DNA from: Candidatus Obscuribacteraceae bacterium
Lineage (GTDB): Bacteria > Cyanobacteriota > Vampirovibrionia > Obscuribacterales > Obscuribacteraceae
NCBI GenBank assembly: GCA_044229845.1
Contig: JBGASG010000016.1
Span: 1-50,414, forward strand
Direction: 5' to 3'
DNA: 50,414 nucleotides
Part shown: positions 1-50,414 of the stretch, piece after piece
How positions within the stretch are numbered: the stretch's first letter is position 1
Layout of the letters: each line of letters opens with the position of its first letter
The notes under the pieces: generated by a model
Databases searched by the model: none
What the model was told of the DNA's origin: nothing
The model's input: the letters and a program-made list of their open reading frames with translations, nothing else
Made by a program: the position numbers and the translations under genes

Positions 1-104
1 TGGCCGCACAGAACATCGCGAAGAAATGGACCATGCCGCTGCGGGACTGGGGCGCAGCAATGAATCAATTTTCAATAGAGTTCGCAGGAAGGATCGCGCC
101 GTGA
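1..104 (+). CDS. IS256-family transposase, C-terminal end (partial, runs off window)
   Basis: Frame from nt 3 reads AAQNIAKKWTMPLRDWGAAMNQFSIEFAGRIAP*, matching the typical IS256 C-terminal motif (N.xKKWTMPxRxWxxAxNQF). Confidence 0.88.
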   Translation, partial: AAQNIAKKWTMPLRDWGAAMNQFSIEFAGRIAP

Positions 105-137
105 CTCAACCTTTGACACAAATCGATTGACAGATCC
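1..137 (+). mobile_element. Right end of an IS256-family element with terminal inverted repeat (~112-137)
   Basis: TTTGACACAAATCGATTGACAGATCC just after the transposase stop; reverse complement starts GGATCTGTCAA...TGTGTCA, resembling IS256-family ends. The exact boundary is inferred. Confidence 0.7.
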
Positions 138-324
138 TTTTATCAAGCCATCCGCGACTTTCACTGCGTCCGATGCGTTTCACGAGGCAATCAAGTTTGA
201 ATACGATGGCTCTGTGCGCGGGGTGTATTACGATGATCCTGGAACCTCCACGCCCGCGCTGAAAACCCTCGGGGCGCTGATCAAGAAATACGATAGTTCC
301 CGTCCTAAGGAAGCGTCTCCATAA
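138..324 (+). pseudogene. Possible 3' remnant of a gene interrupted by the IS256 element
   Basis: The open frame (…FHEAIKFEYDGSVRGVYYDDPG…) has its annotated start codon inside the IS end and looks protein-like. Confidence 0.35.
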
Positions 325-418
325 CACTGGGTTTCGACAATTGTCTATGATGCGTAGCGGCAACGGACGGTATACTAAGGAATCTCGGCCAATACAAAAC
401 ACAAAGAGCCCACCAAGC

Positions 419-823
419 ATGAAGCAAACTGTCTTCCTGATTGCGGTGGTTGTCGCCGCAACTCATTGCGCTGCTGCTTTCGCCGATGTGCCGTATCTCG
501 CGGACACATCGACGAAGCCGTTCCTAGCCTCACAGGTAGTCTCCGTCATCGCGGGAATGGTGGCAGTTGCCACCGGCAACAAGGCTCGAATTTTATTGGT
601 ATCTTCCATAGCAGTTTTTGTGGTGGCAATTGTCCTGCCTCAGATTGCGGTGTATTCCGAGCCGCCTCCCGAGTTGTTGTATTTGCGTGCCCTTGCGAAC
701 GAGCGACTCGGGAATGCGGCTGCCGCTGCGTCTGATCGTGCCAACTTGGCGCTCATCGCGTATCAACCTGAACCCACGTTGGCAAAGCATTTTGCGTTGC
801 ATGCATTGAGTAAGGCGAAATAG
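419..823 (+). CDS. Hypothetical membrane protein with signal peptide
   Basis: ORF 341..823; ATG at 419 gives MKQTVFLIAVVVAATHCAAAFA (signal-like) followed by two hydrophobic segments. Confidence 0.65.
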   Translation: MKQTVFLIAVVVAATHCAAAFADVPYLADTSTKPFLASQVVSVIAGMVAVATGNKARILLVSSIAVFVVAIVLPQIAVYSEPPPELLYLRALANERLGNAAAAASDRANLALIAYQPEPTLAKHFALHALSKAK

Positions 824-841
824 AAAACACAGGAGTCTGAT

Positions 842-1717
842 ATGAAACTTCTTCGCATTGTCTGGTCCTTGTCGCTCGTACTTCCGGCTGTTATGGCTAT
901 GACCGCAGGTCAGGTACTCGCAGAACAAACATTCACGGTCGGACAACATGTGACGTTTCAGGATAATTGGAATCGCTACGGTGGTGGCACCATATCTGCC
1001 GTTGTAATCCAGGACCGCGGGCCCGGATTCGTCAGCCGCTATACCGTTCGTATCGACAAGAAGGTTGAAGCCGCATTTCAAGAAAATTCCTTCAAGGGAG
1101 ATGAACTTGAGGCACTCGGTCCGGCACCAGCCGCTCAAGGACAGGCAGCTGCCCCGTCACCAAATCCAGCGGCGCAGCAAGCCGCACAACCAATGCCACA
1201 ACAAGCCGCGCCGCCAGCCGCAAATCCCGCTGCCCGTCCGGCCGCGGGCAATGCCCATAATGCCGGACACTGGGGCAATCCGCCGCCCCCTCCACGCGGC
1301 AGTTTTAGATATGGGAAGCCCAACCTGCAAACTATGATCGGGCGTAAGGCAACGGTGCCACCAGGCTCTCAAGAATATTTTGTAGGGACACCTCCCGGTG
1401 ACGAGTCTTGCATCGGTCGCTGGTACACGCGCACTGGTGGCACGTGGACAGCCGCTCCAGGAAACAAGGGCGACGCCTACGACAAGCTCATTTGGGGCAA
1501 CCCGGAAGTTTCGGAACTGATCAACGTATTGCCCAACGGCACCTGGGAGATGAACGACCACGGCACCGTCACGAGAGGCAAGTGGTACGACATCGGATTC
1601 AACGCTATTCGATTGATCAACATGGATGACGGCTGTGATTGGACTGCGTCGGTTTACGACAAGATGATCCAGTTCAAAGGCTATAACGGTATCACCAAGG
1701 AAGGCAACCGCTACTAA
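842..1717 (+). CDS. Secreted protein: small beta (SH3/Tudor-like) domain, Pro/Ala/Gln linker, Trp/Gly-rich beta C-terminal domain
   Basis: AGGAG RBS upstream; signal peptide ending VLA-E; FTVGQHV…YTVRID; linker PAPAAQGQAAAPSPNPAAQQ. Confidence 0.8.
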   Translation: MKLLRIVWSLSLVLPAVMAMTAGQVLAEQTFTVGQHVTFQDNWNRYGGGTISAVVIQDRGPGFVSRYTVRIDKKVEAAFQENSFKGDELEALGPAPAAQGQAAAPSPNPAAQQAAQPMPQQAAPPAANPAARPAAGNAHNAGHWGNPPPPPRGSFRYGKPNLQTMIGRKATVPPGSQEYFVGTPPGDESCIGRWYTRTGGTWTAAPGNKGDAYDKLIWGNPEVSELINVLPNGTWEMNDHGTVTRGKWYDIGFNAIRLINMDDGCDWTASVYDKMIQFKGYNGITKEGNRY

Positions 1718-1983
1718 GATTGATCTGATGGACATTATGTCTGCACTTCTAAGTCAGGCAGCTTATGCAGAGACCTTTCGAACCGCCGTACATTGGGCTT
1801 CCTGATGCCCGACCACCGTCTGACGGTGATGCTGGATAAGAGAATCAGCGCATTGAAGAAGAACACCGATCGAGACGAACTAATCAAGATCGACCTCAGT
1901 GTACCGGTCGACATGTCAGCAGGATAGTATATGTGCATGATATAGGCTACACGCTTTTGGTCGCCGCGACCAGGGAGACACAC

Positions 1984-3138
1984 ATGTACTTTACCGATGA
2001 TTCACTGCTGCCGGAAAACCAGGATCCATTGATCATCACGGCGGCGCCGTATGGTCCTGTTTGGATTCCATCGGATTACCCGGAAGACATCGCCGTCACT
2101 TGGGATCAGCAAGTGCAGAAAGCCGTGGATTGCTACAACGCCGGCGCGACCATTCTGCACATCCACGTGCGCGACCCGAAGACCGGTCACATTTCCAAAG
2201 ACTTCAGCGAATACGGGCAATTGATCGGTCGCATCCGCGAAGCGGTGCCAAAGATGGTTTTGCAAGTCGGTGGCTCAATCTCGTTTTCTCCACCGGACGA
2301 CCATACCAAGGCGCAGTGGCAGGGCTACGACACTCGGCACATGCTAGCTGAACTTGATCCGAAACCTGATCAGGTTACCGTGGCAATTGGTTCTTGCCAG
2401 TGGGACATCACTTCGTTGACCACGATGGACGACTGGGCCGGAACCCACGTCGCAACCGAAGAAATGCTGTGGGCATTCTCGAATATGGTGGTCGATGCCA
2501 CACCTGATTTCTACATCGAGCACCTCAAGCGTTTGAAACTGCACGGCATTCAGCCGTACTTCGCGCTTGGACATATTCACAGTCTCGAAATTGTGGAGCG
2601 TCTCATCCGCAGAGGACTGTACATGGGTCCGGTAAACGGATTCTTCAGCATGGGCGGCGGCGGATCGTGCGGTGCCAATCCGTTCGACTGGATGGAACTC
2701 GTTCGTAGAACGCCGCACGGATCTGTTTTCACCTATCAATCTGTACATCGGCTTTCGCATCCGCTGGCGGCAATCATGATCGCGCTCGGGCAACACACGC
2801 GCGCCGGTATCGAAGAAAACTTGTGGGACACCACAAAAGGGAAACGTTTGACGACCCTTCAACAGATAGAAAGACACGTGCGACTCGCCAACGAATTGGG
2901 ACGCAAGGTTGCCACCGCGGACGATGCTCGCCGCATTCTCAAGATTGGGCAATGGTACAACTCTGTTGAAGAAACCCTGCAAAACCTCGGTCTGCCGCCT
3001 AATCGCAAAGCTGGTCAAACCGGATTTATCGGCTATCCTGCAACGGATGGAAAACTTCGTACAACACAGTTCTCCGGCTCTGACGGACACCCTCTGGCTG
3101 GCGATGTTGAACGGGCTAAGGAAACAGCAACCCGGTAG
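1984..3138 (+). CDS. Beta-keto acid cleavage enzyme (BKACE / DUF849, 3-keto-5-aminohexanoate cleavage family)
   Basis: LIITAAPYGP, AGATILHIHVRD (Zn-binding HxH) and HTRAGIEENL motifs; AGGGAGA RBS before ATG 1984 (ORF track starts at 1933). Confidence 0.92.
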   Translation: MYFTDDSLLPENQDPLIITAAPYGPVWIPSDYPEDIAVTWDQQVQKAVDCYNAGATILHIHVRDPKTGHISKDFSEYGQLIGRIREAVPKMVLQVGGSISFSPPDDHTKAQWQGYDTRHMLAELDPKPDQVTVAIGSCQWDITSLTTMDDWAGTHVATEEMLWAFSNMVVDATPDFYIEHLKRLKLHGIQPYFALGHIHSLEIVERLIRRGLYMGPVNGFFSMGGGGSCGANPFDWMELVRRTPHGSVFTYQSVHRLSHPLAAIMIALGQHTRAGIEENLWDTTKGKRLTTLQQIERHVRLANELGRKVATADDARRILKIGQWYNSVEETLQNLGLPPNRKAGQTGFIGYPATDGKLRTTQFSGSDGHPLAGDVERAKETATR

Positions 3139-3143
3139 CGCCA

Positions 3144-4136
3144 TCACAGGTGGTTGTCTGTCAGAAACTCTTGCACCGTGTCGAAGTACTCATTTCCTTT
3201 TCCAAAGGAACCGTGATCGCCTTGAGGTAGAATCAGAAGCCTCTTTGGCTCCGTTGCGGCCGCAAAGAGATCTCTCGCGTTCTGGCAAAGAATCATTCGA
3301 TCGTTCAATCCATGGATGATCAGCAGAGGCGGGTGAGGTTTGCTGAAGACCTGTTCGTTATCCATCATTTGAGCCGGAAACCATGAGTCAGGATAGAGTC
3401 TCAACCAGGGCATCAAATCTCGACTTGCTCTAAGCAGCGAGGAGAATCCTGATTGCAGAATTACGCCTCCGACTTTTCGATGCTCAACGAGCTGTCCTGT
3501 TACACCGGTTCCAAGAGACTCGCCATATGCAATGATGTGCTTCGGGTCAACTCGCTCATGCTCGACCAGGTAATCGAAGGCTCCTACGGCGTCATCACAA
3601 ACTCCATCAAGGGACGGAACTCCCTCACTTTGACCGTAGCCTCTGTAGTTATAGATCAGCACTGAGCCGTGACAATGCAAAAGCATCCGCACCATACCGG
3701 GGCGATTGTACAGGCTGCCACCCTTGCCGCCGCTCACCAAAAAGGTCCGTTGTGTCCCGGGCAGTTTAAAGAACCACCCGCGAATGAGTGTGCCGTCGCT
3801 CGAGTGGAAACTGATTTCCCTCCGCGTCACGCCGAAACAACTCTCGATTTCCTTCCATGGTCCCGCCGAACCCAGGTTGTGCCCAGGCTGGAAGAGCACC
3901 GAATTATAAAGCGGCCACGCAACCGGTGGAGCTAATGCGAAATAAGCCACCGCCAGCAGCGAGGCCGACAGCGTCATTACTCTAAGTACTGTTCTTAATC
4001 TCATAAGAACCAGAATAGTGCGTTCCGCAATGCGGTTGTGTGCCGCCGACGAACAGTTCATTAAGTGTTTGCGATCAACGAGCCGGAAGATGGTCGCCGC
4101 GCATATGGTGCCGAGCAGTGCCCGCGCCACAATCAA
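3144..4136 (-). CDS. Alpha/beta hydrolase (YfhR/ABHD-like) with N-terminal membrane anchor; true start probably near 4004
   Basis: YNYRGYGQSEG, GESLG nucleophile elbow, IIHGLNDRMI (Asp), GDH (His). Confidence 0.9.
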   Translation of the reverse strand: MIVARALLGTICAATIFRLVDRKHLMNCSSAAHNRIAERTILVLMRLRTVLRVMTLSASLLAVAYFALAPPVAWPLYNSVLFQPGHNLGSAGPWKEIESCFGVTRREISFHSSDGTLIRGWFFKLPGTQRTFLVSGGKGGSLYNRPGMVRMLLHCHGSVLIYNYRGYGQSEGVPSLDGVCDDAVGAFDYLVEHERVDPKHIIAYGESLGTGVTGQLVEHRKVGGVILQSGFSSLLRASRDLMPWLRLYPDSWFPAQMMDNEQVFSKPHPPLLIIHGLNDRMILCQNARDLFAAATEPKRLLILPQGDHGSFGKGNEYFDTVQEFLTDNHL

Positions 4137-4188
4137 GAGATGTTCGCGTTTTCCAAATACATCAAGGTTTGAGAAACGCGTGCGCGAA

Positions 4189-7100
4189 TCAATGAAACGA
4201 GATGCTGCGCTCTTTCGTTTTACGCTGGACTTGCTTCATCACGAAGAACGTTTCCAATTCCGCTTGCGTACCTTCGTATTGGCTGAATTCTAGGTGACGC
4301 AGCCGTATGTGCGCATCATCTAGAACGGTGCTCAAGTTTTCACGCAACCGATCGTCATACAATTGATAGTTGTCGCTGTTCAGCGTCCAGCCGTCTATCT
4401 GCATCATGTGAAGCAGACCTTTCAGTTCCAGGCGTGTAAGCATCACATTGCTGCGAGGCATCTCCGGAACTATCACTCCTTCGGCTCTCAGTTTATTCGT
4501 GTGTTCGAGGAGCATTGCCATCCATTGCTCGCGTTGACCTTTTTGAATAGCCAGTCCGAATTCCGGGTTGGTTTGCAGCAAGTCGGTGAACACAGCGTCC
4601 CGCTTGTCAAAGTTCTCTCCCAGAAGATCATAACCGTAGATTTCCGTTCTGAAAGTCGGGTCCTTTTCGTCGGCCAGTCTCTTAAGAAATGCGTCCGGAT
4701 CATCACCGAAAAGCTCCTCCTTGCACAGACGCGGCAACTCGCTAATCTGCTTTTGCACAATCGCCATCGTTTCAGAATAGTCTCTTCCTTCTTTGAAGCT
4801 TTTGCGCAGCTTGTCAGCGCGGGCGTAAGCAGTGTCCTTCTTCAAGAGCTTAGCATCGAGGTTGACGCGCTCTTCGATCCACTTGCGATTGTCTGCACGA
4901 GAAAATACTGAGGTGGCCCAACCGAGTTCGGTCGATCTGTCGCCAGAGGAATTTTTGCCTGTCGCCTCCAGATATGCCTTCACGATATCGTACTGAACCT
5001 TGATGTTGGAGAGCGCCGCCATCCGCTCTGCAGGCGGTACTCTTTGCAGCAAGTCGACGGCGGTGGCATTCAGCATCGCCTTGTCCTGCTCGGCATGGAA
5101 GAACTCGTGATAAACGACTCCGATGAACTCAGGGTCGGGTCGAAGCAAATCGCTGCTGCGCACAAATATTGTGTTGGTGCCTGCCAGGTGAGTGGCGCGC
5201 GCGTTCATCTGAATCAATAACTTGTCATTCACAACTATATTTATCGGCGGCATTCCAAGCTTGTGCTCGTGTCCGAAGTCGCTTACTAGCTGTGCCAATT
5301 CTGGAGTCCGTTTTTTCAGCACCGCCTCGACGATGGCGCTATCTTCCATTTGACTGATGGCGGGCCACTTTTTCATCACCTCATAACTGCGGCTGATGAA
5401 GTCATCCGCCACCTCATCTCTAATTAGTGGATGGTCGATTATTGTTTCTGTGCCGTCCTCTTTTATCACGCGCTCACGCAGTCTAAGTTTGCCTTCCAGA
5501 AATGTTTTGAGCTGCTGCTCGCTCAAGTTGGAGATGTCGATGGGCTTTCCGGTATCTCCCTCCTGGTTCAACATCGGATTGGCGGTGCGTTTGTACTCTT
5601 CGAGCATCGCCTCCTCATCAGCGGTGCGAGGCAGCCTTTCACCGCTCAGCATCTGACGCGTCTTGCACTCTTTGAGAGACTCTTCTGCCGCAGCTTTCCA
5701 CTGCTCAACAGTCATTCCAGGCTCATACTTCGCGACGCCGACTGCAAAAGAAACTGGAATCTCCAATTTGCGTTGTCCAAAGACCTCTAGCGCTTTGCCG
5801 GTCAGTCCATCGAGGTTAACCTCACGCAATTCAGAAATGGATTCGATTGGTCTGATACCATCTGGTCCGACTGCCAGTAAGAATTCGCCGGCCGCATTTA
5901 GCAATCTCGACACATCGTTGGCATGTCGGGCAACAATGAGCGCGGCCAGACCCTGCGATCCCACTAAGTCTCCCTGCCGCGTTATTTTCCGAACATGGTC
6001 TCCTTCGTACATCAAGACATCGTCCCCAGTTGCGTGTCCCGCACCGTCATTTGCGAGCTTGAAGTGGTTGGGATCAAGTTTCACGAGTGTCGGTTGTAGC
6101 TGGTGACGGTTCGCGTGGGCAACTTCCTTTTCAAGGGCTATATCGGTGTAGAACTCCGTCAAAAGCTTGTGAGCCGGATGTTCTACCGCGAATCTTTCGA
6201 AGAACTTGTGACCCTCGATCAGGACTTGTTTGTACGTTCGTATCTCCGCATCGTTCAGCTTGCGTGATCTGAAGTCTTTCGAGCGCTCGTTCAGTTCTCG
6301 ATAGAAGCCGAGTTGATTCTCTCTCTCTCGTTGAGCTGGAGTTGGTAGCTCCGCCGGTGGCAATACCGACTGGTCATAGAGAATTTGATTGCTGTGGCCC
6401 GCTTGCTTGTTCATGTACATAGCCTTGTCGGACGCTTCGATAAATTCGGACACTGACTGACCAGGCTTCCAATAGACAGCACCAACTGTGACGGTGACCA
6501 TGTTGCCTTTTATATGATTGCCCTCAGCATCCAGGACGAGATTGCCTTTGCTGTCTTTGAGGAAGGGTTCGAAGGTCTCACCGGGCTTCAATAAATAAGG
6601 ATCGTGGCCCGGATAGGCGACGCATTTCAACTCAGCAACCGGGCGCCCAACTGCTGCAGGATCGAGACAGTCCCTGAGGATTGTCACGTACTCGTCGCCG
6701 CCGAAGCGTCCGAATGTGTCCTCAGTGCGAGTGCGCGCTTGAATGGTTTCGGAGATTAGTTTGAGAACCTTGTCGCCCTGCTCCTTGCCTTGAGCCGCGT
6801 TGAGGTCGCCCAGTTTGGTGACGTCCTTGAAGAGCAGGCAAGGCGGTTTGTACTTGACGAAACGATTGCCTGCCTCGTCCACGCCCATAATGGTGCCGTC
6901 TTCCTCAATAGGTCCGCGGCGCTTGTATTCCTCGATGTAATCGAGAAGCTGGCGCTGAATGCCCGGTTTGTTCGGCGCGCCGGTAGCCGGATCGATTTCC
7001 GCTTTGTTCTGCGCCGTCCTGAATTTTTGCTCCCAGTAATGAACTGGAACATCCCGCACTATCTCCACACCCAACTTGCCGGCGTAGGAGCCGGCGGTCA

Positions 7101-10100
7101 CCACAGGCGCGGTCAGCGCGCTGTCTAAGGCGGCTTGCTGCATGTCTGCGAAGATGTTGTAGTAGTTGCCGTGCCGCGCCATGAATTCGTCGGACACTAT
7201 CTCGACTGGCAGCCTGGTTTTTCCGGACACTCGCATTCGCTCAGCCTGCACTGCCTGTGGTGCCGCATCGAGCCCACCGTAGAAGAAGTTGTTGACGGCG
7301 TTGGTCGGCAGGTGCTCCGCCATGTGTTCTCCGAATCGGCCGAGCGGACTGGTCATGTGCCACTGCGGGACAAACGGTGTGCCTCCGGCTTTTTGCACAG
7401 CCAGAAGCTGCGGCTCGGTCAGTTTGCCCCAGCTCGTCAGTCCGCGCATCGTTGCACTGGCGTACTCGCCACCGAGCATCCAGGTGCTGCTCATCATCCA
7501 GTTTTGCACAGTAAACTCAGAAGATTGCGGTTCGCGCAGTGCGTGCGCGCCCATGAACAGAGTCGATTGCATCATCGCGTTGGTAGGTCTGACCAATCCC
7601 GGCACCACATCGGCGACGAATCTGTTTCTGGACATGACGTCGACTGTGCGGCTCAGCATCGTGTATCTGGCTAACATCTCTGCCTGCTGCGGTGTCAGCG
7701 TCCCGGCGACTTTCGCTGCCTTCAGCGCTTGCAACTCTTTGCCGAGTTGGGCGAGTCTGCCGCCGCCTGCCATTGCCAGCGCTTCCATGCCTCCGGAGAG
7801 CACGTTCATCCCGTCTTGCGAAAACGTGTTTTGTTCGCGGTGCCGCACCATCCCCGACACCAGTCCGCCACCGACCACGCTCACTCCCAGTTCGGTGCCG
7901 ACGGCGGTCATTCCGGTCAAGCCGGCGGCGCTGACTGCGGAGCCCGCACCAGCTGTCACTATCGACACCAGAGTGATCACCGCCACGTTGTCTGCCTGCT
8001 TTTGCGTCTGCGTCGCTTCGCCGGCACGCTTCAGAACATCTTGCGACGAAACATTCATGTCGTTGCAGAACCGGTCGAGCGCGACGGTGTTGTGGTCGAG
8101 ATGGTTGTTGGTGATTTTGAGTTCCAGTCCGTCACCGAAGAGCTGGCTCACTTCTTTGTTGGCGGCGCCCATCTCTTTCTCAATCGTGGAAAGAATGGCA
8201 TCCATCTGTCCTTCTTGATCGCCTTTATACCAGTTGGCGGTGGTGCCGAGGACCCAGGACTTCTCGCGGAAGTACTGCATATTGCCGTTTTCGGCGGCGT
8301 CTTTAGCGCGGCGCATTTCTTGGATCACCTGGTCGGCATCCACCAGTCCGCCGGCATTGAATCTTCCGTCTGCTTCAGTGCGGGCATGTCCTCGCCCGAA
8401 GATGCGATATTGATGATCGTCACCCGCGGTTTTGAACTCAATTACTACTTGATTCTGATTGCGCAGATCGATCTCGCGTCCATCGACCTTGATCTTGTAA
8501 TTGGGCTCCCAGCTGCCGCAGAGATCGCCTTCCACCAGCTGCCCGTCCTGCATGCTCATGCGACGCAACTTGCCTTGCTCAATTTTGAACAGGTCTTCGC
8601 CGAGCCTCATTGTGCCGTCCGTTCTCGTACACTGCTCAGCAGTCAGTTCCTTCAAGGGCAACACCGTAGGCGGTGGTTGTTTCTCCCTGTAATACTCAGC
8701 CCGAACGAATTGTCGCGGACCTCCTTCGACCAGTTCGAGGGCGGAACCGGCAGCAACTGTCCCGTCCGCATTTATTGGAATGCCTTCTTTAACTGCTTTG
8801 TCCAGCCCGTCACGATACCTGATCGTCAATTTGATCGTGCGGTCCAATGCCTGCCCGGCTTCTTCCGTTTTGGACTGATTGTGAATTTGATTGGCATAAT
8901 TCAGCTCGCTCTGCATCTTCTCCTTCAGATCGTGCTCGCTGCGAATTTGACCACCACGGGTGGTGAACCAATTTGATTCTTCTTGCTTGCCGTCTTTCTG
9001 GTACGTGAAGTGCCACACGGCACCAGGCACTTCCTTCATGTTTGAATGAATGACCTGACCGCGGGCGTCAAGAAACTTGAGACTGCCGTCGCGCGGATCG
9101 ATAGATCCGATGGCGTTGTCGGAGCCCGGTTTGTAGAGGAGGTTTTGTTTGATCTCAACCCTGGCGACGCCGTCCTTGCTTTTCGCGTCGGGCAGCCAGC
9201 CATAGCCGTCAACAGGACCCGTGATACTTTCGAGTTTGTACACGGGATGGTCCATACGGGACCGCAGACGAATCAGCGAATCATCGCCCGCCAGCAAGTT
9301 GTTGTCGCGCGCCATCTGGGAATTGAGTTTGCGCAATACGTCCGGCGTCACCACGCCGGTTGTGACTATCTCATCGTGAAGTGCGCGCGCGCGCGTCTGT
9401 GCTTTCACGGACAGGTCAATGGTGACTTTGTCTTCTTCCGTTCCGCCCGATTGTTTCACCGCCTCATCGTGCCATTGCGCAGTCAAGGCGAGGGAGTGGT
9501 TGAGGTTGATCAGTCCGCCGCCGTAGCCATCGGGTCCGTCGCCCGGTCCCAGTGAAAGTCCGCTTACCGTTCTGCCCGATGCCTGACCCTGGATGTGTAC
9601 ATCAAAGACTAGATTCGGGATGCTCCCCAGCGGTACTACCCGCGGTGGATTGCCCATGACCAGCGACCCGCCTTCCAGCCTGTCGCCCAAGTCAGCCGGC
9701 GGCACGTACTTGGCTATCTGTTCACCGGATTTGGTATCAATCACGGCCCCCAGCCTGATTGTGTATTCCATCGGCGGCAAAAGATTGCCGTTTGCATCCA
9801 GCTTTGGCTGTCCGGTCTGTGCATCTAACTGCGGAATGAATATGCGCCCCGTGGAAAGGTTATCGACGTCGAACTGCAACGGTTTGCCGTTTTGATTTCC
9901 GTTGAAGACATAGCCGTCTTTGAGAATGCTGTTGAGATCGGTCCCCGCATCTTGTCGAGGTTCTCTGTCATTTGGGAACGTCACTTTTCCGAATTCATCG
10001 ACGTGACCGATGAATTGGTTGTGTTCGTCGAACATGTTGCCGCCGACGACGAGTACTTCGCCGGAGGGAACACCATCAGGTGAGTATTGGGCAAGCACGC

Positions 10101-11739
10101 CGTTGAGACCTTCGTGTCTGTCGACGCCGTCGCCTTGCCCGGCGCAAAGATCCAGGCGCTCGCCATCGCTGCCCAAACCGTGGAACCCCGCGCCCGCATC
10201 CTTGTCATTGACGATATTGAAAGTCCTGGGAGGCGGTCCGTTGAGCGCGACGTCGCCGTTGTCCTTCATGGTACCGATTGCGGTATCAGACTTGTCGAAG
10301 ATGATGCCTTTATCGACGCGTCCCTGCGCATAGCCATCGGCGTCTTTCCAGACCGCAACTCCAGTGCCGCGATCTCCCTCGCGAGGCGGAGTGGGAGCCA
10401 GGTCTTCGCGCGCTTCTTTATCTGTGAGCGTGCCGACTGTGTACTCGTTCTTGAGAGTGGCGACGGAGAGAAACGCGAATGCGAGAAGCTTGTCCTCGGG
10501 CAAAAGTCCGGTCGTGTCGCCGTGCACTTTCAGCGGCTTGCCTATTTCATCGAATGAGAACTGCAGCTCGCCGTTGAGTGTCGAGTCCTTGTATTCCATA
10601 CCGACAGGCTTGCCGGTAGCATCGAAGGTGCAATTGGTTGTGGCGACGGTTTTACCGCCCTTGATCTGCTCGAGTATGACCGACTGGATGCCCTGCTGCA
10701 GATCGAGCGTTTTGACGCATCGGCTATCGAGACGCGACACGCCGTCTTCGAGGTCGAAACGTTCGTGGGTTTCGACCAGACTTCCGCCTCGCTCTGCATA
10801 TGAAATTTCCTCGCGCACGCGAGGCTTGTCCAGTTCCATGCGTTGTGCGTCATCGAATATCTTAGTTTCGACCGGGCGGTTGCATTCATCCAATTGGACG
10901 GCGACCACCGGCATGTCTTTTGGTGATTGCCCGTCCTTTGGTGTTATGTGTTGGTATTCGATTCTGCCGTAGGCTGTTCCATCGTTTCTCATCAAAGTCT
11001 TGTCGACGCGCAGCCCGTCCATGGTGCTGCGCGTCACGGACTGGTGCCCATCCGGACTTACCTCGTGACGCACGTGCAATTCCGTACCCAGTGGTGTATC
11101 ACCGCGCACGGTGCGCAATGTTTCTCGGTACGCCGCCACCATGTTGCCGGTTTTTTGATCGATGCGCAGCTGGACGCCGTCAGTTGCTTCCAGGCGTGCC
11201 ACCATGTTCCAGGAGGAATTGTCGACGACGGCAATCGCCTTCGGTTTGGTGGCATCGCTGCCCTCTCCGTAGACGATTGTGGTGATTAAACCACTTTTGC
11301 TCTCAATCTCGTTAATGCGTCCCTGTTCGTCATAGCGGAACTGGCGTCCCGTCTTCTTGTCGAAATAGTCGGTGACGCCCTTCTGCGCCCGCGCCTCAGG
11401 GGTCATCTTGTCGGCGTTTTCCGCGGTTTTGTGCGGTCTGTCTACGCCCAGGAGCTGTTTGCCCTTGTTTTCCAGGGCGTGTTTAATGTTTGAGAAACTG
11501 AACTTGTCGTCTTTGACCGCCACCGCCGGACTGGGGGCGTCCTTTGCTTTCGACTCGTCCGTGTTGGCGCGCACGGGGGCGTCCTTTTCCTTTTGGGCAG
11601 CGGGTGTCCCGGAGCCGTAAACCTCCGTGTGTGCCGGTTCGCTCTTGCGTGCGCCGCCGTCGCCAGTTGCCTCTTTCGTGGCATCGTTGCCCTTCTTGCC
11701 CGCCTCGCCCTTTTTAGCGTTATCCTTGCTCTCGTTCAT
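4189..11739 (-). CDS. Giant 2516-aa multidomain effector-like protein: YD/beta repeats, hydrophobic hairpin, GGDEF + degenerate GGDEF, HExxH zinc metallopeptidase
   Basis: FRYDEQGRINEI; VAVITLVSIVTAGAGSAVSAAGLTG…GVSVVGGGLVSG; RTEDTFGRFGGDEY (6688-6702); DPNHFKLANDGAGHATGD; VVYHEFFHAEQ (5095-5109). Confidence 0.85.
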   Translation of the reverse strand: MNESKDNAKKGEAGKKGNDATKEATGDGGARKSEPAHTEVYGSGTPAAQKEKDAPVRANTDESKAKDAPSPAVAVKDDKFSFSNIKHALENKGKQLLGVDRPHKTAENADKMTPEARAQKGVTDYFDKKTGRQFRYDEQGRINEIESKSGLITTIVYGEGSDATKPKAIAVVDNSSWNMVARLEATDGVQLRIDQKTGNMVAAYRETLRTVRGDTPLGTELHVRHEVSPDGHQSVTRSTMDGLRVDKTLMRNDGTAYGRIEYQHITPKDGQSPKDMPVVAVQLDECNRPVETKIFDDAQRMELDKPRVREEISYAERGGSLVETHERFDLEDGVSRLDSRCVKTLDLQQGIQSVILEQIKGGKTVATTNCTFDATGKPVGMEYKDSTLNGELQFSFDEIGKPLKVHGDTTGLLPEDKLLAFAFLSVATLKNEYTVGTLTDKEAREDLAPTPPREGDRGTGVAVWKDADGYAQGRVDKGIIFDKSDTAIGTMKDNGDVALNGPPPRTFNIVNDKDAGAGFHGLGSDGERLDLCAGQGDGVDRHEGLNGVLAQYSPDGVPSGEVLVVGGNMFDEHNQFIGHVDEFGKVTFPNDREPRQDAGTDLNSILKDGYVFNGNQNGKPLQFDVDNLSTGRIFIPQLDAQTGQPKLDANGNLLPPMEYTIRLGAVIDTKSGEQIAKYVPPADLGDRLEGGSLVMGNPPRVVPLGSIPNLVFDVHIQGQASGRTVSGLSLGPGDGPDGYGGGLINLNHSLALTAQWHDEAVKQSGGTEEDKVTIDLSVKAQTRARALHDEIVTTGVVTPDVLRKLNSQMARDNNLLAGDDSLIRLRSRMDHPVYKLESITGPVDGYGWLPDAKSKDGVARVEIKQNLLYKPGSDNAIGSIDPRDGSLKFLDARGQVIHSNMKEVPGAVWHFTYQKDGKQEESNWFTTRGGQIRSEHDLKEKMQSELNYANQIHNQSKTEEAGQALDRTIKLTIRYRDGLDKAVKEGIPINADGTVAAGSALELVEGGPRQFVRAEYYREKQPPPTVLPLKELTAEQCTRTDGTMRLGEDLFKIEQGKLRRMSMQDGQLVEGDLCGSWEPNYKIKVDGREIDLRNQNQVVIEFKTAGDDHQYRIFGRGHARTEADGRFNAGGLVDADQVIQEMRRAKDAAENGNMQYFREKSWVLGTTANWYKGDQEGQMDAILSTIEKEMGAANKEVSQLFGDGLELKITNNHLDHNTVALDRFCNDMNVSSQDVLKRAGEATQTQKQADNVAVITLVSIVTAGAGSAVSAAGLTGMTAVGTELGVSVVGGGLVSGMVRHREQNTFSQDGMNVLSGGMEALAMAGGGRLAQLGKELQALKAAKVAGTLTPQQAEMLARYTMLSRTVDVMSRNRFVADVVPGLVRPTNAMMQSTLFMGAHALREPQSSEFTVQNWMMSSTWMLGGEYASATMRGLTSWGKLTEPQLLAVQKAGGTPFVPQWHMTSPLGRFGEHMAEHLPTNAVNNFFYGGLDAAPQAVQAERMRVSGKTRLPVEIVSDEFMARHGNYYNIFADMQQAALDSALTAPVVTAGSYAGKLGVEIVRDVPVHYWEQKFRTAQNKAEIDPATGAPNKPGIQRQLLDYIEEYKRRGPIEEDGTIMGVDEAGNRFVKYKPPCLLFKDVTKLGDLNAAQGKEQGDKVLKLISETIQARTRTEDTFGRFGGDEYVTILRDCLDPAAVGRPVAELKCVAYPGHDPYLLKPGETFEPFLKDSKGNLVLDAEGNHIKGNMVTVTVGAVYWKPGQSVSEFIEASDKAMYMNKQAGHSNQILYDQSVLPPAELPTPAQRERENQLGFYRELNERSKDFRSRKLNDAEIRTYKQVLIEGHKFFERFAVEHPAHKLLTEFYTDIALEKEVAHANRHQLQPTLVKLDPNHFKLANDGAGHATGDDVLMYEGDHVRKITRQGDLVGSQGLAALIVARHANDVSRLLNAAGEFLLAVGPDGIRPIESISELREVNLDGLTGKALEVFGQRKLEIPVSFAVGVAKYEPGMTVEQWKAAAEESLKECKTRQMLSGERLPRTADEEAMLEEYKRTANPMLNQEGDTGKPIDISNLSEQQLKTFLEGKLRLRERVIKEDGTETIIDHPLIRDEVADDFISRSYEVMKKWPAISQMEDSAIVEAVLKKRTPELAQLVSDFGHEHKLGMPPINIVVNDKLLIQMNARATHLAGTNTIFVRSSDLLRPDPEFIGVVYHEFFHAEQDKAMLNATAVDLLQRVPPAERMAALSNIKVQYDIVKAYLEATGKNSSGDRSTELGWATSVFSRADNRKWIEERVNLDAKLLKKDTAYARADKLRKSFKEGRDYSETMAIVQKQISELPRLCKEELFGDDPDAFLKRLADEKDPTFRTEIYGYDLLGENFDKRDAVFTDLLQTNPEFGLAIQKGQREQWMAMLLEHTNKLRAEGVIVPEMPRSNVMLTRLELKGLLHMMQIDGWTLNSDNYQLYDDRLRENLSTVLDDAHIRLRHLEFSQYEGTQAELETFFVMKQVQRKTKERSISFH

Positions 11740-11961
11740 ACTGGATTCGGCAGCCTCGCTCGTTAGTCATGTCCCCTGGGGCGGCAACTTACCAACCGTC
11801 GCCTTCGCTGTTCGTTGATGCCCAGACTGCGCTGGAATCGTCCGGTTGGCAGGGCTTGAATTGTGGTGGCAGGGATGCCATCGATCGGAGTAACGATTTG
11901 GTCGAGCCGGTATCTCAGGTGGTATCACGACATCGCGCCCGCTCGACTGTACCAACTGGCG

Positions 11962-12486
11962 CTACTTCCTGCGCGGCTGTCCTTCGCAAAGTTTGCCGTA
12001 AACGACGCGCTGCAAATCGCCGGGGATAAAGCGCTGCACCATATTGGGTGGCAGATCCTGCCCTTCGGTCAATAGGTTGACCATCGTTTCGAATTGTGCT
12101 GACTTGAGTGTCAATGCTGTCTGCGGACGCAATTGCCCACGCTCGACGAGGTCATTGATATCGTTGGTGGTTTGCCTGCTCGCCCAGTTCTTGATCTGCT
12201 GGCCAGTCAATTCGAATGGGCCGACCGTCGCTGGGTTGCCATCGACGCCAGCGCGTGTGCGGTAATACACCGGATCATCCAACTCGGGAGCCTTGCCGAA
12301 CATTCCGACCGGATACACTTCGATGGGGCGACCACCGCCGCCCTGCTGGCGCTCGTCGACGGCGCGCTCGCCCGGTCCAGGACCGCCGCTGCTGCGCGCG
12401 TCAGGAAGGCTGTCACCGGCACCATTGGGGTCTTGTTCCCCACTGCATGCGAATCTTGATTTTCCAGCATCGTTATCGAAACCCAT
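11962..12486 (-). CDS. Hypothetical protein with Gly-rich disordered N-terminus
   Basis: 174-aa ORF co-oriented with, and lying between, the two large genes; GGGG purine tract before ATG. Confidence 0.65.
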   Translation of the reverse strand: MGFDNDAGKSRFACSGEQDPNGAGDSLPDARSSGGPGPGERAVDERQQGGGGRPIEVYPVGMFGKAPELDDPVYYRTRAGVDGNPATVGPFELTGQQIKNWASRQTTNDINDLVERGQLRPQTALTLKSAQFETMVNLLTEGQDLPPNMVQRFIPGDLQRVVYGKLCEGQPRRK

Positions 12487-12551
12487 ATCTACCCCTATCT
12501 GTTCCCACTAATTTCACTGAAGCAAAAATATTCCTCGGCATCCCCAGGCAT

Positions 12552-15500
12552 CTAATGATTCCCGCACATACAGCCCGGGTCGTGTGACGGCAGCACAGTA
12601 GCGTCCGGAGTGTTTTGCTTGTTCTGAAGCTTACCGCCTCCGGGTTTTACCTCGTTTGAGTGTTTTGTTCGTTGTTGCTGTTGTTGCTGCAATTTTTGTT
12701 GTTCTGCCGCCGCTCGTGCCGCCGGCAATGTTGCTTCGAAGTCAGCGACCGCCTTGCGATTGGCCTCGTTGTTTTCTCCAACCGTTCCGTCGGGCAGTCT
12801 GATGTACTTGGAAGTGCCGTCGGGATTTCTTCCATATCTCGGGTCGGAGTCCAGTTCGGCCTGGTCGAACTTCTTCGTCGACTCGTAGTTTTTCGGATCG
12901 ACGACATACAACCTCGTGCGGTCCGCGACCGACGACCTGTAGTTGCGAATCGACTCCGCGCTGCCTTCCCACGGGCGGGTGAAATAGTCTTTGACGCTGC
13001 TTGGTTTGACGTCGGCATTATCACGCATTTGCGAGTTGCTCTGGTTGGCTGCCTGCGGGTCGCCCCAGCCGCTGGCGAGCGTGCCGTCGGTCTTCAGAGG
13101 ACGTCCCTGGTCGTCGACACGAGTCCATGTTCCATGCCACGGTTGATCTGGACCTTGCGCCCAGTACTTGCCGTCCTTATCCCTGAATTGCCACTGCTCG
13201 CCACCATCAGGCGTGCTCACCTTGCGGTAGCCAAGTTCAGCGTAGTGTCTGTCGAGAGCCGCTTTGTCACGGGTCTCCATCGTGTGTTGCGCGTTATGCG
13301 CCCACTCGTGCAAGATGTTGTCTTTGATGATCGTGTAATCGCGTTGCACAGGCTCGAAGAGAATGCGCTGTTGGTCGCCTTTGGGCAGTACGTATGCAGC
13401 TGCGGCGGAAGTCGGTTCTACGGCGAATTGAACCAGTATGGGTTTGCCGTTCAGCGTCGTGGTGCTCGGTTGCGATTTCGCCAGTCCCTCCTCCATCGCC
13501 ATCAATTCGTTGACGCGCGGGCTTCTGAGGTTTACTTCGCGACCCAACGGCGAGTCTTTCTGTCCGTCGCGACTGAACTGGACGTTGTACTTCTGTTCCA
13601 GCTCCTTCATCTTGGTGTCTTGCCATTCTTTGAGACGTCGCTCAACCTCAGCCGGGTTGTCGCTGTTGGTATCTAGAACTGGCAGTTTGGCGCCGTTTTC
13701 GCCTTCTACGTAGTACTTGCGAACAGTGGTGCCGTCGGGTTGTTTGACCTCGTCGAACTTGACACCATATTTCGCATTGAGACTATCAAGGGTGGGAGCT
13801 CTATCGGTGAGCGCTCGCTCCAGTTTCTTCAGCTGGTCTTCAGGGAAGCCGCCTTTCTGCAGATCGTCGATAGCTTGCTGCTGGATGTCGTCCATCTTGT
13901 TGAGCGGAACACCCTGCTGACGAGCACGCTCTCTGAACTCGTCGATCAACTTGTTTGCCTTCGCGACATCTTCCGGGCGATCGAAGTTTTTGAGAACCTC
14001 GGTGCGCAGGTGCGACTCGGTAAGCAGATCGAGGGCTTCCGCGGTGTTGCCGCGCTTGAGCGGATTCCATTCTTGACCGCGTAACTTGTCCGAGAGGGAC
14101 TGACCGTACATTTTTTTGTACTGCTCGTCCAACGCCACTCGATCTTGGTGAGACATACTTTTGAGCGTGTCTTTGAGATCCGAATTGGTGGTGAAGAACC
14201 AGTTCGTCTCGTGCATTTTTGCTGCAATCGCGCGCAACTCGGCTTCAGTCTTGTCGGTGGTAGTCCGGTTGCCGCTGGTGTAATCGGTCTGGATCTTGCC
14301 GTTTTTGTCGGTGTACTGGAGAGTGCCGTCCGGTTTCACAGAGACGTGATCGATGGTAGAGCCGTCTGCCGCCGTGAAGCTGCCGAAACGAATGACGCCC
14401 AGTAAATCCAAGGTCGCCTTGTAGTTGTATTCTTTTCCGTCTGCGTCGGTTACGCGGTTCAGTCTGCCCCAGCCGTCGTACCCGAAAGTAGCTCGCCGTC
14501 CGTCTGGATAGGTGACCTCGGTGACGTTGCCGTCTGCGTTCTTCTTAACGAACGATCCGTCACCTTTGGCGGTGTTCGACGTGCGGTCTGTGAGTGTGGT
14601 GACGACATTGTTCTGCGCGTCGGTAATCGTAAAGGAACCATCCCTGCCGACCCGCGGATTTTTCATGCCGGTGGACTTGCCGTCTGGTCCCCAGACTTCG
14701 CCGAGATCGCGGACATCATAGCGCTTGCCGTTTTCGGTGTAGGACCTCAGTTTGCCGGTGGTGTCATACGAGAACGTGCGCGTGTCGCCATTCGGATACC
14801 TGACTTCGGTGACCCGGTCTTTATCGTCCGACTTGATGACGGCACCGTCCTTGGTGGTGACCTCTTTGGTGCCGTCCGGCGGTATTTTTACTTTGCTGCC
14901 GTCGTTGGTTTCGTAGGTGAAGGTGCCGTCGGCGGCGACTGCGGGATTTTTAAAATCCAGATCGCGGGGTGCACTGTAGCGGCCATTATCGCTGGGGGCG
15001 AAAATGCCTCCGCCGATGCCCGCGGCGGCGGCACCGGCATCCGTCCCCGGGCTGGAGCCCGGTTTCGGGTTGGGCGGCTGCTCACCAGGCCTTTGCTTTT
15101 GTTCAATCGACCATTTGCCGTCGGCGCCCAGCACATAGACCTGCCCGTCCGGCTGGACAATGCGGTTCATTTGACCCGAATTGGGGTCATAGCCGAACTG
15201 GCGGGTGCGCCCATCGGGATATGAAACCTCAGTGACTCGCCCTTTGTCGTCGGTTTTAATGTTCTTGCTGGTGTCGGTGCCGTCTGTGAGGGCGAACTTG
15301 ACGGCCTGTTCCAGAGCGGCGCCCACTTTGGCGCCCACTTCGAAGGCGGTCGGTTCCACAAAGCCGGCGGCGAAGCCCATCAGATCGACGGACGGAAAGC
15401 CGTTCGGTAATTTGGCGGCGCCATCGTTGTTGGACTTTAGAAGGTCGGTGTTGGCTTTCGAGGTCAGGTCACTGGCATTGGTCAAAGCGGCATCAGTGCT

Positions 15501-15620
15501 CGTCACGGCGAGCACGTCCGCCCTCTCCAGACGAGGGTCAGCGCCCACCTGCGGCGGATCGACAGTGTCCTCAGCCGGGTGCGGCCGTTTTACCACAGTT
15601 TCCGAAACTTCGGAGCCCAT
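12552..15620 (-). CDS. YD/RHS-repeat protein with annexin-like segment and HExxH zinc metallopeptidase domain
   Basis: Three modules of type GRVTEVSYPDGRTRQFGYD; LKSMSHQDRVALDEQYKKMYGQSLSDKL; ILHEWAH (13296-13310) with downstream YFTRPWEGSAE. Confidence 0.85.
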   Translation of the reverse strand: MGSEVSETVVKRPHPAEDTVDPPQVGADPRLERADVLAVTSTDAALTNASDLTSKANTDLLKSNNDGAAKLPNGFPSVDLMGFAAGFVEPTAFEVGAKVGAALEQAVKFALTDGTDTSKNIKTDDKGRVTEVSYPDGRTRQFGYDPNSGQMNRIVQPDGQVYVLGADGKWSIEQKQRPGEQPPNPKPGSSPGTDAGAAAAGIGGGIFAPSDNGRYSAPRDLDFKNPAVAADGTFTYETNDGSKVKIPPDGTKEVTTKDGAVIKSDDKDRVTEVRYPNGDTRTFSYDTTGKLRSYTENGKRYDVRDLGEVWGPDGKSTGMKNPRVGRDGSFTITDAQNNVVTTLTDRTSNTAKGDGSFVKKNADGNVTEVTYPDGRRATFGYDGWGRLNRVTDADGKEYNYKATLDLLGVIRFGSFTAADGSTIDHVSVKPDGTLQYTDKNGKIQTDYTSGNRTTTDKTEAELRAIAAKMHETNWFFTTNSDLKDTLKSMSHQDRVALDEQYKKMYGQSLSDKLRGQEWNPLKRGNTAEALDLLTESHLRTEVLKNFDRPEDVAKANKLIDEFRERARQQGVPLNKMDDIQQQAIDDLQKGGFPEDQLKKLERALTDRAPTLDSLNAKYGVKFDEVKQPDGTTVRKYYVEGENGAKLPVLDTNSDNPAEVERRLKEWQDTKMKELEQKYNVQFSRDGQKDSPLGREVNLRSPRVNELMAMEEGLAKSQPSTTTLNGKPILVQFAVEPTSAAAAYVLPKGDQQRILFEPVQRDYTIIKDNILHEWAHNAQHTMETRDKAALDRHYAELGYRKVSTPDGGEQWQFRDKDGKYWAQGPDQPWHGTWTRVDDQGRPLKTDGTLASGWGDPQAANQSNSQMRDNADVKPSSVKDYFTRPWEGSAESIRNYRSSVADRTRLYVVDPKNYESTKKFDQAELDSDPRYGRNPDGTSKYIRLPDGTVGENNEANRKAVADFEATLPAARAAAEQQKLQQQQQQRTKHSNEVKPGGGKLQNKQNTPDATVLPSHDPGCMCGNH

Positions 15621-15648
15621 AGAGCTATCCTGGTCAGTCTATGGTTTA

Positions 15649-15713
15649 TATACCCACCACGTATCAGAAGCTCGTCTACGCGATTGAAGACCGAATCTGC
15701 AGGTGTGGGTATA
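15649..15713. promoter_or_regulatory. Inverted GTGGGTATA motifs in the divergent intergenic region (putative back-to-back promoter elements or operator)
   Basis: TATACCCAC at 15649-15657 and GTGGGTATA at 15705-15713, perfect 9-bp arms 47 nt apart, each pointing at one divergent gene. Confidence 0.45.
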
Positions 15714-15750
15714 GATAAAAGCGGAGAGTTCCTGCCGACTCGGACACGAA

Positions 15751-18051
15751 ATGACCAATCAGCCTGTCGAACCAGCCCAGACTGAGGGCACGGCGCAGCC
15801 TGCTTCCGCCGGAACTCCGACTCGAATCGTCTGGTGGATGGTATTTGTCTGTGGGGCGCTGGCCAGTGTCGCCTCCAGTTGCGTCTGTCTGGCAAACCAT
15901 TTTGCTTCGGTCGGTTCGGCCTTGCTTAAACTCAGTCCCCAGGTCCAGAACAGTCATTACGGATTGCCTCACGGCGAAGTCTGGAGCTTGCTGTTTGCGC
16001 TTCTGTTGCTGCCCGTCTTCGCGGTCGGACTGAAGCTGAGGGTATTTGGCGGTGCTGTTTCCCGCCTGCTGATTTATGTCATTGCCACGCTGGCACTTTG
16101 GGGACCCGCGTGCATACTCGTGTTCAATTCAAGCAGACTTCTGTCCCCGTTTCTGTTGGCGATCGCGGCGGCTCTCTCGGCCAGTTGCGGCTATCTCTGG
16201 GTTCTGGCTGTGGCGCGACGTCGATTTGCGGAGAAAAGCCTGCGCGGCAAACTGTTCTGGCACGATGTGAGCTACTGGAGCGCTGTTGCATTGATCTGGT
16301 TCTTCATCATGCTGGCTGTGGTGCCGCCCGGATCGTTGGCGCACCAGCTGGCGATCTGGCTCGGTGACGCGTGGAATCAGTCCCACCCGGGTGCGTTCAA
16401 TTTTAACAACCCTACTTATCTCTGGTCCGTGAAGGCAGTGGTGGCATTTTTGCTTGTGGCATATCTGGCTCGTCCGGTGGCCAGGCTGGCATGGTTTGCA
16501 AGCCGGGTGCTGAAAAGGTTTTCTCTGTCTCCGCAACTCAGCAAAGTGAATGAAGCATATCTCTGGACTCTCAAGCAAGAGGCGTATCGCTTCCCTTTCA
16601 GGCATAATCGACCTTTCTTGCGTAATGCGACGCATGCCACCATATGGATGCTATTTTCTTACGTCTTGTTGTTTGTAGCCGTCCTGGTCGGTCCTTTCGA
16701 TTACATGGGCATGCACGACCAACCCAAGCTGCGATTGTTTTTGGCCGCCATGATGGCGATGTGGGGAACCGTGCCACTTGCGGTCGGGGCGTGCGTCTGG
16801 CTGCCGTTGCAAAAGCCCAGACAGGTGATTGCCACCGAAGACGGTTTTCTAGTCGACGGGGCGTTACCCTATTCGATGTTTGGAAAGCCGTTTCGCTCGT
16901 GGCAGGATGTAAAAAGCATCAGTGTCTCGAAATCACTGGTCAAGGGTAAGACTGAGCTGCGATTGACCTTTCACTCCGGAGGCTGGCTGACATTCAAAAG
17001 CACGCAGATGGAAACCAAGGACCTGCACCGGTTTCTTACTATTCTGGACGAACGTGCAGATAACTGCACATTTGATGATTCCGTCGCCGAGCTTCAAAAT
17101 CAGATAGCACAAAAGCAGCTCAGCATCACTGATGGTGCGCACGTTGAATCTGCCGATGCCACTAAATATAAGTCTACTATCTTTGTACCTCTGGTCAGCG
17201 GGCAGATGGTGCCGGGCAAGCCACTGCGCATAGTGCGACAGCTTGCATCCAAACCATTGTCCGCTGTCTATGTCGCCCGCGACGATAGGCAGCGGCTGCG
17301 TATCGTCAAGCAATTCGTGCTGCCCGTTGAGTCCGAACAGAACACGAGAATGCGTGACTTGTTTAAACGCGAGTGCGAGCTTTTGCAAAAACTGAATCAT
17401 TCATCGGTTTGCAAGGTCGTTGAAGTATTCGATCAGGGCAACGCCTGCTTTCTAGTTCTTGAGCATTCACCGGGAGAAGACTTGCTGAAACTGATCGCTC
17501 TGCACGGACCGCAGTCCGAGAAAGTTGTTGTCAACTGGGCAAAGCAGCTTTGTGCAATCATGAGCTACCTGCATGCGCAGAACGTGGTGCATCGAGATCT
17601 GACGCCAGACAATATTGTCATCGATGAAGACAACTCGTTGCGACTGATTGACTTCGGCGCAGCACATCAGTTTCTGGAAGGCGTAACGGGCACTTTAATC
17701 GGCAAGCAGTGCTATGTGGCACCAGAGCAACTGCGCGGTAAAGCTTGTCCGTCCAGTGACATCTACAGCTTCGGGGGGACTTTGTATTTTCTCTTGACGG
17801 GAAAGGAGCCACGCGCCCTGTCGTCTGCTAGTCCCCTGGAACACGTGAATGTGTCCGCAGCTCTGGACGGACTGATCAGAGAGTGTACCGACTTCGACTT
17901 CAAAAAACGCCCTCAGTCCTTCGATGTGATAGCGCATCGCCTCGCTTCGCTTGAGGAGGCACCGACCATATCGCAGGTGGAAGATGAAGGCGTAACAATC
18001 AACATTGCACGGCAAAAGCTCGTCACCGGTGAAGGTAAGGAGTTACCCTGA
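15751..18051 (+). CDS. Multi-pass membrane Hanks-type Ser/Thr protein kinase (atypical motifs)
   Basis: About 8 hydrophobic segments, a PH-like beta segment, then IVKQF, FKRECELL, VVHRDLTPDN, LIDFG, YVAPE, SDIYSFG. Confidence 0.92.
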   Translation: MTNQPVEPAQTEGTAQPASAGTPTRIVWWMVFVCGALASVASSCVCLANHFASVGSALLKLSPQVQNSHYGLPHGEVWSLLFALLLLPVFAVGLKLRVFGGAVSRLLIYVIATLALWGPACILVFNSSRLLSPFLLAIAAALSASCGYLWVLAVARRRFAEKSLRGKLFWHDVSYWSAVALIWFFIMLAVVPPGSLAHQLAIWLGDAWNQSHPGAFNFNNPTYLWSVKAVVAFLLVAYLARPVARLAWFASRVLKRFSLSPQLSKVNEAYLWTLKQEAYRFPFRHNRPFLRNATHATIWMLFSYVLLFVAVLVGPFDYMGMHDQPKLRLFLAAMMAMWGTVPLAVGACVWLPLQKPRQVIATEDGFLVDGALPYSMFGKPFRSWQDVKSISVSKSLVKGKTELRLTFHSGGWLTFKSTQMETKDLHRFLTILDERADNCTFDDSVAELQNQIAQKQLSITDGAHVESADATKYKSTIFVPLVSGQMVPGKPLRIVRQLASKPLSAVYVARDDRQRLRIVKQFVLPVESEQNTRMRDLFKRECELLQKLNHSSVCKVVEVFDQGNACFLVLEHSPGEDLLKLIALHGPQSEKVVVNWAKQLCAIMSYLHAQNVVHRDLTPDNIVIDEDNSLRLIDFGAAHQFLEGVTGTLIGKQCYVAPEQLRGKACPSSDIYSFGGTLYFLLTGKEPRALSSASPLEHVNVSAALDGLIRECTDFDFKKRPQSFDVIAHRLASLEEAPTISQVEDEGVTINIARQKLVTGEGKELP

Positions 18052-18053
18052 CG

Positions 18054-27281: not shown

Positions 27282-29153
27282 TTATTTTGAGAGGCTGTGG
27301 TACAGGTCGATCATCGGTTGCTGGTTGAGATGCACGAAGCCCTTGCCCGGAGAGTCCAAGTCATATATGAGCTGGACGACGAGAGCGAACGTCAGCACCA
27401 ACGCCAATTGCGCGGGGAAACTCCGCTTGCCGGAAAGCCCGAATTGGAAGCCCATGATAAACATCGCAATGCACGAGGACAGCGCCAGCACTCCCCACAC
27501 GAATGTGGGAATGCGGAAGTTGGCACCGAATGCGATGCGTTGATTCTGATACCCGACCATATCGGTGATGCCTTCGGAGAAGAGCGCATAAATATCGTTG
27601 GCGTCCTTAGCGGCGAGGCTCTCCGCCTGACTCCAGAGCATGGTTGTCAGCGCAGTCGTACGAGCCCGCAACGCCCGCAGTTTCTCCGGATCTCCGTAAG
27701 CGTCTCCCATGTTCATCCGGCATTCGACATAGTCACGCAGCAATGACTTGGTGAGAGTTCTTTGCGGATCCGGCACTAGCCCCGCACGCATGTATGTCGT
27801 CTGAATAGCGTTTACGTCGCCCATCAAAGCGTCTCTGCGCAAGTCGTAGCGGCTCGCTGCCGCGCCGAATGTCAGAGCAAGAACGAAGGCGAGAAGCGCA
27901 AGCACGGCCCCCGAGACGGCATTTACCGCGTCTTCCGACTCGTGCTCTTCCATGCGCGAGCGACGTACGCCCAGCCATTGCCCGGCCTCAATCGCGCCGA
28001 GAGTCACAGCTACCTGCAGCAGAAAAATGCCCCACATAGGAACCGACGCCAGGAAGTCACCACTTTCGTCTTCGACTGATACTTCGCGCGTCGATGGCAG
28101 GATAACTTCGGGATTCTCAAATTTTCCGGAGGCGATTCCCTTGGCGGACTCAGCCAGTAAACCCTCATCCACAGCCTGCCGAACCGGAACGAGAGTCTGC
28201 GTGTATCCGTTGTCGTGCGACCACTTGGCGCCCATTTCCAGAATGCCGATTCCTTCATCGCCCAATCGAAGGTCGATGTCTTTAAGTGACTTGGCCTCGA
28301 AGTTGGGATCGCGCTTAGCGGCCGAGTTCAGAGCGGCTTGCGTGAATCCGAATTGCGAATCGTCGATGTACCACTGATTGACTCTCTCGCGATGACGGTT
28401 GAAGAAGTCCCACGACTTCGCGATGCCTTGGAGGAAACGGACTGTTGCCAGCCGGTTATCGTTGATGAATTTGTCGGAAACCGACACCAGGTACACCGCC
28501 TGGTGCGAACTCAATACGCGGGCCGCACCACTGGTTTGAAACAGCGACATGTCCGGTTCCCACACGGCAACCGCATCGAATTTCCCCCACTTCTCGCGCC
28601 CACCAGCTTCGACCAGTTTCTGGATCTCAAGTATGTCCATATTGACATTGGTGACATCTTTGTCTGGTGTGAGCCCGGCTTCCCGTTCTCGATTCGTCAC
28701 TTCGCGATGACCGATGGTTCCGAAAGTGCACGCGACGGTTTTGCCCTTCAGGTCTTTAATGTTCTTGATCGGTGAGTCGACCGGCACCAATATCGCCGCA
28801 GGAAGGAAATGCAGGCGCCCCAATACCTTCCACTTCCCGCCTTTCGCGAGCAGATTGTTCACCGACTGACCGCTGGAGAACATGACGTCGAGATCGCCCT
28901 TGAGTGCAGCGGCGACTTCTGATTCGCCATAACTGAACGGCACGAATGTCGGGTCCAACCCCAGCTTATCTAATAGATCGGTTCGCTTCAAAACCTCGAC
29001 CATCTGACCTTGCGTCGACGTTGCGAGCTGCCAGCCAACACGAATCGGAATTCGCTCTTGATTCGACTTCGCGCTCGGAATCGAGCTCCAGACGATGGCG
29101 ACCAGCAGGAGAACGAGCCCAGAGATAATTGCAGTAACCAGTTTGGCTTTCAT
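27282..29153 (-). CDS. Fusion: SsuA/TauA/NMT1-type periplasmic binding domain + DUF4239 bestrophin-like membrane domain
   Basis: N-terminal anchor, IRVGWQ, ILVPVDSPIKNIKDLKGKTVA, DAVAVWEP; then LALLAFVLALTFGAAASRYDLRR…NAIQTTYMRA…IYDLDSPGKG in one uninterrupted frame. Confidence 0.88.
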   Translation of the reverse strand: MKAKLVTAIISGLVLLLVAIVWSSIPSAKSNQERIPIRVGWQLATSTQGQMVEVLKRTDLLDKLGLDPTFVPFSYGESEVAAALKGDLDVMFSSGQSVNNLLAKGGKWKVLGRLHFLPAAILVPVDSPIKNIKDLKGKTVACTFGTIGHREVTNREREAGLTPDKDVTNVNMDILEIQKLVEAGGREKWGKFDAVAVWEPDMSLFQTSGAARVLSSHQAVYLVSVSDKFINDNRLATVRFLQGIAKSWDFFNRHRERVNQWYIDDSQFGFTQAALNSAAKRDPNFEAKSLKDIDLRLGDEGIGILEMGAKWSHDNGYTQTLVPVRQAVDEGLLAESAKGIASGKFENPEVILPSTREVSVEDESGDFLASVPMWGIFLLQVAVTLGAIEAGQWLGVRRSRMEEHESEDAVNAVSGAVLALLAFVLALTFGAAASRYDLRRDALMGDVNAIQTTYMRAGLVPDPQRTLTKSLLRDYVECRMNMGDAYGDPEKLRALRARTTALTTMLWSQAESLAAKDANDIYALFSEGITDMVGYQNQRIAFGANFRIPTFVWGVLALSSCIAMFIMGFQFGLSGKRSFPAQLALVLTFALVVQLIYDLDSPGKGFVHLNQQPMIDLYHSLSK

Positions 29154-29318
29154 AACGTGCACGTCGTAGTTAGGGCGAACGTGGTGTAGACGAAGCTCTA
29201 ATTATGACCCATGACCAGGGCGTGGTTGTCAGGGAGCTGTTGCTAAGCAAGATTGGAGCAATTTGTTCAGCGGACAGCGAAGGCTTTGTTTGCAAAATAT
29301 GCCAGATCAGTGGGATAA

Positions 29319-29461
29319 CGCAGATCCGACTCCTCTTGCGGGGGGCAGTTTCCGGCGGCGACTCCAGCATTGATATCCGATTCCAGCTGCGCTTGTCGCG
29401 TGCTGATGTTGTTGTGAGTAATCTGTTGCGTCTGTGCGTTGCCCGCTCCATTGACGCCCTT
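29319..29461 (-). pseudogene. Decayed partial duplicate of the gene at 34802..35881
   Basis: 29319-29449 aligns ungapped with 35622-35752 at 112/131 nt by manual count; translates GAGNAQTQQITHNNISTRQAQLESDINAGVAAG…QEESDLR, with an in-frame TGA just upstream. Confidence 0.88.
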
Positions 29462-29528
29462 TAATCATTGGACGGCAGGACGCCCGTCGAGAGTTCAATA
29501 ATGTGCAATGTGCAGAGTTGCTGAAGTG

Positions 29529-29562
29529 GAGATATCTAGATACTTGAATATATAGATATCTC
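29529..29562. promoter_or_regulatory. Palindromic operator upstream of the ABC-HlyD-TolC operon
   Basis: GAGATATCTA-N14-TAGATATCTC (perfect 10-bp arms) containing ATATCTAGATACTTGAATAT (29532-29551). Confidence 0.75.
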
Positions 29563-29605
29563 GTGCTATTCTGGACAACATAACCGATGTTGTTAGGGAC
29601 TTGCG

Positions 29606-31387
29606 TTGGAAGGCAGCACTCATCATCCAGAACCTCTGGAGCGCTTTTGGGCGCTGATGAAAATCGATTCGCGCGATTTGTCTATCCTCGTCAGCTACAC
29701 GATGGTGACCGGATTGCTTTCTCTAGCGGTGCCACTCGCTGCTCAAGCGGTAGTGAACACCATAGCAGCCGGCATTTTCTTTCAACCGCTGGTCGTGATG
29801 ACGGCATTACTGTTTGCCGGACTGCTGCTGGTTGCGGTCTTGAGAATGTTCAAGCTGCGGTTGGTTGAAACATTGCAACAACGTTTTTTTGCCCGGGTAG
29901 TGATGCAACTTGGCTCCCGTATTCCAAAAATTCAGACGCAGGCGCTCTCAAAAGAATATATACCTGAATTGGTCAATCGGTTCTTTGACGTGATGACCGT
30001 TCAAAAGTCTTGGGGGAAGCTGCTGTTAGACGTACCGGCGTCGCTTTTGCAGATAACAATCGGCCTTTTCTTGATGGCACTCTACAGTCCGTGGCTTTTG
30101 GCTTTTGACTTTGCGATTATCGCTTTCATATTGATCTGCTCGACGGTCCTCGGGGTTGGTGGTATCAAAACCAGCATTCACGAGTCGCATGAGAAGTATC
30201 GGGTGGCTGAATGGTTGGAAGACCTTGGTCGTTGCCACATAAGCTTCAAAACGCATGGGTTTCCTCGGTTCATCCTCGAAAAATCCGACCAGCTGGTCAT
30301 GAACTATTTGGATGCACGTCGGTCACACTTTGCTGTGCTTTTCAGGCAATCTTTCAGTACTTATCTCTTTCAAGCCTTGGCTGGTACCGGCATTTTGGCC
30401 ATCGGAGGTTGGCTCGTAATCAATCGCCAACTGACACTGGGACAGCTTGTCGCAGCAGAGCTGGTAGTTTTGAACGTTCTTTCCGCTCTCGAAAAACTTA
30501 TACGCAACTGCGACACCTATTACGACCTGCTAACAGGACTGGATAAGGTTGGACATCTCACGGATTTACCGCTCGAGCGGAGAATTGGCAATGAAATCAC
30601 TGATGCCAACGGTGGAGCTGAAGTCGCGATTCACAAAGTTTGCTTTAGTTACACTGAAATTTCCGTTCTAGCCGACGTCAATTTGGTTATTAAAGCCGGC
30701 GAGAGAGCCAGTCTTGTCGGCGCGAGCGGAGCGGGGAAGACGACTCTCGCCCACATCCTGTGCGGACTCCTCGAGCCTGACTCTGGTGCCATCGAGTTCG
30801 CCGGAGTGGACATTCGTGATCTAAGTCTTCCGGCAATGCGGCGACATATTGGTTTCGTCGGCGATGCGAATGAAATATTCGAAGGCACCATTGAAGAAAA
30901 TATCCGGATGGGCCGTGACTTCGTGACTCACAAAGATGTCAGATGGGCGCTCAGCGTCTCGCGACTAAATGACGAGATAGCACGCCTTCCGGATGGTGCG
31001 CAGACGCAGCTCATAGCGAGCGGAAAAAATCTCTCCAGAGGACAGGTCCAGCGCCTTCTGATTGCACGAGCCATTGCGCACCGTCCTGCCCTCTTGATTC
31101 TCGATGAAGCATTTACAGGAATCGACGAGAAAACGAAAATTGCCATCGTCGAGCAGCTTCTGGATAGCAACAATCCCTGGACTCTGGTAGACATCTCGCA
31201 TGATGCCGAAGTTGTGAAACGCTCAGATCAAGTTTACGTCTTAGCCGATGGGCAGATCGCTGAATTTGGCTCACCGGCCGCTTTGTCCTGGCGGTCCGAT
31301 AGCGAGTTTTCTACTTTGTTTCCCGAGCTCGCTACTGACGTTCGCAGGACAGAGCGACGCAAAGAAGTTCGAAATACAGGTAAATGA
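29606..31387 (+). CDS. Type I secretion/export ABC transporter, permease + ATPase (no C39 domain evident)
   Basis: TM domain ending LTLGQLVAAEL; Walker A GASGAGKT; signature LSRGQ; Walker B LLILDEA. Confidence 0.93.
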   Translation: MEGSTHHPEPLERFWALMKIDSRDLSILVSYTMVTGLLSLAVPLAAQAVVNTIAAGIFFQPLVVMTALLFAGLLLVAVLRMFKLRLVETLQQRFFARVVMQLGSRIPKIQTQALSKEYIPELVNRFFDVMTVQKSWGKLLLDVPASLLQITIGLFLMALYSPWLLAFDFAIIAFILICSTVLGVGGIKTSIHESHEKYRVAEWLEDLGRCHISFKTHGFPRFILEKSDQLVMNYLDARRSHFAVLFRQSFSTYLFQALAGTGILAIGGWLVINRQLTLGQLVAAELVVLNVLSALEKLIRNCDTYYDLLTGLDKVGHLTDLPLERRIGNEITDANGGAEVAIHKVCFSYTEISVLADVNLVIKAGERASLVGASGAGKTTLAHILCGLLEPDSGAIEFAGVDIRDLSLPAMRRHIGFVGDANEIFEGTIEENIRMGRDFVTHKDVRWALSVSRLNDEIARLPDGAQTQLIASGKNLSRGQVQRLLIARAIAHRPALLILDEAFTGIDEKTKIAIVEQLLDSNNPWTLVDISHDAEVVKRSDQVYVLADGQIAEFGSPAALSWRSDSEFSTLFPELATDVRRTERRKEVRNTGK

Positions 31388-31390
31388 TTC

Positions 31391-32803
31391 ATGACGCAAA
31401 GTACACCAACTGCTAAGCAGAACATGGTCTACGAGCCAAGATGTTTGCAACTTGTCGCAACAGGCAGGTCGGCGGAATTTGTCGCACTGTCTCTCTGGTT
31501 CGCTGTGTTCGCCTCGATCTTAGGCGCCATGTTCGTGCCATGGCAGCAATCGATTGCTGGAATCGGACAAGTGATTATCTTTTCGCCCATGGAAAGGCCT
31601 CAAAACATAGAAGCTCAAATACCGGGTCGCCTGGTGAGCTGGCATGTCCGAGATGGTGAGATGGTCAAAAATGGTCAGTTTATCGCCGAGCTGACTGATC
31701 TAGATCCGAAGTTCCTCGACCCCAATCAGTCCGCTAGACTTCAAGACCAGCGCGCGGCCCTAATAGCAAGGAAGGAAGCGGCGAAGAATAGACTTCGGGC
31801 CCTGGAGACCCAATATGGCAATTTGAAGAAATCCCAGCAAGCCGCTGTGCCATCTGCTGGCGAACGTGCAAAGCAGGCCACCAACAGAATTTCGCAAGCA
31901 GAACAGACTCTTGTTGCAGCGAAGCAGAATGAAGTCACTGCCGATCTCAACTTGAAGCGGATCGATGACCTCTTTGGCAAAGGACTGCGCTCCAAACGGG
32001 ACCTGGAGTTGGCCCAGTTCGAAATGGCGAGAGCAAAGACTGAGGTTGAAAGAGCCATAGCCGCAGTTGATATTGCCAGGCGCGATGAAACAGTAGCAGG
32101 TCTTGACCAAAACAAAATCGTGGCCGACACGGAAGCTGCTATGAGCAATGTTGCCGCTACCATGGCTCAAGTGCAAGAGACGATTGAGTCGATCACGACC
32201 GATCTATACAAGTTGGACATAGATATAGGCAATCTGACCAGACGCGTTGCTCAAAGAAGAGTAATCGCGCCTTGTTCCGGGCGAATCGTAAAATTGCTCA
32301 AAGTGGGAGCCGGTTCGACTGTCGATGCCGGAAGTCTCCTGGCTGTCATTGCACCTTCGACGCAGGACTTGGCTGTGGAGTTATTGATCAGCGATAACGA
32401 TGCTCCTCTTGTTAGCGTGGGCAGGCCTGTGCGATTGCAATTTGCCGGTTGGCCGGCTTTACAGTTTGCTGGATGGCCGTCGATTGCGGTGGGCACATTT
32501 GGTGGACGTGTGGCAGTGGTGGACGCTGTGGACAATGGCAAAAACAGCTATCGCGTCATAGTTAAACCCGATTGGCAGGCCATCCGGGAGGGAAAAGACG
32601 AACCCTGGCCTAAAGCTGATTTCCTGCGACCCGGCGCCGAAGCCAGCGGTTGGATCATGCTTGATACCGTCTCGCTCGGATTCGAGCTGTGGCGGCAGTT
32701 CAATGCTTTCCCGCCGACGATCAAGCCAGAGGAGTTGGGACTAAGTCATACAACTTCGGAAGACAAAGGTAGTTCGCCCGACATCAAGCGAAAGAGTAAG
32801 TAG
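31391..32803 (+). CDS. HlyD-family membrane fusion protein
   Basis: Single TM, lipoyl-like halves (IEAQIPGRLVSWHVRDGEMV; VIAPCSGRIV), long coiled coil, VRLQFAGWPA. Confidence 0.93.
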   Translation: MTQSTPTAKQNMVYEPRCLQLVATGRSAEFVALSLWFAVFASILGAMFVPWQQSIAGIGQVIIFSPMERPQNIEAQIPGRLVSWHVRDGEMVKNGQFIAELTDLDPKFLDPNQSARLQDQRAALIARKEAAKNRLRALETQYGNLKKSQQAAVPSAGERAKQATNRISQAEQTLVAAKQNEVTADLNLKRIDDLFGKGLRSKRDLELAQFEMARAKTEVERAIAAVDIARRDETVAGLDQNKIVADTEAAMSNVAATMAQVQETIESITTDLYKLDIDIGNLTRRVAQRRVIAPCSGRIVKLLKVGAGSTVDAGSLLAVIAPSTQDLAVELLISDNDAPLVSVGRPVRLQFAGWPALQFAGWPSIAVGTFGGRVAVVDAVDNGKNSYRVIVKPDWQAIREGKDEPWPKADFLRPGAEASGWIMLDTVSLGFELWRQFNAFPPTIKPEELGLSHTTSEDKGSSPDIKRKSK

Positions 32804-32811
32804 GGCGATTT

Positions 32812-34302
32812 ATGCTCCTGAAGCAGCTCATTGTGCCACTAGCGTCGTTTCTGATGATCTCTGCGGGAGTATTGTCAGCCCGCGCTCAAGAGCAGTCTTT
32901 GCCGGCGCCAATTTACTTGCAGGAGTTTTCAAAAGAGAAGCCGCTCGGTTCGGTACGGCAGGATGCCAACGCCACACAATTAACGCTTCGGGGTTTCGTT
33001 CAGTCGATCGATTCCAATTTTCCAAAGCTTCTCAGTGCCGATGCTGAGCGACGCCTAGCGATCGCCAAATTGCTTGAGAAATCAGGCGCCTTCGATCCCG
33101 TACTTGTGCACCTCAGTGAATATCTGCGCGTCCAGGATATTTTTACCCCCGGCAAGGCAAAAGACGCCATCCACAATGAGTCGAGAGTCGACCTGTTGAC
33201 GCGGTCCGGCATGAAGGTGTTTGCCGGGATGCGCCTGAATCCGAACGATACGAAAACTCCATTCGTGCCTACCGGAAGCGCAGGTGAGTACTATGCCGGC
33301 ATGTCTGTCCCGCTACTGCGAGGGCGAGCCGTTAACGAGAAGTCCATTGCTGAAACCCAGGCTCGGCTAAGTCAACCTGTAGCTCAACAGATTTACCTTG
33401 CTGCGCGGATGGAGATTCTGATGAAAGCCGCCGGAGTTTACTGGGAGTGGCTTGGTGCGAAGTCGCGATTGCAAGTAGCTAACAGTTTGCTGACGATTGC
33501 AGAACAGCGTGTAAGTCAGATCAGGGAGAGGGTCAACAGTGGTGACGCACCAGCTCTGGAAATCATCGAAGCCGAACAAGAGATAGAGAGGCGAAAAGCT
33601 GGAGTGGTCAAAGCTCAAAGGGATCTTGAGAAGACCAGTATCCAGATGTCTGTTTATTTGTGGCGGCCAAATGTGACACCGGATACGGTACCGTCGCTGG
33701 ATGCTATGCCAGACCTGACTCCCTTCCCTCAAAAAGTTGCTGTTGAAACATGGACTGCGGCGCGAAAGTTAGCCATTATGGTGCGCCCTGAGCTCAAGCG
33801 GATTGCCGCCGAGCGAAAAATTTTACAAGCGGAACTGCAGCTAGCAAAAAACCAGCTGCTTCCTGTTATGGATGCTTACGCGCTTCAAGGAGCCGACACC
33901 GGCAAGAACGGAATCGGTCCGATTGTACGAGGAGGGGTTAATATCTCGATTCCGTTGAGACAACGAACTGCTCGTGGATTGGTACTGGCCGCTGAGACCC
34001 GATTGCAAAAACTCACTTTCGATGAGGCCGCAGAACGGCAACGGATTACAGCTGAAGTCGATGATGTGGTCTCAGCAATCAATACATCTTTCGATAAATT
34101 CATGGCGGTGAACGCTGAAGTGAACAAGGCGCGGTCGGTCGAAAATGGTGAGAAGCTGCGGTTTGCTGCCGGTGACAGTACATTGTTTCTGGTTAACCAG
34201 AGAGAACGTGCAACCGCTGAGGCGCGAGTTCGCCTGATTGACGCTCATGTGGAGTATTTGCAAGCATTGACAGCTTTCGACATTGTAACTTGCAAGCTCT
34301 AG
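32812..34302 (+). CDS. TolC-family outer membrane efflux protein
   Basis: Signal peptide, SVPLLRGR, coiled-coil repeats, RFAAGDSTLFLVNQRE; third gene of the tripartite operon. Confidence 0.92.
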   Translation: MLLKQLIVPLASFLMISAGVLSARAQEQSLPAPIYLQEFSKEKPLGSVRQDANATQLTLRGFVQSIDSNFPKLLSADAERRLAIAKLLEKSGAFDPVLVHLSEYLRVQDIFTPGKAKDAIHNESRVDLLTRSGMKVFAGMRLNPNDTKTPFVPTGSAGEYYAGMSVPLLRGRAVNEKSIAETQARLSQPVAQQIYLAARMEILMKAAGVYWEWLGAKSRLQVANSLLTIAEQRVSQIRERVNSGDAPALEIIEAEQEIERRKAGVVKAQRDLEKTSIQMSVYLWRPNVTPDTVPSLDAMPDLTPFPQKVAVETWTAARKLAIMVRPELKRIAAERKILQAELQLAKNQLLPVMDAYALQGADTGKNGIGPIVRGGVNISIPLRQRTARGLVLAAETRLQKLTFDEAAERQRITAEVDDVVSAINTSFDKFMAVNAEVNKARSVENGEKLRFAAGDSTLFLVNQRERATAEARVRLIDAHVEYLQALTAFDIVTCKL

Positions 34303-34325
34303 CCCATTTGTCGATAATTGTTCAT

Positions 34326-34345
34326 ATATATTGATGTCTGAATAT
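34326..34345. promoter_or_regulatory. Putative ArsR autoregulatory operator
   Basis: ATATATTGATGTCTGAATAT, 15/20 identical to the box at 29532-29551. Confidence 0.65.
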
Positions 34346-34363
34346 TAGTAACTTCAGAGGAGA

Positions 34364-34774
34364 ATGTCATTGCCGTACCGAATTGTCGTAAGCAATAAGC
34401 TCGCACAACTCCTCAATGTTTTATCGCATCCTGTTCGCATTCGAATAGTCGAGGAGTTGAAGAGCCAAGAACTTACTGTCAGCACGTTGAAGGATCTTTT
34501 GGAGCTTTCGCCAGCTGCGACATCGCAGCAGCTGGCTCTGCTTCGAGCGCATGGCATCGTTGCAGAGAACAGGCAGGGAAGAAACGTTTTCTACCGTCTT
34601 TGTAAGCCAAGCCTGGCTGACTGGCTCATGGACGGTCTGAAATTTATTGATCCAGACCCAGGCGAAGTCCAGACTATCACTACTGCCATTGAGAGTGCTC
34701 GTTCGGCATGGGGAAGTGCACCATCTAAGCGTAAGAGAACTCCCTCCAAAAATCCGAGGAACAACGACAACTAG
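34364..34774 (+). CDS. ArsR/SmtB-family transcriptional regulator
   Basis: LSHPVRIRIVEEL, SPAATSQQLALLR, RQGRNVFYRL; GAGGAG RBS. Confidence 0.93.
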   Translation: MSLPYRIVVSNKLAQLLNVLSHPVRIRIVEELKSQELTVSTLKDLLELSPAATSQQLALLRAHGIVAENRQGRNVFYRLCKPSLADWLMDGLKFIDPDPGEVQTITTAIESARSAWGSAPSKRKRTPSKNPRNNDN

Positions 34775-34801
34775 ACGTTTCGGAAGTGCCGCCTATCGGG
34801 A

Positions 34802-35881
34802 CTACCAGACGTTCTTCGAATCGAGCGTCTTAGAGATGTCGTTAGCGGTTGCCTGAATCTGGTCGTTGAGTTGCTTGGATGCAGCGTAGCCCATGGACGC
34901 CCCGCTCGTGTTCAGTTGGTTTTGCCAGTTCTCAATCTGCATTTCTTTGCTCAGGAGCACATTCGCTTCCCACTGCTTCAGTTTTCCGGAAGAAACTCCA
35001 GTCATGATGCGCTGTTTGAGTAGCGGTTGATTCCATGCGCCACCACCGTTCCAGTTGCCACCACCATTCCAGTTGCCACCACCATTCCACTTATTGCCGC
35101 CGTTCCACTTGTTGCCACCACCGGACCATATGCCGCCACCACCACCGCCGATGGGTCCGCCCCAATTGCGAGTGCTGCGCGAGATGCCGTCATCCAGTGA
35201 ATCGAGCCTGGTCAGGAGATTTTGTTGCTCGCCATAATCAAGACGTCCGTCGCGTAGCGCCAGGCTCTCGTCATTTTGAATCTGATTGAGTTGCGACTGC
35301 AGACGCCAGGATGAATTCTGATCGAGACGCCCCTGGACGATTCCTTGCTGAATCCTGGCGGACAGCTCGGCGATGCGACTATCGATGCGCGCTTGGCGTG
35401 CTTGCTGGTTGCCGGCACCGGAGTTGGGTCCGCCGTACCGACGAAACCAGTCTTTATATCCCATGCCACCAGATCCGGTGTACGCCGTGTTGGACATGTA
35501 CGACTGCAAGCGCTGCGTCAAACGAGTGAGCGAATCGACCAGAATTTGGGTTTCGTTGTTATCAAGGTTGCCATCTGCAAGAAACTGTCCTTCCTGCCTC
35601 TCGATATTGTTCAACTCGGCGCGCAGATCCGACTCCTCCTGCGGCGTCAGTTTTCCGGCGGCGACTCCAGCAGTGATGTCCGATTCTAATTGTGCTTGCC
35701 GCGTGCTGATGTTGCTGCGAATAAGCTGTTGCGTTTGTGCGTTGCCCGCTCCCTTACCGCCCTTCGATTGCCAGAGCATCGAGTTAAAGCCCTGGGCGCC
35801 CGAAGGCATAGGGCTGTAGGACAGTGCCAGTAAGGAAACCAGCACCACGCCGGCGGCTTTCGCTTCACGCTGCATTGACAT
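34802..35881 (-). CDS. Secreted protein with three helical repeats and a Gly/Trp/Asn low-complexity tract
   Basis: Signal peptide; repeats I(T/Q/M)xG(V/I)xxG(K/R)L; GGNKWNGGNKWNGGGNWNGGGNWNGGGAWN; GGAGAGG RBS. Confidence 0.85.
   Translation of the reverse strand: MSMQREAKAAGVVLVSLLALSYSPMPSGAQGFNSMLWQSKGGKGAGNAQTQQLIRSNISTRQAQLESDITAGVAAGKLTPQEESDLRAELNNIERQEGQFLADGNLDNNETQILVDSLTRLTQRLQSYMSNTAYTGSGGMGYKDWFRRYGGPNSGAGNQQARQARIDSRIAELSARIQQGIVQGRLDQNSSWRLQSQLNQIQNDESLALRDGRLDYGEQQNLLTRLDSLDDGISRSTRNWGGPIGGGGGGIWSGGGNKWNGGNKWNGGGNWNGGGNWNGGGAWNQPLLKQRIMTGVSSGKLKQWEANVLLSKEMQIENWQNQLNTSGASMGYAASKQLNDQIQATANDISKTLDSKNVW
35030..35122. repeat. Imperfect 18-bp coding tandem repeat (about 5 units)
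   Basis: Units like CCACCACCATTCCAGTTG encode the hexapeptide (G/N)(N/K/A)WNGG on the minus strand. Confidence 0.8.
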
Positions 35882-36050
35882 GACCTCTCCGAGTTTGTCC
35901 TGTAATGATAGTAAATTTGAGAAACGCTTGCGCGCGAACGCTTCTTGAGGGCTAACATCGTACCTTCGCGCATTCTATCGCCGACATTTCTCCGCAGATC
36001 AGTAACCCGACCTGCTTTTCTTGATAAAATCGCGACGAATCAGACAGTGA

Positions 36051-36704
36051 GTGAATTCCATGACAAATCAGGACAACAAAGGCAAAGACGTCCACTTCAT
36101 GAACCGGCTCTTCGGTCCTGACAGGGACGAGGTCTGGAAGAAACTGAGCACCGAGCTCAATGCAAACTTTGTGGACGGGGGCGTGTGGCAGACCAGTAAG
36201 GTGGAGGTGTCTCACGGTCCATGGACAGTTACGCTTGATGCTTTCATCGTTCAGGCTAAAGACGCGCCTCTTCCGTACACTCGCATGCGCGCTCCCTACG
36301 TCAACTCCGGCGGCTTCAGGTTCTCGCTGCAGCGTCGCTCGTTCATGCATGATCTCGCCGTCAAGCTGGGAGGAATGCAAGACATCCAGGTCGGACACAA
36401 AGACTTTGATGATGCGTTCATTGTCAGCGCCAGCAGCGAACAGAAGATCAAAGAGTTGCTCGCCTCCGACCGAATTCGCGATCTCCTCATGGCACAACCA
36501 CAAATAGTGTTATCCGTTAAAGATGACGAAGGTTGGTTTGGCCCAAAATTTCCAGACGGCGTTGACGAATTGCAATTCGTCTGTGGTGGTCACATAACAG
36601 ATATGGGCAGGCTCAAAGCATTGTTTGACCTGTTTGCGGAGACGCTGGACCGACTCTGCGAAATCGGCACGGCAACGGAAGCAACGCCGCAAGTCAAACT
36701 GTAA
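36051..36704 (+). CDS. Conserved hypothetical protein (DUF3137-like)
   Basis: LFGP…EVW, YTRMRAPYVN, GMQDIQVG…FDDAFIV, KDDEGWFG motifs resemble a widespread conserved family (from recall). Confidence 0.7.
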   Translation: MNSMTNQDNKGKDVHFMNRLFGPDRDEVWKKLSTELNANFVDGGVWQTSKVEVSHGPWTVTLDAFIVQAKDAPLPYTRMRAPYVNSGGFRFSLQRRSFMHDLAVKLGGMQDIQVGHKDFDDAFIVSASSEQKIKELLASDRIRDLLMAQPQIVLSVKDDEGWFGPKFPDGVDELQFVCGGHITDMGRLKALFDLFAETLDRLCEIGTATEATPQVKL

Positions 36705-36847
36705 TCGGCTTGAGCCCGGCATAAAGCGAATAACTTGATCGCCGTCGCTAACAGATTTTTGAAAGCCCACTCGGTTTGCGTTGTGGGCATCCATCCCAAC
36801 ATCTAAATTAGGTGTGTGACTGGTTTTCAAGCTGCTAGACTCTGCAC

Positions 36848-37474
36848 ATGTTTACTCCAAAAAAAAATGCATTGTCTTTTGTGTGTCTCGTGGCGAGCAT
36901 TAGCTGTGTTTGGTTTTGCGAAACTGCAGATGTCGTCGCTTCGCCCGCGCCTCCCAAAATGTCGAAGGCGTACTACGAGCAAGAGAAGTTTGAAACGAAA
37001 CTCGGTGCAGCGCTCGTATTCTATCGGGATGGAAAAGTCAGCGAGTCTGAGAAGCGCCTGAGAACCATTCTTCAGGCAACCACAAATGTCGCACGACGCC
37101 AGCAGATTATTGGCTATCTAGCGTTGATCAAATACGACTCGGGTGATCGCGATGCCGCAGCGACTCTCTTTGCGCAGGCAACCGCAAATAGAACGGTTCC
37201 TATACACTCGGACGTTTTACTGAGGTATCAAGACTATCTTCGGTCGAAAGGTCTAAAAAAGCAGGTCGAAGCACTCGATAAGCTAGCCGACAAATTTCCG
37301 CCCGCGGTCGGTACATGCACCATGAGCAAAGATGGCACGCTGCGTCTGGTGCTGCACATGATGACACCCAGTGAATACCCTCCTTCGTCGAAGGATTACC
37401 TGAGTATGCTCGGGCACGTCGGACCACTCAAGGCTGGCGGCGGCGACAGGCTGGCGCCGCCCTGGTCTGATTAG
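36848..37474 (+). CDS. Secreted hypothetical protein: TPR-like helices + small C-terminal domain
   Basis: Hydrophobic N-terminus, TPR-like helices, C-terminal VGTCTMSKDGTLRL…YPP…HVGPLK…PPW. Confidence 0.7.
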   Translation: MFTPKKNALSFVCLVASISCVWFCETADVVASPAPPKMSKAYYEQEKFETKLGAALVFYRDGKVSESEKRLRTILQATTNVARRQQIIGYLALIKYDSGDRDAAATLFAQATANRTVPIHSDVLLRYQDYLRSKGLKKQVEALDKLADKFPPAVGTCTMSKDGTLRLVLHMMTPSEYPPSSKDYLSMLGHVGPLKAGGGDRLAPPWSD

Positions 37475-37749
37475 CCCAGGCGGGAATACACTGAATATAA
37501 GCAAAAGCGTGCCACCATGGGCGGTGAAGTTTACATCCATTGAGGTCGGACCTGAATCTGCACGGGGGACAGTCCTTTTGCGCCTGCGGAGTAAACAAAA
37601 AAGTCACGAATTATTCCGGCGCCTTTCCCCCGCCGACAACTAGAGTGAGCGCAAGAGCGGGTGTCGGTACAGATATACCCTCTGAGTTCCCCGCATCGCC
37701 AAAACTGTCTGGGGCGCCACGGTCGAGAGATTGGTCAAAATCCTGGGTA

Positions 37750-38640
37750 CTAGGGAGCGCTTGTCCGCATCTCGTGGGGCACGGTGTAGGGAGGCGCAAT
37801 GGGGTAAAAGTCATCGGAAGATGATTCGTATCGCTTCAAAATCTTCTCGACGCGCCCATCATAGGTGATCTCGCGCAGTGCTACGTCAAGGAAGTCGCGA
37901 AGGTCGGTTTCGCCTGTTTTGACAGCGAGACAGTTGCCGAAAATGCGAATTGGTTTATCGGCACCAATTTGCCTCAGGGCGCCTTTGTTTGTTTTGAGAA
38001 ACTCTGCTACAACTTGTGGTTCTGCAAAAGTGACATCGGCTTTCTTGTGTGTCACGTTGAGCAGATTCTGAACGAATGGGCTCAGTTCCGGGAGCGACAC
38101 ACGTTGCGCCTTTGGAAAACTGCTCTTGGCGATCAAGTCTTCCATCGCACCGTCAATAGTTGCAATCTTCACCGATGGCGAATCAATCAAACTGATATCT
38201 CTATCGAAACGATGATCGTCCGGTCGCACCCAAGCGGTGATGGCGCTGTAATTCACCGGCACCGTGAAGAGAGCTGCTTTTGCTCGCGACGTATTCGGCC
38301 ACAATCCACCTGCAAACACATCATGCCGATTGGTTTCTAGACCTGGAAAAATTGTCTGAAACCCAACTTCCTCCACCCAGTCGATTTTGAGATTGGCATT
38401 CATGCCGATTTCTTCCATCACATCGTGGAAGATGCCGCTCAGCTTACCGGTGTTGGGATCTTTCTTGAAGTACGACGCATAGAGAAGGTAGCTGCAGCGA
38501 ATCTTGCCCGACTTGAGAACTCGTTGCAATGCGGTTTCGCGCGGAGCATTCGGGCTGACTGAGCCGACCTGGCTCTGGCAGGCAGCCAGGCACACTGCAC
38601 CGAGGACCGCGACGATAGCGAAGGCAAGAAGTCTTTTCAC
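37750..38640 (-). CDS. Amino-acid ABC-type substrate-binding lipoprotein (SBP family 3), no partner permease in the window
   Basis: GTG start at 38640 gives a lipobox LAAC; ALQRVLKSGKIR, KDPNTGKLSGIFHD, DGRVEKILKRY. Confidence 0.88.
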   Translation of the reverse strand: MKRLLAFAIVAVLGAVCLAACQSQVGSVSPNAPRETALQRVLKSGKIRCSYLLYASYFKKDPNTGKLSGIFHDVMEEIGMNANLKIDWVEEVGFQTIFPGLETNRHDVFAGGLWPNTSRAKAALFTVPVNYSAITAWVRPDDHRFDRDISLIDSPSVKIATIDGAMEDLIAKSSFPKAQRVSLPELSPFVQNLLNVTHKKADVTFAEPQVVAEFLKTNKGALRQIGADKPIRIFGNCLAVKTGETDLRDFLDVALREITYDGRVEKILKRYESSSDDFYPIAPPYTVPHEMRTSAP

Positions 38641-38711
38641 TTGGGCATTATAGACCAGCGCTAAGGCAACCTCACAAGTGGGTATCATGGTTAACGTGAA
38701 TTGTCGGTTTG

Positions 38712-39572
38712 CTAATTCTTCCTTGGGATAATCAGAACGTTGTCCCAGCATCCCAGCGTGTTGCCAGCCAGAAAGTCCACAGCGGCGAGCTTTGGGGCAT
38801 CCTTGGTCGAAACGACTCGCGGTGCGGACACTTCTTCTGTAAGTCTGCCTACGGTGCTGGTACCGGTACCACTGACCGAGAAGAAAGACGCCATGTCGTA
38901 TTTCTTCTTGAGCAGTTGCGATGCGACCTGCCACTCGGGATCGGTTTCTGCGTTGGTGAGATGCAGATTGCCGACCCAGAAGATTACTTTGTTTTTGGGA
39001 TCGGCGTCGAGAATGTCACCGATAGCTTTCGCCATGTGCGGGTCTCTGCCTTTCTCGTTGTCCCGGTTGTCGACCGCGACTATTTTGAGTCCGGCTTCGC
39101 GCGCTGCTGTCAGCAGTTTCACGAAACTTTCTTGCTTCATATTAAGGATGCCATCCAGCTTGCTCAGGTCGAGTTTGCCCGTCCGCATAAACTCGTCGAT
39201 CACAGGTTGGCAGCGATAATCCGCTTCGATTGCAAGATGGGTTGCACCAGCTTCCTTCAGCTTGGGCATCAACTCGCGAACAAAATCGCGCACCGGATTG
39301 ATTGGCGTATGCTGCTCGCCAATGCCGACGATGCGATTCTTCTTCACAGCGTCCACGAGCGCCTCGCCCGCGTCTTTGCTCTTATCCTTAAGTTCTGCGC
39401 GGACGGCTTCGATGCTCTGCGCGTCAAGATCGCTTCCGTCCAGTCCCCTCTTTGAGCTGTCCTTTTCCCTGGCGTCGGCGGTGGTGAATAACCAGTCCGC
39501 GACCGAGGGCGAGGGTAAAGCCTGGTCGTCCGACTCTAGAACTGTCCGCGGTGCGTCATTTGTTGGCGGCAT
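38712..39572 (-). CDS. ChaN/EreA/TIKI-fold protein with disordered N-terminal leader
   Basis: IVGIGEQH, HLAIEAD, LKIVAVD, RDPHMA, VIFWVGNLH; GGGAG RBS before ATG 39572. Confidence 0.78.
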   Translation of the reverse strand: MPPTNDAPRTVLESDDQALPSPSVADWLFTTADAREKDSSKRGLDGSDLDAQSIEAVRAELKDKSKDAGEALVDAVKKNRIVGIGEQHTPINPVRDFVRELMPKLKEAGATHLAIEADYRCQPVIDEFMRTGKLDLSKLDGILNMKQESFVKLLTAAREAGLKIVAVDNRDNEKGRDPHMAKAIGDILDADPKNKVIFWVGNLHLTNAETDPEWQVASQLLKKKYDMASFFSVSGTGTSTVGRLTEEVSAPRVVSTKDAPKLAAVDFLAGNTLGCWDNVLIIPRKN

Positions 39573-39779
39573 GGTGGTATCACTCCCTGGATTGCTCCCT
39601 TCCTGCCGGCAATACAATTCTAATTGAGGCGTGATAATCTGCTATGTCGAATCGCACGGAGCTAGGTGCGTTATAACGTACCGGCAGGGTGGCAATGTCC
39701 TGAGCACAAAAGTGTGATAGCCGCAATGGCACCCGGCTTGGTAAACTAGCTGAAATTGACGGGTTGTAGGTTATCGGTT

Positions 39780-40817
39780 ATGCGGCACATTATTTGCTCA
39801 TTGGTGCTCTCCGGCTTGGCGACGGTTGGAGTACTACAGCCCGTTGCATTCGCCGAAAGCGGTGGATTGCCGTCCGGCGATGCCGGAAATAACGCGTTCG
39901 CCGAATTGAACAGCAGTTTCATCAATAGCTATAGCGCTCTTGCAGACCGAAATCAGAGGGCAACGCGACCTGTCTTGATCGCGAGCGGTTCCACATGGGA
40001 ATTGCTTTGCGAAGATGGGTCGGTGAAGACAGCTCCGCCAGCCAACCCGGTGGAAATGCAACTCAAGGCGACGGCGCATGTGTGCGCCTACCTGTATTCG
40101 ATTTGCGAAACGCACTGGCGCGATCCCAAGGACGAAGGCTGGAAGGACTCGATGCGTACCGCACAACAAAGGCTGGAACAGGCGCTGGCGCAGGTCGATA
40201 AATCGAGTTGGTCGAGCCCCGCCTGGCCAGGCGGCGAAGATAAGTTGAGGGAATTTGTTCGCGAATCGTTGCGCAATGCGCGCGATTTTGCGGCATCTGC
40301 GCTGACAACTAACGAGGTAAGTCGACAGGACTTCGACCGGTTTGCCACCAAATACACACCGACTATCCGAGCGTTGTTTTATTTGAACAGCCTCTCCAAT
40401 GTGTTTGATCTATTGAAGGTCTTGCGCCAGTGGAAGCAGGAAGTGGGACCTGACGCGTGGAGCCGTTTGAGGGTGGTGATTGCCTCGGGCAAGGCGCGAT
40501 CGACCGCGGGTTTGACACCCGATACCAATCCGGCGGCTGTAATCGTGACCAGCATGATGGACCCGGATAAGGCTAAGGCGAATCTTTTGATGTCGCCTGG
40601 TGCCACTAACGACGATGAAGCTTTGTCCGGACTGGCACTGGCACTAACATCGTACAAGCTGGCCGATCTTTTTAAGGACGATCCCAATGCGAAGTGGTAT
40701 TACGAGTCGCTCAAGCAGCCGGCTATTCCTGTGGCACTAGATCCGGTGCGCAGCGCTCTCAACGATTTGCTTGCCGGAAAGGCGCACGACCCAATTCTCG
40801 GTCTCGGACCGAAGTAG
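39780..40817 (+). CDS. Secreted hypothetical protein
   Basis: Signal peptide MRHIICSLVLSGLATVGVLQPVAFA; long helical ORF with no motif recognised. Confidence 0.8.
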   Translation: MRHIICSLVLSGLATVGVLQPVAFAESGGLPSGDAGNNAFAELNSSFINSYSALADRNQRATRPVLIASGSTWELLCEDGSVKTAPPANPVEMQLKATAHVCAYLYSICETHWRDPKDEGWKDSMRTAQQRLEQALAQVDKSSWSSPAWPGGEDKLREFVRESLRNARDFAASALTTNEVSRQDFDRFATKYTPTIRALFYLNSLSNVFDLLKVLRQWKQEVGPDAWSRLRVVIASGKARSTAGLTPDTNPAAVIVTSMMDPDKAKANLLMSPGATNDDEALSGLALALTSYKLADLFKDDPNAKWYYESLKQPAIPVALDPVRSALNDLLAGKAHDPILGLGPK

Positions 40818-40945
40818 CGATTCGATTTGGCGGTGGTGCGTGTCGCTGCCTGGAAAAGTGTGCCGGAAGGCCGGGATTGTCATGGGGTAGGATTGGGAAG
40901 GCGGCATCAGCTTAAAAGGCACGACCGGCGTGCTTTGGTCTCCCA

Positions 40946-41164
40946 TCACAACCAGCCGAGACGACTCAGGAAGATGACTTCGCCCCGAGAATCCAGCATG
41001 CGAATCTCCACATAATCCTCGCCATCGTCTTCTCGATACGCTTCCCAAACCTCGATGTTTTTCACGCGTCGTTGATCGAATGCTTCGGGCATGTTCAATT
41101 CGTCTGCCCTCTTCTCAATAAACCGCGTGATTTCATCGCCTTCGATTGTCCGGAATTTTTTCAT
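40946..41164 (-). CDS. Small hypothetical protein (72 aa)
   Basis: ATG start with AAGGA upstream, globular charged composition, fills an intergenic gap. Confidence 0.65.
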   Translation of the reverse strand: MKKFRTIEGDEITRFIEKRADELNMPEAFDQRRVKNIEVWEAYREDDGEDYVEIRMLDSRGEVIFLSRLGWL

Positions 41165-41223
41165 TGATCTATGGTCCTTGCACGTCCTAGAATGTGGATG
41201 TCTCGGCCATCATACAATGTGTC

Positions 41224-41697
41224 ATGAAACCCAAAATTGTCACGGGCGATCTCTTCGATCAGCCGGTCGAATGCATCGTTAACTCCTGGAACCGCAACAT
41301 CGTCCCGCCCTGGTTGATGGTGCCGCATGGCGTATCCGGTGCCATGAAGAAACGCGCGGGCAAACAGACTTTCAAAGAATTGAGAAGCAAAGGTCCATTG
41401 CAACTCGGTGAGGCAGTTGCCACCGCGCCGGGCAATCTGACGCAGTATCGCTGCATTATTCATGTCGCATCCATCGACCTGTTCGCAAATTCCAGCGAGA
41501 GCGCCATTCAGGACTCAGTCAAAAATGCGATGAAGCTAGCTCAGCAAATGGGAATCAAGTCAATCGCGTTTCCGATGCTCGGATCGGGTTCGGGGCGCTT
41601 TCCTCCGGAACGGGCCGAGGAATTGATGATCGAAACGCTCGCGCAACTCGAGTATCCCATCGAAGTGACACTGGTTCGGTTTGATGGTAAGCACTGA
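41224..41697 (+). CDS. Macro domain (ADP-ribose binding/processing) protein
   Basis: IVTGDL, CIVNSWN, GVSGAM, GEAVATAPGNL, IIHVA, SIAFPMLGSGSG. Confidence 0.92.
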   Translation: MKPKIVTGDLFDQPVECIVNSWNRNIVPPWLMVPHGVSGAMKKRAGKQTFKELRSKGPLQLGEAVATAPGNLTQYRCIIHVASIDLFANSSESAIQDSVKNAMKLAQQMGIKSIAFPMLGSGSGRFPPERAEELMIETLAQLEYPIEVTLVRFDGKH

Positions 41698-41752
41698 ACT
41701 GGCATGTATGCTTTCTGGTGATGTCTTCGATGGCTATGGAGAAACAATTACC

Positions 41753-42622
41753 GTGCACGTTTTGAAAAATGCGTTGCTAATTCTAACAAGTCTGGGGGTA
41801 GTTGCAATGAACGGAGATTCGGCGCACGCCAAAGCTGCTTATGCGGGCAGAAACCAGATGATTGACTGCAGCGAAATCATTGCTGTCGTCGAGGTGAAAT
41901 CGGTAATCAAAGTGCAGGAGCCTGGACAATCGTCGGGAAGGACGTACAGTCAAAAGGCAACCATGGTTCCGCTCACAATTCTCAAGGGAGGGTTGCCGAA
42001 AAGCAGCACTGCATATGGTGGCGAGAATTTTATCTGTGCTTCATGCAATTTCGAGCCCGGAAAATTCCTCGTATTTCTCAACCACGATGGGCAACTCCTT
42101 ATCGGCTCCAACTGGCATTTGAGCATTCGTCCGATCAAAGCCGATCAGTTAGATTGGTACGACGGTGAGAAGATGAATCCGCTTCGTGCGGCAAAGCTCA
42201 GCGATGTCCTGGCGCAAATAAGAAGTGAGCTGGGCAGCCCCGGCGACATGAAACACCTGCCGACCGACTTGCGAACGCTGGCAACAGCAGAATATCTGGA
42301 CACCGGCGAAGTCGGGGAAGCTCCTGCACCATCGCCCGTCTGGCAAGCGTTCACTCGAGCTCAGAAAAGCAAAGAGTACGCCGACCAAAAACAACTCATG
42401 TATCTTTTCAAAAATGGCACACCTGCGGGGCGCTTCTACGCGTCAATGCTTGTCTATCACCTCGATAAGGAAGCTGGTAAAAAGCTGCTGTCCATGCTGT
42501 GCACAAGCAACGGCACGGTGAATGTCCAACACGGATGTCGAGTCACGACGGCGGGGGTTTGGCAAGTCGCTTCCGACCTCTACTCCAACTCGAAGTATCT
42601 GAGTCTCAAGTTGGATCCGTAG
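41753..42622 (+). CDS. Secreted hypothetical protein (OB-fold/TIMP-like N-domain + helical C-domain)
   Basis: GGAG RBS before GTG 41753; signal peptide ending AHA; SEIIAVVEV…LKG…FEPGKFLVFL pattern. Confidence 0.7.
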   Translation: MHVLKNALLILTSLGVVAMNGDSAHAKAAYAGRNQMIDCSEIIAVVEVKSVIKVQEPGQSSGRTYSQKATMVPLTILKGGLPKSSTAYGGENFICASCNFEPGKFLVFLNHDGQLLIGSNWHLSIRPIKADQLDWYDGEKMNPLRAAKLSDVLAQIRSELGSPGDMKHLPTDLRTLATAEYLDTGEVGEAPAPSPVWQAFTRAQKSKEYADQKQLMYLFKNGTPAGRFYASMLVYHLDKEAGKKLLSMLCTSNGTVNVQHGCRVTTAGVWQVASDLYSNSKYLSLKLDP

Positions 42623-42636
42623 GAGGCTTCATTGGT

Positions 42637-43947
42637 ATGCCGACCCCACGAGAAACTTCAGCAAGAAACACAAAGCTGTGCACTGGACTTGCCCTGTGCT
42701 TGTTGATGACCTCGTCGACCGCTTGCCTGGCGCAAAATAGAATGGGTGAACGAATGAGTCCGAGGCAGGTCTATGACAAGGCTTGGAACCTGATTAAGGA
42801 TAGCTTCTATCTGCAGACCTTCAGCACGCCGCCGGCGCAGCCTCAGAACTGGAATCGGTGGCGTCATCGATATGACGGCAAATTGGAAACAGAGGAAGAC
42901 GCTTACAAGGCGATTCAGACGATGCTTCTCAGTCTTGGGGATCCGCAGACTGAATTCATGGGTCACGATGCGTTCGGAGAAGAGAAGTCCCTGATTCAGG
43001 CACATTTGTTTGGTGTTGGAGTTGAGCTTGGACAGAACAAGCAAAATAAGATTGTGGTTGTAGGCGTATCTCCGGAGGGCTCCGCGGAGCGGGCTGGTAT
43101 TCGCTCGGGGGACGAAATAGTCGACGTTGATGAGCAACCCGTTCAAGGCATGACCCTCGACCAGATAACAAAACAGATTCGTGGGGAGAGAGGGACTAAG
43201 GTGAGCCTTGGTCTAGTTCGCGGTTCTGCTAAGCACACGGTGTTGGTGACTCGTGCCGCAGTTTCTGCCAGAGCCGTGACCAACGCTTCCATATTGGACT
43301 CTGGTCGCGACGGGCAGAAGCTGGGTTACATTCGTTTTGCTAGTCTCTCTTTGCCTGGTTGTGGTGACGAGATGCAGAAGGCGTTGTCGAAACTTCAAAG
43401 CGAGGGCGCGGGCGGAATTGTCCTTGACTTGAGAGATAATTCCGGCGGACTACTTGCAGCAGCTGTCTCAATTGCAGACATGTTTATCGATGGTGGTGTT
43501 CTCTTCATTACAGTCGATTCCGATGGCTACAAAAACGTGCAGTTAGCCACGAGTCAGAAGAGGAAAGTGACACTACCAATGGTGGTTTTGATAAACAATA
43601 AAACGGCGGGTGTCAGTGAGCTGCTGGCCAGTTGTCTACGCGACCGCCAGCGAGCAATCTTGATTGGTGAGAAAACAAAAGGCAGAGGACTGGTCGCTGC
43701 AATTAATCCTCTTGGAGATGGTTCGGGAATTAATGTGTCGATTGCGACGTTGCTAACTCCTTCGGGAGCGGAAATCAACAAGGTCGGTGTCTTGCCCGAT
43801 TTGCCTGTCGTGCTGAAAGGCGAGGATTACAAATCTGGCAAAGGTCCATGGTGGAGCGACGTTGCTTCAGGGACGCCGGACGCGGGAAAGGATGTCCAAC
43901 TTAGCAAGGCTGTTGAAGCTTTGTCGAAGCAGATGCAGAAGCGATGA
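42637..43947 (+). CDS. S41A/CtpA-family PDZ carboxyl-terminal protease homolog with substituted catalytic dyad
   Basis: AGGAGG RBS; PDZ FGVGV, LGYIRF, LDLRDNSGG; TAGVSE in place of (S/T)ASASE and TKGRG in place of TxGKG. Confidence 0.9.
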   Translation: MPTPRETSARNTKLCTGLALCLLMTSSTACLAQNRMGERMSPRQVYDKAWNLIKDSFYLQTFSTPPAQPQNWNRWRHRYDGKLETEEDAYKAIQTMLLSLGDPQTEFMGHDAFGEEKSLIQAHLFGVGVELGQNKQNKIVVVGVSPEGSAERAGIRSGDEIVDVDEQPVQGMTLDQITKQIRGERGTKVSLGLVRGSAKHTVLVTRAAVSARAVTNASILDSGRDGQKLGYIRFASLSLPGCGDEMQKALSKLQSEGAGGIVLDLRDNSGGLLAAAVSIADMFIDGGVLFITVDSDGYKNVQLATSQKRKVTLPMVVLINNKTAGVSELLASCLRDRQRAILIGEKTKGRGLVAAINPLGDGSGINVSIATLLTPSGAEINKVGVLPDLPVVLKGEDYKSGKGPWWSDVASGTPDAGKDVQLSKAVEALSKQMQKR

Positions 43948-44122
43948 AGTGCTGATCGTTTGCGGATACGCAGATCCACAAGATTGTTCGCCTCCAGTTG
44001 CGCTCTTGATAAAATAGAGTCCAATGATACTGAGTTACGGGTGGTGTCGCTTGTTTTAACTGATGACGGAGATCAGAGCATGCTCAAGTTCAGGTACCGA
44101 ACATCTAACGGACTAACCAACT

Positions 44123-44322
44123 GCTCTTTGTTCTCCGCAAGTATGGAGGCAGAATGCTGAACTGAAGCGTGCCCTCTCGATACCCGTGCGCCGATCCGCT
44201 ACTCCCGGCGCTTTGACTGGGATGTCACCGATGCCTGTCTGGATTGTGCGTTCTGGCAAGTGACCATTCCGTGTGACCAGGCGCTTGCCAGAAGCGTCGC
44301 GCGCGTCCGCGTGCTTCTCGAT
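44123..44322 (-). pseudogene. IS256-family transposase N-terminal remnant (frameshifted)
   Basis: Minus strand reads GKRLVTRNGHLPERTIQTGIGDIPVKAPGVADRR…RFSS / frameshift / ILPPYLRRTKS. Confidence 0.88.
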
Positions 44323-44470
44323 TTATCGGCCATGGCGCAGCGATACCAGATGGCAGTCATTCAGCTTTTTCTTTCAGACGCGAAATGTGAACCCCTGGAA
44401 GACACAGCAGAAGTTTTGATGAGTACATATCTTTAGTGAACCAGGAGGCTGGAAGGCACGAAGCGACCTG

Positions 44471-44914
44471 TCAACCCGGCTCCGCTTCGCTCGTCAGCGT
44501 TAAGATCATATTCCAAAACGGCTCATCATCGAAGCTTGTACAGGACGCCTCATAAAGACATTCGGCGGCTGCGTCGATATCGCTCTCATTCGCGGCGAAC
44601 GATAGCGCGTAAGCAGCATTTGCCTCGGCTGCCATTAAAGCGACATCCTCTGCATCGGAATCTTCCGCTGAGCTGGCGTCTAAACAACTGCGATCGAGCT
44701 GTTCTGCTCTTTCCGTCAAAGCCGTCTGCATGTCGGCTGATAACGTTTCGCCGCGCGACATGATCTCAAAGGTGCTGCGCAGCAACACGTCCTGTGTTCC
44801 GCTCTCGTCTATTGCGTGCCGGCAAGCTGCCAAAACGATTTTTCTTCGCGCGGTGGCGGGCAGTGATTTGATCCTGCCCCACAGTTTTGATGCGAATGTA
44901 TCGAGTCTTGTCAC
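44471..44914 (-). CDS. Small acidic helical hypothetical protein
   Basis: 147-aa ORF starting 9 nt after the stop of the upstream TPR-caspase gene, with GAGGG RBS. Confidence 0.72.
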   Translation of the reverse strand: MTRLDTFASKLWGRIKSLPATARRKIVLAACRHAIDESGTQDVLLRSTFEIMSRGETLSADMQTALTERAEQLDRSCLDASSAEDSDAEDVALMAAEANAAYALSFAANESDIDAAAECLYEASCTSFDDEPFWNMILTLTSEAEPG

Positions 44915-44923
44915 CAGTCACCC

Positions 44924-50414: not shown

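Follow-up and report, generated by a model that had tools for sequence, protein, structure and literature searches.

Two GGDEF domains within a giant protein of 2516 aa have degenerated in a reciprocal manner, leaving one complete set of catalytic residues spread over both domains and a mirror set that is lost. Residue mapping, conservation across deep lineages, selection and a model of the domain pair together give good support to the core idea, already put forward in the original prediction, of a single chain with one composite active site. Judging from residues and model, it is very probable that the pair is an active one-site transferase, whatever its product (c-di-GMP or other). The more specific reading that we favor, to which we give a probability of ca. 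0.55, is a single-chain, one-site GTP nucleotidyltransferase that would make pppGpG and then, after re-binding in swapped orientation, c-di-GMP. No description of a reciprocally split GGDEF tandem was found in the open full-text literature.

A giant protein with two GGDEF domains

The gene is a single open frame on the minus strand (4189..11739) of the window, i.e., the whole stretch of DNA analyzed here, which is an entire contig of 50,414 bases from a 5.16-Mb, 88%-complete Obscuribacterales genome with 20 GGDEF matches. The protein has no N-terminal hydrophobic signal, and its 90% cluster includes a Candidatus Obscuribacterales member. Pfam recognized GGDEF twice and nothing else. PF00990 scored 90.3 bits over two stretches; in the genome search each domain by itself exceeded the curated cut-off, with 39.3 and 38.9 bits. 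All the parts described below are coded on the minus strand. The N-terminal core (ca. aa 100-1560, 7060..11442), putatively the delivery part, was delimited by comparison with relatives and is conserved in the family, with 25-42% identity to eight distant relatives across 1350-1640 aa. It gave zero Pfam or NCBIfam matches, its Atlas lead was weak (RHS/YD at 0.80, below the 0.9 mark), YD-like repeats around aa 120-410 are a by-eye judgement, and no paralogue was found in its own 88%-complete genome. Within it, a Gly/Ala-rich hydrophobic stretch (aa 1250-1330, 7750..7992) contains the only starts (aa 1251-1257) of 19-residue windows with hydropathy >1.5 and is a possible membrane anchor or translocation segment. 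GGDEF domain 1 (aa 1580-1790, 6370..7002) follows, then a linker (6181..6369) predicted as a helical hairpin (model helices 231-255 and 260-282) whose second helix continues into GGDEF domain 2 (aa 1854-2030, 5650..6180). The C-terminal zincin-like module (4192..5352) was recognized by its HExxH motif (HEFFH, aa 2211-15), which is found in most of the related giant proteins; Pfam gave no match here and the Atlas lead, LPD23 at 0.88, was below the 0.9 mark.

All six motifs quoted in the original prediction share the same minus-strand open frame, and the reciprocal degeneracy that it described held. They are KDVTKLGDLN (aa 1638-47), RTED (1671-74) and GGDEY (1680-84) in domain 1, and DPNHFKLANDGAGHATGD (1889-1906), RQGD (1921-24) and SQGLAAL (1928-34) in domain 2. 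Numbering was transferred by equal-length matches to PleD (2wb4) and DgcR (6zxm). In DgcR, as described in the available text of PMC8041772, D174, E217 and E218 bind metals, N182 and D191 read guanine, and K289 binds the gamma-phosphate; in the modeled competent dimer, K179 and metal M2 act on the substrate of the opposing domain, and the pairs D183-Y286 and H187-D282 form between subunits. Domain 1 of the giant protein retains D1639, N1647, D1656, the GGDEY loop, D1771, Y1775 and K1778. Besides the FK lysine, the absence of which was already claimed, the Asp of the ND motif and the His of GH are also missing, with G1644, A1648 and K1652 in place of the partner-acting K, D and H. Domain 2 retains D1889, K1894, N1897, D1898, H1902, D1906 and K2026, has SQGLAAL instead of the GGDEF loop, again as claimed, and additionally lacks the last-helix D and Y (E2019 and K2023) and the DxLT turn. 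The guanine-reading Asn and Asp are present in both domains (N1647/D1656 and N1897/D1906), which are 22% identical to each other.

We defined the composite site by eight residues, D174, E217, E218, D282 and Y286 from the domain holding the attacked alpha-phosphate and K179, D183 and H187 from its partner, with the residue sets from PMC8041772 and the cross-subunit pairs taken from that paper before the last helix was tabulated. If domain 1 is taken as the alpha-phosphate half, the protein has 8/8 of these residues, and 1/8 for the mirror site. The reciprocal pattern is therefore real rather than due to chance (one-sided Fisher p=0.0007, calculated per protein, the relatives being non-independent and amounting to about four deep lineages). 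The role of the fourth motif residue is disputed, as a general base for the partner's 3'-OH (PMC6456294) or a metal ligand (PMC8041772), in the available text of both; either role would serve the same bond. Contigs from other sequencing runs (X1, 5872-6126, and X7, 5962-6352) are identical to parts of domain 2, and since these independent runs match without differences, the loss of GGDEF is not an assembly error.

Conservation of the reciprocal pattern

Relatives were gathered from 107 genomes of the order, 401 of the class and a representative library. The order search matched 26 genomes at 1e-22, some via single ordinary GGDEF domains. The class search, in which the best three candidates per genome were scored, matched 16 genomes at E<=1e-24, all within the family of the window, and none of the 297 genomes of other families. 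Scanning genome and metagenome contigs for the pattern gave, among the matches listed, a single one spanning both domains in one piece (L049, titled Candidatus Obscuribacteraceae), and word-based protein searches gave at least two close relatives each. Within the family, 11 genomes have the reciprocal pattern (G000, G001, G018, G022, G055, G067, G069, G070, G073, G074 and G095). Once near duplicates had been excluded (G073, G074, G091, G093, P0018, P0080, P0151, P0159 and L049), 23 rows were left, which were classed by motif first, the tree serving as an independent check.

Eleven of the 23 rows are reciprocal, with 7-8 of the 8 residues in the direction of the query and 0-2 in the mirror. Another 11 are intact tandems, with 7-8 of 8 one way and mostly 7-8 the other way (five in G063). 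The last row, P0002, is mixed (6/8 and 5/8) and falls inside the reciprocal clade. Opposite polarity was found in 0/23 tandem rows. In the tree, the 11 reciprocal rows plus P0002 are on one side of a branch with 99/96 support when the trait columns are removed and 100/99 when they are kept, with four long-branched rows and an unsettled branching order within the clade. Because of these long branches and the unsettled order, one loss and several parallel losses look alike. The polarity is the same in 11/12 rows of this clade, P0002 being the exception, and the divergence is large, with two reciprocal rows 84-85% identical to the query and the other eight 21-26%. P0002 is also the closest of the distant relatives (42% identity over the N-terminal core and 33% over the rest), with GGDE in both domains, and is a possible intermediate state between intact and split tandems.

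Residue by residue, domain 1 of the 11 reciprocal rows has D174, N182, D191, E217, E218, D282 and K289 in 11/11 each and Y/F286 in 9/11, with H187 in 1/11 and D183 in 0/11; K179 is retained in 5/11, a point against the favored reading. Domain 2 has K179, N182, D183 and H187 in 11/11 each, D191 in 6/11 (Asn in the other five), K289 in 6/11, D174 in 4/11, D282 in 3/11 and Y/F286 in 0/11. The last-helix counts fit the cross-subunit pairs of the DgcR dimer model. Both domains are under purifying selection, domain 1 having a dN/dS against G001 of 0.15 and domain 2 one of 0.35, the highest in the protein.

Several tandems diverge in other ways. In a sister group (L024, L025, L027, L028, L029, L032 and P0021), the guanine-reading Asp of domain 2 is replaced by Asn and the metal Asp by Ser, making these proteins candidates for an adenine-accepting pocket. 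One tandem (L034, from G063) has a second domain with Ser at the base-reading position, Hypr-like, and GADEF. Finally, there is a separate set of tandem GGDEF proteins of 370-650 aa, to which 16 of the 21 library proteins in alignment A3 belong (P0076, P0053, P0043, P0033, P0038, P0010, P0027, P0042, P0125, P0051, P0058, P0095, P0019, P0117, P0108 and P0122). Their first domain is largely canonical, and the second keeps the GG(D/E)E loop and the Asn with K179 and D183 gone and H187 and Y286 nearly always gone. They do not fall into any named family and could represent either another asymmetric design or a sensor of GTP.

The predicted single site and its product

An AlphaFold model of aa 1571-2040 was built from a 41-row alignment (11 reciprocal, 9 intact and 21 other tandems, the last of which may pack differently). 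It had a pLDDT of 86 and a pTM of 0.78 over both domains; single-sequence folding gave a pLDDT of 36.6. A pTM of 0.78 across two domains of similar size suggests a defined relative position. Domain 1 matched GGDEF structures with Z up to 19.7 (rmsd 2-3 A) and domain 2 matched 4yme_A with Z 17.9; Foldseek with VIA re-alignment gave only single-domain GGDEF matches among those listed. One Cas10 protein, Cmr2 (4h4k_C), aligned loosely over both domains (220 residues, Z 8.8, rmsd 8.0, rank 47), a weak hint at similar packing; for a second Cas10 chain (9x25_B), the alignment covered domain 1 alone. From the pTM and this one loose alignment, face-to-face packing of the two domains seems likely. Each GGDEF domain is preceded by a helix that might do the job of the coiled coil in ordinary cyclase dimers. 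As a possible alternative arrangement, two chains could pair head to tail, with the composite site formed between them.

In the mechanism that we propose, domains 1 and 2 would face each other in the same chain and form a single active site. Domain 1 would hold the GTP whose alpha-phosphate is attacked and supply both metal ligands, and domain 2 would hold the GTP giving the 3'-OH and supply the lysine and two interface residues. One bond would form per binding event, giving pppGpG from two GTPs, a known intermediate of GGDEF enzymes (PMC6005682 and PMC6456294, in their available text). Because the mirror site is lost, the second bond could not form in place, and ring closure to c-di-GMP would need release and re-binding the other way round, with the triphosphate end moving into domain 1. 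In the clade, the triphosphate ligands of domain 2 are dispensable (D174 in 4/11 and K289 in 6/11), which fits a pocket that also takes a linked GMP, and their loss fits chain extension equally.

This design differs from that of the canonical GGDEF cyclases (PleD, WspR and DgcR; PF00990), with which it shares the fold of both domains, the guanine-reading equivalents of N182 and D191 in each, and one full catalytic and interface set. Canonical cyclases are described as two-fold homodimers with two equal sites and switched by sensors (PMC8041772, available text), whereas here there is one chain with one intact site and no recognized sensor domain. Both canonical halves carry GG(D/E)E(F/Y) with the metal ligands, but domain 2 has SQGLAAL; both also carry K179, D183 and H187, but domain 1 has G, A and K. 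The nearest known design is the Palm1/Palm2 pair of Cas10, a relative of the GGDEF fold. This is a pseudosymmetric site in one chain, in which one palm alone bears the acidic hairpin, the metals and the attacked nucleotide (PMC11734703, available text). Our protein may resemble Cas10/Csm1/Cmr2 in having two related palms in one chain around one asymmetric site, an arrangement that its residue pattern fits. The pair can be likened to the Cas10 palms, yet it is no Cas10 and does not have the two equal sites of canonical cyclases. Its domains are true GGDEF domains with guanine pockets, the motif-bearing domain comes first, the loop is GGDEY and not GGDD, the model is far more similar to GGDEF structures, and a CRISPR effector context is absent, with no Cas families among the 30 window ORFs scanned. 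We infer a separate origin from that of Cas10, out of an intact GGDEF tandem. The original prediction had drawn the analogy with the pseudo-heterodimers of class III cyclases; the Cas10 palms are nearer, and class III is kept as a distant parallel.

It had also proposed, as one possibility, a non-standard linear or mixed dinucleotide, and the mixed form is not supported for this protein. In the fold family, base-reading residues alter the product in the cGAMP synthase GacA, a Hypr GGDEF, and in the Panoptes protein OptS (mCpol), through changes in the base pocket and cross-subunit residues (PMC6456294 and PMC12657218, available text). Both of these enzymes are homo-oligomers, and the Hypr class is defined by Ser/Thr replacing the base-reading Asp (PMC6456294, available text). 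The giant protein has Asp at this position in both domains, and a Hypr-type product was rejected. Since both pockets are of the guanine type, with the Asn and the Asp, a mixed dinucleotide is unlikely; by analogy, relatives with Asn in the pocket are likelier sources of one.

The same single site might yield another end product, i.e., linear pppGpG, oligo-G or larger rings in the manner of Cas10, or a GMP transferred to another 3'-OH. We consider this unlikely, in spite of several points in its favor. A single site makes one bond per binding event, the same layout in Cas10 elongates chains (PMC11734703, available text), and the mirror site was lost and stayed lost though intact tandems exist in the family (11/23 rows). 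Besides, the Asn in domain 2 of 5/11 reciprocal rows indicates that the pockets have diverged. Against it, both pockets of this protein keep the N182 and D191 equivalents, which makes swapped re-binding sterically plausible. A doubtful, broader version would have the Cas10 design re-invented in Obscuribacteraceae, starting from a diguanylate cyclase, as a delivered, sensor-less GGDEF pair in a single chain. One of its pockets would serve the donor and the other the acceptor, and its product, other than c-di-GMP, would disturb the signaling of another cell. That product would be pppGpG, oligo-G or cyclic oligo-G here and mixed A-G in the Asn-pocket relatives, and the family would, on the same doubtful footing, retain intact, intermediate and split tandem states.

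Degenerate GGDEF domains acting as c-di-GMP receptors (I-site type) have a conserved RxxD and lost catalytic residues. A pair that makes nothing, and instead serves as a receptor, sponge or hydrolase by binding or cleaving c-di-GMP or GTP, would agree with the dead appearance of either domain on its own and with the RxxD found in both (RTED and RQGD), as originally noted. The motif is indeed there, but it is not a conserved feature of the reciprocal clade: RxxD occurs in 3/11 reciprocal rows in each domain, all three in the closest cluster of the query, against 10/11 and 11/11 in the intact tandems. We therefore rejected the I-site both as a family feature and as a receptor class for this pair, in which one catalytic set is kept in 11/11 rows. 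Mere binding would need no set of metal ligands plus partner lysine conserved in 11/11, and a non-synthesizing pair is improbable. Independent decay of both domains, or pairing of domain 1 with an ordinary cellular cyclase, is hardly credible: the 22% identity between the domains, and likewise to most relatives, the dN/dS of domain 2 and the 20 GGDEF matches of the genome would suit it, but purifying selection acts on both domains and the polarity is the same in 11/12 clade rows and opposite in 0/23.

Place of action and significance

A one-site cyclase in a single chain would not need to dimerize, an advantage for a protein that reaches another cell in few copies. Relatives sharing the N-terminal core of ca. 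1500 aa are 2458-11971 aa long and have variable C-terminal parts, with the HExxH module before or after the GGDEF tandem. Such a combination of a conserved N-terminal core and variable C-terminal enzyme modules is that of polymorphic toxins and polyvalent proteins. Other tandem-bearing giants include poly(A)-polymerase-like or annexin domains, and three giant frames have intact GGDEF tandems together with HExxH (G046:C5, 11,971 aa; G077:C42, at least 7,394 aa; and G014:C27, 6,848 aa). Polyvalent proteins are likewise described as large single chains that combine GGDEF with zincin-like modules and are proposed to work upon delivery (PMC5512222), and GGDEF domains are also reported in giant proteins of Omnitrophota and actinobacteria (bioRxiv 2023.11.21.568195). 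In the available text of these sources, no tandem, split site or Obscuribacterales is mentioned, nor is a tandem GGDEF in that of PMC13375341 and bioRxiv 2023.11.21.568195. In contrast to polyvalent proteins, no phage or conjugation families were found near the giant gene in the Pfam scan of the window ORFs.

The predicted action inside a target cell is suggested by the polyvalent-like architecture; markers of type III, IV, VI and contractile systems (PF03135, PF05943, PF04984 and PF01311) were not found in the 88%-complete genome. From the architecture, we put delivery into another cell at about even odds; about equally probable is a membrane-anchored enzyme acting in the producer cell. No immunity-like neighbor is conserved beyond the genus, the neighbors being conserved in G001 only. 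Metatranscriptome runs from three studies gave short contigs identical to parts of the giant gene, but these could stem from DNA carry-over.

Upstream of the giant gene (11962-15620), the window codes for a YD/RHS protein of 1022 aa, which has an HExxH motif too, and for an orphan of 174 aa. At C22:204771-208861, a paralogous set of RHS, orphan and hydrolase genes is found without a giant gene in between, and the giant gene may therefore have been inserted in the window or lost at C22. A Ser/Thr kinase gene lies within ca. 250 bases of the giant gene in 5/15 loci (L014, L228, L229-L230, L231 and L233); the genome has 112 kinase-like ORFs. Further along the window there are genes for an ABC transporter, an HlyD-like protein and outer-membrane efflux, resembling type I secretion (29606-34302, 18 kb from the giant gene), and, at the contig end (44924-50402), two tandem TPR-caspase (Peptidase_C14) genes with an integrase-core fragment.

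The catalytically competent GGDEF dimer has so far only been modeled, and what its cross-subunit residues do is under dispute. A natural one-site pair assigns these residues to one bond and could be trapped for structure; it also tests whether both bonds of c-di-GMP form successively at one site. It would be a living parallel of the passage from a symmetric cyclase to a Cas10-like asymmetric synthase, in which the pockets are free to diverge and may yield new nucleotides. A dimerization-free cyclase would, if true, be a useful tool, and the finding draws attention to giant proteins of Obscuribacteraceae as a so far unstudied family.
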